Source of the DNA: Candidatus Thorarchaeota archaeon
GTDB lineage: Archaea > Asgardarchaeota > Thorarchaeia > Thorarchaeales > Thorarchaeaceae
Direction of reading: 5' to 3'
Assembly: GCA_046758445.1 (NCBI GenBank)
Contig: JBHIAE010000019.1
Location: 1 to 54,781 of the forward strand
DNA length: 54,781 bases
In this document: positions 1 to 54,781 of the stretch, one piece after another
Position numbering within the stretch: position 1 is the first letter of the stretch
Layout: each line of letters begins with the position of its first letter
The notes under the pieces: generated by a model
The model's input: the letters and a program-made list of their open reading frames with translations, nothing else
Told to the model about the DNA's origin: nothing
Databases searched by the model: none
Position numbers and translations under genes: made by a program

Positions 1-1661
1 CTCCACCTTCTTCGAAACTCGAAGAAGTAGAGTACAAACAGGATGGTGAAGATGTAGATGGGTACATTGACTATGAATTGATACGCTAACCTGAAGAGGA
101 TCATCCCCGGGGCCGGAGGCGTAACGATTGGACGCACTCTAAAGATTGTAAACCCTTCAACAACTGCGGGTGTGGGGAGTACATTCAGAATATAGTCCAT
201 TCCCGGAAGCGATATCCACGTCATAACTGAAATAGTGAGTCCAGCGGCCAATGCGAATCCTTCAAGGCCTCCCCTGATGCGGGATCTGACAAAGTGTCCG
301 ATGATTCCCAGTAACAGCATAGACGCAAATGGGATTGCAAGCATGAGAAGAATCCAGATTGCCGGGGCGATGAGGTCATAATTGTTGGTGGCTAGTAAGA
401 GCTCACTGGCCACTTGAGTGTCGACCTGTCCGGGCATGATTCTGAAATCAGGAGGCCATGGTCTCAAAGCATTTGCATAGCTTAGAGTTACCGCCATCAC
501 TGCGCCAATGAATGCTCCCGTGACAGCGATTCCGGTTGCCACTCCTGCGACACCTGTTGTCAGAGCATCGCCTTCAGCGGATTCAGGCTCGTGGCGCCTC
601 ACTCTAGCGATTCTATCAAAGGTCTTCTTGTAGAGAGAAACCGCGAAATCCTCAGTGAGAGGCAATATGATGATGGCAAAGAGGATTGGCGGTGCTGCTT
701 GTATCAAACCGTTGAAGAAGTACTGGAATACATAATCGAGTATCTGAGGCTCAGTCAAAGGAACCCAGCCGTTAGCAGGTAGCAATAGTATTGGCGCAGT
801 CAAAGCATTTGAAACACCAATCACCAGGAGGAGCAAAGACAGAAGGATGTTCAATCTGAAGAACCATCCTAGAACGCCTCTCATCATCTCTCCGCCTACG
901 TCCCGGCCACCAAGTTTCATACCAGCACCTTTGGCGAGTCTGTTTGATGCGGGATATCCGAATCTGTAGATCCATGTCAAGAATATCAGGACACCCAAAA
1001 CGTAGAGGTTGGGGACGACTTCAGGGCCGATTGGATGACCGCTTTGGTAAAGAATGTAAGGTACTATGTCCCCATTGTAAGCAAAGATGGATGGGATTAT
1101 GGTAGCCAGGCCGATGATTAGGTAGTCCTTCCAAGCATCGCGCCAAGCCCGCGACTGAACCTCCGGATCGAGGGGTTGGGGCTCCACTCCTTCGAAAGTT
1201 ATGTTGTTAAGACGGTTTCTCAAGCCGGAATAGCCATCACTCTCTGGCTCACTATCCGTGAAACGCCCAATTAGATTCTTGAACCTCATCTTCAAGGGAT
1301 CCTGGAGAGTCAACTTTAGGGCGAGTACCACCATCCCGAAGAGAACAGCGAAGAATGAAACCATCACCCAAGTCAGGTACTCCTGTAGTGTGGTTGTGAA
1401 CTGAAACATGAGGTCGGTTATGAGCATCCAGGTCAGCCCGCCTCCATCGATCCAGGGATCAAATCCTGGGATCACCGCTCCTGATTCGGGAATAGACCAT
1501 ATCCAGAATAGGAAGAAAGTGATTGTCTTGACGTACATGAGTGCAATGAAAGCTTCAATGAACTTGTTGCTCCTCTTGCTGAAGAATATCAGATAGATAA
1601 GTGTCACAATTAGCGGTGACAAGAACTCGAAAACAAGCGTCAGTAAAGTCAACTCAGCCAT
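1..1661 (-). CDS. Large polytopic membrane protein of unknown function (partial, runs off the left edge)
   Basis: Not in the ORF track because there is no stop in the window. My translation from ATG 1661 (MAELTLLTLVFEFLSPLIVTLIYLIFFSKRSNKF...) stays open to position 1, with many hydrophobic segments. GAGGTG-like RBS and T-rich TATA-like element upstream. Confidence 0.8.
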   Translation of the reverse strand, partial: MAELTLLTLVFEFLSPLIVTLIYLIFFSKRSNKFIEAFIALMYVKTITFFLFWIWSIPESGAVIPGFDPWIDGGGLTWMLITDLMFQFTTTLQEYLTWVMVSFFAVLFGMVVLALKLTLQDPLKMRFKNLIGRFTDSEPESDGYSGLRNRLNNITFEGVEPQPLDPEVQSRAWRDAWKDYLIIGLATIIPSIFAYNGDIVPYILYQSGHPIGPEVVPNLYVLGVLIFLTWIYRFGYPASNRLAKGAGMKLGGRDVGGEMMRGVLGWFFRLNILLSLLLLVIGVSNALTAPILLLPANGWVPLTEPQILDYVFQYFFNGLIQAAPPILFAIIILPLTEDFAVSLYKKTFDRIARVRRHEPESAEGDALTTGVAGVATGIAVTGAFIGAVMAVTLSYANALRPWPPDFRIMPGQVDTQVASELLLATNNYDLIAPAIWILLMLAIPFASMLLLGIIGHFVRSRIRGGLEGFALAAGLTISVMTWISLPGMDYILNVLPTPAVVEGFTIFRVRPIVTPPAPGMILFRLAYQFIVNVPIYIFTILFVLYFFEFRRRW

Positions 1662-1819
1662 GACGCAGCACCTCGCCTCACTATAGACCTGATACAGAAT
1701 TGGCCCCATAAAAAAAGGTTCGTCAGACAGACCGGAAGCTACAGCTCTCTATGGCCAGATTTATATGTCAAAGGTAACTATCGTGAAGACTGGCAACTCA
1801 TCCACGTTATGAGGAGAGT

Positions 1820-2350
1820 ATGATGGAGATCAGTAAAGAACTAGAGGAAATGATTAATGACCAGCTCAACTTCGAGCTCTACAGTGCCCACATCTATCTG
1901 GCTATGGCTGCCTACTTTGAGGAGAAGAACCTTGGCGGAATGGCCCATTGGATGGAGGTCCAAGTCGATGAGGAGTATGCTCATGCCATCCGCTTTTACC
2001 GACACATCGTTGAACGGGGCGGAAGAGTGGTGTTGAACGAGATTCCTGCCCCTCAGAAGGAGTGGAGCTCACCTCTCGATGCCTGGGAAACAGCATACAA
2101 CCATGAGCAGTTGGTCACATCGCGCATCTACAAGATCGGGGACCTTGCCGCACAGCAGGGAGACAGAGCAGCGCAGAGTATGCTCAATTGGTTCTACGAT
2201 GAGCAGGTTGAGGAAGAAAAGAGCACGATGGAAGTACGTGACAAACTGAAGCTCATCGGCGACTCAATAGCAGCGCTTCTACAGCTTGATGCTGAGCTGG
2301 GTGCAAGGCCGCCAGCCGGACCAACCCCAGTTGAATCCACAGCCCAGTAG
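1820..2350 (+). CDS. ftnA: Non-heme ferritin
   Basis: Ferroxidase-centre pattern E(LYSAHIY)...EEYAHA...HEQLVT...EQVEEE; 176 aa; GAGGAG RBS; TTTATA box near 1759. Confidence 0.95.
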   Translation: MMEISKELEEMINDQLNFELYSAHIYLAMAAYFEEKNLGGMAHWMEVQVDEEYAHAIRFYRHIVERGGRVVLNEIPAPQKEWSSPLDAWETAYNHEQLVTSRIYKIGDLAAQQGDRAAQSMLNWFYDEQVEEEKSTMEVRDKLKLIGDSIAALLQLDAELGARPPAGPTPVESTAQ

Positions 2351-2483
2351 ATTTTGCGGTTCATCTGTCCAAGCAGCGTTCTGGTTCGAAGATGAAGACT
2401 CGGACCAGACCACTCTGTGCTTTTCTTGATTAGCAGACTACTTATGTCAGGTCTGCACCCAACAGGCGGGGTGAAACAGACAC

Positions 2484-4475
2484 TTGCTACCAGACGATTT
2501 GGTCGTGGCTGTGAATGCAAAAGTTTCCGGAAGTCGCGCTTTCGACTATGTTGACTCTATCTCGAAGTACCACAGAATCCAAGCTAGTCCGGGGCTTCAC
2601 GCAGCAATACTCCATCTGAAAGAGGAGATTGCCAAGGTTTCAAAGGCAAAGACAAAGACATTCGAATATCCTGCCGATGGAAAGTCTCAGATAGAATCGT
2701 GGACGGCTCCGTTTGGTTGGTCACCGACATCAGGTACGCTCGAGCTTCTAGAGCCAGAGCAAGGAGTGTTGGCGGACTTTCACGCTGAACCCATTTCTTT
2801 GATCGCACACTCGCAATCTGCCGATATGGAGTACGAGGTGGTCTATGTTGGAGAGGCCCTAAGCCCCAAGGACCTCGAAGGGAAAGACATCGCTGGCAAG
2901 GTCGTCCTTACAGATCACCTTGCAAGAATCGCCTACAGGCCTCTTTGCGTGCACGGAGCTGCGGCTGGTATGTTGACCTACGTGCCTCCATCAGGCGTTG
3001 ATGAGATAGCCCACCTTAGAAGATACGATGCCTTCTGGCCAGCCCCAGGAGAGGACAAGACATCCTGTTTCGGTTTCTCACTGAGACAGGCAGATGGCCT
3101 CAAGATGAAGAAGTGGCTCGAGGAAGGGAAGGTGGTCCGAGTCAAAGCAAGTGTCAACGCCAAACTGGGCACTGGAAAGGTGGAAGCTCTCTCTGCCCTC
3201 ATAGAGGGGAAAGACACTTCGAAGGAGTTCTGGCTCTTTGCCCACGTGTGTCACCCGCACCCTGGAGCTAATGACAACGCTTCTGGCAGCGGTGCCCTCA
3301 TGGAAGCATTGAGGGTCATTTCATCTCTAATTGACGAGGAGATAATGGAGAAACCAGAACACTCGATTAGGTTTGTCTGGCTTCCGGAGTGGTCTGGTAC
3401 TCTCCCGTTCATTCACAACGAGAAGACTTTGGTTGAAAGATGTCTGGGCATGCTCAACTTGGACATGGTGGGTGCAGACCCTGCAAAGGCAGGTTCGGTT
3501 CTTCACCTATTCAGGACCCCATATTCTCTTCCCACGACTCTCAATAACGTAGTCAGGTATTGGGCAGAAACTGAAGGGAAGCCGCAGCCTGACAGGGTTT
3601 CAGGAGGAACAATGAGCCCGTTACCTTTCTCCTACGATGTCTACTCAGCTGGCAGTGACCACTATATGTTAACAGACAGTACCGTAGGCATTCCTTCAGT
3701 GATGTTGAATCAACACCCTGACAGGTTCTATCACACGTCAACAGATACAATCGACAAGATCGACTCGCGGCAAATGGCCTATGCAACAAGGATTGCGGTC
3801 TTGTCCGCCCTATCATATGTTCTACCCAAGCAAGTCTGTAAGGAGTTGCTGATGACACTATGTCGGGATGAAACTATTGAGATGATGCATCGCGTGTCAC
3901 ATGATGGGGTATGTGAGCTCTCAAAATGCCTCGGAAATCCAGAGGAGATCTACCCGAGAGTCTTGAGATGGCTCGGCCTAGCTCACGATCTCGGACAAGC
4001 AACACTTGACAAGGCTGCAGCTGAATGGTCCCTGATATCTGAGCAAGAATCACTCCGGGAGGCCTTGAAGACCAGTCTTGAGATGGGCTACACTACAGAA
4101 ATGGTTGTGGCACGGAAGGCCTACGAAGGAGCATGTGCAGAGGTAGGTCTTGAAGCGCAGAAGGACGATCAGATTGACATTGATACCTTGTCCATCGGTA
4201 TCGAGGTCCGGCGGACCATGAAGTACCCCTTGGCCCCTGGTGCTATGATGATGAAACTCCCCGAACGAGTTCCTGATTATATCAAACTCAGAGAAAAGAT
4301 GAGGAACATCTTTGAGAGAATTGATGAGATACTGAACCTCTCAAACGAATGGGAGAGTCTGGACAGCATCTATGACGCACTTTGCTTCCAGTTCGGAAAC
4401 TTCGAAGCAAGGGTACTCTTGGACATAGTCAAGGACATGACAAAAGCTGGTTTCTTAGAGTCAAGAGAAACCTAA
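2484..4475 (+). CDS. M28 family Zn aminopeptidase with PA domain (DUF4910-like)
   Basis: AHVCHP, GANDNASG, PEWSG, NLDMVG, GSDH and YHTSTD motifs. Confidence 0.85.
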   Translation: MLPDDLVVAVNAKVSGSRAFDYVDSISKYHRIQASPGLHAAILHLKEEIAKVSKAKTKTFEYPADGKSQIESWTAPFGWSPTSGTLELLEPEQGVLADFHAEPISLIAHSQSADMEYEVVYVGEALSPKDLEGKDIAGKVVLTDHLARIAYRPLCVHGAAAGMLTYVPPSGVDEIAHLRRYDAFWPAPGEDKTSCFGFSLRQADGLKMKKWLEEGKVVRVKASVNAKLGTGKVEALSALIEGKDTSKEFWLFAHVCHPHPGANDNASGSGALMEALRVISSLIDEEIMEKPEHSIRFVWLPEWSGTLPFIHNEKTLVERCLGMLNLDMVGADPAKAGSVLHLFRTPYSLPTTLNNVVRYWAETEGKPQPDRVSGGTMSPLPFSYDVYSAGSDHYMLTDSTVGIPSVMLNQHPDRFYHTSTDTIDKIDSRQMAYATRIAVLSALSYVLPKQVCKELLMTLCRDETIEMMHRVSHDGVCELSKCLGNPEEIYPRVLRWLGLAHDLGQATLDKAAAEWSLISEQESLREALKTSLEMGYTTEMVVARKAYEGACAEVGLEAQKDDQIDIDTLSIGIEVRRTMKYPLAPGAMMMKLPERVPDYIKLREKMRNIFERIDEILNLSNEWESLDSIYDALCFQFGNFEARVLLDIVKDMTKAGFLESRET

Positions 4476-4593
4476 ACGTACATCGATTCACTGAAGACTG
4501 CGATGACCTGTATGGCTGGAGGAGCATATCCGCAATAGCCAAGTATCAGTCCTACCTGTTGTTGAAAGGAGATGTCGCTAGGGGTGTGTTGAG

Positions 4594-5079
4594 TTGTCAG
4601 AAAACTGGCTCTATCGAATGGTCGTGTTTGCAGGAACCTTCGATCACCTACATGAAGGACACAAGCACCTGCTCCGTACGGCACTGCGGCTAGGCAAGGA
4701 AGTGGCTATCGGACTAACAAGCGATTCCATGCTTGAACAAACCCTGAAGGGGGAAGTTGTCCAGCCCTACGAGAAACGTTACGGGGAGCTAGAGGACTTT
4801 CTCAAGGCTGAACGCAGCATAGACAGATGTTCCATATTCCCAATAGACACCATCGAAGGCGGCGCTGACAAGATGGAAGACCTTGAAGCTCTTGTTGTGT
4901 CGGATGAGATATCTGTAGTCCAGAATGCGTTTGACATCAATGAGAAGAGAACAAAGAATGGGTTACGTCGGTTTCACATCATAATTGTTCCCAGAGTGAG
5001 AACGCCTGACGGGAGACCCCTCTCTTCGTCAAGGATTCGTGAGGGTGAAACATTCGATTCAGCCAATCTCGTATACTAG
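4594..5079 (+). CDS. coaD: Phosphopantetheine adenylyltransferase, archaeal/eukaryotic type
   Basis: GTFDHLHEGH (HxGH), GLTSD, ALVVS and terminal LSSSRIR motifs. Start may be ATG 4618. Confidence 0.88.
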   Translation: MSENWLYRMVVFAGTFDHLHEGHKHLLRTALRLGKEVAIGLTSDSMLEQTLKGEVVQPYEKRYGELEDFLKAERSIDRCSIFPIDTIEGGADKMEDLEALVVSDEISVVQNAFDINEKRTKNGLRRFHIIIVPRVRTPDGRPLSSSRIREGETFDSANLVY

Positions 5080-6359
5080 CCTTCCATTGCACTATATGGT
5101 AGTGCTTTTACATATCGTTTTTTGAACTCGGGATTTCCAGCTAGCTCAACGTAGTTTATCTTGCTACACATGGTTTCAACTGTGTGCTTTAACAGGGATC
5201 TGCAGAGGAGATTATCTGCTCCCATTATCGCACCGCCTCTTACCTTCTGAAGCTTCGTATTCTCGAACATAGGGAAGAGTCCGATGCGATAGGCATCCAG
5301 AATATCGATTCCCATGCCAAACGCCCCAGTCAAGAACACTCGCTCTACGTCCGAGGGGTCTAGATTAGCCTTAGCGAGGAGCAGAGTCACTGCCGAGAAG
5401 ATTGAAGCCTTGGATTGTTGTACCATTCTCAAGTCCATCTGTGAGAGATAGATTCCCTTGGAGGAAGCAGAATGTTCAGCTTCTGCAAGAACATAGTAGA
5501 AGAGGCTCTCTTTCCTTCGCAGCCAGGCACACTGAATCTCCCGATTGATTGATCCATTAGTTGTGAGGAGTCCTGAGTCCAGAAGTGCAGCGACTGACGA
5601 AATAGCACCAGAGCCGCACACCCCTTTCGGCCGTCTGCCTCCGATGACTTTGATGTCCGGACTTAGGTCAGGCCTGATACGGACACGTTCGATGGCCCCT
5701 TCTTCTGCGAGCATGCCACAAGCGAGCGACATACCCTCGAAGGCTGGCCCAGAAGCTGCAGATGCAAGCCAAACTTCTCTATCATCACAGACTGCAATCT
5801 CTGTATTCGTACCTACATCAATTGATACCATTCTCTCGTCTGATTCATGTGCGCCAGAGGCTAGCAGCAACATTAGCGCATCTGGACCGACAAAGGACTC
5901 TACAATAGGAGGAGAATACAAGTATGCCATTTCCAACGGCAGTCCCAATGCTGACGCAGTTGTAGAGATCGGATCTTTCTCTAATACAGTGTAAGGTGTC
6001 TTCGTCAATGGTACTGTGGACAGACCATGGAAGAGATGGTGCATCACTGTGTTGCCAACAACTACAACTTCGCCGATGGAGTCTGATGTCAACTCGGACA
6101 ACTGAAGGATGTCATGAACGCCTTCTGCAATGGCCTGCCTAACGATCTTAGCCATCTCAATGCTGTTTGACCCACTCTTCACCGCGTGCGCGATCCTTGT
6201 GATGACATCAAGACCAATTCGGTTCTGAGGGTTTGGAATCAGTCGTTCCTCGACAACTTGACACTCCGGGGTATTCACCAGATGGAGCGTTATTTGTGAT
6301 GTTCCTATGTCAATAGAGATGCCATAGTCCTGCGACCTGGTTGCCTTCGGGGCGCTCAT
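5076..6359 (-). CDS. ASKHA-type ATPase, RACo/DUF4445 family (reductive activator of corrinoid proteins-like), without an Fe-S domain
   Basis: IDIGTS, GLDVITRI, VGNTVMHHLF, IDVGTNTEI, AASGPAFEG, GVCGSG and LTGAFG motifs. Confidence 0.88.
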   Translation of the reverse strand: MSAPKATRSQDYGISIDIGTSQITLHLVNTPECQVVEERLIPNPQNRIGLDVITRIAHAVKSGSNSIEMAKIVRQAIAEGVHDILQLSELTSDSIGEVVVVGNTVMHHLFHGLSTVPLTKTPYTVLEKDPISTTASALGLPLEMAYLYSPPIVESFVGPDALMLLLASGAHESDERMVSIDVGTNTEIAVCDDREVWLASAASGPAFEGMSLACGMLAEEGAIERVRIRPDLSPDIKVIGGRRPKGVCGSGAISSVAALLDSGLLTTNGSINREIQCAWLRRKESLFYYVLAEAEHSASSKGIYLSQMDLRMVQQSKASIFSAVTLLLAKANLDPSDVERVFLTGAFGMGIDILDAYRIGLFPMFENTKLQKVRGGAIMGADNLLCRSLLKHTVETMCSKINYVELAGNPEFKKRYVKALPYSAMEG

Positions 6360-6805
6360 CTGACAATCATCACGGGACAGGGAGCCTGATTCATTACCTT
6401 ATCACTTATCGAGCCAACAAACAGTCGCTTTATGCCGCTTACTCCTCTCGACCCCATTATGATGAGGTCAACCTCTCTCTCGCATGCGATATCCACAATC
6501 TTGTTGGCGGGGTCTCCATGAGATATCAGCTCTGTGACTTCACAATTCATACTCACGGCAATACTCTTCGCCTTTGCGAGAATGTCCTCTCCTACCTTCT
6601 GCAGAGCTAGAAAGGGTTGGTCCGAAACAGTGTCATGATAGGGTGTGGCAGACACTAACATCGGAACAACGTGAAGCAGCACAACTTCAGCGCCGAGGGA
6701 CGGTCCCATAGCACACGCGTATCGAACAGCCTTGTCGGAGAACTCCGAACCGTCAACAGCGACGAGCAGACTCTTGATATTCACCGGCTCTGGGGATTCA
6801 CTCAT
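6356..6805 (-). CDS. Universal stress protein (UspA family)
   Basis: LLVAVDGS...DLIIMGSRG...GSISDKV...APCPVMIV; ATGA overlap with the downstream gene. Confidence 0.95.
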   Translation of the reverse strand: MSESPEPVNIKSLLVAVDGSEFSDKAVRYACAMGPSLGAEVVLLHVVPMLVSATPYHDTVSDQPFLALQKVGEDILAKAKSIAVSMNCEVTELISHGDPANKIVDIACEREVDLIIMGSRGVSGIKRLFVGSISDKVMNQAPCPVMIVR

Positions 6806-6909
6806 TTGACTCCCTCTCTTTGACTCAGGTGGGCTGCAGACCTTATCTCTCTTTCCCCGAATTTACATCTGGCTGCAACCAAACGAGGTACTCACTGGCC
6901 AGTAGGCGC

Positions 6910-8418
6910 CTACCCTAATGACGAGAACTCAATCTCCTTCCGCACGAGACCTCTCAGCACGCCCACAATCTCATCCATTCTTACTCTTACCTGAGTCATG
7001 CTATCTCGATCGCGGACTGTTGCTGTCTGATTCTCGAGAGTTTCATAGTCTACAGTCACACAGAATGGAGTGCCGATCTCATCTTGTCTCCTGTACCTTC
7101 GCCCAATCGAACCACTCTGATCGAAGTAGGTGATTAGACCGCTCTCTAGAATCTCATCGAATATCTTACGGGCTGGTTCCACCAGCTCAGGTTTCCCCAT
7201 GAGCGGGAATACAGAAACCTGAATCGGTGCTATCTGCGGTGGAAACTTGAGCCAGGAGCGTTCTTCGTCCTCAACGTACGAATTGTCAATGATACAGTAG
7301 AGGGGCCTCTCAACACCGAAGGCAATCTCAAGGACCTCTGGCACTACGGGTTGCTTGTTGACCTTCACACTCAGCTTCTCCTTCGAGAACTCTTGATGAC
7401 GGGTCAAATCGTAGTTGCCGCGATCATGTACTCCGCAACACTCAACCCATCCATAGCTTCGAGTAAGTACCTCGACGTCCCATGCATCGGCGGCGTAGTG
7501 GGCCCTCTCTGTTGATAGATGTTGTCTGAGCCTGATTACTTCTTCAACAAAGCCCATCTCTCGGAATATCGTGTAAGTGAGGTGAACACACCACGCGTAG
7601 GCAGGCTGCTGGAAATACCCTTTCTTGATGGCATCGGACATCTTGACCATTGAAACCTTCTCACTTCCCTTCTCCTGAACCTGAATGGGCAGAAGAGGGA
7701 CCTTCTCATCTTGAATCTCCTCAAAAGCCGGCCACTCATGTTCGTCACTCTCAAGGAGGAATATCTGACCCTCCACCTGTGTGAACTCCCGCAGCCTCAG
7801 CATCCCTTGGCGCGGAGAGATCTCATTTCTGTAGGCCTTCCCAATCTGAAACACTGAGGCAGGCAGCTTGTCCCGAAAGAAGGTGAGAAATCGTTTGAAC
7901 AATAAGTAAGTGCCCGTTGCAGTTTCAGGACGCATGTAGGCGTCTTGGTCGAAGCCAAGTCGAGTCTTCAACATAAGGTTGTAGTGTGTTACAGGACCCA
8001 ACTCGCCCTTGCACGATGGACAGACCACTCCGAGCTCTTTGATGGTCTTCGTCAGTTCTTCTGGAGATTGCCCCCTGATGTCGGCGTCCGGGAATTGTTC
8101 CTCAATCAGAGTGTCTGCTCTATACACCTGCTCGCACTTTGTGCACTGTACTACGGGGTCCATGAAACCGTCAAGATGTCCAGAGGCCTTCCACACAATA
8201 GATGGAGAAACAGTGGGACACTCAACCTCCCAGAAACTCGCTCTCACGAAGGATGAGCGAATGCGGTCTTCAAGTCTGTTCTTCAAAAGCTTCCCGAGTG
8301 GACCTAGATCATAGAAGCCTGAACTGCCCCCATATATCTCAGGTGATGGACCCCAGAAGAAGCCTCTCTTCTTGCACAGACCTGTGATGATTTCGCCAAA
8401 GTCTCTCTCGGGACTCAT
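6910..8418 (-). CDS. glyS: Glycine--tRNA ligase (alpha2, archaeal/eukaryotic type)
   Basis: YMRPETATG, FQIGKAYRNEISPRQGMLRLREFTQ and GSIGRRYRRQDEIGTPFCVTVD. Start moved to ATG 8418 (track gives 8472). Confidence 0.96.
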   Translation of the reverse strand: MSPERDFGEIITGLCKKRGFFWGPSPEIYGGSSGFYDLGPLGKLLKNRLEDRIRSSFVRASFWEVECPTVSPSIVWKASGHLDGFMDPVVQCTKCEQVYRADTLIEEQFPDADIRGQSPEELTKTIKELGVVCPSCKGELGPVTHYNLMLKTRLGFDQDAYMRPETATGTYLLFKRFLTFFRDKLPASVFQIGKAYRNEISPRQGMLRLREFTQVEGQIFLLESDEHEWPAFEEIQDEKVPLLPIQVQEKGSEKVSMVKMSDAIKKGYFQQPAYAWCVHLTYTIFREMGFVEEVIRLRQHLSTERAHYAADAWDVEVLTRSYGWVECCGVHDRGNYDLTRHQEFSKEKLSVKVNKQPVVPEVLEIAFGVERPLYCIIDNSYVEDEERSWLKFPPQIAPIQVSVFPLMGKPELVEPARKIFDEILESGLITYFDQSGSIGRRYRRQDEIGTPFCVTVDYETLENQTATVRDRDSMTQVRVRMDEIVGVLRGLVRKEIEFSSLG

Positions 8419-8484
8419 TAGACACGACCAACCAGCACGCTTGAGTGCACTCGACTTAAACCTATGGTACAACAGCTAGTTCAT

Positions 8485-8496
8485 ACCACCGGTGGT
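8485..8496. promoter_or_regulatory. Perfect 12-bp palindrome ACCACCGGTGGT in the divergent glyS/hmgA promoter region
   Basis: Palindrome read directly; lies between the two TATA-like elements (about 8455-8460 and 8511-8516). Regulatory role is inferred. Confidence 0.35.
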
Positions 8497-8534
8497 TTCA
8501 TTGGGCATCCTTTTTATGGTATACGACTTACGGC

Positions 8535-9818
8535 ATGAAGGAGGGTGCAACCTTGGTCGAGGACTCCCGAATTCCCGGTTTCTACAAGCTCGCTAGAGAA
8601 GAGCGTATGAAGAAAATCCAAGAAGTGACTGGCGTACCCGAATCCGAGCTGAAGCCTCTCTTCGACCCCGGGTCAGTTGACATGGAGATCTTGGACCACA
8701 TGATTGAGAATGTCATCGGATCCATGACATTGCCACTTGGCATTGCTACAAACTTCAGAATCAACGATAAGGACTACCTTATTCCAATGGCTCTGGAGGA
8801 GCCATCTGTTGTAGCAGCTGCAAGCAATGCTGCTAGGATGGCAAGAGAACATGGAGGCTTCACAGCAGAAGACACAGGTCCAGTGATGATTGGTCAAATC
8901 CAAGCAATTGAGGTGCCAGAGCCCTTCGACGCGAAAGAGAGAATCATGGAGGCCAAGGATGACCTGATTGAACTTGCCAATGAGCAGGACCCCATCCTTG
9001 TGAGATTCGGGGGAGGGGCAAGAGACCTTCGAGTTAGAGTGATTGACACAAAGGTTGGCCCGATGGTAATCACGGAGTTGATTGTTGACACGAGGGACGC
9101 CATGGGAGCAAACGCCGTTAACACGATGGCTGAGGCCCTCGCACCAAGGATTGAGAAAATCTCCGGTGGCAAAGTACTTCTTCGAATACTCTCGAATCTG
9201 GCGGACCTGAGACTCGTCAATGTCACAGCCACGTTCGACAAGGACCTTCTTGGGGGCGATGAGGTAGTAGACGGAGTAGTTGCGGCGTGGGCTTTTGCAG
9301 AGGCAGACCCATACAGATGTGCAACTCACAACAAGGGAATAATGAATGGAATTGACGCTGTCGTGATTGCCACTGGGAACGACTTCCGGGCTATTGAGGC
9401 CGGTGCTCACAGCTATGCTGCAGTGAACGGTTACAGTTCACTCACCAAATATGAGAAAGAAGAAGGTGGCCATTTGGTTGGAAGTATTGAGATACCGATG
9501 GCGGTGGGGCTCATAGGAGGGGCAACAAAGATTCACCCGGTGGCCCGGGCGTGTGTGCAGATACTGGGGGTTAAAACTGCTACAGAGCTTGGACAGGTCA
9601 TTGCCAGTGTTGGACTAGCTCAGAATCTTGCGGCTCTAAGGGCCTTGGCCTCAGAAGGAATTCAGAAGGGGCATATGTCGCTGCATGCTCGCAACGTTGC
9701 GGCTACAGCCGGAGCAAGAGGCGAGATACTAGAGAAGATTGCCGAGCAGCTTGTAAAAGAGAAGAACATCAAGGTCGAACGAGCGAAGGAACTGCTTGAT
9801 GAGCTTGGATCGAAGTAG
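8535..9818 (+). CDS. hmgA: Hydroxymethylglutaryl-CoA reductase, class II (bacterial/degradative type)
   Basis: ENVIG, EEPSVVAAAS, DAMGAN, ATHNKGIMNG, GNDFRAIEAGAH and GIQKGHMSLH motifs. Confidence 0.95.
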   Translation: MKEGATLVEDSRIPGFYKLAREERMKKIQEVTGVPESELKPLFDPGSVDMEILDHMIENVIGSMTLPLGIATNFRINDKDYLIPMALEEPSVVAAASNAARMAREHGGFTAEDTGPVMIGQIQAIEVPEPFDAKERIMEAKDDLIELANEQDPILVRFGGGARDLRVRVIDTKVGPMVITELIVDTRDAMGANAVNTMAEALAPRIEKISGGKVLLRILSNLADLRLVNVTATFDKDLLGGDEVVDGVVAAWAFAEADPYRCATHNKGIMNGIDAVVIATGNDFRAIEAGAHSYAAVNGYSSLTKYEKEEGGHLVGSIEIPMAVGLIGGATKIHPVARACVQILGVKTATELGQVIASVGLAQNLAALRALASEGIQKGHMSLHARNVAATAGARGEILEKIAEQLVKEKNIKVERAKELLDELGSK

Positions 9819-10013
9819 CGAGAGACAATCACATCTGCAATGTGATCACGCAACTCCGGATTCTTATAGAGCTTCTAGCATAGATGATTCATGAATTGTG
9901 TTGCATTCATCTATCAGAACAACATATTTGAGTGACACAAATACTCGTTACGCATCCCGCACGGGAACTGTAGAGTACACTCCATTTGAGTCACCACAAG
10001 GGTCGAGATAGCT

Positions 10014-10751
10014 ATGGAAGACGAGTGTGCACAATGGGAACGACTTGCCGGCGAGTTTGTAGAAAACGAGAAATTCAATCAAGCAGGCCATCAGTATAAG
10101 CAGGCTGCCGCGTGTCATCTCGACCGGGTAATTGAGATGACAAGAAAGGCCGCCGAGTACTATCACATGTACGCCGAGGAGAGAGTCGGAGCTGGAGATC
10201 ATCGGGGCTCGGCTACAGCGTATTTTGAGGCCGCATCACAGTACAGACAGGTCAACGAATATGATACTGCCCTGACGCTATTTGAGCATGCGGCGGAGCA
10301 CGCTCTCAAAGAAGACCTGATTGAGACCGCAGCACAGGCCTATCTTTGGGCTGCGTTCTCGTGTCATAAATTGGGCAATAAAGAGTACTTTCTGACTTGC
10401 GCAGAGAACATGGGAAATCTCTATGACAAGGCAGCCGAGAAAGCTGTCGAAGAGGGAAAGGCTCAGACAGCCGTGATTGACCTCTCCCTTGCGGCCATGG
10501 GCTTTGCGACGATTGAGAAGGTGGCAGAAGCCAAGGATAGAATAGAGAAAGCCAGAAGAGCTGTAGACAAGACCCGTGGAGAGTGGCTAGAGACCCTAGT
10601 ATCTTATGTTGAGGCTCTCGCAGAAAACAGACTTGAAGATGCTGAAGATCATTTCAAGGCATTCAAGGGTCAGGATACAATTCAAGAGCTCATGAGTGCC
10701 TGTTTGGACATTCGTGAAGAAACCGAGAAAGCGCGCAGGAAGGGAAGATAG
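10014..10751 (+). CDS. All-alpha TPR-like protein resembling alpha/gamma-SNAP (NSF attachment protein)
   Basis: Repeating A..Y..AA helical hairpins (AGHQYKQAAACH, SATAYFEAASQY, AAQAYLWAAFSC) and a C-terminal helical bundle; 245 aa. Confidence 0.6.
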   Translation: MEDECAQWERLAGEFVENEKFNQAGHQYKQAAACHLDRVIEMTRKAAEYYHMYAEERVGAGDHRGSATAYFEAASQYRQVNEYDTALTLFEHAAEHALKEDLIETAAQAYLWAAFSCHKLGNKEYFLTCAENMGNLYDKAAEKAVEEGKAQTAVIDLSLAAMGFATIEKVAEAKDRIEKARRAVDKTRGEWLETLVSYVEALAENRLEDAEDHFKAFKGQDTIQELMSACLDIREETEKARRKGR

Positions 10752-10754
10752 AGC

Positions 10755-12005
10755 CTAACCAACCCGAACCATCGATGTCTGCGTTGCCTCTTCTCCCTCT
10801 TTAGCACCCTCAGCACGAACGGTAACAAGCTCGTCACCTAATGACACTCCCTTCACGTAGAGCTGAAACCTTATTCGTTCCATTGGCCCAATGAACTCGA
10901 TTATCTTCTCCATGTTTCCAAGAGATAGTTCTAGGCCATCTGAGAGATCCACTGTCACGCGGATATTGTCTGCTGGACCGTCACCCTCGTTGAAGATTGT
11001 GACGTCAAAGATGGTCTCGTCTCCGATTCCGCTTGATATGCGCTCTGGCGAGAGTTCCATCTTTAGGTCAGACGGAGGTCGAGCAATTCGGAAGTCGACT
11101 ACGTTGCTCATCTTGTTCACCAGTACGCTCTCACCTTCGAGTGTGAGACTGAAGGGACCTACAGTTCCGTCCCCACTGAGAACGGGCATCAGCTCTAAGA
11201 GCCATGAGTCTTCTTTGTCGAGTCTAGACTCAATCTCTGGCTCCTTTGTGAACTTGAGACTCTTGGAAAGAGAATAACGATAGTCCGAAACTCTCACGGG
11301 AACAGGGCATTTGTATCTTAGCTCGAACTCGATTGGAGTCTTTGCCTGCAACTCATCCTTTGCTTCACCTGCCCACTCTATCACGACATCCGTATCGCGT
11401 GCAATCTTCACAGACTCCGTTAGAAATGAGAACAGCCCTTCTTCCGCCGTCCTAGGTTTTGCAGATGAGATGGCCTTGTTCAGCACCTTGGCTGCAACGA
11501 CTCCGCCCTCACACAGAATGTTGACACTGAGGCGAGCAAGGTCAAGCATGGGAACCTTCTCCATAGAAATGTCTGCGATGCGTTTGTCGACTTTTCTGAT
11601 CACGTTGACACCTGTATCGAAGTTTCGAGCTGCAAGGTAGGCAAGGATCCCGAGTGAGGCAAACCTAGTTGACTCCTTTGTCTTCTTGACACGAAAGAGA
11701 TGGTCAGATGCCTCGGAATACAGACCCCCACCTTCATCAAATCTCCTGTCCACAAGAAGCACATCCGCAGCCAGTATCTTCATGTTGGCGGCCCTTTCAT
11801 GGTCTTCCCTCTCGAGCGCGCAGAAAGCAGCCTCGCGGTAGTACTTCACTGCGAAGTCTACCTCCCCGGCCTCTAGGAAGAGGTTTGCTGCCTTTTCGTA
11901 CTCTTGACTAGCATAGTCGGGGTAGTCTTCCTCTAGCTCGCGCAAAGCTCTGGCTATGTGTTTCTTGGCCTTTTTGACCGGGTCTTTTTTCAAGAATCGT
12001 GACAT
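10755..12005 (-). CDS. SNAP-like TPR solenoid fused to two C-terminal Ig-like (CARDB/BatD-like) beta-sandwich domains
   Basis: N-terminal ASQEYEKAANLF...AVKYYREAAFC...AANMKILAADV; C-terminal beta-rich repeats including VTIFNEGDGPADNIRVTVDLSDGL. No signal peptide. Confidence 0.6.
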   Translation of the reverse strand: MSRFLKKDPVKKAKKHIARALRELEEDYPDYASQEYEKAANLFLEAGEVDFAVKYYREAAFCALEREDHERAANMKILAADVLLVDRRFDEGGGLYSEASDHLFRVKKTKESTRFASLGILAYLAARNFDTGVNVIRKVDKRIADISMEKVPMLDLARLSVNILCEGGVVAAKVLNKAISSAKPRTAEEGLFSFLTESVKIARDTDVVIEWAGEAKDELQAKTPIEFELRYKCPVPVRVSDYRYSLSKSLKFTKEPEIESRLDKEDSWLLELMPVLSGDGTVGPFSLTLEGESVLVNKMSNVVDFRIARPPSDLKMELSPERISSGIGDETIFDVTIFNEGDGPADNIRVTVDLSDGLELSLGNMEKIIEFIGPMERIRFQLYVKGVSLGDELVTVRAEGAKEGEEATQTSMVRVG

Positions 12006-12077
12006 CGGTATTCGCCTCAGTGCATCGGGCGCTGTGGTAAAGAATTATGTGTCCCTGCTTTATCGATTTCGGAGGAT

Positions 12078-13292
12078 GTGAACCTGATGACTCAAGAGCC
12101 TCCTTATTGGACAGATCCAATGAAAGGTGAGTTCTCTGTTACCATAGTAGCGTGTGACAAGTCCGAGGGGCAATTTACGACTGTCATAGAGGAAGAGGTT
12201 GTCAGAGCTGCAGGGGGCGGGCAGGCTGGAGATAGAGGGAAACTACTCATTGGTGAAGAAGAGGTTCAATTCACCGACACCGCACGCATCGAAGAGCGGC
12301 TGAGTCTCATCACTAATCGACACATACAGCCCGGGATGCCAGCGACTATCGTGGTTGACCTTGACTGGCGGAAGGCCATGATGAGGAATCACACAGGGGA
12401 GCACCTGTTTGTGGCTGCCATCAAGAAGAGGCACAAAGACACCGAGCTTGGTTACATTTGGATAGACGGTGAACATGGCACAGTGGACCTTGAAGGACCC
12501 GCGTTAGCACTGGACGATTTAGTCCAGGGAGAAGGTGAAGTTCAGCGTCTGATTGAGGAAGAGCTACCAGTCGAAACTGACTTCGTGAAGGCTTCTGAAG
12601 TGAGTTCAGATGTGAGAGCTCGAGAAGGCGTTTCACAAAAGCATCAAATCATCAGAGTGGTCAAGATAGGCGACTTCGACAGCTCTGCTTGCTCGGGCAT
12701 ACACGTTGCGAACACTCGAGATATTGGAGTATTCAAGATCATAGACTACAAGGCGATACCTGAGGGATTGCGTGTGGAATTTGTCACTGGTCAAAGAGCA
12801 AGACAAGAATTGACCAAAGCATACAACGAACTTCTAAGCAGAAAACACGACTATCCGTTCGAGATTGGCCAAGTGGGCGCTGTGTTGGACAAAGCAAGAG
12901 TTTCGACAAGTCAGAGAAAGGATCTTGTCGAGAAGGTTGAACAGCTGCTCACTGAAGGACCCTCGGTGGAGGAGATTGCCAAGGTGAGATTCCTCCATGA
13001 ATACATGGCAGGTTTGGATTCCAAGGCTATGAGAGCGATAGTCAAGAAGATGAAGCTCGAAGGACCTTCAGCCGCTTTGCTGTATTCCCCAAGTAGGAAA
13101 CCGACCTTCATTCTATGGACGAGTGAGCTCGCAGGTGAAGCAAAAGATTATGTTCAAGAAACCGTCGAGCGGCTCGGTGGAAAGGGAGGAGGCAGCAGAG
13201 ATGTCTACACCGGAGGTTTCTCCGAGGCAGACTCGCCGGAAGAAATCTACGACCAATTGGTTGATGGAATCCGCAAATCGCTCAGTAGATAG
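12078..13292 (+). CDS. alaX: Alanyl-tRNA editing protein AlaX with C-terminal DHHA1 (C-Ala) domain
   Basis: GGGQAGDRG, HTGEH (HxxxH), ACSGIHV (CxxxH) and C-terminal GGKGGG. Confidence 0.88.
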   Translation: MNLMTQEPPYWTDPMKGEFSVTIVACDKSEGQFTTVIEEEVVRAAGGGQAGDRGKLLIGEEEVQFTDTARIEERLSLITNRHIQPGMPATIVVDLDWRKAMMRNHTGEHLFVAAIKKRHKDTELGYIWIDGEHGTVDLEGPALALDDLVQGEGEVQRLIEEELPVETDFVKASEVSSDVRAREGVSQKHQIIRVVKIGDFDSSACSGIHVANTRDIGVFKIIDYKAIPEGLRVEFVTGQRARQELTKAYNELLSRKHDYPFEIGQVGAVLDKARVSTSQRKDLVEKVEQLLTEGPSVEEIAKVRFLHEYMAGLDSKAMRAIVKKMKLEGPSAALLYSPSRKPTFILWTSELAGEAKDYVQETVERLGGKGGGSRDVYTGGFSEADSPEEIYDQLVDGIRKSLSR

Positions 13293-13491
13293 TACTACCA
13301 GAAACCAAGCCTCCACGTGCTCTCAGACTGTAGATTCCTCTTTGTCAATCACTGTTCGCAAGCGGGAATACTTTCGGAATGGTCTCCCCCTGACAAGCAT
13401 GTCCTATTAATCGAACTGCTATGACGGACAAGGGCCTTAGCAATGCACAGCAGGATACTGAATGGATCCACCCTCTCTTTGGGGTATTGCT

Positions 13492-14643
13492 ATGGCGATC
13501 GGTCAAACCTTGACTACTCAAATGCAGCTTGGCTCAGTGCCATCATCAAGGCAAGTGACCGTCTTCACCCCTCCCGGACTTCACATAGAAACCGCCAAGT
13601 ATCCTATTTTGATGGGGGGCGTGCTCGCGTCTCCGAAGCCTTCTGACTTCCTCTCAATCTTCGATCACCCCGAGGCCTGGTACGGTCTCGATAGAGAAGG
13701 AATCTTGTCCATGCGAAGACAACTCTACAGGTTCCTAGTTCCAGTTAATGCAAGGGAGATGCATCCTCGCGAAACCATTGACGTCCTTCAAACACTCGCT
13801 CTCTCAGTGAGTCCGGTGGCGATGGAGATTGAATCTCCAAGTCTGCCTTCTCACCATCTGCAACCCGTGGGCGCACTCCTTCCCACCGGTCCAGTAGTTC
13901 ATGCTAAGTCATTTGAGCCTGTGTCTGAGCCCGAAATCAGCAGGGTTGCACGAAGAATAACGGAAGAAGACATCTCTGCGTCAGAGGGAATCTGGAGGCT
14001 GCTTGACTATGACTACTCTCTCGATCAGGCTGCCCGGCTAATGGCTGTCGGGCTTCTTGGTCGCCTTCAGAACAGAAGGATGATCCCGCTCAAGAGTGCA
14101 TATAAAGCCGTCATTGACACGTTTGTAAACAGAGCCGTAATGGAGCTGATGGACTGTCCGGAACCAACCACTTCCAGAGTTCATATGGGAAGTCTGTTTG
14201 GTGATCGCTTCACTGTTCTCCTGACTCCAGGAGAATCCCGGGTTGACTATGTAAGGATTGAAACGACGGGCAACAGGATGTCAAGAGGAGTGAGCATCGA
14301 GAGCTCACGCCATCCTGACTTAGACGCAAAAACATCAGTCTATGCCGATCACGCGAGATATTCTGCCTACTCAGCCCTCATGTCTGAGAAGGCCACTTCA
14401 CATGTCACGATTTTTCATCTCTCTAACAACGCAAAGAACCAAGTGCTGGGACCATGGATTGCGAGGGCCGGAGTAAAGGAAACCCTTCAGACCGATCCGG
14501 TCGTCCTGGATGATAGGGCTAACGTCCTCGCGGTTCTGTTTTCTGTTCTCCGACCAGAACTAGGGGTCTGGACCAGCGAAACTTCTCTCTTGGAAAGGCA
14601 CGGTCTAGAGTGCCCGGTCCGACCCCTAGTTCACACTGCTTGA
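13492..14643 (+). CDS. Nre family (DUF650/DUF651) archaeal DNA-repair protein, divergent
   Basis: PPGLHI...YP...G...FDHPEAWYG....I...R, PTGP, MAVGLLG...RRMIP...AV and LGPWIARAGVKE match Nre blocks. Start uncertain (13462 or 13492). Confidence 0.7.
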   Translation: MAIGQTLTTQMQLGSVPSSRQVTVFTPPGLHIETAKYPILMGGVLASPKPSDFLSIFDHPEAWYGLDREGILSMRRQLYRFLVPVNAREMHPRETIDVLQTLALSVSPVAMEIESPSLPSHHLQPVGALLPTGPVVHAKSFEPVSEPEISRVARRITEEDISASEGIWRLLDYDYSLDQAARLMAVGLLGRLQNRRMIPLKSAYKAVIDTFVNRAVMELMDCPEPTTSRVHMGSLFGDRFTVLLTPGESRVDYVRIETTGNRMSRGVSIESSRHPDLDAKTSVYADHARYSAYSALMSEKATSHVTIFHLSNNAKNQVLGPWIARAGVKETLQTDPVVLDDRANVLAVLFSVLRPELGVWTSETSLLERHGLECPVRPLVHTA

Positions 14644-14676
14644 GGACCTCCAAAAAAGGGAAACTGGGTGTGAACC

Positions 14677-15636
14677 CTAGATCGCCTCTTTCGCTTCTTT
14701 ACGCGAGGCTCCCTTGTACACCAACACAAGTCCAAGCAAGGTCAGAAGACTTCCACCTACAGCTCCGGCGCCCACAAACATGCCGAACACGACAGCCATA
14801 GCGAGTAGGCCAACGCCACCGAGTAGCAGAATCAGTCCTATCCCGATCCCTGCTGCTCGAAACGCCATAGAACGTGGGTACTTACTCTCTATGACGTAGC
14901 CAGTGGCTGCCGCTACTGAGGCCTTGTATTTGCTATTCCCGTATCGGTATTCCAGCTCCCAGACAGGAACGTGGATGAGAAAAGTTTCACCAACATTGAG
15001 GTTGTCATCGCGCTCCTCAATTTTGTCGACCTCGTCCATGACCAACGCGGTCTGCCTCTCATAGGCGATCTGTCTTGCCTGCTTCTTGGCATCATCCTCG
15101 GAAACCTTGCTGTGCAAGACCTTTCCGTCGAACTCCTCTGCATGAGCATGGCTGAAGAACTCCTTGGCTCTGGTCGGGATCGGATGTCGTTTCACGTCCT
15201 CGTCGATGTCAGCCACTCCAGCAATGCTAATCTCATGCCTACGAGTGAATTGGCCTGATTCAGGCTTCCAGAAGTAGTCCAGACGCTTGTAGGCGCCTCG
15301 CCTTTGAGGCCATTCGTCATAGAAGTTGGCGTCTCTTCCTAAGCCGCGATAGGTGGTGTTCGAGTCAACTCTGCTAATCCAGAAGGGATACCAGAACTGT
15401 TCGTACTTCACAAATCGAGCTTTTGCAGGAAGGTCAGCCGGTGCTCCCAGTTGTTTGGACACCCAGTCAAGAAGAGTGGTCTGTGCTTCCGATTGGTCAA
15501 AGTGTACACGAATCATGTAGTGGTCAGTGAACTTTGTTCCGTCGGTCGTCTGTGCTGTTCCGCAGTAAGGACAGACTAGTAGAACATCACCACGTCCTGC
15601 GTCGAAATTCGCATCACAAAATGCACATTTAGCCAT
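14677..15636 (-). CDS. Zinc-ribbon membrane protein (YdjG-like), paralog 1
   Basis: CxxC...CPYCG N-terminus, YPFW, HVPVW...Y...Y...V.AATG.V and two C-terminal TM helices. Confidence 0.7.
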   Translation of the reverse strand: MAKCAFCDANFDAGRGDVLLVCPYCGTAQTTDGTKFTDHYMIRVHFDQSEAQTTLLDWVSKQLGAPADLPAKARFVKYEQFWYPFWISRVDSNTTYRGLGRDANFYDEWPQRRGAYKRLDYFWKPESGQFTRRHEISIAGVADIDEDVKRHPIPTRAKEFFSHAHAEEFDGKVLHSKVSEDDAKKQARQIAYERQTALVMDEVDKIEERDDNLNVGETFLIHVPVWELEYRYGNSKYKASVAAATGYVIESKYPRSMAFRAAGIGIGLILLLGGVGLLAMAVVFGMFVGAGAVGGSLLTLLGLVLVYKGASRKEAKEAI

Positions 15637-15640
15637 GGTA

Positions 15641-16696
15641 TCACCCCTTCTTCTCCCGCTGGGTCATTATGAGCACTCTAAAACCTAAGATTGCCAAAAT
15701 GACACCAACCACCACCAACGCTCCGCCGAGAAGCAGGTTTTCTGTTACATCGGCCAGCCCCCCGGTATAAGCGAGCTGACCGCCCACTGTGGCAAAGACT
15801 ATCCCGAGAAGGCCAAGAATCGTCCACATCATGCGTTGTGCCTTAGTAATGGGAATCTCACCAAGTACTACCTTGCCTGTGTGGCCATCCAGTGCGGCTT
15901 TGTAAAGGTCGCCCTCAAACTTGTATCGTATAAGTGAGAAAGGCGCCTGAAGATATGTTGTCCCTCGCACCTGGGTGTCAGTCCTGCAATCGAACAACTC
16001 AGTCAAGGCACTGTTAGCCTGCGACCTATGCCGATCAGCAACACGTCCATGTACTGTCTTCTCGTACTCCTCCTGACCAATCTCAGCATTGAGAATTGTC
16101 AGCTCGACCTCATCTCCGCGTTCAGTGGATCTGAGGTCCTTTATCTTCTCAAAGTTGTAGGGCTCTGTCTTCTTTAGATCAACCTTCTCTAGGTACTCTT
16201 CAAGACCATAGAACCTAGCACCCTTCCGGGCCAGTAGTCGCTCGTCCGTATCAGTATGGATCTCATCCTGAACTGGGACGTATCCAGTTTCGTGATCTGT
16301 GTAGGTTTCGGTTCGTGTGTTACCGTCCGAATCCCGTACAGTTCTTGTCTTTTGCACGGGAACCTGTACTGTCTTGTAGCCTTTGTACCATGAGTCAGCC
16401 TTCACTTTCGCAGTCCACACTGGCACGAACAATATCTTGTTCTCTACGACTTCTGCCTGCTGGGGGAGAGACTTGTTCATGCCTTTGTTCTTGTCCAAGA
16501 ATGTGCGGAAGCCCTGCAAACGCTCTTCAACATCCACGCCCGACTCCATAAGATGGTCGCCAATGGCCTTTCCTTCAATCGTGGTCGTGCTTCCACAATA
16601 AGTGCACGTGATCACGACATCGTCAGGACCGGTCTTGACATTGCCGTTGCAGACTGGACACTTGAAGACGTCCACTGCTTGTGCTTCAGAACTCAT
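15641..16696 (-). CDS. Zinc-ribbon membrane protein (YdjG-like), paralog 2
   Basis: CPVC...CTYCG, FVPVW, DSDGNTRTETY loop, DGHTGKV and two C-terminal TMs. Start moved to ATG 16696 after GGAGAG. Confidence 0.7.
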   Translation of the reverse strand: MSSEAQAVDVFKCPVCNGNVKTGPDDVVITCTYCGSTTTIEGKAIGDHLMESGVDVEERLQGFRTFLDKNKGMNKSLPQQAEVVENKILFVPVWTAKVKADSWYKGYKTVQVPVQKTRTVRDSDGNTRTETYTDHETGYVPVQDEIHTDTDERLLARKGARFYGLEEYLEKVDLKKTEPYNFEKIKDLRSTERGDEVELTILNAEIGQEEYEKTVHGRVADRHRSQANSALTELFDCRTDTQVRGTTYLQAPFSLIRYKFEGDLYKAALDGHTGKVVLGEIPITKAQRMMWTILGLLGIVFATVGGQLAYTGGLADVTENLLLGGALVVVGVILAILGFRVLIMTQREKKG

Positions 16697-16847
16697 TCTC
16701 AACTCTCCATAGAGTTTCTGCGGGGAAGGTCGTTCTGGAGGCATTTAAGACTTCGTCACACATCTAGGGCGCTTCTAAGGTGCTCAGGATAAATCGACAG
16801 TCTGAATGCCGATCCTGTCTGATCTTCTCAAGAATCTGTGAGAGGAC

Positions 16848-17993
16848 CTACCTTCTGATATCTTGACGAAGTCTGGAAGCCGAGAACTCGTCAACACGAG
16901 CCTTGGCCTCTTCACGGGCAGCCTGGTGTTTCTCGAGGAATTCCATTACGCGCGGTGCTAGGATCTGCTTGCACTCTCCACAGAGTATCTCGCCGCCGCG
17001 GCACTGCCGCTCAATATCCTCCAGCTCCTTGTCGTCAGGCATGAACATGAATTCGTAGTACTTGAAAACACTACAAATGTCAGGATTGGCTCCCAGTTTC
17101 CGTTGCTCCTCAACAGTAGCCCTTCCCCCAGTGAATGCGTTCATGACCTTCTTCTTCGCCATCTTGATGGTATCCGTCGTAAAGATTGTAGACATCGGGT
17201 CGGAAGCCGACATCTTGCCACCCTCTTTGAGACCTGGAACAAACCTGTTCTGGATAGAAGCTGGCTTGTAGTATCCTACTCTTTCAGCAACATCGCGGGT
17301 CACTCGCCAGTAGGGATCCTGGTCAATCGCACATGGAATAATGCAGGGAGTCTTCTTGCCATATATCCACGAATGAATGAAGGCAGGAACTGCCTGAATC
17401 GCAGGGAACCAAATGCCACCGATGTTCATACTATTGTCAAAGCCAAACACTGCCCTCGCCGCTGAAAATGTGACCTTCTTGGCAACTTGGACAGCTATTT
17501 CGTACAATAGATCAATGTGCTCTATGTCTTGAATAATGAAAGTATTCTCTGGCTCAAATCCAAGAGCTAGGAGGTCGAGCGTGTTCTCGTAAGTGAATTT
17601 CCTTACTTTGTCGAGGTCGAGTTGAGGTTCGAACACGAACTTCTCATCGTTCGTCATTTGGAAGTAGAGACGTGTATCGAACCGATCCTGCATCCACTTA
17701 GTGAATATCCAAGTTGGAAGATGGCCAATGTGAGTATGACCACTCGGACCACGCCCGGTATAGAGGGTGAACTTGTTCTTCTTCTCGTATTCGTTGAGAA
17801 TCCATTTGAGGTCACGATGGGAGAAGAAGTAGTCACGTTCAAGCATCACATGCTTCTCTTGCGTAATCTTGTAGATTCGTTGCTTGAGCTCAGGCGTGAT
17901 GCGCTCTGTTCCAAACTCCTTGATTAGGCGGTCATAGTCGATCTTTCCTCTGACCTCCCAGGGAGTCACGACCATTTCTTCTTCGTCAGCCAT
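16848..17993 (-). CDS. trpS: Tryptophan--tRNA ligase (archaeal/eukaryotic type)
   Basis: VTPWEV, YTGRGPSG..HIGH, AIDQDPYWR, KMSAS and CGECK. Start moved to ATG 17993. Confidence 0.97.
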   Translation of the reverse strand: MADEEEMVVTPWEVRGKIDYDRLIKEFGTERITPELKQRIYKITQEKHVMLERDYFFSHRDLKWILNEYEKKNKFTLYTGRGPSGHTHIGHLPTWIFTKWMQDRFDTRLYFQMTNDEKFVFEPQLDLDKVRKFTYENTLDLLALGFEPENTFIIQDIEHIDLLYEIAVQVAKKVTFSAARAVFGFDNSMNIGGIWFPAIQAVPAFIHSWIYGKKTPCIIPCAIDQDPYWRVTRDVAERVGYYKPASIQNRFVPGLKEGGKMSASDPMSTIFTTDTIKMAKKKVMNAFTGGRATVEEQRKLGANPDICSVFKYYEFMFMPDDKELEDIERQCRGGEILCGECKQILAPRVMEFLEKHQAAREEAKARVDEFSASRLRQDIRR

Positions 17994-18170
17994 TCTTGGA
18001 TACCTCTGGATTCTGGATCTGCACCAATGGGACTTCTGAGGCCATGGGTTCGCAATTAAGGGTGATGGTTCCAATTCTCATAACAGCCAGTCGTTGTTTC
18101 GGTACATAGAGTTAGTCTAAAAAGGCAGGGTTCTAGATGTCTGTAGAAGGAGTTCCATGAGGAGATTATC

Positions 18171-18428
18171 GTGGACATTGATGAGTATGAGTTCGAGGAA
18201 GAGGTCACTCATTCAATTCTCGCAGAGCGACTCGAGAGGATGGCTGAGGAGATCAAAAGGGGCGATAAGCTAGAGCTCCCAATGCCTAGCCGCAGAGAGG
18301 GAGTCCTCGAGCTTGCGCTTGGCGAGCCCATTGAAATGGGCATTGAGGTAAGAATGAGGAAGAGCACCATTCGATTGAACGTTTCGCTCGGGTGGGAACG
18401 TATAGAAGTAGGGGGAGATGACGGTTGA
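18171..18428 (+). CDS. Amphi-Trp domain protein
   Basis: 85 aa; acidic N-terminus, amphipathic helix LAERLERMAEEI, beta strands and a terminal L.W motif. Confidence 0.7.
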   Translation: MDIDEYEFEEEVTHSILAERLERMAEEIKRGDKLELPMPSRREGVLELALGEPIEMGIEVRMRKSTIRLNVSLGWERIEVGGDDG

Positions 18429-19048
18429 GTGGAGAGGTCCTAGACAGGTCCCAGATAATCGACGGGCTCGCTCACATTGCTGAGCATCTCGTTAATATCG
18501 CTGCAGTGGTTGACACTGAAATCTGCAGAACTATTGATGGCGAATGCGAGTCTGATTGGGACTCCGCACGCGATTCAGTGGCAGAGGAGTTCAAGGCGAT
18601 TAGTCCTCATTATAGAAAGGTCATGAGCTTCCCCAGCAACGAGCTAGGAATCACAGCACTTGAGGCGATGTCTTCACTTGTCAAGATAAGAGGTGCTTTC
18701 CGACGAATCGTACTTATGATAGACATGTTGAGGGACACGGATTTTCAACCTGTATACATGGACTCCCTTGGTTCAATATCCAAGAAGGTCCATGAAGCGG
18801 TTGTCGCATTACGGACAATGGTCTCCTCGGATGGAGAGAATCCAGAAGCATTAACAGAAGGCCGAATGGCCATATCAAAGCTCGAGCGACAGGTAGATGA
18901 AGAGAATATCATAATCAGCCGTCAGATAGAAGTGACAGAAGGAGGCGACTCTCCATTCGTTAGCTCTGTTATGAGAAAGATAGTCGGAGAACTCGAGAAT
19001 ATCACGGACTACCTCCGGGATCTTGCAGAGGTCATTGAAGGGCTTTGA
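18425..19048 (+). CDS. PhoU/DUF47-like helical-bundle protein
   Basis: ISKLERQVDE and ELENITDYLRDLAEVI are typical PhoU/DUF47 repeat ends; overlaps the upstream stop. Confidence 0.6.
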   Translation: MSGEVLDRSQIIDGLAHIAEHLVNIAAVVDTEICRTIDGECESDWDSARDSVAEEFKAISPHYRKVMSFPSNELGITALEAMSSLVKIRGAFRRIVLMIDMLRDTDFQPVYMDSLGSISKKVHEAVVALRTMVSSDGENPEALTEGRMAISKLERQVDEENIIISRQIEVTEGGDSPFVSSVMRKIVGELENITDYLRDLAEVIEGL

Positions 19049-19060
19049 GGTGTTCGGTGG

Positions 19061-20665
19061 ATGGCTGCTGAGCAGTACCTCATTGCGGGGATACTAATCA
19101 TTGGAGCAGGGCTGGCGAAGATCGCAGAGAGACAGAGGTTCCCATACCCAATCCCGCTGATTATCGCAGGAATTGTACTTGGCCAGACTCTCCCCCACGA
19201 AGGAGTCCTAGAAACCATACCCCTTGAGTTCATTGCGCAGCTAACACTTGCCACAGTTCTATTCTATGCCGGACTCACAATGAATCTCAAAGAACTACGC
19301 CTATCATTGCGTGTAGTTGGCGCTCTTGCTTCGGTTGGTGTTCTTGCAACATCACTTATAGCTGGGCTGACGATTGGACTCTTGCTGCCAGTGTTAGCGG
19401 CAACGGCATTCCTTATTGGCGCAATTCTGTCCCCAACAGACCCCGCAGCTCTCTTCTCCGTCCTCGAATCAGGAGGGGTCAGAGTGAAGCGTAAAGTCTA
19501 CTCAATCCTTGAAGGAGAAGCGGTGTTCAACGACGCCACCTCGGTCATTCTTGTCATAACGGTATTCACTCCCTCCTTAGTACCGGCTCTATCTGTGCCT
19601 CTTCTTATTGCAGCGGCGGAATTTGGTCTGAGCCTAGGATTGGGAGTCATCATAGGATTTGCAGTCGCACATACAATAGGCAAGGTGATTCTGAGAGGCA
19701 ACGACCCCACCAATACGTCTATTTTGACTGCAACAACGCCGATACTCGCATACGGGCTCGGTGAGGCCCTCGGCTATTTTGGGCTGCATCCGGGGGCCAT
19801 AGCTGCTGTCTTCTCTGGCATCTTCATGGCAAACGCACGAAGGTTAGGTCTCGAAGTACTACCACAACGCTCGATGAGAGATACGACAAAGATCGTGTCC
19901 TTCGCGTTCGAGATAGTAATCTTCATCATGTTGGGCTATACTGTGAATATCCCGTTTGTTCTGGGAACTTACCCTGACACCCAAATCGGTATACTGCCCC
20001 TAGGCCTAGTGGTAGCGATGCTTGTCATTTTTGTTGCACGTCCAGCGGCAGTATTCTTGATCACAGCTCCCGACAGAGACCTATCAAATCAGGAGAGATT
20101 CTTCGTAAGTTGGGCGGGTGTGAAAGGAGTTGCAAGCGCAGCACTTGCAGCGATATCCGTGTCAATCATTATCGAGTATAAGGGTGCTTCAGTCCTCACT
20201 GACACTGTGACATCCATTGTGTTCATAGTCCTGATGGTGAGTCTGGTTGTGCAGGGATTAACTGCACCCTATTTTGCACAGAGACTGGGTCTCGAGGAAG
20301 AGATCGACGTATTAGAGGAAATCTCAGTACATCGGGACGCAACCAGACACGCCCTACTCAAGCTTGTTGATGAGTATACGGAGGGGAAGGTTGAAGCTCC
20401 CCTCTACCAACGATTGAAAGCAGAACTTGAGGAAGAAATATTCAGCCTAGAAGATGAATTGCGTAGACAGGCTGCGGAGAAAAGGGCCAGACTGCTGGAG
20501 CTTCAAGTCCGCGAGAGCATATACATGAATAAGCTCGACTACCTGAGGAATGAGTTCGAGCAGGGCAAGTTAAAGGAAGTTTCCTACTTCGATGAAAGGT
20601 CAGAAATTGAGCGGGAGCTCGATGAACTGGAAAGTCTGAAGAGACTCCAGAGACATGGTATCTGA
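19061..20665 (+). CDS. nhaP: CPA1/NhaP-type Na+(K+)/H+ antiporter with C-terminal coiled-coil tail
   Basis: LSPTDPAA, LEGEAVFNDA, FVARP and WAGVKG motifs; about 13 TMs. Confidence 0.9.
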   Translation: MAAEQYLIAGILIIGAGLAKIAERQRFPYPIPLIIAGIVLGQTLPHEGVLETIPLEFIAQLTLATVLFYAGLTMNLKELRLSLRVVGALASVGVLATSLIAGLTIGLLLPVLAATAFLIGAILSPTDPAALFSVLESGGVRVKRKVYSILEGEAVFNDATSVILVITVFTPSLVPALSVPLLIAAAEFGLSLGLGVIIGFAVAHTIGKVILRGNDPTNTSILTATTPILAYGLGEALGYFGLHPGAIAAVFSGIFMANARRLGLEVLPQRSMRDTTKIVSFAFEIVIFIMLGYTVNIPFVLGTYPDTQIGILPLGLVVAMLVIFVARPAAVFLITAPDRDLSNQERFFVSWAGVKGVASAALAAISVSIIIEYKGASVLTDTVTSIVFIVLMVSLVVQGLTAPYFAQRLGLEEEIDVLEEISVHRDATRHALLKLVDEYTEGKVEAPLYQRLKAELEEEIFSLEDELRRQAAEKRARLLELQVRESIYMNKLDYLRNEFEQGKLKEVSYFDERSEIERELDELESLKRLQRHGI

Positions 20666-20687
20666 CCGTCGATGTTGGAGTCGCTCT

Positions 20688-21362
20688 CTAGAACGATACC
20701 TTTCTGTAGAATTCGGGGAGCTGGATTCCAGTCTTCCCCATGAATATGTCACGAAGCAGATCGAAGTGTTCGTCAAGATCCTTCATCAGCTTCTCAAGGG
20801 CATGGGGTTCAATGTTCGGTTCAACACTCCACATAGTTAGGTAATTGCTGATTACCCCTATTTCCACGGCTCCCTCTTCAAGGTCTCTGAAGATTGTGAT
20901 CTTCACGAGGAACTCATTCTCGAACATGCCGAGAATATCCTGAATGCTGAGGACAATCAGATCCAGAAAACCAACAAGATCGTCAAGCTTCTTGTCTTCA
21001 GGTCCATCGCTTCGGAGAGTTTCAGTTATTGTCTGGAGAGACGAGGTCCTGTGTCTGAGAGTTTCGAACATCTTCATAAGCTTGGTGAACTCTTTGATAG
21101 AGGCCTCTAGTGAGGGTACAAGCTTGTCGAAGAGATTTACAAGTAGCTTGCCTCGGGCATTCTCGCGTATGTTCTGTAACCCTTCGAGCTTCCCTAGAGG
21201 TCCGTCAAGATGCTCAATCTGAACAAGAGTGTTTGTGACTGCTTGGATTGACTTGACCGAGTTGCGCTGAATCTTTGACCATCGTTCAATAAAGGTGTCA
21301 AGGCTCTCACGAAGGTCTTCAAATGCTTCAAAGTCAGCTCCAGCCAAGTTCCAAGTCTCCAA
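20688..21362 (-). CDS. Helical-bundle protein resembling eukaryotic CINP / C1orf109 (AIRIM)
   Basis: Long amphipathic helices; C-terminal MFENEFLVK...YLTMWSVEPNIE resembles the remembered CINP M..ELLLK...YLSMWLHQPYVE block. TTATAA box about 25 nt upstream of the TTG. Confidence 0.55.
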   Translation of the reverse strand: METWNLAGADFEAFEDLRESLDTFIERWSKIQRNSVKSIQAVTNTLVQIEHLDGPLGKLEGLQNIRENARGKLLVNLFDKLVPSLEASIKEFTKLMKMFETLRHRTSSLQTITETLRSDGPEDKKLDDLVGFLDLIVLSIQDILGMFENEFLVKITIFRDLEEGAVEIGVISNYLTMWSVEPNIEPHALEKLMKDLDEHFDLLRDIFMGKTGIQLPEFYRKVSF

Positions 21363-21502
21363 GAAAGTCTTCAGTTCAGGGGTTTATAACTATTCTGAGG
21401 TTGTTTGACTCTAAGGTATAAGAACTATAGAATATGGGCAAGAGTGGAGAGTTGGGACTCATCACACTCAGAGAAGTAGGATTCTCAGAGTTGCCCAAGT
21501 GC

Positions 21503-22096
21503 CTACTTGAGTCTGAGGAGATCGGAGCGCGTTAAGATACCTCTGAGCCGTCCTAGACTCTGCACCAAAACAGCTTGGTACTCGTGAAGCAGCGGTATTG
21601 CATGTATGATGGGGGCAGACTCATCAACTATTGGAGGTGCTTCCGGCGACATCACTGCCTGAACAGAAATCTGAGCTAGGTCGTGGTGGAGCTCTCTGAT
21701 GACATCCTGCTCTGTTATCATTCCAATGATTGTGTTTCCTCTCACAACCGGAATCTGCGAGTAGGCATTGTCCTGCATCAGCCTCATTGCTTGAGATGCA
21801 GGGTCCCTGGGGTCGACTGTGATAGGTTTCTCAATCATCAAGTCTGAACACTTGAAACCTCGGAACTGACCCACAAAACCTCTTCCAACTTTACGGCGTT
21901 CGATTATCTCTAAGGTTCGTGACACCACCGAGTGCTTGGGATCCAATGTGCCTCTTTCTACTCTCGCAACATAGGACTGTGATACTCCGAGCTCTCTCGC
22001 GAGTTCTTGCTGAGAGAGACCGGCCTCCTTTCTGAGCATTCCAAGTTTCTTGGCCTCACGTCGCATGACCTCTTGGACTCGGATTCGTTCCTGCAT
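21503..22096 (-). CDS. XRE-type HTH + tandem CBS domain transcriptional regulator
   Basis: LRKEAGLSQQELARELGVSQSYVARVERG HTH; CBS motifs YSQIPVV..GMITEQD and GILTRSDLL. Confidence 0.92.
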   Translation of the reverse strand: MQERIRVQEVMRREAKKLGMLRKEAGLSQQELARELGVSQSYVARVERGTLDPKHSVVSRTLEIIERRKVGRGFVGQFRGFKCSDLMIEKPITVDPRDPASQAMRLMQDNAYSQIPVVRGNTIIGMITEQDVIRELHHDLAQISVQAVMSPEAPPIVDESAPIIHAIPLLHEYQAVLVQSLGRLRGILTRSDLLRLK

Positions 22097-22130
22097 AAGT
22101 ACTAGCTCACTCGTTTCTTATTACTTCTAC

Positions 22131-22167
22131 TTATAAGGAGCTCTATCGTGATTACTCCTCCTTATAA
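22131..22167. promoter_or_regulatory. Perfect 10-bp inverted repeat TTATAAGGAG-N17-CTCCTTATAA containing back-to-back TATA boxes; putative operator
   Basis: Arms at 22131-22140 and 22158-22167, between the divergent HTH-CBS gene and mat. Confidence 0.55.
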
Positions 22168-22247
22168 AGGCCTTGGCCATATCCTAATCCTTTTATGCGT
22201 TTCAGTTTGCGCGGGGTGAACAAGAAGACAAGAAGAGTTGAACTAGA

Positions 22248-23447
22248 ATGAATATTGAAGTCACGCGTGGCGTAGGTACTCCAGTACCCGAGAGAAAAGT
22301 CGAGATTGTCGAACGCAAGGGGAAGGGACATCCTGACACCCTGTGCGACAAGGCAGCTGAGGAACTCTCGGTACGGCTCAGCGAGTTCTACATTGAAACA
22401 TTTGGTCAGGTTCAGCATCACAACCTTGACAAGGTCCTATTGGTTGGCGGGCAGTCCAACGCTCGTTTCGGGGGAGGCGATGTCATCGAACCCATCTATC
22501 TTCTCTTGAGTGGTCGTGCCGTTGACGTTGTTGACAAGGACTATGAACGTCAGGTTCCGGTGGGCAAGTTCGCTGTAGAACATACGAGAGAATGGCTCAG
22601 TGGAGACCTACCAAACTTGGACGTGAACTCAGATGTAATCATTGATTATAAGATTCGAGCGGGTAGTACTGATCTTGTGGGCAACTTTGAAGTGGGGGTC
22701 GACATCCCGAGAGCAAATGACACATCTTTTGGCGTGAGCTATGCCCCACTATCGCCCACAGAAGTGCTTGTACTTGAGGCGGAGCAGTTGCTGAATCACG
22801 CCTACACCAAGAAGAAGTGGCCGCAGATCGGCGAGGACATCAAGGTCATGGGCACAAGAGTAGGTGATAGCATCCACCTTCAGGTGGCTGCAGCAATAAT
22901 CTCCACGCACACCAAGGATGCCGATGAGTACGCCTCTGTAATGGAGGGTATTCGTGACATGCTTTGCGACATGGCTGTGAAGATCACAGACCAACCAGTC
23001 GAAGTGAGTGTTAACACTGCGGACAGTCCGGAGAATGGTCTCTTCTACCTGACTGTGACTGGCACGTCAGCAGAACACGGAGATGATGGGCAAGTTGGCC
23101 GAGGAAATAGGGCCAACGGACTCATCACCCCCTACCGACCTATGACCCTAGAAGCCGCTGGAGGCAAGAACCCTGTGTCCCATGTGGGCAAGACATACAA
23201 CGTCGCAGCCAGAGAAATCGTGGAGAGAGTCGTGGAGGAACACCCCGACTTATCTCAGGTCTATTGCTTTCTTGTGAGCCAGATTGGAGCTCCAATCACT
23301 GAACCGAAGGCTGTAAACGTGGAGCTCTATGGAGACTGTGATCTCAACAAAGTGACCGGCTCAGTCAGTAGCATATGTGATGATGTCATAGCAAAGCTTC
23401 CAACAGTATGGGAAGGGTTTGTGAAGAGACAGTACCAGCTCTGGTAG
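22248..23447 (+). CDS. mat: Methionine adenosyltransferase (archaeal-type SAM synthetase)
   Basis: VEIVERKGKGHPDTLCD, ANDTSFGV, GEDIKVMG, GDDGQVGRGNR and GKNPVSHVGK. Confidence 0.97.
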   Translation: MNIEVTRGVGTPVPERKVEIVERKGKGHPDTLCDKAAEELSVRLSEFYIETFGQVQHHNLDKVLLVGGQSNARFGGGDVIEPIYLLLSGRAVDVVDKDYERQVPVGKFAVEHTREWLSGDLPNLDVNSDVIIDYKIRAGSTDLVGNFEVGVDIPRANDTSFGVSYAPLSPTEVLVLEAEQLLNHAYTKKKWPQIGEDIKVMGTRVGDSIHLQVAAAIISTHTKDADEYASVMEGIRDMLCDMAVKITDQPVEVSVNTADSPENGLFYLTVTGTSAEHGDDGQVGRGNRANGLITPYRPMTLEAAGGKNPVSHVGKTYNVAAREIVERVVEEHPDLSQVYCFLVSQIGAPITEPKAVNVELYGDCDLNKVTGSVSSICDDVIAKLPTVWEGFVKRQYQLW

Positions 23448-23475
23448 ATCCAAAGTCTGGACTCTATTAGAACAA

Positions 23476-23516
23476 GCAAGGCTCTAACTTCGTGGGCCTT
23501 GCACCTTACTTGTTTT
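23476..23516 (+). terminator. Putative hairpin + T-rich terminator after mat
   Basis: GCAAGGCTC...GGGCCTTGC stem followed by CTTACTTGTTTT. Confidence 0.4.
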
Positions 23517-23594
23517 GCCGCAGAAGAAGAAATGGCGAGAGTCAGGAAGAGTATTATCGGCCTTCTCGTGAAGATTTCCCCGGATTTGGTGCGC

Positions 23595-25055
23595 ATGAGA
23601 GACCTCACTGACACCGCTTTGGAAATCTGCAGAAGTGAAGGGGCAACCTACGCAGACATTCGATTTGTGACAGTGCGTGATGAGGATATCTCAGTAAAAG
23701 ATGGGAATATCGACGTGCTTAGCTTGTCTGTTGTGAGAGGTTTCGGGATACGCGCCATCGCAAACGGCGGATGGGGATTCGCAGGTTCGCACGACATCTC
23801 AAAGAACGAAATCAAAGAAACCGCGAAGCTCGCAGTCAGGATTGCGAAGGCATCTGGCTCGACGAGAAAGGAACCAGTCAGGCTTGTGGAATCACAGTCG
23901 GTGGAGGATGATTACAAGACACGAGTCAAGCAGGACCCTTTTGAGGCGCCTATTGAAGAGAAACTTGAGATCCTCACAGAGGTGGACAAACGTCTGGGAA
24001 CACAGGACGATTCCATCAAGGTCAGGCGTGCTGATTTTCGAGCTCATAGTGAGGAGAAGACGTTTGCCAGTCTTGAAGGAGCATACATCACACAGGAAAT
24101 CGTGTGGTGTGGCGGAGGATTCTCATGTGTGGCTATTGCCCCCGGGGTCCCTCCGCAGACTCGGTCATTCCCCGGATCATTTCGCGGCGACTTCTCGGCA
24201 AGTGGATACGAGTATTTCAAGAATCTCGACCTATTGGAGAACGTAGATGCCGTTGCGAGAGAGGCAGTTGCACTCACTCAAGCCGCAGCTTGTCCAAGTG
24301 AGGAGACTACGCTTCTACTCGATGGCCATCAACTCATGCTCCAGATACATGAGAGCTGTGGACATCCAACAGAGCTCGACAGAGCGTTGGGAACTGAGGC
24401 GGCCTATGCTGGCACGAGTTTCATGACCACCGACTTGCTTGGCACTCTCAGGTACGGTAGCGAGGATGTCACATTTACAGCTGACTCTACGCTTGAGGGA
24501 GGGCTTGGTACGTTTGGCTACGACGACGAGGGAGTGAAGGCCAGAAGAGTCGAGCTTGTGCGAAACGGAATCTTCGTAGGGTATCAAAGCTCCAGGGAAA
24601 CTGCCGCCCAAGTGGGTCTTGAATCGAGCTCCGGCGGGATGAGAGCTGATAGTCCTCAAAGAATACCCTTGATTCGAATGGGGAACATAAACCTAGACCC
24701 GTCTGGTTGGAAACACAGCGACATCATCGAGGACACCAAGAGAGGAATCCTCATGTCCACTAACAAGAGTTGGAGCATCGATGACAAGAGATTGAACTTC
24801 CAATTCGGCACCGAGATAGCATGGGAGGTCGTGAATGGCGAACTCGGGCGAATCTTTCGTAACCCCACATACACCGGCATCACTCCTGAGTTCTGGGGAG
24901 GGCTTGATGCTTCTTCTAGTGATGACTGGCGACTCTGGGGAACTCCTAACTGCGGGAAGGGACAACCATCCCAGATCATGTCCGTCGGACACGGATGCGG
25001 CACAGCTCGATTCAGGAATGTGAAGGTTGGAATCGTGAAGGAGGAGGCTTCGTAG
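23595..25055 (+). CDS. tldD: TldD family metalloprotease
   Basis: YADIR, IHESCGHPTELD, YDDEGV, RMGNI and CGKGQP. Start moved to ATG 23595. Confidence 0.94.
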   Translation: MRDLTDTALEICRSEGATYADIRFVTVRDEDISVKDGNIDVLSLSVVRGFGIRAIANGGWGFAGSHDISKNEIKETAKLAVRIAKASGSTRKEPVRLVESQSVEDDYKTRVKQDPFEAPIEEKLEILTEVDKRLGTQDDSIKVRRADFRAHSEEKTFASLEGAYITQEIVWCGGGFSCVAIAPGVPPQTRSFPGSFRGDFSASGYEYFKNLDLLENVDAVAREAVALTQAAACPSEETTLLLDGHQLMLQIHESCGHPTELDRALGTEAAYAGTSFMTTDLLGTLRYGSEDVTFTADSTLEGGLGTFGYDDEGVKARRVELVRNGIFVGYQSSRETAAQVGLESSSGGMRADSPQRIPLIRMGNINLDPSGWKHSDIIEDTKRGILMSTNKSWSIDDKRLNFQFGTEIAWEVVNGELGRIFRNPTYTGITPEFWGGLDASSSDDWRLWGTPNCGKGQPSQIMSVGHGCGTARFRNVKVGIVKEEAS

Positions 25056-25056
25056 T

Positions 25057-26433
25057 ATGGATTTCAAGAAGGAGCTGCTCCTGGAGAAGGCGGGCATTGC
25101 ACTCAGCAAAGCCGAGGCTCTGGGAGTTACTCAGGCGGAGGTCGAAGTCAGTCTAATAAGAATGGCACTGACTCGTTTGGCAAATAGCATCATAGATCAG
25201 AATATAGTAGAGAATCGTGCGCAAACGAGAGTCTTGTTATATCTTGACAAGCAAAAGGGATCTGTAAGCATTGAAGCTCTCGATCACAAATCCATCACAG
25301 AGGCTGCTGAATCGGCAATCAAGATGGCGCGTGTTGCCCCCGAGGACAAGGACTTCAAATCGCTCCCACCTCCAAAACCGTACTTCTCTTCACTGACTAG
25401 GCAGAAGCTTGTCTGCCAGGCTACGGCTGATGCCACTCCTGAGGAACGAGCGGAGTTTGCAGCGACAGCTATTCAGACGGCCCACGGGGTGGACGAGCGC
25501 ATCTCCACCGTGGCTGGCGCAATATCTAACTACCTCAGAGAAACCGTGATAGCGAACTCTCTGGGGGTAGAGGCATATCAGGCGAGCACTGGCTCGGATG
25601 TGAATCTTACAATAATGGGGAAGGATGGTGCTGACGAATCTGCCGGCTGGGCAGAGGACAGCCAAAGAGACTTTCGGAAATTAAATGTTGTAAAGGTAGC
25701 TGAAACTGCTGCGAATAAGGCTGCCAGCAGCTTTGGAGTCAAGGCACTCAAATCAGGAGATTACGAAGCGATTCTCGAGCCGGCTTCGTTTGCAGAACTT
25801 GGTCTGTTCATGATTTGGATTGGCTTCAGTGCCCTTGCATATCAGGAATATCGGAGTTTCCTTAGAAACCACATAGGAGAGAGGATGTTCTCCGACAAGC
25901 TAACTCTATGGGACGACGGCCTCGACAATCGATTCCCTACCCCGCAGCTCTTCGACGATGAGGGGTACCCCAAGTCCAGACTGAACCTCATCGACAATGG
26001 AGTCGTGAAGAATCTGCTCTATGACAGCTATACTGCCGGGAAGGATGACGAAGTGAGTACCGGCCACAACACGAAGACGAGAGGGGCTTCTGCGCCCTTC
26101 GCGCGTCATCTTATCACAAAGGAAGGCAAGTTCTCAATAGATGAGATGATAGCTGACACAAAGAGAGGTATCTTGATCACTCACTTTCACTACACAAACC
26201 CGGTGGACCCCACCAAAGGAATGCTTACAGGTTTGACTCGCGATGGAACATGGCTCATCGAGAATGGAGAGATTGAGTATCCTGTTGGGACACTGAGATT
26301 CACTGATGCCATTCCTCGGATCCTGGCAAAGATAGACATGATTGGCAAGTATCCTGATCTCAGAGGCAGTAGTGCAATCCTCCCGCCATTGAAGGTTCCT
26401 TCATTTCGAGTGACTGGCTCCAGCCAAGGGTGA
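25057..26433 (+). CDS. pmbA: TldE/PmbA family protein
   Basis: TRLANSII.QN, FDDEG.P, STGH and TGLTRDG; no HExxxH; directly downstream of tldD. Confidence 0.9.
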   Translation: MDFKKELLLEKAGIALSKAEALGVTQAEVEVSLIRMALTRLANSIIDQNIVENRAQTRVLLYLDKQKGSVSIEALDHKSITEAAESAIKMARVAPEDKDFKSLPPPKPYFSSLTRQKLVCQATADATPEERAEFAATAIQTAHGVDERISTVAGAISNYLRETVIANSLGVEAYQASTGSDVNLTIMGKDGADESAGWAEDSQRDFRKLNVVKVAETAANKAASSFGVKALKSGDYEAILEPASFAELGLFMIWIGFSALAYQEYRSFLRNHIGERMFSDKLTLWDDGLDNRFPTPQLFDDEGYPKSRLNLIDNGVVKNLLYDSYTAGKDDEVSTGHNTKTRGASAPFARHLITKEGKFSIDEMIADTKRGILITHFHYTNPVDPTKGMLTGLTRDGTWLIENGEIEYPVGTLRFTDAIPRILAKIDMIGKYPDLRGSSAILPPLKVPSFRVTGSSQG

Positions 26434-26446
26434 GAAGCATATGTGA

Positions 26447-27301
26447 TCACTTCTTCTTGATGAAGGTACCATTCCTGTACTCTTCGAAGGCTATTCGAAG
26501 CTCTTCTTGAGTATTCATGACTATCGGCCCTCTCCATGCCACTGGCTCACCAATGGGTTTTCCGGAAATCAGAAGAAAACGAAGAGGTTCGTGATTGTTG
26601 GAAATGACTATCTCATCCCCATCTCCATAGAGTATAACTCTCTCGGCTCCATAGGTTTCAGACTTGTCAGGGTCGAAATAACCAGTCCCGCTAATGACAT
26701 AGGCAAACATAGTATGCCCCAACTTCACCGAGTATCTGAACTCTGAGTGGGGATTGACAGTGACATCTAAGTACTCAGGGTCTGTAACGATATCCTGCAC
26801 TGGTCCTTTGACTCCCTCCAGCTCACCACAGATAATCTTGACCTTGGCGACATCACCAACAGCAACCTCAGGAATGGTTTCCGCCTTCACGTCGCGATAT
26901 CTCGGGTCCATCATCTTGTGAGAAGCTGGTAGATTGGCCCAGAGCTGGAAGCCCCAAAGAAGACCATTCTGACGCTCGGGCATCTCTTCATGTATTATTC
27001 CACTCCCGGCGGTCATCCACTGAACATCACCAGACCCAATGACTCCAGAATTGCCAAGACTGTCGCCGTGTCTAAGTTCGCCATGGAGCAAATACGAAAC
27101 GCTCTCGAGACCTCTATGTGGGTGCCACGGGAACCCAGCTACATAGTCATCAGGATTGGATGAATGAAAGTCATCGAGCAGAAGGAAGGGGTCGAACATC
27201 GGCACTTGGTAGAAGCCCAAGGCACGCTTAAGGCGGACGCCAGCCCCTTCCAATGTAGGCTTGCTCTTCAACACTTCCTCAATAAGCCGAAACTGTCCCA
27301 T
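26447..27301 (-). CDS. Pirin family bicupin protein
   Basis: DPFLLLD, FPWHPHRG.E, QWMTAGSGIIHEE, GFQLW.NLP and GPIVMNT. Start moved to ATG 27301 after GAGGT. Confidence 0.95.
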   Translation of the reverse strand: MGQFRLIEEVLKSKPTLEGAGVRLKRALGFYQVPMFDPFLLLDDFHSSNPDDYVAGFPWHPHRGLESVSYLLHGELRHGDSLGNSGVIGSGDVQWMTAGSGIIHEEMPERQNGLLWGFQLWANLPASHKMMDPRYRDVKAETIPEVAVGDVAKVKIICGELEGVKGPVQDIVTDPEYLDVTVNPHSEFRYSVKLGHTMFAYVISGTGYFDPDKSETYGAERVILYGDGDEIVISNNHEPLRFLLISGKPIGEPVAWRGPIVMNTQEELRIAFEEYRNGTFIKKK

Positions 27302-27436
27302 GTTCTGTACCTCTCGAACCAGATAGAATAACAATAGTTTATTCTTTAATAAAAGGCTTCAGTAATGGCAGAAAGTTGTTCCGTTCGCGAAACGCTTAGT
27401 TCTTCCGAGCAGTCCAACTGAAGTGTGTTTGACGAC

Positions 27437-28690
27437 CTACTCAAGAACTCTGGTAGATAACTCGTCCAGCTCCGATTCCAAACCCTCGAGAAAACTACAT
27501 GTTCCTCGATCCATTATCTCTTCCACTATCTCAGTCATCTGTGCCGTTAGCTGAAGGCGCTCTGACAGCTCTCCACTGTTCCTCAATTCCTCGAGGTTTT
27601 CCACTCCTTGCTCAAGCCGCTTAGCCAGTTCATTGAAGGGGTCTGAGTCACTCCAGGGTCTGTGGAGATTATACCTCATCCGAAAGGCAATGTCCAGAAG
27701 TACGCCCAACACCTTGTTGTTGACCTCGTGCTCGTGAGGGACTCTGTGTCGCACAGATCGGTCAGATATTCCTACTTGCCTGCATATGCCATATCCCAGA
27801 GTCATTACTCTCACAGGCAGATGTTTGTAGATAGGGTGACCATAGGGATGGTTGTTCTCGTACACTCTCTCCAAGAGCATGAGCTTGTCCGGAAACTGCT
27901 GTCTTACCACATTCAAGAAGTAATCCTTCTGATGGCCGGGCTTCAACGTCATCCCACCCCAGAGGATGAACTCGGCTCGAACGCTCTTTGCACTCTCCGC
28001 TAGGTCCTTCATGTTCCCTACATTGTCGCCGATTCCAGGGATGATTGGTGTGGCCATCACACCACCATAGAGCCCTGCCTTTCTGATCTCCTTTAGCGCC
28101 TCAAAGCGCTCTGCAGTGGTAGATGACCTCGGCTCGAAGATCTTCTGTGTATCTTCGTCATGTAGTGTGATAGTAAAGACCACATTGGCAAATGCTCTCT
28201 CGTGGATCTCCTTCAAGATGTCGAGGTCTCTGAGGACAAGGTCTGACTTGGTTAGGATATATACGGGCATGCAAAAGTCAAGAAGGGTTTCTAAGACCCT
28301 CCGTGTAACCTCATACTCCTCTTCAGCAGGTTGGTAGGCGTCACTGACCCCTCCACTTGCCCCAATGACTTGTTTCCGAGGAGCCTTTTCAGCAATTCTT
28401 GTGGCATCGTCCTTGTCCAAGTAGGTCCAAAGAGTTTCAGTCTCTAATTCGTTCTGCGATACAAATCCTTCCTTCTTCAACTCTTTTCTGAGAACCTCAG
28501 GTGCGTTTTCCTTGATTCGAATATGGCTCAGGAAGTTTTCGACGTAATAGCCCTCCGACATCCCGTCGCAATAGACACAGCCATGCTCACATCCGCGATA
28601 TGCGTTCATTGACCTATTGATGTGGAACCAACTCTCAGCCTCCATCTTCTTCGAGAGAAGCGACTTGGCCTTGACACATTCATATCGCAT
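27437..28690 (-). CDS. SPL-like radical SAM protein with C-terminal degenerate HhH/PolX-N-like domain
   Basis: YRGCEHGCVYCD (CxxxCxxC), SDAYQPAE, ILTKSDLVLRD and FEP. Start probably ATG 28690. Confidence 0.85.
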   Translation of the reverse strand: MRYECVKAKSLLSKKMEAESWFHINRSMNAYRGCEHGCVYCDGMSEGYYVENFLSHIRIKENAPEVLRKELKKEGFVSQNELETETLWTYLDKDDATRIAEKAPRKQVIGASGGVSDAYQPAEEEYEVTRRVLETLLDFCMPVYILTKSDLVLRDLDILKEIHERAFANVVFTITLHDEDTQKIFEPRSSTTAERFEALKEIRKAGLYGGVMATPIIPGIGDNVGNMKDLAESAKSVRAEFILWGGMTLKPGHQKDYFLNVVRQQFPDKLMLLERVYENNHPYGHPIYKHLPVRVMTLGYGICRQVGISDRSVRHRVPHEHEVNNKVLGVLLDIAFRMRYNLHRPWSDSDPFNELAKRLEQGVENLEELRNSGELSERLQLTAQMTEIVEEIMDRGTCSFLEGLESELDELSTRVLE

Positions 28691-28780
28691 CGCACGAACT
28701 TCCAAGCGTGAAACTCGTCCCAGTCTAGCGGCTGCGAGCATATGACTTTGCTGGACAAGAGGATGTCTTTCGCAATCTTC

Positions 28781-29377
28781 CTACCGCGAATCCTTCGTCT
28801 GTTTTCTCACACCCTCTCGAGATACTAGATAATCCCCATCGCCATTCTCTAGATTCGAGTATCTCGCCATAACGAACAAGACGTCTGATAGTCTGTTTAG
28901 ATATCGGATGAGCTCAGGATTCACAGGATGAAGTTTGGAGAGGGCAAGAACACGTCTTTCTGCTCTCCTGCAGACTGTTCTAGCTTGGTGGAGAAAGGCA
29001 GCACCTGGGGTTCCCCCAGGGATGATGAAGTTCGATATGGGTGGCAACACTTCAGATAATTCGTCAGCGAGGTGCTCGATGTCCGTGACATCCTTGGCAC
29101 TTGCCTTTCGCAGTGTCCCTAGTTCATTCTTATCGTAACCAGGACTATCCCGATCGATTGCAAGCTCGGCTGCCAGATAGAACAGAAACTGTTGGATTGA
29201 GTGTATGTGCTCACCAATTCTTGGTGAAGCATACGTCTTGGCCAAGCCGAGAATCGAAATCAACTCGTCGACAGTACCATATGCTTCAACACGAAGGTCA
29301 ACCTTCTCAATCCTCTCCCCAGATAGAAGGCCTGTTTTGCCTCTGTCCCCCTTTCGCGTGTAAATCCTCTTGGACAC
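28781..29377 (-). CDS. pduO: ATP:cob(I)alamin adenosyltransferase, PduO type
   Basis: IYTRKGD.G.T, YGTVDEL, ARTVCRRAER and YLNRLSD.LF. Confidence 0.95.
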   Translation of the reverse strand: MSKRIYTRKGDRGKTGLLSGERIEKVDLRVEAYGTVDELISILGLAKTYASPRIGEHIHSIQQFLFYLAAELAIDRDSPGYDKNELGTLRKASAKDVTDIEHLADELSEVLPPISNFIIPGGTPGAAFLHQARTVCRRAERRVLALSKLHPVNPELIRYLNRLSDVLFVMARYSNLENGDGDYLVSREGVRKQTKDSR

Positions 29378-29532
29378 TGGTCATCATCTCTTGGTAGCAG
29401 AGCAATAGACGGGCAATCGACGTTGAGCAACCTGTTAATCTTGCCGGTGGAGTCTGAATCATCTATGGTTCAATTGAGGCTCTTTCTAAGTGCGGTTTGG
29501 AATGAGCGGCACCTTCCATGACCGGACAAAGG

Positions 29533-30483
29533 CTACTCATCATGAGTGTGGACATGTTCTTGTGTCGTTCTTACAAGCACATGATCCACGTCTTCTTGGA
29601 GAAGCTCTTCTAGGGCCTCATCGACGTGAACTCGGTCGCGCATCTTTCCAATCTGAAGAGCTACTATGTAAGAGAGAGCTGCAAGAATTCCTGCAACAGC
29701 GCTTGGAGAAGCTCTGACTGACAATGAGATGGCAATTCCAATCAATTGGGAGAGGATTGCGATGATGAAGACCGCTATCATTACACTCCGGACTGAACGT
29801 AGCAGTTCGTTCGATGCCGCTGCAGGTGCTACGACTATCGCATACACTAGTATTGCACCCACTGCCTTAGTCGCCAACGCGATTGCAAGAGCTGAGGTGA
29901 TCAACATGAGGTAGTGATATGCTCTGGCGTTCAGACCTTGTGCCGTTGAGCCCTCTATGTCAAGACTCACGTACACAAACTCCTTGTTGAACAGAATGGT
30001 CACAATTAGGAGAATGAGTGCCGTTCCGGCCAGCATTACAATGTCAAGATTGTTGAGCAGGAGGAGGTCACCCACCAAATAGCCCCAGATGCTTGGAACC
30101 TCAATTGGCGGAATATAGTACATCAGGAACACAGCCAAGCTCATGGACAGAGCAAACGAAACACCGACCGCTACCTCCATCTTCTCGCCAATGCCTGTTT
30201 CACCTGCATACCCAGTAACAAGAGCCACAAAGACGCTGAATATCAGGGCACCAAGCATGGGGTCAAACCAAGGCGCGATGTTTGACGCCTGCAGGAAGAG
30301 ACCTAGTGCAGCGCCTCCCAATGCAGCGTGGGCCACACCGGATGTCATGAAAGAGAGACCTCGAAAGACAAGAAAGCTCCCGCTGGTCGAAGCTACGATT
30401 GCAATCATTAGCACTCCAACAAGCGCTCTTTGCAGAAAGGGGCTGCTCACTATAAGCAGAATAATGTCAATCATGTCGATCAA
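29533..30483 (-). CDS. znuB: Zn/Mn ABC transporter permease (ZnuB-like)
   Basis: VAHAALGG, YL.GDLL and KAVGAILV; His-rich tail HVHTH. Confidence 0.9.
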   Translation of the reverse strand: MIDMIDIILLIVSSPFLQRALVGVLMIAIVASTSGSFLVFRGLSFMTSGVAHAALGGAALGLFLQASNIAPWFDPMLGALIFSVFVALVTGYAGETGIGEKMEVAVGVSFALSMSLAVFLMYYIPPIEVPSIWGYLVGDLLLLNNLDIVMLAGTALILLIVTILFNKEFVYVSLDIEGSTAQGLNARAYHYLMLITSALAIALATKAVGAILVYAIVVAPAAASNELLRSVRSVMIAVFIIAILSQLIGIAISLSVRASPSAVAGILAALSYIVALQIGKMRDRVHVDEALEELLQEDVDHVLVRTTQEHVHTHDE

Positions 30484-31273
30484 CTCCAGAGTCTCTGGTG
30501 AAACAGTATCTATGTCCTGAGTGCTCTACTATCCTAGCGGTTGGACCGTACAGTGCTCTCACTATTTCTGGGTCCATCACATCACATGGCGTGCCGACTC
30601 CAACGACAGTGTTCCTTAGCATGAGAACATCGCGTACAAGGGTATGAATCGGATTTAGGTCGTGGGTGACCATAATGATGCTTACGTCATTCTCATTGTG
30701 GTACCGCCCAAGCGCATCAACTATCAGATCCTGGCTTTCTGCATCAGTTCCTGACAAAGGCTCATCCAACATCAGGACAGGACCCTCACCGGCCAGAGCT
30801 CGAGCCACCAAGACTCTCTGCCTCTGACCGCCTGAAAGCTCTGGAAACGGTTTGTCCCAAAAGTCTTCCATGGCAACCTGACTCAAGGCACTCTTAGCGA
30901 CAGTCTTGTCATTGCTTGAGGCCACCCGTGGTGGTGCCTTCTTGACGAGTCGCCCCATAAGCACGATATCTTTCACCTTCATTGGCACGTTGAGTTCGAT
31001 TCTGTCACGTTGCGGGACATATCGGACTAAACGTCTGATTTGTGACTTTTGAGTGCTGGAATCGAACCCGAGCAGCTTCATGTTTCCTCGGATGGGCTTC
31101 AAGAGACCCAGAGTGGTCTTGATGAGTGTGCTTTTTCCAGAGCCGTTCGGTCCGATTATAGCCATGAATGAAGGAGAACTCACCTCGAACGTCACATGGT
31201 GAAGTGCGATTTCGCCGTTCGGATACCTAACGGCCAAATCCTGTGCGCTGATTAGGGACTCGGTTGTCATCAC
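30467..31273 (-). CDS. znuC: Zn/Mn ABC transporter ATPase (ZnuC-like)
   Basis: GPNGSGKST, LSGGQRQR, LDEP and VTHD. Confidence 0.92.
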   Translation of the reverse strand: MMTTESLISAQDLAVRYPNGEIALHHVTFEVSSPSFMAIIGPNGSGKSTLIKTTLGLLKPIRGNMKLLGFDSSTQKSQIRRLVRYVPQRDRIELNVPMKVKDIVLMGRLVKKAPPRVASSNDKTVAKSALSQVAMEDFWDKPFPELSGGQRQRVLVARALAGEGPVLMLDEPLSGTDAESQDLIVDALGRYHNENDVSIIMVTHDLNPIHTLVRDVLMLRNTVVGVGTPCDVMDPEIVRALYGPTARIVEHSGHRYCFTRDSGVDRHD

Positions 31274-31417
31274 GTCACCTTCCTATCGTGTTTCAATGTT
31301 TCTTCCACCCTACTGCTGGGAGATGAGCTTGATAAATAGGAATAATAATCTACGCTTGAGTCCTAGGGAGTGTCCTCTTCACTCTGGACAAGAGGAGCGA
31401 TTTCAGAAGGTGCTAGG

Positions 31418-32485
31418 ATGAAAGGAAGGAGGTATGTAATCTTGGTTCTGCTTTGCTTCATCAGCCTCGTCGCGATGATTCCGGTCAAGCCAGCTCAAGC
31501 CGCATCCCCGATCAAGGTGGCCGCATCAATCGAGCCACTCGCTGGTTTAGCTGAGGAGGTAGGAGGGAGTCATGTTGAAATGTCCGTATTGCTGCCTGAG
31601 GGCATTGAGCCGCATGCTGCAACTCTTCCACCCCAGGCAGTGAGTGATGCTCAAGCAGCAGATCTACTGGTCCTGACAGGTCACTTTCCTTGGGAAGCAG
31701 ATCTCCTTTCGCAGGTCAGTACCCCCTACATCACAATGGATGATGCATCAGCACTTGAGAACTACGAAGACTATGGCGCAAGACTGTCAGAGATGCCCGG
31801 TCAGCCTGTAGAGGGTGGAGCCTTCTATAGTGCTCAGCACGACCATGAGGGCAATCTTCACGGATGGTGGCTCTTGCCAGTAAACGCAATAGCCATTGCC
31901 AATGCAACACGGGCTGCTCTCAGCACTCTGAACTCAACACTGTCTTTGACCTGGCAGAGTAACTTCAAGGAGTTCGTGACTAATGTAGATGCATTTGGCC
32001 AACTGGTGGCAACAACAGACGAAACATATCATTTCTCCGCGATGAAAGCAGTTGTCGTTTCACCAGCGGAGGCATACATAGCCGAAGCCTTCGGAATCGA
32101 GGCTACTGCGGTATTGCAAGTAGAAGAAGTCCTTGTGTCCGGTGCCGAATTGCTCGAGATTCAAGATGCAATTAGGAATGGGACTATAGACCTGATTCTC
32201 GGGTCTGATGTGGCGCGACTCCAGGCTGGAGGCGAGTACGCTGTTCAGTTGTCCGAAGACTACAGTCTTCCACTGGTCTGGTGTAGAGCTGTCTTCTTTG
32301 AAGGACTGTTGGACTACATTGCCGTAATGACCTACAATCTAGGTTCGCTCACCTCAGGCTTAGAGAGCGATGTCGGTACAGGCGGCGGGCCAGTCAATGT
32401 AGCTCTGATCGGTTTCGCTGGCGTCTTCGCTGTGGTTGCACTGCTTGAGGCTGTCGTCCTTGTACAGAGAGCAAAAAGCGACTAA
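31418..32485 (+). CDS. znuA: Zn/Mn ABC transporter substrate-binding protein (ZnuA/TroA-like) with C-terminal TM anchor
   Basis: Signal peptide, LLP.G.EPH, HDHEGNLHGWW and hydrophobic C-terminus. Start moved to ATG 31418. Confidence 0.85.
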   Translation: MKGRRYVILVLLCFISLVAMIPVKPAQAASPIKVAASIEPLAGLAEEVGGSHVEMSVLLPEGIEPHAATLPPQAVSDAQAADLLVLTGHFPWEADLLSQVSTPYITMDDASALENYEDYGARLSEMPGQPVEGGAFYSAQHDHEGNLHGWWLLPVNAIAIANATRAALSTLNSTLSLTWQSNFKEFVTNVDAFGQLVATTDETYHFSAMKAVVVSPAEAYIAEAFGIEATAVLQVEEVLVSGAELLEIQDAIRNGTIDLILGSDVARLQAGGEYAVQLSEDYSLPLVWCRAVFFEGLLDYIAVMTYNLGSLTSGLESDVGTGGGPVNVALIGFAGVFAVVALLEAVVLVQRAKSD

Positions 32486-32521
32486 CTGCCTCAGAATGTA
32501 TCACGCATCGGCACTTGGAGG

Positions 32522-33505
32522 CTAGCTCGCGTCTGACTTGTAGTAGGGTGATGCTGATAACAGCTTGCGTCGAGCCAATGCACAAAATAACCTCACGAAG
32601 TGCCTTCTGAAACCAACGGCCTCACGAAGCTCTTCCGTATAGTCATCGAACGTCCTTTTCTGAAACTGAAGTAGACTCTGAGACTCTTTGGTGTCCATCC
32701 AATCCGTATGAAAGTAATCTTCATCGCATTTCGGAACCAAGAACGCAGAATCGGGAAGCATGTCCATTCCGACAGCCTCGAGCGTTCTTGATATGAACTC
32801 CCGGTAGGTCATTCGACACCGTTCCCCTCCACCAAGCAGGAGTATCTTTCCGACAGTTTCGGCGGCCACCGAGGCTGACAGTGCGAGTCCTATGTCTCTC
32901 GTGTGGACAAACTCCATCCGCTGGTCAAGTGGGATCGAGAAGATGAATGGGTCCTTGGCAGCTTCAAACCAATTCATGCTAAGTGGAGGTACGACTCCAA
33001 AACGAAGAATCGTCCATGGATGGTTGCTCTTACGAATCAGATACTCACACTCAATCTTGGTTTCGGTGTATAGGTCAGTAGCAATCTGAGGGTCACTAGC
33101 AGTCCTAGGAGGTCCTCTGCCTGGGCAGTGTCCGTAGGTCGCAATCGAGCTTGCATAGACTATCTTTGGTGCGATTCCAAGATTCTCCGTGACTTCAAGT
33201 ATGTTCTTTGTGCCTCCAACGTTCACAGCTCGAGTCAGATTGGGATCTAAGTCCGAGGCAGGAGGTATAATGGCGGCGAGGTGAAGCACACAATCAACAT
33301 TCATCATCGCTCTGCTGACCACTTCTTGGTCTCTTATATCGCCCCAGACTGTTTCAAAGACACCTCCACGCTTGAGGCGTTTCATGACTTTCTCATTGTT
33401 CGGAGTCTTCAGGTCAAGACACCGTATCTCGTGCTCGGTTTCCAGAAGCGAAACCATGGCACTTTCACCAATGTTGCCAAAGGCACCTGTAAGAAGAATC
33501 TGCAT
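32522..33505 (-). CDS. NAD-dependent epimerase/dehydratase (extended SDR)
   Basis: TGAFGNIG, HLAAIIPP, VNVGGT, YASS and YTETK (YxxxK). Confidence 0.9.
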   Translation of the reverse strand: MQILLTGAFGNIGESAMVSLLETEHEIRCLDLKTPNNEKVMKRLKRGGVFETVWGDIRDQEVVSRAMMNVDCVLHLAAIIPPASDLDPNLTRAVNVGGTKNILEVTENLGIAPKIVYASSIATYGHCPGRGPPRTASDPQIATDLYTETKIECEYLIRKSNHPWTILRFGVVPPLSMNWFEAAKDPFIFSIPLDQRMEFVHTRDIGLALSASVAAETVGKILLLGGGERCRMTYREFISRTLEAVGMDMLPDSAFLVPKCDEDYFHTDWMDTKESQSLLQFQKRTFDDYTEELREAVGFRRHFVRLFCALARRKLLSASPYYKSDAS

Positions 33506-33533
33506 GCTTCGAATGCAGTGTGATGTACTTATA

Positions 33534-33583
33534 ATACTTCGGTGTCGAAATATACGGCAAGGAAATATCCATCGTCGAAATGT
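33534..33583. promoter_or_regulatory. Putative MarR operator: imperfect palindrome ATACTTCG-GTGT-CGAAATAT plus repeated GAAAT(A/G)T half-sites
   Basis: Palindrome at 33534-33553 abuts the TTATAA box; GAAATAT/GAAATGT recur at about 15-bp spacing between the divergent SDR and MarR genes. Confidence 0.6.
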
Positions 33584-33647
33584 TCATATCTCAACTCCTA
33601 CTAGTATTCAGTAGCCTTCCAGATTGAAATGGAACGATTGGGGCTCC

Positions 33648-34082
33648 ATGATGAATAGAAACCGCGAAGTCCTCATGTATGAGCTAGTCGAGGCCCTAAG
33701 GCTCCTTGGTAAAGTCAAATGGTTTCTGGGAGATACGAATCTCACCCTTGAGGGTTTCTTGGTCTTGGACCTCATATCCGAGTCTGGTACCTGCAACATG
33801 AAGGACATCGTCGATGGTTTCTCACTACCTGCAAGTACTGCGACAGGTATTGTTGATCGTTTGGTTGAGAAGAGATATGTGAAACGAGGACAATCCAACA
33901 CGGACAGAAGAAAGGTTACGCTTGAGATAACTGGAAGTGGAAGACAAGTCTACGACCGGTCCAGGTCAGAGGCTCTAGCACAGATGGCGGAATCACTGAG
34001 TCATCTCAGTAAGAAGGAAATCGAAACCCTGGTCAATCTTGTCAGGAAGCTCACATCAAAGATAAGCAGACCAAAAGAATAG
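33648..34082 (+). CDS. MarR family transcriptional regulator
   Basis: STATGIVDRLVEKRYVKR....DRR.V...IT..G winged helix. Confidence 0.93.
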   Translation: MMNRNREVLMYELVEALRLLGKVKWFLGDTNLTLEGFLVLDLISESGTCNMKDIVDGFSLPASTATGIVDRLVEKRYVKRGQSNTDRRKVTLEITGSGRQVYDRSRSEALAQMAESLSHLSKKEIETLVNLVRKLTSKISRPKE

Positions 34083-34086
34083 GGAA

Positions 34087-35391
34087 TCACTGGGGTTGCG
34101 GCAACCTAATGGTGAATGTGGAACCCATGGCTGGTTCACTCTCAACCTCGATTCTACCACCCTGAGCCTCAATCAACATCTTGGTGATTGTGAGTCCCAA
34201 TCCTATGCCCTTGGTCTTGGTCGTGAATAGGGGCTCGAACAGTCTACCCATGTGTTCCTCAGGTATTCCGGAGCCGGTATCCTTGAACACGATTGAAACC
34301 CATTCTGTTCCTTCTGGAGTAGACACTACTGTGAGCGTTCCTCCTTCAGGCATGGCTTGGTAGGCATTGACCACCACGTTGGAAAAGGCCTGTTTGAGTT
34401 GAAACGGGTCAGCCGATATGAAAGGCAATTTGGGCTCTAGTTCAATCTTTACGGTGACTTCTTCTGTAGGTCGAACCTTGGAGAGGATGTCCTCAATCAG
34501 TTCGTTCACATTGACATCTTCTCGGGCTGGTGACCTTGGTTTTGCAAGACCTAGCAGGCTATCTACAGTCCTCACCGAATGACCAACTTCAGATTCAATT
34601 GTGTCAATGGCGGCTGCTACATCGTTGTCAGTTGTGTCAAGGGTCATCTTTAGGAAAGTGGCCGAGTTCAGTATTGCATGGAGAGGGCTGCGGAGCTCAT
34701 GACTGATTCCGCCGCTAAGCTGCCCAAGCACGGCAAGTCTCTCTTTAGCAAGCAACTCTTCTTGTGCCTTTTCAAGCTCCTGAGTGCGCGATTCCACCCT
34801 CATCTCAAGTTCCTCGTTCAAGATGATTAGTTCTTGACGCGACCTCTCGAAGCCGTAGGCAGACAACCAAACGATGACTGCTATGGTGAGAAACACAATC
34901 GCGGTTGGGGCAAGGGGATAACCGTCGACAATCACAGGATAGACAAGTAGTGCACTACTGCCCATGGCCACAACGATGCCTGCCCATGGGCGAAGCAAGA
35001 TGGCCGATACGACAATCGGGACTGTGTAGAGAAGCGTAATGCTATTGTCTATCAATCGCAACAGGGTGGTCATCACGAGAAGAAACAACACAAAGAGAAG
35101 ACTCGCGATTTCACCGTACCCTTGGCGATTAATCAGATATATAACGGCCATGGTTGCAAGCGACGCGAATGAGAATGGAAGAGCGGTCATATCACCAAGG
35201 AGGTCGAAACCGAGGGCAACGACCATACCGATCGTCACGGTGAAGAGCATAATCCTAAGGAGCTGACTCCGGAGGGCACTATCGGATTCGGTTGCAGGCA
35301 CCTCAAGGAAATCTTGGAATCTCTTCAAACCAGCCGACTTCCCACGATTTGCATGACATCTTACGAGCGAGAGCAACGCACGACCGCACAC
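34087..35391 (-). CDS. Membrane-bound sensor histidine kinase (HisKA + HATPase)
   Basis: About 6 TMs, ERLAVLGQLSGGISHELRSPL, NVVVNAYQAM, DTGSGI, FEPLFTTK and GIGLGL. Start uncertain. Confidence 0.92.
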   Translation of the reverse strand: MCGRALLSLVRCHANRGKSAGLKRFQDFLEVPATESDSALRSQLLRIMLFTVTIGMVVALGFDLLGDMTALPFSFASLATMAVIYLINRQGYGEIASLLFVLFLLVMTTLLRLIDNSITLLYTVPIVVSAILLRPWAGIVVAMGSSALLVYPVIVDGYPLAPTAIVFLTIAVIVWLSAYGFERSRQELIILNEELEMRVESRTQELEKAQEELLAKERLAVLGQLSGGISHELRSPLHAILNSATFLKMTLDTTDNDVAAAIDTIESEVGHSVRTVDSLLGLAKPRSPAREDVNVNELIEDILSKVRPTEEVTVKIELEPKLPFISADPFQLKQAFSNVVVNAYQAMPEGGTLTVVSTPEGTEWVSIVFKDTGSGIPEEHMGRLFEPLFTTKTKGIGLGLTITKMLIEAQGGRIEVESEPAMGSTFTIRLPQPQ

Positions 35392-35696
35392 ATGGTAGTC
35401 GCTGCTCGCATCCTCGTCTCTAACATGCTCTGGGCAAATAACAATGTATCTATGCGGGACTGGTCGTCATCTCACAGGTAGTACACCTGCCAGATATGTG
35501 ACGTCCATCAGTTCGGAACAAGAATGAGGTCCGGTGGAAATCTCTTTGATCAGGCAGAAGATTGCCACTGTATCACTCCAGATGCTAACCTATTATCTTG
35601 ACGCTCGTTTGAACGAACAACGTTATTATGCTTCTGGCTTGAACAGGGAATTGCCTGAAGGGATGGATGCACTTCTTGACAAGAGAAGTGAGATAG

Positions 35697-37940
35697 ATGC
35701 CACCAGATTCGGTTTCGCCTGCTGCGGTCGAGTCAAAGACATCGGTCCTAGCAGACAGGCGGCGTGCTACGATAGTCCTCGTTTGGTTGGCTCTTGCCTC
35801 TCTCACACTTGTAGTATTCGCTCTCATGATTCCACTCTACTTTGATTGGATGCTTTTGAATGCCCAACAACCCGAAATTCTTGATGCGCTCCTAGACGTG
35901 GGGTTTACACCGGATTTCTACGCCACGGTAATTTCAGTAAGGGACGCAATCGTTACAGGGTTCTTTGTGGTGACGGGTCTGGCCCTGTTTGCCCGCCAAT
36001 ACAATGACCGGTGGGTTGCCTTCGTTTCTTTGACTCTCATTACGGTCGGAGTTTCTTTCACACCGTTGTTACGAGCTCCGGCGGGACTCCCGCTAGAACA
36101 AGCCGCCTTCTTTGTCACGAACTTAGGACTCCTCTTCCTGGTGCTGTTCCTCCTATTGTTCCCTGATGGACACTTTCGACCGCGTAGCTCTATACTGCTT
36201 GCCGCGTTCTTCCTTACACTAAACTACAGCACCTTCATCTACATGGCTGCATTTGGCATTGAACCGGGCATATTTCTCCAGCTACGCACCTGGGCACAAA
36301 TCGGAGCAATTGGGTCGGGAATTGCTGTTCAGCTATACAGATATCTGATATTCCACGGACCTGTAGAACGCCAACAGACAAAGTGGTTGATCTTAGGTTC
36401 TTTGACGTTGGTTGTGGCAAGTCTAGCCATCTTCCTTGCTGGAAGCATGACAGATGCCGTAACTGGTTCTGGTTCTGCCAGAGTATACTACACTCTTGCA
36501 GTTGAAACAGGTTTTGGAGCGCTACCTGCATTAGTACTTCCTCTCAGCATCACCTTCTCGGTTATCCAGTACAGGCTCTGGGACCTGGGACGAGTCATCT
36601 ACTCAGGACTCCTCTATGTCATACTCGTTTCTGTCTTGATGGCAGGCATCTTTGGGGGGGCGATTCTTATTCAATGGGCCTTTCCGATGGTGTCAGCCGT
36701 CAACGTTCCAGCAGCGGTGGTAGTCGCCGGTTTGATCATGGTTCTCTCCACACCAATCCTTTACCATTGCATGAGGATAATTGCAGACAGGATACTCTTC
36801 CGAGAACGCAAAGACTATCGACGGGTGGTAAACGAGTTCTCAAGAGAGATTGCCACGATTATTGACTTGTCTGAGCTTGGAAGGAGACTTGTCCAGCGTG
36901 TCGCGAATCTATTTGTCGTGTCATACATCGGGGTGCACCTCATCAGAGAAGACGGAAACCTCACCAGATTAGACGAGAAGTCTCTGAGGGATAGAATGCG
37001 ATTCCACACTCTCAGTCAGAAAGACTTGAACCAGCTTGGCGGAGGCGAAGAAGTAAGACTTCTCGAAGGAGGAGTAATGTATCTACTGCTCCCCATCCTA
37101 ACAGTGCAAGAGCGTGATCATGAGCTTGTAGGAATCCTCACTGTCGGCCCACGCATCTCGGGACAAGGCTTCTCCACTGAGGATAGAGAGATACTCTTCA
37201 GTTTGGCATCACAGGTGGGCACCGCCATCTATGTGGCAGATCTCGTCGAAGCTATTACTGAGGCGGAGAGAGAGCTAAAGGCTGCTGCTGACACTGCCAC
37301 TCTGTACTTGGATTTGTTGACGCATGATACGCGCAACCAGCTTCAGGCAATCCTCCTTGCATCTGAAGCAATTCAACAAGAGAACCCGAGCTTGCATACT
37401 CGGGCACTACTCAACAATATCGTGGAAGCGGTGAAGGCTTGCGAGTCACTCATATCAAAGGCTCAAGTGACTGAGAGCTTCCTGAGTACAGAGTTGTCAG
37501 TTGTGCCATTGGACAATGTGATTGAGAAAGCCTTAGCAAAGCTTGGACAGACCTATGCAGACATTGAGGTAGACGTTGAGAACCATATCCCGGGCACCAT
37601 GGTCTTTGCGGATCGGCACCTCTTGCATATGTTGATGAATATACTCGAGAATGCAGTTGTTCATAACCACAGCTATCCACGGAAGGTATGGGTGGTCCTC
37701 GGGAAGTCTGAGGGGGGAGTCATGATCACTATAGCTGACAACGGCCCTGGCATCTCCGATGGTAAGAAGGAGGGGTTATTCGACCCTGACAGGCGTTTTG
37801 GTGGCGTGGGAGTACACCAGGCACAAAGGATCTGCCAGAAGTACGGAGGTCGGGTTAGCGTCGCAGACCGGATTCCGGGAGACTCTGGACGCGGGGCCGA
37901 ATTCAGTGTGTGGTTGCCTCTTGCAGAAAGCCACGTGTGA
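35697..37940 (+). CDS. Multi-TM sensor histidine kinase with GAF-like domain
   Basis: About 10 TMs with ERQQTKW and YRLWD motifs, GAF-like FSTEDREIL segment, LYLDLLTHD.RNQLQ, NILENAV and DNGPGI. Confidence 0.9.
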   Translation: MPPDSVSPAAVESKTSVLADRRRATIVLVWLALASLTLVVFALMIPLYFDWMLLNAQQPEILDALLDVGFTPDFYATVISVRDAIVTGFFVVTGLALFARQYNDRWVAFVSLTLITVGVSFTPLLRAPAGLPLEQAAFFVTNLGLLFLVLFLLLFPDGHFRPRSSILLAAFFLTLNYSTFIYMAAFGIEPGIFLQLRTWAQIGAIGSGIAVQLYRYLIFHGPVERQQTKWLILGSLTLVVASLAIFLAGSMTDAVTGSGSARVYYTLAVETGFGALPALVLPLSITFSVIQYRLWDLGRVIYSGLLYVILVSVLMAGIFGGAILIQWAFPMVSAVNVPAAVVVAGLIMVLSTPILYHCMRIIADRILFRERKDYRRVVNEFSREIATIIDLSELGRRLVQRVANLFVVSYIGVHLIREDGNLTRLDEKSLRDRMRFHTLSQKDLNQLGGGEEVRLLEGGVMYLLLPILTVQERDHELVGILTVGPRISGQGFSTEDREILFSLASQVGTAIYVADLVEAITEAERELKAAADTATLYLDLLTHDTRNQLQAILLASEAIQQENPSLHTRALLNNIVEAVKACESLISKAQVTESFLSTELSVVPLDNVIEKALAKLGQTYADIEVDVENHIPGTMVFADRHLLHMLMNILENAVVHNHSYPRKVWVVLGKSEGGVMITIADNGPGISDGKKEGLFDPDRRFGGVGVHQAQRICQKYGGRVSVADRIPGDSGRGAEFSVWLPLAESHV

Positions 37941-37947
37941 AGCCGTG

Positions 37948-38718
37948 TCACTTTCTCTGGGCTAGGTTCTGTAGGAACTCCTCTAATCGGTCTACGACAA
38001 CCTCGATAATCTGTTGCCCCTTCTCCTTTGTTGCCTTGGTAGAATAACCGACAACTCCCGAGTCAGTGATGTCCTTCATTGTGAAGGATGCAAAAACCTT
38101 TGGAGGAGGTGCTAGCATATCCGGCTCTATGAAGCCGGGGACAATAGCTCTTCCAGGTTCGTCCACTCTCTTCTTCTCAAGTACTCTCTGACCAAGATGC
38201 CAGGCAACAGAGGTTTCCATGTCGCATCCATGAAATACAGGCCTTGTGACTACTTCACGTATCTTGTCAGAGCCCATATCCCACCAGTTAATATGATACA
38301 CCTTTGCGGACCCCATGTCCCGAAGAATATGTAACGCGTTCGAGATTGCAGTTCCATTGCCACCATGGCCATTCAATAGAACAATCCTAGAGAACCCGTG
38401 CTGAGCAAGGGAGGAGCAGACATCGACAATCACGTTTGCGAGAGTCGACTCTTGAAGAGTAATCGTGCCCTTGAATTCCATATGATGTGGTGAATACCCA
38501 AAGGATATGGTTGGAGTAACAGTGAGTTTCAGTCTTGGCCAGAGGCGTTCGGCCACAATCCAAGCTAGCTTTTGAGCTATGTAATGGTCGTTGTCAAGGG
38601 GTAGAGCAGGTCCGTGTTGCTCAATTGATCCTATCGGGACAAGCGCGATATTGGATTCTTGAAGCCTTTCTTCAACATCAGGCCATGTCATCTTTCCAAG
38701 AAGATAGTGTGGTTCCAT
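37948..38718 (-). CDS. Creatininase/ArfB family amidohydrolase
   Basis: PIGSIEQHG..LPL.ND, GYSPHH, NGHGGN and HG...ETS. Start moved to ATG 38718. Confidence 0.92.
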   Translation of the reverse strand: MEPHYLLGKMTWPDVEERLQESNIALVPIGSIEQHGPALPLDNDHYIAQKLAWIVAERLWPRLKLTVTPTISFGYSPHHMEFKGTITLQESTLANVIVDVCSSLAQHGFSRIVLLNGHGGNGTAISNALHILRDMGSAKVYHINWWDMGSDKIREVVTRPVFHGCDMETSVAWHLGQRVLEKKRVDEPGRAIVPGFIEPDMLAPPPKVFASFTMKDITDSGVVGYSTKATKEKGQQIIEVVVDRLEEFLQNLAQRK

Positions 38719-38778
38719 GATTAACACCAACAGGTTGACCGTGAGCAAGACTAGCCTTCTTAATATCTTATGCCAAGA

Positions 38779-38828
38779 AGGACTGAGGTCTTGGGCCGCC
38801 GGGCTCTCATGGCTCAGGACCTCATCCT
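38779..38828 (+). other. Intergenic stem-loop (about 18 bp stem, 13 nt loop)
   Basis: AGGACTGAGGTCTTGGGCC pairs with GGCTCAGGACCTCATCCT, with one bulge and two G-U pairs. Confidence 0.5.
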
Positions 38829-38967
38829 GCGCTGCTGGCTCCCAATATGGTCGATACAGGAGGACAGGTTAGTAACATTCTTTTTAAGGAAAGAAGAGTA
38901 CGACTCGATAGACAGCCCTGTGACCTAGGTCATGGGGATGGTACAATCACTTAGGAGATACGATTGT

Positions 38968-39528
38968 ATGGGTAAGATTACCGATCCCATTGCTAAGCGG
39001 ATTAGGAAGAAAGCCGCCAAGGACATCAAGGGAGGGTTCTTTGGTCTAATCACTCACTACATTCCGGGTTGGCACGGGTACCAAGAGAAAGAAGAACGTC
39101 GCGCCGCCGACAAAGTGCTCCGAGAGTTCATGGCTGACCAGCTCAGACTTGTCAAGCAGGATCTTGAGAAGCTTCAGACAATGGTTGTGGAGTACAATCT
39201 CGAGAACACCTGGGAAACATTCGACAGGATGCTATCTCTCACAGACAAGATTGAGTCGTCCATCCGTTACGCAGATTATGGCTATGCTGCTTGGGGTTCA
39301 AAGGAGAAGATTAACGAGAAAGAACTCGACTTGGTATACGAGTTCGACGCTACGATAATCAATGACATCGGCGACATCAACGATGTTGTCGAAGAGTTCA
39401 CATCCCAAATGAACCAAGGCAAGTTCGATGAGTCATGGCCCTTCACTCATCGAATGTACACCGTCATGCAGCGGCTCGAGGAGAAATGGAAACAGCGCGA
39501 GGGCTACATGAAAGGTTACCAAGATTAG
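38968..39528 (+). CDS. Conserved helical hypothetical protein (IPGxxGY..KE.RR.AD family)
   Basis: IPGWHGYQEKEERRAADKVLRE and IRYADYGYA...L..YEFD; AGGAGA RBS before ATG 38968. Confidence 0.75.
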   Translation: MGKITDPIAKRIRKKAAKDIKGGFFGLITHYIPGWHGYQEKEERRAADKVLREFMADQLRLVKQDLEKLQTMVVEYNLENTWETFDRMLSLTDKIESSIRYADYGYAAWGSKEKINEKELDLVYEFDATIINDIGDINDVVEEFTSQMNQGKFDESWPFTHRMYTVMQRLEEKWKQREGYMKGYQD

Positions 39529-39537
39529 ACTTTCAAG

Positions 39538-39574
39538 TTCTGGGGGTATTCCCCCCAGAATTCTCTCTTCTTTT
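39538..39574 (+). terminator. Hairpin + pyrimidine tract terminator
   Basis: TTCTGGGGG-TATTC-CCCCCAGAA followed by TTCTCTCTTCTTTT. Confidence 0.6.
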
Positions 39575-39661
39575 GATACAGACTTCATTCAGTTTGAGGG
39601 AGACTCTAGGATTCTATTTCCGAGTGGAGTTAAATAGCGCCGTGTACCAGGGAACAGCCGG

Positions 39662-40048
39662 TTGAGATTGTTGTATAGACGTCCTCGACGAGGACGGAAG
39701 GACAAATTGCCAACTTACTCCTTCCCCCAGTCCTCTGCCTTGATGGCTTCTCTCGATAGAATGACTACTATACTGAACGAGAGCGAGGACCAGGATATTG
39801 ACCGATTGAGTTTGATGAAACACCAACAGATGTTGACACATTCTATTGAAACACTGTGGAGAGATGTGCAGGCCGGCAAGGTTGCAGTAGAGTCGGTGGC
39901 CCTTCTCAGAGCCATGCGAGATGTCACCATCTACGACCTCAATTCGAAATTGCAGTCACCACAGCTTGACTACAGAAGAATCACAAGAGAGGTCAAACTA
40001 CTGGAGAACAGCATCAAGCATATCTTGCGACCAGTCCGAATTCGTTGA
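39662..40048 (+). CDS. Hypothetical helical protein
   Basis: 128-aa ORF filling the gap; TTAAATA box about 30 nt upstream; no recognised motif. Confidence 0.55.
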   Translation: MRLLYRRPRRGRKDKLPTYSFPQSSALMASLDRMTTILNESEDQDIDRLSLMKHQQMLTHSIETLWRDVQAGKVAVESVALLRAMRDVTIYDLNSKLQSPQLDYRRITREVKLLENSIKHILRPVRIR

Positions 40049-40136
40049 CCCGGTGCTCCACCGAACGCTTACGTTACTTCCTGATGATTAAGGCAAGACT
40101 GATTACTCTCTCAAGACCGATGATTGCTCGATCGCA

Positions 40137-40892
40137 ATGAAGGTCACTCTCCTCGGCACAGGCACTTCTGTTCCAGATCCGGACAGGGTCCAATCAGGGA
40201 TACTCGTTGAAACAGAAAACAAGACTATCCTTCTGGATGTCGGGTCGGGTATACTTCAAAGACTGACTCAGACTGGTCTTGACATAACCTCACTGGACTC
40301 CGTCTTCATAAGCCATTTTCACATCGACCATTGCTCCGATTTCTTGACACTCTGCCAGAGCCTATGGTTGGCAGGTTATGATGGAGCATTGGAGCTCTAC
40401 GCTCCACCATTCATGAGAGAGTGGTCTAGGGGAATCTACGACATAGCTTTCCCATACCTACGCGACAAGTTGCTTATCGAGAAGACAGTCCTTGACGAGA
40501 ATCATGTGATCCATCTTGGACCTGTCACAGTTTCTACTGCACCAACCACACATGGCACGACAGAAACAAGGGCGTTCAAAGTCGAGTCTGAAGGTAGGTC
40601 GGTTGTGTATTCATCTGATACAACTCGGTGTCGGGAAGTGATAGATCTAGCCACGGGGGTTGATGTGTTGATACATGAACTGAACTGGTTGGACAGACAC
40701 CGACCTGAGGGAGTCCATACAAGTCCAAGCGAACTCGCCGAGGTTGTTGAGAGAGCTGAACCAAAGAAAGTAGTCCTGACTCATGTTTCGCCAGAGGTGG
40801 TTACGGCACAAGATAAGGTCAGAGCTACGATAGGCAGAAGAACCCGTGCCGAAGTTGTGTTGGGTGAAGACCTAATGGTGCTAAACCTATAG
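40137..40892 (+). CDS. MBL-fold metallohydrolase (RNase Z/BN-like)
   Basis: LLGTG, LLDVGSG, SHFHIDH, YSSDT, LIHE, HTS and LTH. Confidence 0.9.
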   Translation: MKVTLLGTGTSVPDPDRVQSGILVETENKTILLDVGSGILQRLTQTGLDITSLDSVFISHFHIDHCSDFLTLCQSLWLAGYDGALELYAPPFMREWSRGIYDIAFPYLRDKLLIEKTVLDENHVIHLGPVTVSTAPTTHGTTETRAFKVESEGRSVVYSSDTTRCREVIDLATGVDVLIHELNWLDRHRPEGVHTSPSELAEVVERAEPKKVVLTHVSPEVVTAQDKVRATIGRRTRAEVVLGEDLMVLNL

Positions 40893-41011
40893 ATTCCTCA
40901 GCCGAAACCTATCTGCGACTCCGAAACGACGCGCGGAACCTACCATGTCAACGTTTAAAACCTATGAAGACCCTAGACCAAACAGAACTCGACTATAGGA
41001 GAGATTCTGAT

Positions 41012-41887
41012 TTGGCAGACGCTATAGAGTGGACAAATGCCAGCCCAGACGATGTTGTCTGGCGTTACCCTGATAATAGAGTAAAGTGGGGCTCACAGCT
41101 CATAGTTATGGAGAACCAGGCCGCAATCTTCTACAGAGACGGCAAGGCACTCGACACATTCCTTGCTGGGCGCCACAAACTGACTACAAGCAGCATGCCC
41201 GGTCTAGTTGGGTGGTTACAGAAGAAGGTCAAAGGCGATATCTTTGAGGCCACATGTGTCTTCATTTCACGCTCACAGTTCCAGGGCAAGTTTGGAGGTA
41301 GAGGTCAAACGAGTGACCTGGCTCCCTTAATGTTTCACGGCAACTTTTGGTTCCGCGTAAAGGAGGCCAACATCTTCGTGCAGGACGTTGTAGGAAATCA
41401 GAACGCGTTCAGCACCAAGAAGATCAATGACTATCTTCGCTCATTCATGAACGAGCGAATCATTGATGAATTCGCACACTTTGACATGCAGGCCGTATTC
41501 ACACAGCTCGACGAAACCTCGTTAAAGGTGAAGACGAAGGTCAGACAGGCCTTTGAGAGACTCGGGCTTGAACTTGTTGACGTGAAATTCGAGGGAATCG
41601 ATACCACGGAGAAATACCGCGAGAGACTCTTCATGCTGAGAACAGCAGGAGTGAGCGGTTCACAGCTCATTGGCTCAGAAACCATGAAGGACGCCGCTGA
41701 CTCTCTAGGCAGAAGTCCTGGTGCAGGTTTTGGCGCCGGCATGGGATTCATGGGAGCCGTCGCAGATGCGACCAAGGGAGCACAACCTGGGACAACCCCA
41801 GCTGGAGCGAAGTTCTGCAGCAATTGTGGAACTGCTTTGGAAGGTGCGAAGTTCTGTCCGAACTGCGGCCAAAAAGTAGCTGGATAG
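41012..41887 (+). CDS. SPFH/Band-7 domain protein (YdjI-like) with C-terminal double zinc ribbon
   Basis: VWRYP....WGSQLIV.ENQ.A.F.RDGK, AG.GAGMG and FCSNCG...AKFCPNCG. Probable TTG start at 41012 after AGGAGAG (track 40964). Confidence 0.88.
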   Translation: MADAIEWTNASPDDVVWRYPDNRVKWGSQLIVMENQAAIFYRDGKALDTFLAGRHKLTTSSMPGLVGWLQKKVKGDIFEATCVFISRSQFQGKFGGRGQTSDLAPLMFHGNFWFRVKEANIFVQDVVGNQNAFSTKKINDYLRSFMNERIIDEFAHFDMQAVFTQLDETSLKVKTKVRQAFERLGLELVDVKFEGIDTTEKYRERLFMLRTAGVSGSQLIGSETMKDAADSLGRSPGAGFGAGMGFMGAVADATKGAQPGTTPAGAKFCSNCGTALEGAKFCPNCGQKVAG

Positions 41888-41902
41888 GGTAGATAACAGA
41901 TA

Positions 41903-41942
41903 GACGGGAGGACCGTCAGGTCCCCCCATCGACTCTTTTTTC
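41903..41942 (+). terminator. Hairpin + oligo-T terminator
   Basis: GACGGGAGGACC-GTCA-GGTCCCCCCATC followed by CTCTTTTTTC. Confidence 0.6.
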
Positions 41943-42039
41943 AACAAACAGAATCACAACCATCCAATCTCGTTATATGTGATGAATGAGACTTAAACCC
42001 AAACCATTCTGACATAGACTAAGACTTGGCTGGATTGCT

Positions 42040-43965
42040 GTGAATGACTCCCGTTCATCCATCCTAAAGGATCTTGATGCCCTCGAAGACCAAACGGATA
42101 GCATAGAGGACAATAGAATAGCCAACAAGAGGACAGGGTCATTCTATACTCCTTGGGACCTAGCCTATGACATCACTTCGAGAAGTCTTGCGGCAGCCCT
42201 CTTCGACTCGACAGGAATTGACGTGCAGCGAAGATCATACGCCGATCTCGACGTTCATTTGCGCGACAGTGCTCTTGGCATTCTGAGAAGCATGCGGATT
42301 CTTGACCCTGCTGTGGGAGAAGGAGTCTTCCTGCTTGCATCAGCAGAGTGGCTTCTCAGAACTCGGAAGGCATTCGGAGACAGATCTGGCGAAGATGCGC
42401 TAAGGCAGGACATCTTGAGCAACAATCTCTATGGAGTAGACCTAGTGGAAAATGCAGTTGACCAGTGCAAGAACGCTCTGAAGAGATGGGCTAGGTGCGA
42501 CGACTCCCAGGAACTGGCACCCTCAAACATTCGTGAGGGAAACAGTCTCGTCGGGTGGGTGAGTCACAGAAGTATGACCAAGGTGGAGAATGATGCCCTG
42601 CCGAATGAAGCTCTCTGGGAATCTCTCGGCTCCAAGTATAGTCAACTGCGGAAGTCGACTCTGACCTCCATGAAGCCATTTCACTGGGAAGTCGAATTCC
42701 CCGAAGTGATAACAGGCGACGAGCAAGGCTTTGACATCATCATCGGGAACCCTCCTTATGGGAATATCCTCTCAGACGTCGAGAGACACCTGATATCGAA
42801 GACCCACAATTTCGACATTAGCACAGGTAGGACTGGAACTTGGAACAGCGCATCTCTGTTCATTGCCAGATCGCGAGCTCTTCTCAAAGAAGGAGGACAT
42901 CTGGGCTTCTTGGTGCCCAACAGCGTTCTCAGAACAAAACAATTCAGCAAGGTAAGACAGCTCCTATTGACTGAGATGCAACTGTGGCTGGTGATTGACG
43001 AAGCGAGTCCATTTGATGACGTCACTCTTGAGATGGTCAGCCTGTTTTGTAGAGCAGGACACAGCCCCGGCGATTATGAGGTGCAAGTGCTTTCAAGACG
43101 GCCTGGAATTGATTGGGAGGGGCAAGTGCCTGGGACAATCCTTGAATCGAGCAACATCTTCCCTCTCTATTACGACTCGACTCTGGCCATAGTATTGAAG
43201 AGAGCCACAAAGGGCTGGGTGACGGCGAGTAGAGGAAGGGACATTCCAAAGGCTCACGTGAACAAGACAAGAAGCCAAGAGTTCAAGGTACCTTACGCAA
43301 CAAGCGGTCGTAGTGTCAAGCGTTATAGACTTGACCCGAGATACCTGATCTATTCAGATATGGCCTTCAGAGAGGATCAGGGACTGCTTGATTCGTACGA
43401 GAACATGTTCTTAATCTCCACCAAGAACTATCCCTATCCCAGGTGCGTAATGAAACCAAGAGGAGTCATACATGGCGGCGGCGCAGTACGCATCAAGGCG
43501 CTGAAGCAGGGTGTTGATTATGAGGCACTAGGATTGATCCTCAACTCTAGATTGATTCGTTATCTATGCGTGAAGTACCTGACAAACTACTCACAGCTTA
43601 CCACATGCTTGAACACTGGAATAATGGAGGAGTTACCTCTTGTGTTCCCCACAGATACGATGCCTTTCTCCACTATATTCAGAGCTATGGGAATGCTTCA
43701 TGAGAACCCTGATGATGACTCGAATGCAGGTTTGGCGTCCTATCTGGACAGAGTCGCCGACACTCTGGTGTACGAACTCTTCCTTCTGAACCGTGACTCC
43801 TTCTTCAACAAGATCGAAGCAAGACTTGAGAAGCTGGGCGATTCATGGAGTCCTCAAGAAGTGTGTCGGTTGTTGAAAGGAAGTGAAGTTTCTAATCTGA
43901 TGGATGAGATACTGAAGACTCCCATTGTCGAGGTGGTTGAGAACTCCCACAGAATGTCACCGTAG
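42040..43965 (+). CDS. N6-adenine DNA methyltransferase (TaqI/Eco57I-like, gamma order) with target-recognition domain; no adjacent REase
   Basis: GSFYTP, ILDPAVGEGVFL, LYGVD, FHWEVEFPEV and FDIIIGNPPY. Confidence 0.9.
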   Translation: MNDSRSSILKDLDALEDQTDSIEDNRIANKRTGSFYTPWDLAYDITSRSLAAALFDSTGIDVQRRSYADLDVHLRDSALGILRSMRILDPAVGEGVFLLASAEWLLRTRKAFGDRSGEDALRQDILSNNLYGVDLVENAVDQCKNALKRWARCDDSQELAPSNIREGNSLVGWVSHRSMTKVENDALPNEALWESLGSKYSQLRKSTLTSMKPFHWEVEFPEVITGDEQGFDIIIGNPPYGNILSDVERHLISKTHNFDISTGRTGTWNSASLFIARSRALLKEGGHLGFLVPNSVLRTKQFSKVRQLLLTEMQLWLVIDEASPFDDVTLEMVSLFCRAGHSPGDYEVQVLSRRPGIDWEGQVPGTILESSNIFPLYYDSTLAIVLKRATKGWVTASRGRDIPKAHVNKTRSQEFKVPYATSGRSVKRYRLDPRYLIYSDMAFREDQGLLDSYENMFLISTKNYPYPRCVMKPRGVIHGGGAVRIKALKQGVDYEALGLILNSRLIRYLCVKYLTNYSQLTTCLNTGIMEELPLVFPTDTMPFSTIFRAMGMLHENPDDDSNAGLASYLDRVADTLVYELFLLNRDSFFNKIEARLEKLGDSWSPQEVCRLLKGSEVSNLMDEILKTPIVEVVENSHRMSP

Positions 43966-43998
43966 TTGAGATTTCACATCTACTATTTTGGAGGTCCG

Positions 43999-44580
43999 TC
44001 AGCTCTTAGTCCCGTCGGAGAGAAACTCACCTAGACGTCCCTCTTCTTCAAGCAGTGTCATCCAGTCAATGGCCGATGTCTTGGCATTTCCTCTGATGGC
44101 TCTCTGCATCATATCTACGACCTCAGACTGCTTGATCTCTGTAGTGTCAATCTCAGTGACCATATCTTCACCGTAAGCTTCGTATGCATCCAACTGGCAG
44201 ACCCCTATCACCTCAGCCTCAACATTCTCCTCAATCTTCGCTTTTGGCCAGCCTCTTTGAATCAGACGGTGCTTCAGCACCTCAGGATGCGTTCTGAGAA
44301 CGAAAACTCGAGCAACCGACGAATAGGGAACGAGATCGATGTAGTGACCTTCAGCTACAATTCGCCGGTCGAGGTCTTCTATCTCTTGTAGAATGGCACT
44401 TACGAGGCAGTCTTCGTCCACAATGCTTGTGTCACGATCACCATCATAGGCAGAGATGCAGCCTGCGTTTCTAGCTAGATCACCGAGTGATAGAACTCTT
44501 ACTCCGAGTCGCTCGCCCAGCATTCTGGCTGCTTCCGACTTCCCGGTACCTGGAGTGCCTCCGACAAGAATCACAGGCAT
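43999..44580 (-). CDS. Adenylate kinase 6 / Fap7 (hCINAP) family ATPase
   Basis: GTPGTGKS, VAEGHY, LRTHP..L..RL..RGW...KI.ENVEAE and IDW. Start moved to ATG 44580. Confidence 0.92.
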   Translation of the reverse strand: MPVILVGGTPGTGKSEAARMLGERLGVRVLSLGDLARNAGCISAYDGDRDTSIVDEDCLVSAILQEIEDLDRRIVAEGHYIDLVPYSSVARVFVLRTHPEVLKHRLIQRGWPKAKIEENVEAEVIGVCQLDAYEAYGEDMVTEIDTTEIKQSEVVDMMQRAIRGNAKTSAIDWMTLLEEEGRLGEFLSDGTKS

Positions 44581-44731
44581 GGGGCGCACGTCGGCAGTTC
44601 GTCTTATGGACCTACCGATAGATGGAATCAAGGGCTGTTACTTATGACCCTGCCAACACGCGTTAGCCAGAAGACTGCGCTTATAAGCCGATGGAGATTA
44701 GTAGATAGAGTGAGCGAATAGGAGTACCACG

Positions 44732-45490
44732 ATGTCCCAAGTCAAATCCCAAGAAAGCATCAGAAGAGCCCCAATAGTAGCCTCCTTGTTGCTCACAATA
44801 CTCGCTGTCATCACATGGTGGATAAACACTGTTCTCGCCATGGTGCTTGTATTCTCAGCATTGTTTGCATTTGTATATGGAGTGTGTACTCTGCCCTTCC
44901 AGGAAGTCCAAGCCCAGACTCGTGTAGTGAGGCGTCGTCGTATGCACAGAGAGTGGGATAGGATTCCGCTAGAGCGACTTGACCTACTTGAGGAACAGAT
45001 GAGAGAGTCACTGAAACAGTTTGAGGTCGAAGCTGAGGAGGAAGGATTTGCTATTCCTGTGGATGATGTTGAGAGCGAGTCTGCCGGACTTGTTCACGAC
45101 ATACCTGTTGAGGTCGTTGACGGAATCGGGAGAACGTTTGGCAGGAAACTTCGTGAGGCGGACGTTTCTTCATTGGATGATTTGGCGGCTTCAGATGCGG
45201 CAAAGATTGCGAAGATCTGTTCCGTGGGAAGGCCAGAGGCAGAAGCGTGGGTCGCCGACGCGAAGGCCATAGTTCAAGGGGCCGGAGTGACAAGCATCCT
45301 CGAACTTGCAATGTCTGACCCTGAGGAACTAATTCAGAAAGTCGAGCAGGCTGTTGAAGACGGCTTCATTGAGGTTCCCAAGGGTCACGAGTTCACGATT
45401 TGGGCGGCACGACATTGGATTGCTGCAGCGAACGAGCATATCGTGCTGACACCCGAAGACATCAAGAGATGGTCAGAAGACCAGCCATAG
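44732..45490 (+). CDS. Membrane-anchored protein with tandem helix-hairpin-helix (DUF4332-like) domains
   Basis: Two N-terminal TMs; VDGIGRTFGRKLREADVSSLDDLA and AGVTSILELA...W...A repeats. Confidence 0.75.
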   Translation: MSQVKSQESIRRAPIVASLLLTILAVITWWINTVLAMVLVFSALFAFVYGVCTLPFQEVQAQTRVVRRRRMHREWDRIPLERLDLLEEQMRESLKQFEVEAEEEGFAIPVDDVESESAGLVHDIPVEVVDGIGRTFGRKLREADVSSLDDLAASDAAKIAKICSVGRPEAEAWVADAKAIVQGAGVTSILELAMSDPEELIQKVEQAVEDGFIEVPKGHEFTIWAARHWIAAANEHIVLTPEDIKRWSEDQP

Positions 45491-45576
45491 ATGGGAACAC
45501 GTCAATCCTACTTTCTGCGGCACAAGCCATAAAAGACTGCCAAAGTCCTGTCACAAAACCCCGCCTAATCAAAGTG

Positions 45577-46095
45577 ATGCAAGCCATGGCTGTTCCGTGC
45601 AAGATCAGAGAGTTCAGGAAGGAGGACATCGACGCAGTCATGGCTATCAACCAAGCTGCTCTTCCCGAGAACTATCCGAGCTCCTTCTTCCTGGGTCTTC
45701 ATAGCCATGCTCCCAAAGCATTCTTGGTTGCCGAAGTAGACTCCACGGTCATTGGGTACATAATGTGTAGAATGGAGAGAGGGATATCCAGCTTCAGGAG
45801 ACCATACCCTGTTAAGAAGGGCCATATAGTTTCGGTGGCCGTTGTTCGTGATCACCGGCGAAAAGGCATAGGCACAGAGCTCATAGAACGAGGCATTGCA
45901 GGGATGGTTGAGTATGGGGCCACTGAGTTCTACCTTGAGGTGCGAAAGAGCAACAAGCCAGCAGTTACAATCTATGAAGTGTTGGGATTCGAAATAGGTA
46001 GAGTACTTAGAGGATACTACAGAGATGGAGAAGACGCCTACCTCATGACCAGAAAGAGGAACCATGATCAAGAGGATGATTCATCCGATGGCTGA
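45577..46095 (+). CDS. Ard1/RimI-type N-terminal acetyltransferase
   Basis: N...LPENY, GYIMCR, GHIVSVAV...RRKGIG, LEVRKSN and YY.DGEDAYLM. Start moved to ATG 45577. Confidence 0.92.
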   Translation: MQAMAVPCKIREFRKEDIDAVMAINQAALPENYPSSFFLGLHSHAPKAFLVAEVDSTVIGYIMCRMERGISSFRRPYPVKKGHIVSVAVVRDHRRKGIGTELIERGIAGMVEYGATEFYLEVRKSNKPAVTIYEVLGFEIGRVLRGYYRDGEDAYLMTRKRNHDQEDDSSDG

Positions 46096-46999
46096 TACTA
46101 TCACTGTACCGCTAGTGCCTGAGTGCTCTGCCTGCATGATTGATAGCCTAAAGACACTCATTCCATTGCTAACGTCTGATGAGCGTGAACAGTATGAGCT
46201 GTACTCCTTGGCGTTCAGTCGACTTGCCGATGGCTTCTCGAAGCGGCTTGAGCCAATAGAAATCTCAGTCATGCTATACAGAGAGCTCTATGACCGGATG
46301 GGAGTGAGAGACCCCTACTCGACGTTGAAGCAAGAGAGTATAGAAGCCGCACAGAAGGTGATTCCCTCTATCGAGAAGACAATATCGAAACTCGAAGGCT
46401 CTGATAGACTTCGAGCTGCATTGTCTGCTGCAATCGCCGGCAATGTCATTGACTTCAATACGGCGGGTCATGACCCCAATCTCGATGGCCTTCAAGCTAC
46501 TTTTGAGGAGATCCTGCAGGCTGGATTCACGATTGACCATTCGTCAAATCTCTTCCAGTCACTAACTTCGCGGTCGGGGCATTTGCTATTTCTTGGTGAC
46601 AACGCTGGGGAAACACTCTTTGACATTCCTCTTCTTCGCTTGGCAACGGAGTTTGGATGGAAGGTCACCTATGTTGTGAAAGGACGACCAATGGTGAATG
46701 ATGCTGTCGAGGAAGACGTGAGAGGAAGCGAGATTGAAGACCTTGCAACCATCGCCGACACTGGTGCGTGGGCGCATGGTGTTCCAAAGGAATGGGTCAG
46801 TGAGGACTTCCTTGAGTTGGTGGGCGATAGTGATATGGTCATCTCGAAAGGACAGGCCAACATCGAAACGTTTCCAGAGATTCAGCAAGAATATGATGTC
46901 GAAACTTACTATCTTCTAAGAGGCAAATGTGCGCACATATCAGCAGCCATTGCAGTACAGAAGGGCGACAACGTTGTGCTACGTCGGCCGTCTCCTTAG
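46088..46999 (+). CDS. DUF89 / ARMT1-like damage-control metal-dependent phosphatase
   Basis: ECxxC, DPY..LK, GNVIDF, DNAGE..FD, NDA and ISKGQAN.E. Confidence 0.9.
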   Translation: MADTITVPLVPECSACMIDSLKTLIPLLTSDEREQYELYSLAFSRLADGFSKRLEPIEISVMLYRELYDRMGVRDPYSTLKQESIEAAQKVIPSIEKTISKLEGSDRLRAALSAAIAGNVIDFNTAGHDPNLDGLQATFEEILQAGFTIDHSSNLFQSLTSRSGHLLFLGDNAGETLFDIPLLRLATEFGWKVTYVVKGRPMVNDAVEEDVRGSEIEDLATIADTGAWAHGVPKEWVSEDFLELVGDSDMVISKGQANIETFPEIQQEYDVETYYLLRGKCAHISAAIAVQKGDNVVLRRPSP

Positions 47000-47068
47000 G
47001 AAGGCGAGAATTCACATTTTGGATAGATCTTCTCGAAAGAGTTAACATGAACTCGGTTCTAGTCAGAG

Positions 47069-47605
47069 ATGGGGAGCTCCTCAATGGGCAAGCTAGTCCC
47101 TTATGACAATGAAGTTCACAGAGCGCAGTTTCTGGAGCTGAATGTGGAGTACCTCACGTGGTTTGTTGAATGCATGCGTGATATTCACGGTATTGACATG
47201 GCCTCAACAGCAGAAGGGACAGTACAGGACTATGTCGAGATGGTCCTGGATAGCTACACCTCGGCGAAACCGCCTGATGGGATTATCTACGTTCTTGAGA
47301 TTGATGGAAAGTCAGAAGGAATGGGAGCATTAAGAAGAGTTCGAGGGGAGATTGGAGAGATCAAAAGGATGTACATTCGGCCAAGACACCGTGGAAAAGG
47401 CCTTGGGAGAAGTATGTTTAGGACTCTGATAGAGAGAGCGAAAGAGTACGGATACAGCACTCTAAGACTTGAAACAGGGGATTTCATGAAAGCCGCACAG
47501 AGTATCTACCGGTCTGAAGGTTTCGAAGAAACAGATATGCATCCAGAAACTGAGGTTCCCGAGCCATATCATCCTCATATGGTGTTCATGGAGAAGGAGC
47601 TATAG
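47069..47605 (+). CDS. GNAT family N-acetyltransferase
   Basis: GMGALR, EIKRMYIRP.HRGKGLG and LET...M.AA...Y...GF. Confidence 0.9.
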   Translation: MGSSSMGKLVPYDNEVHRAQFLELNVEYLTWFVECMRDIHGIDMASTAEGTVQDYVEMVLDSYTSAKPPDGIIYVLEIDGKSEGMGALRRVRGEIGEIKRMYIRPRHRGKGLGRSMFRTLIERAKEYGYSTLRLETGDFMKAAQSIYRSEGFEETDMHPETEVPEPYHPHMVFMEKEL

Positions 47606-47797
47606 GCTCCGCGTCCCCAGACCTTGACACACGCCAGCTTTTCAGAGCCGCCGGAAGACAATCTTTAAATGTGAACTCTATGCTGACTTCCTCTCGTAGG
47701 CGCATGTGAAGTACATGTGCAGTTTTATCATTCAAGCATTCATTTGAATTACCTAAGAAGGTGGAGAGACTATTATGAGTCAACAAGGTTGGAAATG

Positions 47798-48466
47798 TCA
47801 CCGGGAATCCAGCTCTGTGAGCCGTATTGGTATCTCAGCATCGCCGTCGCGGACTTCAATCTCAAGAACACCATCCTGGGGCACAAGGACCTCGTAGAAT
47901 ATGGTAATCCATCTCTGCCACTCTAACTCCGGCGACTCATCACGCCTTTCTACTATCACTAGGGAGTCTGGCGGCGGTAAGGGCTGGTCTTCGTACTTCT
48001 GTTCAGAAAATGCGTAGTATAGAACTAGCCTGTAGAGCTCTCCACCACACTCAAACTCTCTCTCGTCCACGAAGTGCTTGTTATCATAGATGTCCTCATA
48101 CGTCATGCCCTTCATCATGCCTTTCTGCTCTGCAAAAGAAAACTCCAACACCTTATACCGCTTCGTTGGATTTCCCCAGTCCCTTTGCGACAACTCAACA
48201 TGACGTCTCAAGAACTCCTCAGGCCTCACGTTTACTCGGCCCTCGTTGTACAGGTCAAGCGCCTCAAACAAGCCTTTCGCGGCAACTCTCTCTCCAAGGG
48301 CATTGCCCTGCGCAAGTACCTCGTCAGTGTAGAAGCTCCATGTGCTGCCGCGCTTGTAGCCCCATAGTACGAACTCGCCATCAACTGGACAAGGCTGGTG
48401 TGGATCGAGTTTGATAGAACACTGCTGACCCGTCCAGTACTCGCAAGTTTCGCATCTATAAGACAT
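47798..48466 (-). CDS. Hypothetical protein with N-terminal Cys cluster (CxxC..W...C...C)
   Basis: MSYRCETCEYWTGQQC...CP; GGAGTGA RBS before ATG 48466 (track start 48559). Confidence 0.65.
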   Translation of the reverse strand: MSYRCETCEYWTGQQCSIKLDPHQPCPVDGEFVLWGYKRGSTWSFYTDEVLAQGNALGERVAAKGLFEALDLYNEGRVNVRPEEFLRRHVELSQRDWGNPTKRYKVLEFSFAEQKGMMKGMTYEDIYDNKHFVDEREFECGGELYRLVLYYAFSEQKYEDQPLPPPDSLVIVERRDESPELEWQRWITIFYEVLVPQDGVLEIEVRDGDAEIPIRLTELDSR

Positions 48467-48732
48467 TTTCCCATTATCACTCCAAGCTGTACTCATGACT
48501 GTCTGATGCCGACTTATCAGGTTGGTGCTGATGATGCGCATGAACACTAGTCGAGCCATCCCACCCCGTCTTCTCCAACCCTTAGAATCCGAGAGGCTGT
48601 CATGTCCCTATGTGTCCGGGAGTGCTATTTAAGCTCCTTTCAGCAAATACGCTTAGGTTGCCCTAGCATGGGTAGCGTACGTTGCCCCAGCAGTTGTAGG
48701 CTCTTATTAAAGAGGCGTCAGGACTCATAGGC

Positions 48733-49053
48733 ATGATGTCCTGTAGTACTGAGAAAGACCTTGTCGAGTGGCTCTCTGAGGAGTTCGATGAGAGGGAGAT
48801 ACTCGCGTGCCTATCGATTCTTGAAACCGCTTTTCAGACTGACGAGTGGAGGGGTGAGTCCTATCCCAAGGACGATTGTGTCGAGGACGTGGAGCGGCTC
48901 CGAAGGGCTCTCATTGAAACTAGGACAAAAGAGGGGAGAGAGGACAAAAGAGAGAGGAGAAACCTTATCGTAGGACTGGTCCCTCCCCCGACTGGACCTC
49001 AACAATCTTCTCATAGAGAGCATTCAATCGGTTCTCGTTATATGCCGGCGTGA
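48733..49053 (+). CDS. Small acidic hypothetical protein (C-terminal part doubtful)
   Basis: TTATTAAA box about 25 nt upstream; first about 65 aa look helical; the last 89 bp overlap the convergent gene. Confidence 0.4.
   Translation: MMSCSTEKDLVEWLSEEFDEREILACLSILETAFQTDEWRGESYPKDDCVEDVERLRRALIETRTKEGREDKRERRNLIVGLVPPPTGPQQSSHREHSIGSRYMPA
48922..48959. repeat. Tandem direct repeat AGGACAAAAGAG x2 (19-bp period); reads as oligo-T/pyrimidine terminator on the minus strand
   Basis: Copies at 48922-48933 and 48941-48952, just downstream of the minus-strand stop at 48965. Confidence 0.6.
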
Positions 49054-49885
49054 GTCCCTTTTTCTGCCAGATTGTATTCCATCTGTGATAGACCTTCACA
49101 AGCCATGGACTAACTTTCTCGAGGTTGGGGTGGATGCCTAAGGGCATCATCACCTCAGCACTGGCATGGATGCGAACCTTTCCTTCCTTGATCTTGAAGC
49201 TCGGCGGGAGGTCGAGCTTGAAGAAGTAAGGGCCAAAGAACGTCCGTTCTCTCACCCGTACATACTTTGAGCGATACCTCCCCTCAACGCTCTTCTTCTT
49301 GAGCTTTACATCGGTGAGCCCATCAAGATAGACATAGTCCACATTCGTCACGAAGGGCTTCTCCTTCCAGTCATCATAGAAGAGTCTGTCGCAAGAGAAT
49401 TGTCCCGCGAATCGTCCTGCTGCAAGCAGTCTTTTGTTTGTCAGTACTAGTAGGGCACCGCGACCTGTATCCGCGCTGTTCACTCCTAGCCGCCCGTACT
49501 CATAGTACAAGGGGTCTTCTTCTGCTTCGAAGACCCCTGCGTCCCGAAGCATGTGTATCATTATCTCATACCCGCTCGGATGTCCCTCCTTGTCCCTGTG
49601 ATAGAGAAGTGAACTGGCAATGGGTTTTGTGTCTAGTTTCTTCGTGGCGTATGAGATGATGTGGGCGATCTCGGGAAAATGGCTCTTGTTGGCAAGGCTC
49701 AAGTGTTCAATGGCCCTAGACCACAACGCGTCCCGTTGTTCAGCTGTCAATGGTCTCTCCTCTAGCAGGGCCTCATTCCTGAGTTCCATCACCGGAACCC
49801 CATATCCGGAGTAGTTAGGATCCTCTACTTCTGACAGGCAACTGTCAAGCCGTTCGTAGTAGTCATCTGCACTCACCCTATGCAC
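48965..49885 (-). CDS. Hypothetical protein with PH/GRAM-like domain
   Basis: GALLVLTNKRLLAAG...YLDGLTDVKL is a typical PH-like core; start overlaps or abuts the upstream stop. Confidence 0.6.
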   Translation of the reverse strand: MHRVSADDYYERLDSCLSEVEDPNYSGYGVPVMELRNEALLEERPLTAEQRDALWSRAIEHLSLANKSHFPEIAHIISYATKKLDTKPIASSLLYHRDKEGHPSGYEIMIHMLRDAGVFEAEEDPLYYEYGRLGVNSADTGRGALLVLTNKRLLAAGRFAGQFSCDRLFYDDWKEKPFVTNVDYVYLDGLTDVKLKKKSVEGRYRSKYVRVRERTFFGPYFFKLDLPPSFKIKEGKVRIHASAEVMMPLGIHPNLEKVSPWLVKVYHRWNTIWQKKGLTPAYNENRLNALYEKIVEVQSGEGPVLR

Positions 49886-51149
49886 TTCCGTACGAAGTTG
49901 CCATCATTATGGTTGCTAGCTGTATTCCGAAACTTGCAATGCTCAATGCCTTGAGAACGGTCTGGGCCCTATATACGTTCTTGAGTCCCCAACTTGAGAA
50001 GACAGACCGTGACCTGAAAATACTTCTGAGGAATCCAAGACTCTTTAGCTCGCTAAGCGCATTGCTGTAGCTCAACTGATTCGCCTCGGTTATCAAGTTT
50101 CGTGTGGATAGGGCCCCAATTATCGAGGCCATGAGCAGCCCCTGAAATACGAGTTCAGCAAAGAAGCCAGCATCACCAAATGCAGACCCGATTGCTCCAA
50201 GAGTGAATAGGAACATCGTCCCGCTGACGAGATGGGCGAACTGGTGACTCACGTGCTTGATGGCCCAATTCGAGAGTTGTCCGGCGCGGCCGAGTAGGTC
50301 TATTCCCCATCCAAAGGTTGAAAGACGTAGACTTGCAGAGCGCAAGAGGGATTCGGCTTCTCCGGCTAAGAAAGCATCAGGAAGCTTGGCCGCTTCCAGA
50401 TAGGAATGTACAGAACCTCTCATTCCGGAGAATCCACTGAGGACGGCACCCACAGCCATGAAAGTGACCTGAGTCAGCACAAGGTTGATAGCTTGGTTAC
50501 TGTGGAACTGGAAGAAACTGAACTCGTGTCCACTCTTGATGAATTCAGGCACAAGGGGAGTGACACCGACATTGCCAGTTTCAAGGTATGTCTGCAGGTT
50601 CTTCCGCGCATTTTTCATCGCCCAAGCACCTCTGAGAAGGACTTTGAGACCCTCATCAAGAACAGAGAAACCTAGGGTGTTGCCCGTTATCATGTCCAGA
50701 CCGAAGAGAAACATTGGTGCACCGGTTAACACGCTGGCGCCACCAGTAAGGTGCGGCACCGCCATTTGGGCAGCTCCAGCCACCATCATTAGAACACCAA
50801 CGCAGATCATGACCGGTTTCAACATTTCATGAGACGCTTCGAGCTCTTTCCACTTTGTAAGATACTCGTCTTCATACGTTGTGTCCAAGGCAACACGCTG
50901 AAATTCGTAGCCAAAGGCGACCAGATTGGACATAGCACCCACGATGTCGCCTTCAGAAAGTGAAGCAGGGTCATCCCTATAGATGGTGGTTACAAGCAGT
51001 GGTGAGATCACTGTCGGGTTTGCGTCACTGGTGTCAATGAGGAACCTTTTCTTGTATCGCTCGTAAGACCGCTGCCTACCTGCTTCGCTCCTAGCCGCAA
51101 TAGCATGCTGTTTCAGCCATTCCATGTCAGAATCGTCAGCTGACTTCAT
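49878..51149 (-). CDS. Hydrophobic, Gly/Ala-rich multi-TM hypothetical protein (possibly the C-terminal part of a longer ORF)
   Basis: Several hydrophobic segments (VMICVGVLMMVAGAA, MFLFTLGAIGSAFG, IASFGIQLATIMMA); same frame as 51150..52424, separated only by TGA. Confidence 0.7.
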   Translation of the reverse strand: MKSADDSDMEWLKQHAIAARSEAGRQRSYERYKKRFLIDTSDANPTVISPLLVTTIYRDDPASLSEGDIVGAMSNLVAFGYEFQRVALDTTYEDEYLTKWKELEASHEMLKPVMICVGVLMMVAGAAQMAVPHLTGGASVLTGAPMFLFGLDMITGNTLGFSVLDEGLKVLLRGAWAMKNARKNLQTYLETGNVGVTPLVPEFIKSGHEFSFFQFHSNQAINLVLTQVTFMAVGAVLSGFSGMRGSVHSYLEAAKLPDAFLAGEAESLLRSASLRLSTFGWGIDLLGRAGQLSNWAIKHVSHQFAHLVSGTMFLFTLGAIGSAFGDAGFFAELVFQGLLMASIIGALSTRNLITEANQLSYSNALSELKSLGFLRSIFRSRSVFSSWGLKNVYRAQTVLKALSIASFGIQLATIMMATSYGSA

Positions 51150-52424
51150 TCACTTTACAGGGTCAGGCACTTCAGGAGCCAATTGGTCAAGGTCGAACGT
51201 GATTGTGTTTGTGTCCTCAGTGATTGTCATTTCCCTCGTTATTATCCAGTCGTCTAGCCTAAGCTCGGCAACTAAGTACAAGGGCCCTGACTGTAGCTCA
51301 CTCTGGAGGTCAGTGGTATTCAGGTCGAACTCGACCCTGTTCATCTGCACAATTGGATACCTGATGGTGGGATAGTCAAATGATGACTTTGGGGTTTCTC
51401 CAGTGTGCGGATTTACATAGTCATAGTGTAGCTTGAAAGCAAGTTGACCTGCCTCCCCGTCCCACTTGGACATCTCCTGTCCGGGCTGTCTTATCTTGAT
51501 TGTGTCATTGAAGCTGTACTCCACCTCTTCTCCATATGTCACATCTTCATTGAAGGAGGCCCAGTCCGCACCGTCATAATCGCTAGCTTCCTCTGTGAAC
51601 ACATCCAGAGTTCCACTGTCGTCGACCCACTCCTGTGTCCAACCCTCTTGAGCCAAGACCTGAATCTTGTCGAACCTCTCCACTCCCACTCGTACGTCGC
51701 TGATGGACTGCTTCTTGGGGGATGCACCCCACAGGTTCATGAGGTTGTGGGAAGCAATCACCTGCATGAAGAGGCCGGACAAGCTGGAGTTGGAGATGAT
51801 GTGGTCGTAGGTTATCTGAGAGGACAGACCATAGGACACCACTCCTCCGCCCCGGGCATCGGCCTGAAGTGATATTGGGTTCGCCATGGAGGATGCTGAA
51901 CCTTCGAAGCCGGCGTAGTCTATGAACTTCCTGCCCTTCTGTCGGAGCTCGTCAAGGCTTGATGCCTGTATGCCCTCGAAGGGCTCTAGGCTGCTATGAA
52001 AGTTAAAGAACTCGTAACCGTGTTCTCGTTTGCTGCCGAATCGGAGATTAATTCCTTGAACTATCTGCAGACCGAGGATGTGAACGATGCCGTCTCTGAG
52101 TGTGCCCTGCCTCACCCCCCAGCCAATATCCTTGCTAGAGAACAACCATTGTCGAAGGGCAAGGACCGACTCTGTTACGTAATACGGCGGTGTTGGTTCT
52201 GGTGGTATGAAGGAGGGTCTTTGGTATCCAGGACTACGGAGTTTGGTTAGCCGGTCTAACTTCGAAACGTCTTGTGTAGTCGGTGTGGGTACAATCCTCA
52301 ATTCAGATACGACCTCAGACCAACCATGCTCACGGATGATTCCGTCCACTGCCGCGTCAAGCTCCTCGTGCCTGCGAAGTCGGATAAGTCTGGCCAGTGG
52401 TCGCTCCTCAATCATGCCCATCAC
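51150..52424 (-). CDS. Hypothetical protein with acidic beta-rich region (possibly the N-terminal part of a longer ORF)
   Basis: 424-aa ORF ending PDPVK-TGA with the next ATG immediately after, in frame. Confidence 0.65.
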   Translation of the reverse strand: MMGMIEERPLARLIRLRRHEELDAAVDGIIREHGWSEVVSELRIVPTPTTQDVSKLDRLTKLRSPGYQRPSFIPPEPTPPYYVTESVLALRQWLFSSKDIGWGVRQGTLRDGIVHILGLQIVQGINLRFGSKREHGYEFFNFHSSLEPFEGIQASSLDELRQKGRKFIDYAGFEGSASSMANPISLQADARGGGVVSYGLSSQITYDHIISNSSLSGLFMQVIASHNLMNLWGASPKKQSISDVRVGVERFDKIQVLAQEGWTQEWVDDSGTLDVFTEEASDYDGADWASFNEDVTYGEEVEYSFNDTIKIRQPGQEMSKWDGEAGQLAFKLHYDYVNPHTGETPKSSFDYPTIRYPIVQMNRVEFDLNTTDLQSELQSGPLYLVAELRLDDWIITREMTITEDTNTITFDLDQLAPEVPDPVK

Positions 52425-52484
52425 AACCTAGACAGATTCCTCGATACAAGACTGTTTCTACGCTTATTCGAAAAGAAACACGGG

Positions 52485-52883
52485 TCAAAACGTCAGCCCC
52501 TTGTACGTCTTCCTAAGGTACGCCTCCATCTTGTGCGGTTCCAGCGGGACCTCAGAAACAGGAATGACCTCCACCGCATACTCGAAACTAGGGTTGTTCT
52601 TCTTGTACTTGACCTTCTTCTCCTCGGCTATGGTGTCGGAGGGCTCTGACTCAATCTCGTAGATCATCCCATAGGTGATGTCCACGATATCAGCCACTCC
52701 CTTCCCAATCTTGACCTCTGTGGCGCAGTGTCTTCCATTGTCCACGATTATCTTGGTGACGGCAGCCTTGATGAGGAAGTGTTCCATTGTCTCACTGCCG
52801 GAGTTGTGTCGTACTGAGTTCAGGACCTCCTTCCAAGAACCGAGTTGAATCTTGTTCGCCTTCAGACACCACCTGATCTCCAT
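52485..52883 (-). CDS. Small PD-(D/E)xK-fold nuclease-like protein
   Basis: ET.EH..IK helix, then TEV..G.GVADIVD and YEIES (E...D...ExE variant). Start moved to ATG 52883, 10 bp after the upstream stop. Confidence 0.65.
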   Translation of the reverse strand: MEIRWCLKANKIQLGSWKEVLNSVRHNSGSETMEHFLIKAAVTKIIVDNGRHCATEVKIGKGVADIVDITYGMIYEIESEPSDTIAEEKKVKYKKNNPSFEYAVEVIPVSEVPLEPHKMEAYLRKTYKGLTF

Positions 52884-52893
52884 GACTTCGTCC

Positions 52894-53868
52894 TTAGTCA
52901 GTTGCACCAATCTTGAACTCCTCCAGAGTTGTCTGCTTGTTGCTTGTGTGACACTGGACAGCACAGTTCCGACATCCGACCCAGCATGCATCCTTCTCGT
53001 ACAGGACACCAGCTGTCCAGTTGTGGTTGTGGGCGCTGAATCTGTGACGCTTGGTCGTGGGAGCCTTGAAGTACGCCCAGTCTGCCAGATACTTCCAGTT
53101 CGGATTGTACTCCTTCTTGCCCCTCATCACACGAGCAGGGTTCTCTAGGACCAAGGGCGACCTCTCTGATGTTGCACCTAGCTCCCCGCTCATCAGTTGA
53201 TCCTGTCTGCTCCACAGACGAAGACCCTCATGGGTCGTGTCATCGAAGTGGAATGACACAGGACGCCACACGAAGTGACCCCCAATCTGGAGGTAGGACC
53301 TACACATGTTGACTCTCGGTCTGAGAAAGTCGTCGCTGTCGAAGCCCGATACTGTGGCGTGGACCATCGCGCCGTGGTCGACAAGTTCCCTCATCTGTGA
53401 CTTGGTGGGCCTCTTCCAAAGCCTTGAGAACACCACAGGAGTCACGCCAAACTTCCGTGATAGATCACAGACTTGGACCACCTTGTCCCATGCAAGACCG
53501 GGCTCACTCATCACACCGATTCGGACCCAACCGATTCGCTCAGCGACCTTCATCAACTGAGGTCTTAGGACATCAGGGTTGAATAGCATCTCCACAGGAG
53601 TTGTGAAGTCCGCGCTGAGCTTCTTGCACCCAAAGCCCACATAGCAGCCCCAAGGACAGTTCTTGAATGAGTAGTAGGGACACCCGTACACGACGTCTAT
53701 CGTGTTCTTCCTGTTCTTGGAGTTGCCACGTACCTCGATGTCGCGGGGAATGAAGTGACCGGTCTCAGGGTCAATCCACTTGGCCGTCCTACGCTTGGCC
53801 TCGGACAGGAGCACCGTGCCATCCAGACACATCTGGACCACTTGCTGCAGGTCGGACTCGACTGTCAC
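52894..53868 (-). CDS. Non-canonical SPL-like radical SAM protein B with C-terminal 4-Cys cluster and PIP-box-like tail
   Basis: DVVYGCPYYSFKNCPWGCY (Cx7Cx3C), VRIGVMSEP, HATVSGFD, CWVGCRNCAVQC and QTTLEEF. GTG 53868 overlaps the upstream TGA (GTGA). Confidence 0.7.
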   Translation of the reverse strand: MTVESDLQQVVQMCLDGTVLLSEAKRRTAKWIDPETGHFIPRDIEVRGNSKNRKNTIDVVYGCPYYSFKNCPWGCYVGFGCKKLSADFTTPVEMLFNPDVLRPQLMKVAERIGWVRIGVMSEPGLAWDKVVQVCDLSRKFGVTPVVFSRLWKRPTKSQMRELVDHGAMVHATVSGFDSDDFLRPRVNMCRSYLQIGGHFVWRPVSFHFDDTTHEGLRLWSRQDQLMSGELGATSERSPLVLENPARVMRGKKEYNPNWKYLADWAYFKAPTTKRHRFSAHNHNWTAGVLYEKDACWVGCRNCAVQCHTSNKQTTLEEFKIGATD

Positions 53869-54781
53869 TCCCACACCCTCGGATGACTCATGCACTTGTT
53901 GAGGCACTCGTAGCACTTGCTGTAGCACCCGCGACTTCCGTATCCCACATCGTGGGCACTCCGCCAACGGTTGCTGATTCGCCCGTCAGTGTTGGAGATG
54001 GTAGGACCGTATCGGGACAGGTCTAGGTGTCTGTTGACTGGACTCTTGCCCCGAATCCTAAGGGGCTGTTGGAATGAGTAGTCCAGTGCCATCAGACCAT
54101 CCTGGGACTCCCACAGGTCAGACTCCTCATCACCGAACCATGCGGTTATCACTCTGCCAACGATTCGTCCGCCAAGCTCCTCGTATCTCTCAAGGTTCCT
54201 CAGAATCCTGTCAATGTGCAGGGGTGGATCTAGAGCGCTCACCGAGCCATGTACGATAGCCTCTGCCCTGACCAGCCTTTCCAAAATGAGCAAATGCGGC
54301 TCGATGGCAAACCTAGTGAGGAGAACGGTGGTCTTATCGAAGAGGTCGCAGAACTCGGCTGTGTCCGCAGCCAGTGACCAGTCGCAGGACGGTTCACCGT
54401 TCACGCCATTCCTCACAATGTCCGACTTGATGCGCTCTAGATCCCTGCTTAGTGCCTGCTCGTTCAGGCGATTGCTCACTGGTATCCAGTACATCATATG
54501 GTAGCGGGCCATGCTCTCAGAGAGGTAACAGTGGCCGTAGCATCCATGTCCCTGATACACAGCAGCGAACGGGCAACCACGGACTGTGTCCAGAAGAAAG
54601 CCAATGTCCGTGATGTTCCGCCTTCCATAGTCCTTCCCCCTGGGAGTCACGTTGGTCTTGTTGTTCCCAAAGAGATGAATTTCACGGGACTGAAAAGGCA
54701 TCCACGGCCTGCTCTCTCGAATGGTGATGGTCTTGGGGTATGCCAGTGTGGACTGTTGATAACCACACTGCAAGAGGCTGG
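53865..54781 (-). CDS. Non-canonical SPL-like radical SAM protein A (frame open to the right edge, start may lie outside)
   Basis: DTVRGCPFAAVYQGHGCYGHCY (Cx10Cx3C), VRNGVNGEP, HGSVSALD and CYSKCYECLNKC; colinear with paralog B. Confidence 0.7.
   Translation of the reverse strand, partial: SLLQCGYQQSTLAYPKTITIRESRPWMPFQSREIHLFGNNKTNVTPRGKDYGRRNITDIGFLLDTVRGCPFAAVYQGHGCYGHCYLSESMARYHMMYWIPVSNRLNEQALSRDLERIKSDIVRNGVNGEPSCDWSLAADTAEFCDLFDKTTVLLTRFAIEPHLLILERLVRAEAIVHGSVSALDPPLHIDRILRNLERYEELGGRIVGRVITAWFGDEESDLWESQDGLMALDYSFQQPLRIRGKSPVNRHLDLSRYGPTISNTDGRISNRWRSAHDVGYGSRGCYSKCYECLNKCMSHPRVWE

Follow-up and report, generated by a model that had tools for sequence, protein, structure and literature searches.

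What does a pair of adjacent radical SAM-like genes do in a Thorarchaeota genome, and does the small gene behind them belong to the same system? The window analyzed here (the whole stretch of DNA, 54,781 nucleotides) ends in three genes, A, B, and C, all on the minus strand with their starts in the order A, B, C. A preliminary description, made from the DNA letters, had read them as a candidate DNA modification/restriction module of two non-canonical radical SAM paralogs and a PD-(D/E)xK nuclease, in which A and B install or remove a DNA base modification and C discriminates modified from unmodified DNA. Our analysis leads to a different grouping, built on the following genes.

53865..54781, minus strand: gene A, predicted radical-SAM-fold protein, A-type paralog (ORF; 304 of ~308 codons inside the window)
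52894..53868, minus strand: gene B, predicted radical-SAM-fold protein, B-type paralog (ORF, GTG start)
52485..52883, minus strand: gene C, small restriction-endonuclease-like protein of 132 aa, inserted optionally between B and D (ORF)
51150..52424, minus strand: gene D, third gene of the module (N-terminal ~165 aa common to the D genes on contigs C67 and C96)
48965..51149, minus strand: genes E (multi-pass membrane protein) and F, variable cassette genes downstream (ORFs)

The ORF coordinates confirmed the tight three-gene arrangement described earlier, in which the GTG start of B overlaps the TGA stop of A as GTGA and C starts 10 nt past the TAA of B. A runs past the end of the window, where 55 bp are identical to the end of contig C53; this overlap showed that only the first four codons of A (MSTT) are absent. 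E and F are co-oriented and abut or overlap. The genome contains two further A-B pairs, on contigs C67 and C96, at ~87% nucleotide identity, and gene C is absent from both.

A and B are paralogs with conserved cysteine motifs

A and B are 25% identical across 275 residues (BLASTP, E 5e-19), and an alignment of this length and score puts their paralogy far beyond chance, bearing out the end-to-end relation claimed before. The cysteine patterns were also as previously described.

54528..54575, minus strand: cysteine loop of A, C69-x10-C80-x3-C84, right after strand beta-1; presumed site of the SAM-binding [4Fe-4S] cluster
53892..53927, minus strand: C-terminal Cx3Cx2Cx3C of A, C285-C296; presumed auxiliary Fe-S site
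53644..53682, minus strand: cysteine loop of B, C63-x7-C71-x3-C75, invariant in 10 B-type sequences
52951..52986, minus strand: C-terminal Cx3Cx2Cx3C of B, C295-C306, invariant among B-type sequences

Following beta-1 (residues 66-68 in the A model), A has Cx10Cx3C and B has Cx7Cx3C instead of the canonical Cx3Cx2C. When 65 family members were aligned, the three loop columns held cysteine in 65, 60, and 65 sequences and the four C-terminal columns in 35, 49, 46, and 50; all seven cysteines are invariant across 12 close homologues. Spacing within the loop ranges from canonical Cx3Cx2C in a few members, among them P0077 and P0124, to Cx6-11Cx3C. Because the three cysteines are kept family-wide and a few members retain the canonical spacing, we regard the A/B loop as a variant of Cx3Cx2C and not as its loss. 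A G-(D/E)-P motif after beta-2 is similarly conserved (G125 invariant; G/S128, D/E129, and P130 in 64, 63, and 62 of the 65 members); its residues follow strand 121-124 of the A model and, judged by this position, may correspond to the glycine-rich 'GGE' motif that binds SAM. The C-terminal cysteine motif of B bears a weak likeness to the ferredoxin-type Fe-S subunits HybA and HmcB.

The family comprises at least 115 representative clusters, many of them from phage-like contigs, and some members other than A and B are fused to TauD or amidohydrolase domains. We found 13 homologues of B, all from Thorarchaeota wherever the organism was named, and in a quick tree the B-type sequences formed one clade. 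Scans with Pfam, NCBIfam, PADLOC, and PHROGs gave no model matching A or B. The Pfam model PF04055 matched neither protein up to E 10 and reached E 4e-4 in one of the 65 family members, and a profile search of PDB sequences with the A/B family found nothing.

The model of A has a radical SAM barrel fold

The AF2 model of A (pLDDT 89.7) contains the partial (beta/alpha)6 TIM-barrel core. The top 50 matches in a VIA search with this model were all radical SAM enzymes (Z 9.6-12.8), and the top Foldseek matches were HydE and spore photoproduct lyase (SPL), at E 2e-4. In the Atlas, the model matched unnamed, mostly viral clusters with TM 0.76-0.77 and a cluster named 'SPL family radical SAM' with TM 0.62. 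On the strength of the model, A is a protein of radical SAM barrel fold, and the fold matches support the radical SAM nature earlier ascribed to A and B, with a noncanonical cysteine loop and with SPL as the structurally closest enzyme.

C is an optional gene outside the core

We then considered whether C is the nuclease partner of A and B. Four homologues of C were present among 5.8 billion proteins searched. They share the pattern E...D...E-x-(K/E), in which D68 and E78 are invariant and the third position is lysine in two homologues and glutamate in the present copy and two others; glutamate is known at the corresponding catalytic-lysine position in BamHI. The model of C is of low confidence (pLDDT 59.5), and its order of helices and strands is compatible with an alpha-beta-beta-beta-alpha-beta nuclease core. 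Neither Foldseek against the PDB (E <= 0.001) nor a profile search of PDB sequences returned a match. A wide VIA search reached a best Z of 6.9 with no entry standing out, and many of its entries were restriction-endonuclease-like folds (BpuSI, McrC, Hjc, VRR-NUC, Vsr, NucS, Kpn2I). Indications of the nuclease fold that the preliminary description had assigned to C are weak.

The part assigned to this nuclease is not supported. Nucleotide homology between the window and the C67 and C96 copies ends at 52950 and restarts at 52461, which delimits a cassette.

52461..52950, minus strand: cassette spanning ~56 nt at the end of B, gene C, and a spacer, without counterpart in the C67 and C96 copies

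The block of B tail and C recurs in L012 at 83% nucleotide identity and in L010 at 77.5%, where a B-tail remnant is all that is left of B. Each close homologue of C lies behind the 3' end of B or its remnant, a homologue of 45% identity lies 3.4 kb from a B gene, and for one homologue the ~12.7 kb of DNA fetched around it contained no A/B gene. C was proposed as an integral partner that should be conserved beside homologues of A and B, and we found that two of this genome's three A-B copies lack it, as do nearly all A/B loci in other genomes. Hence, C lies outside the core as an optional restriction-endonuclease-like gene that moves with the 3' end of B, and it is probably a cassette of selfish, homing type or serves now and then as an accessory nuclease.

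These observations bear directly on a restriction-modification-like system, in which A and B would make a base modification by radical chemistry and C would cut DNA lacking (or carrying) it. The 10-nt gap between B and C and the position of the close C homologues would suit such a system, and the genome's other A/B copies could provide protection in trans. A small BglII-like nuclease (PF09195, E 6e-31) also occurs near a distant family member, two genes away, on a 12.8-kb contig with no methylase among the genes called, but hhalign detected no relation between this protein and C. The nuclease and the presumed modification genes are not inherited together as those of a restriction-modification system would be, the fold of C is uncertain, and the lysine of E-x-K is a glutamate in the window copy. 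We therefore consider this reading, which was that of the preliminary description, very unlikely.

The C-terminal tail of B is predicted to dock on PCNA

B ends in a sequence resembling the PCNA-interacting (PIP) box.

52915..52935, minus strand: PIP-like box of B, Q312-T-T-L315-E-E-F318 (QTTLEEF), five residues past the last cysteine

Compared with the consensus Q-x-x-[LIM]-x-x-[FY]-[FY], the box has Q312, L315, and F318, while position 8 is a lysine and the second aromatic residue is missing. Five B-type orthologues retain QxxLxxF, and a sixth has it with a valine; several B orthologues have an imperfect box or none, as do all A-type and all single-gene forms. Complex prediction of B with the genome's own PCNA, encoded at L047:1501-2259, gave ipSAE values of 0.85, 0.85, and 0.79 (best control, 0.00), which may only mirror likeness to solved complexes because the PIP-PCNA interaction is a textbook one. 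Of 80 solved complexes, 58 reached the mark for this docking score, as did 2 of 110 mismatched pairs. The runs shared at least 87% of contacts, with a partner pLDDT of at least 53. The predicted interface joins residues 308-318 and 320-324 of B to residues 40, 43-47, 121-128, 226-227, and 243-250 of PCNA, which make up the canonical PIP site of hydrophobic pocket, interdomain loop, and C-terminal tail. The tail of B is thus predicted to dock on the PCNA sliding clamp.

Gene D and the genomic context of A/B homologues

D is conserved after B across the copies, with its C-terminal half replaced in the window copy. The gene that follows B in L008 is a homologue of the C67-type D (E 4e-35), and relatives of the C67-type D contain HEAT-like repeats. 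The HEAT-repeat protein D, rather than C, is the conserved third member of the module. Paralogous D-E-F sets are present on contigs C82 and C66, and scans of C and of D to G against family libraries (Pfam, PHROGs, NCBIfam, PADLOC) gave no usable family. A search of the Atlas with D yielded nothing informative.

Of 400 Asgard genomes searched, 22 yielded members of the A/B family, frequently as multiple copies, as fragments, or with internal stops, and the distribution is patchy even within the genus (3 of 16 other genomes). Upstream of A are IS110 elements, and synteny with relatives stops at ~47000, which places the module in a variable island of the chromosome. Relatives in the family are mostly found on phage-like contigs. 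Searching 50,697 phage records by tblastn with A and a phage-like family member gave no match, and a viral contig collection contained no relative of B. The island has no viral hallmark genes and host synteny extends to ~47000; we rejected a viral module as unshown.

Several homologues have neighbours with DNA-related functions. The contig of the C67 copy carries an SPL-family gene (PF20903, E 2.8e-14) and radical-SAM-plus-UDG genes. A single A-like homologue lies between genes for an AlkZ-like glycosylase, a BglII-like endonuclease, and an AlkD-like glycosylase, another homologue adjoins Schlafen/AlbA_2 and OLD-type nuclease genes, and a near outgroup of B is two genes away from a Dam-type methylase. 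The glycosylase, nuclease, and methylase neighbours and the PIP-like tail make the link to DNA in the preliminary description plausible; the neighbourhoods vary between genomes, and therefore no single partner backs it.

One explanation consistent with these neighbours is direct reversal of DNA damage: A and B could form an oxygen-sensitive, SPL-like lyase that is recruited by PCNA and reverses a pyrimidine dimer-type or an alkyl or crosslink lesion in archaea of anoxic sediments, instead of modifying intact DNA. SPL is the best structural match, an SPL-family gene and the radical-SAM-plus-UDG pair share a contig with one copy, and a homologue is flanked by the two glycosylases; moreover, PIP boxes are used by many archaeal repair enzymes. 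Against this speak the patchy distribution, the multiple, IS-flanked, and often broken copies, which are unlike a housekeeping repair gene, and the phage-like contigs of most relatives. We judge such a repair function unlikely.

A different explanation takes A and B as maturases that modify the product of D, E, or F, or a metabolite, in the manner of the radical SAM maturases of peptides or cofactors, with the PIP-like tail being incidental. D persists behind B with an N-terminal domain common to all copies, E is a membrane protein, D, E, and F vary like cassette genes, and the TauD and amidohydrolase fusions of other members would fit such chemistry. However, the PIP-like box is conserved among B orthologues and predicted to dock on PCNA, the neighbourhoods elsewhere are DNA-related, and single-gene homologues occur without D, E, and F, which makes a maturase role rather improbable.

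A tentative model for the A-B-D module

The explanation that we prefer, although we rate it slightly short of even, is that A, B, and D form a module that directs radical chemistry to DNA via the sliding clamp in a setting of conflict. A and B would each bind a [4Fe-4S] cluster on the expanded Cx7-10Cx3C loop after beta-1 and cleave SAM despite the non-canonical cysteine spacing, and the C-terminal Cx3Cx2Cx3C of both proteins may hold a second Fe-S cluster. Together with the HEAT-repeat protein D they would constitute an accessory module specific to Thorarchaeota, present in several copies, flanked by IS110 elements, and frequently decayed. The PIP-like box at the C terminus of B would tether the enzyme to PCNA, and because of this tether the 5'-deoxyadenosyl radical chemistry would be aimed at DNA at sites of replication or repair. 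The likeliest action would be the installation or removal of a base modification or adduct, and the setting a conflict between host and mobile elements. We infer both DNA as the substrate of A and B and the role in conflict. Counting against the explanation as a whole, no family model matches A or B, the PIP-like box is only five residues from the last cysteine, the TauD and amidohydrolase fusions fit small-molecule chemistry equally well, and the membrane protein E and the variable D and F are silent on DNA. A more specific version, in which a heteromeric, PCNA-tethered enzyme of A and B, joined by D, writes or erases a non-methyl base mark on new Asgard DNA during replication, and C or BglII-like nucleases act as occasional readers, appears quite unlikely to us.

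Few radical SAM enzymes act on DNA itself, and spore photoproduct lyase is the classic case. The family studied here is unnamed in Pfam, has an expanded cysteine loop, and occurs on phage-like contigs and in accessory islands of Asgard genomes. If B truly rides the sliding clamp, the family would offer a direct route to new DNA chemistry, be it modification or repair, in the closest archaeal relatives of eukaryotes, which share with them the clamp and the logic of the PIP box. A replication-coupled writer or eraser, if real, would mean that self and non-self DNA can be marked by a new class of chemistry. The natural series of loops from Cx3Cx2C to Cx6-11Cx3C also lends itself to studies of how well the SAM-binding cluster withstands insertions in the loop.

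Comparison with known PCNA clients and radical SAM enzymes

The predicted docking of B resembles that of archaeal PCNA clients such as Fen1, the large subunit of RFC, and family B polymerase, which have the same Q-x-x-L-x-x-F at the extreme C terminus and use the same pocket that is predicted for B. In contrast to these proteins, the client here would be a radical SAM enzyme, and its box is without the second aromatic residue of the consensus. In a literature search, we came across no paper in which a radical SAM enzyme is a client of PCNA.

Viperins and viperin-like enzymes tie with SPL as structural matches (Z 11.5-12.4), and the match extends to the C terminus of the A model. Their substrates are nucleotides, and they take part in conflict or immunity. 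They differ in their canonical Cx3Cx2C, in having no second cluster such as the one presumed for A and B, and in their nucleotide triphosphate substrate, and they have no sequence similarity to A and B.

The best structural match of A is spore photoproduct lyase (SplB; PDB 4fhc and 4fhf; PF20903), with Z 12.8 and 231-239 residues, nearly the whole protein, aligned at an rmsd of about 4. SplB folds as a radical SAM barrel and has DNA as its direct substrate. It differs from A and B in its Cx3Cx2C loop, compared with Cx7-10Cx3C, and A and B are a tandem paralog pair with an additional C-terminal four-cysteine motif and, on B, the PIP-like tail. The sequence model PF20903 matched neither A nor B, and hhalign of the A/B family with a single SPL-family sequence, that from contig C67, found no relation.

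The DUF5131 proteins (phage Gp37/Gp68 family; PF07505) are a radical SAM subgroup of unknown function in SFLD and RadicalSAM.org and, like the A/B family, are phage-associated. The Pfam model PF07505 matched neither A nor B, nor anything in the genome at E 1e-10. When the family was compared with one DUF5131 protein by hhalign, 69 columns from the cysteine loop to GDPS aligned with a probability of 87.6% (E 3.5e-6), a likeness limited to ~70 residues. In this stretch the DUF5131 example has GC-x7-C-x2-C-YA ... MGDP and the A/B family has GC-x6-11-C-x3-C-YA ... GDPS, so that the last two loop cysteines are separated by two and three residues, respectively; the example is also without the C-terminal cysteine cluster. 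DUF5131 and SPL are placed in one shared megacluster at RadicalSAM.org (PMC9477430). As part of the same tentative explanation, A and B would belong to an unnamed radical SAM branch that lies close to DUF5131 and spore photoproduct lyase.

Gene organization and copies of the A-B pair

Three minus-strand genes fill the final 2.3 kb of the window:

53865-54779, minus strand, gene A, extending past the window end
52894-53868, minus strand, gene B, whose GTG start overlaps the TGA of A as GTGA
52485-52883, minus strand, gene C, beginning 10 nt past the B stop

Contig C53 of the same genome overlaps the window at its end by 55 identical bp, which revealed that A is missing just four codons (MSTT) and that a TATA-like TATATAAG lies 5' of it. 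A and B are paralogous, sharing 25% identity across 275 residues (E 5e-19), and have a cysteine triad spaced Cx10Cx3C in A and Cx7Cx3C in B. Both have Cx3Cx2Cx3C at the C-terminal end, and all seven cysteines are invariant across 12 close homologues. The open reading frames, the overlap and gap, and the alignment thus bear out the coupling, paralogy and cysteine patterns of the preliminary description.

The window is a whole contig (C19) of a 3.25-Mb Thorarchaeota-type MAG that carries the A-B pair three times, on C19, C67 and C96 (∼87% nucleotide identity), always at a contig end. An IS110-type element stops ∼20 nt upstream of A on C67 and C96, while C53, which continues C19, has an IS110 transposase ∼1 kb from A. 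This IS110-family gene (C53 16864-18000, upstream of A) is flanked by two 621-bp direct repeats that are 86% identical (C53 16193-16811 and 18409-19029; L082:7194-7812 and 9410-10030), and related IS copies occur on C2, C6 and C86 and at the ends of C67 and C96. B on C96 (3306-4268) has an internal TGA and is therefore probably a pseudogene. The A/B family was found in 22 of 400 Asgard genomes (17 of 85 of the same family and 4 of 31 of one other family), including three of the 16 other genomes of the genus. Asgard copies are often multiple, fragmentary or stop-interrupted, and certain genomes have one single A/B-type gene and no pair. Synteny with relatives continues through an ARMT1-like gene (46064-46999) and then ends, so the region from ∼47000 to the contig end is a variable island. 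We saw no viral hallmark genes in this island, and B had no relative in the viral collection searched. The syntenic host part contains an Eco57I/MmeI-type (type IIG-like) restriction-modification methylase gene (42040-43965), which is kept in relatives at 58% identity.

Genes downstream of B

On C67 and C96, B is directly followed by gene D, most of which is homologous to the gene behind B on an unrelated metagenome contig (E 4e-35). This shared gene order makes A-B-D the conserved core. Only seven proteins make up the D family; they come from Thorarchaeota where named, and several have HEAT-like repeats. In the window copy of D, likeness to the D genes of C67 and C96 is limited to the first ∼165 residues. 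It lies in a D-E-F cassette (48965-52424) with paralogous sets on C82 and C66, and the C-terminal half of D varies between copies. The variable-cassette genes E and F are also found without A-B on C82 and C66.

It had been proposed that A and B modify a DNA base and that C, as the nuclease, discriminates modified from unmodified DNA. This restriction-modification (R-M) architecture did not survive its own check, conservation of the nuclease beside homologues, as C is not present in the C67 and C96 copies and most B genes occur without it. A search of 5.8 billion proteins yielded four homologues of C, and tblastn found one more, 45% identical. Homology between the A-B copies breaks at 52950, 56 nt before the B stop, and restarts at 52461; hence, the differing segment is the B tail plus C. 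At locus L012 this same block stands behind a degenerate B from another lineage, with 83% nucleotide identity across the last 200 nt of B plus C. At L010, only a remnant of B survives, still reading ...QTSLEDFTIGSTE-stop directly before C. C is thus always behind a B tail, and this one-way dependence is more in keeping with a hitch-hiking or homing-type cassette than with an obligate partner. The predicted fold of C was poor (pLDDT 59.5) and gave no Foldseek match, and a wide VIA search reached a top Z of 6.9, with many restriction-endonuclease-type nuclease folds listed. Its helix/strand order fits a restriction-endonuclease core, and its conserved acidic residues fit E...D...E-x-K, the K being replaced by E in the window copy. 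On these grounds a PD-(D/E)xK nuclease is a plausible candidate assignment for C. A true R-M system with C would not account for the many B genes that lack C, and we consider it very unlikely.

Predicted docking of the B tail to PCNA and DNA-related neighbourhoods

B ends in a PIP-like box (QTTLEEF). Q-x-x-L-x-x-F occupies this C-terminal position in five B-type orthologues whose overall identity is only 47-54%; a sixth has a V variant, and the box is degraded in the remaining orthologues. A-type proteins lack it. Their C-termini (window 53868-53891; L002, L003, L020, L041) have a conserved tryptophan-rich tail (PRVWE, PRVWGVWE or GGAQW), unlike that of B. The genome encodes a single PCNA gene, and we predicted the complex of its product with B residues 280-324, with alignments built for both partners. 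The scores were 0.85, 0.85 and 0.79 (best control, 0.00); among solved complexes, 58 of 80 attain that mark, as do 2 of 110 mismatched pairs. At least 87% of contacts were common to the runs, and partner pLDDT was at least 53. The predicted interface joins B 308-318 and 320-324 to PCNA 40, 43-47, 121-128, 226-227 and 243-250; these PCNA residues are the hydrophobic pocket, the interdomain connector and the C-terminal tail, the site of known PIP peptides. Because complexes of PIP peptides with PCNA are textbook examples, the docking result shows likeness rather than binding. In another Thorarchaeota-family genome, G387, a second, divergent PCNA-like gene (contig C141; L062:2183-2995), 26% identical to the PCNA studied here, is located 1.8 kb away from an A-type gene that is frameshifted and spans two contig ends, and could be an element-borne clamp.

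Neighbourhoods of homologues lend the DNA link indirect support. A single A-like homologue in another genome of the same family (P0027; L086:2713-8454) sits among an AlkZ-like glycosylase, a DUF1028 protein, a BglII-like restriction endonuclease (E 6e-31) and an AlkD-like glycosylase, with no methylase among the genes called on its 12.8-kb contig. A family copy in a second Asgard family adjoins a Schlafen/AlbA_2 protein and an OLD-type nuclease, and a 100-kb scaffold that encodes ParB carries a near outgroup of B two genes away from a Dam-type methylase. The predicted docking and these neighbourhoods strengthen the earlier suggestion that the pair is linked to DNA. The most likely reading, which we hold tentatively, has a PCNA-tethered pair of radical SAM enzymes act on DNA as part of an accessory, conflict-related module. 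In some family members a TauD or amidohydrolase domain is fused on; such domains are not DNA-specific and count against the DNA link. A non-DNA maturase would accommodate them, though not the docking and neighbourhoods, and appears distinctly unlikely. Another neighbourhood that lends the DNA link indirect support is that of C67, which has the second A-B-D copy and, 4-9 kb downstream of it, a true SPL-family gene (PF20903, E 2.8e-14; L078:5815-6738) and a canonical radical SAM gene adjoining a UDG-superfamily gene (L078:10153-11166 and 11179-11802).

Fold and cysteine loop of the A/B family

A and B had no match in Pfam, PHROGs, NCBIfam or PADLOC models. An exhaustive HMMER search found at least 115 representative clusters related to A; in a Pfam scan of 65 A-family clusters, one cluster reached Radical_SAM (E 4e-4) and one reached DUF5131 (E 9e-3). 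An AlphaFold2 model of A built on the family alignment was confident (pLDDT 89.7, pTM 0.88) and had HydE and spore photoproduct lyase (SPL) as top PDB matches in Foldseek. VIA-align gave Z 12.8 for SPL (231-239 residues aligned, rmsd ∼4), 12.4 for viperin-like enzymes and 11.5 for PFL-activating enzyme, and the top 50 rows were all radical SAM enzymes (50/50), so the radical SAM assignment in the preliminary description gains support. Matches in the ESM Atlas were unnamed, mostly viral (Uroviricota) clusters (TM 0.76-0.77), one a 748-residue fusion with a methyltransferase label, followed by 'SPL family radical SAM' clusters (TM ∼0.6). SPL-like lesion repair, which would agree with the SPL alignment, is a rival that we regard as rather unlikely beside a PCNA-tethered pair.

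Radical SAM enzymes bind their cluster directly after strand beta-1, and in the model the first loop cysteine of A immediately follows this strand. The three loop columns hold cysteine in 65/65, 60/65 and 65/65 members. The loop spacings make up a series: two members (P0077 and P0124) have the canonical Cx3Cx2C, a few have intermediate spacing and the majority show Cx6-11Cx3C, with Y/F-A always coming next. After beta-2, a conserved G-x-x-G-(D/E)-P-S stands where the SAM-binding glycine-rich motif is expected. The C-terminal cysteine motif, which some half to three-quarters of members have and whose copy in B weakly resembles ferredoxin-type subunits, is most simply read as a putative auxiliary Fe-S site. 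Both A and B retain every family-invariant residue, so neither looks like a dead copy.

A DUF5131 protein from another Asgard genome has a similar arrangement (GC-x7-C-x2-C-YA ... MGDP) and matched the A/B family profile with an hhalign probability of 87.6% (E 3.5e-6). DUF5131 and SPL are neighbouring parts of one megacluster in RadicalSAM.org (PMC9477430). From the fold matches, the loop cysteines, the glycine-rich motif and the likeness to the DUF5131 profile, we place A and B in an unnamed branch of radical SAM enzymes that is close to DUF5131 and SPL and has an insertion in the cluster loop.
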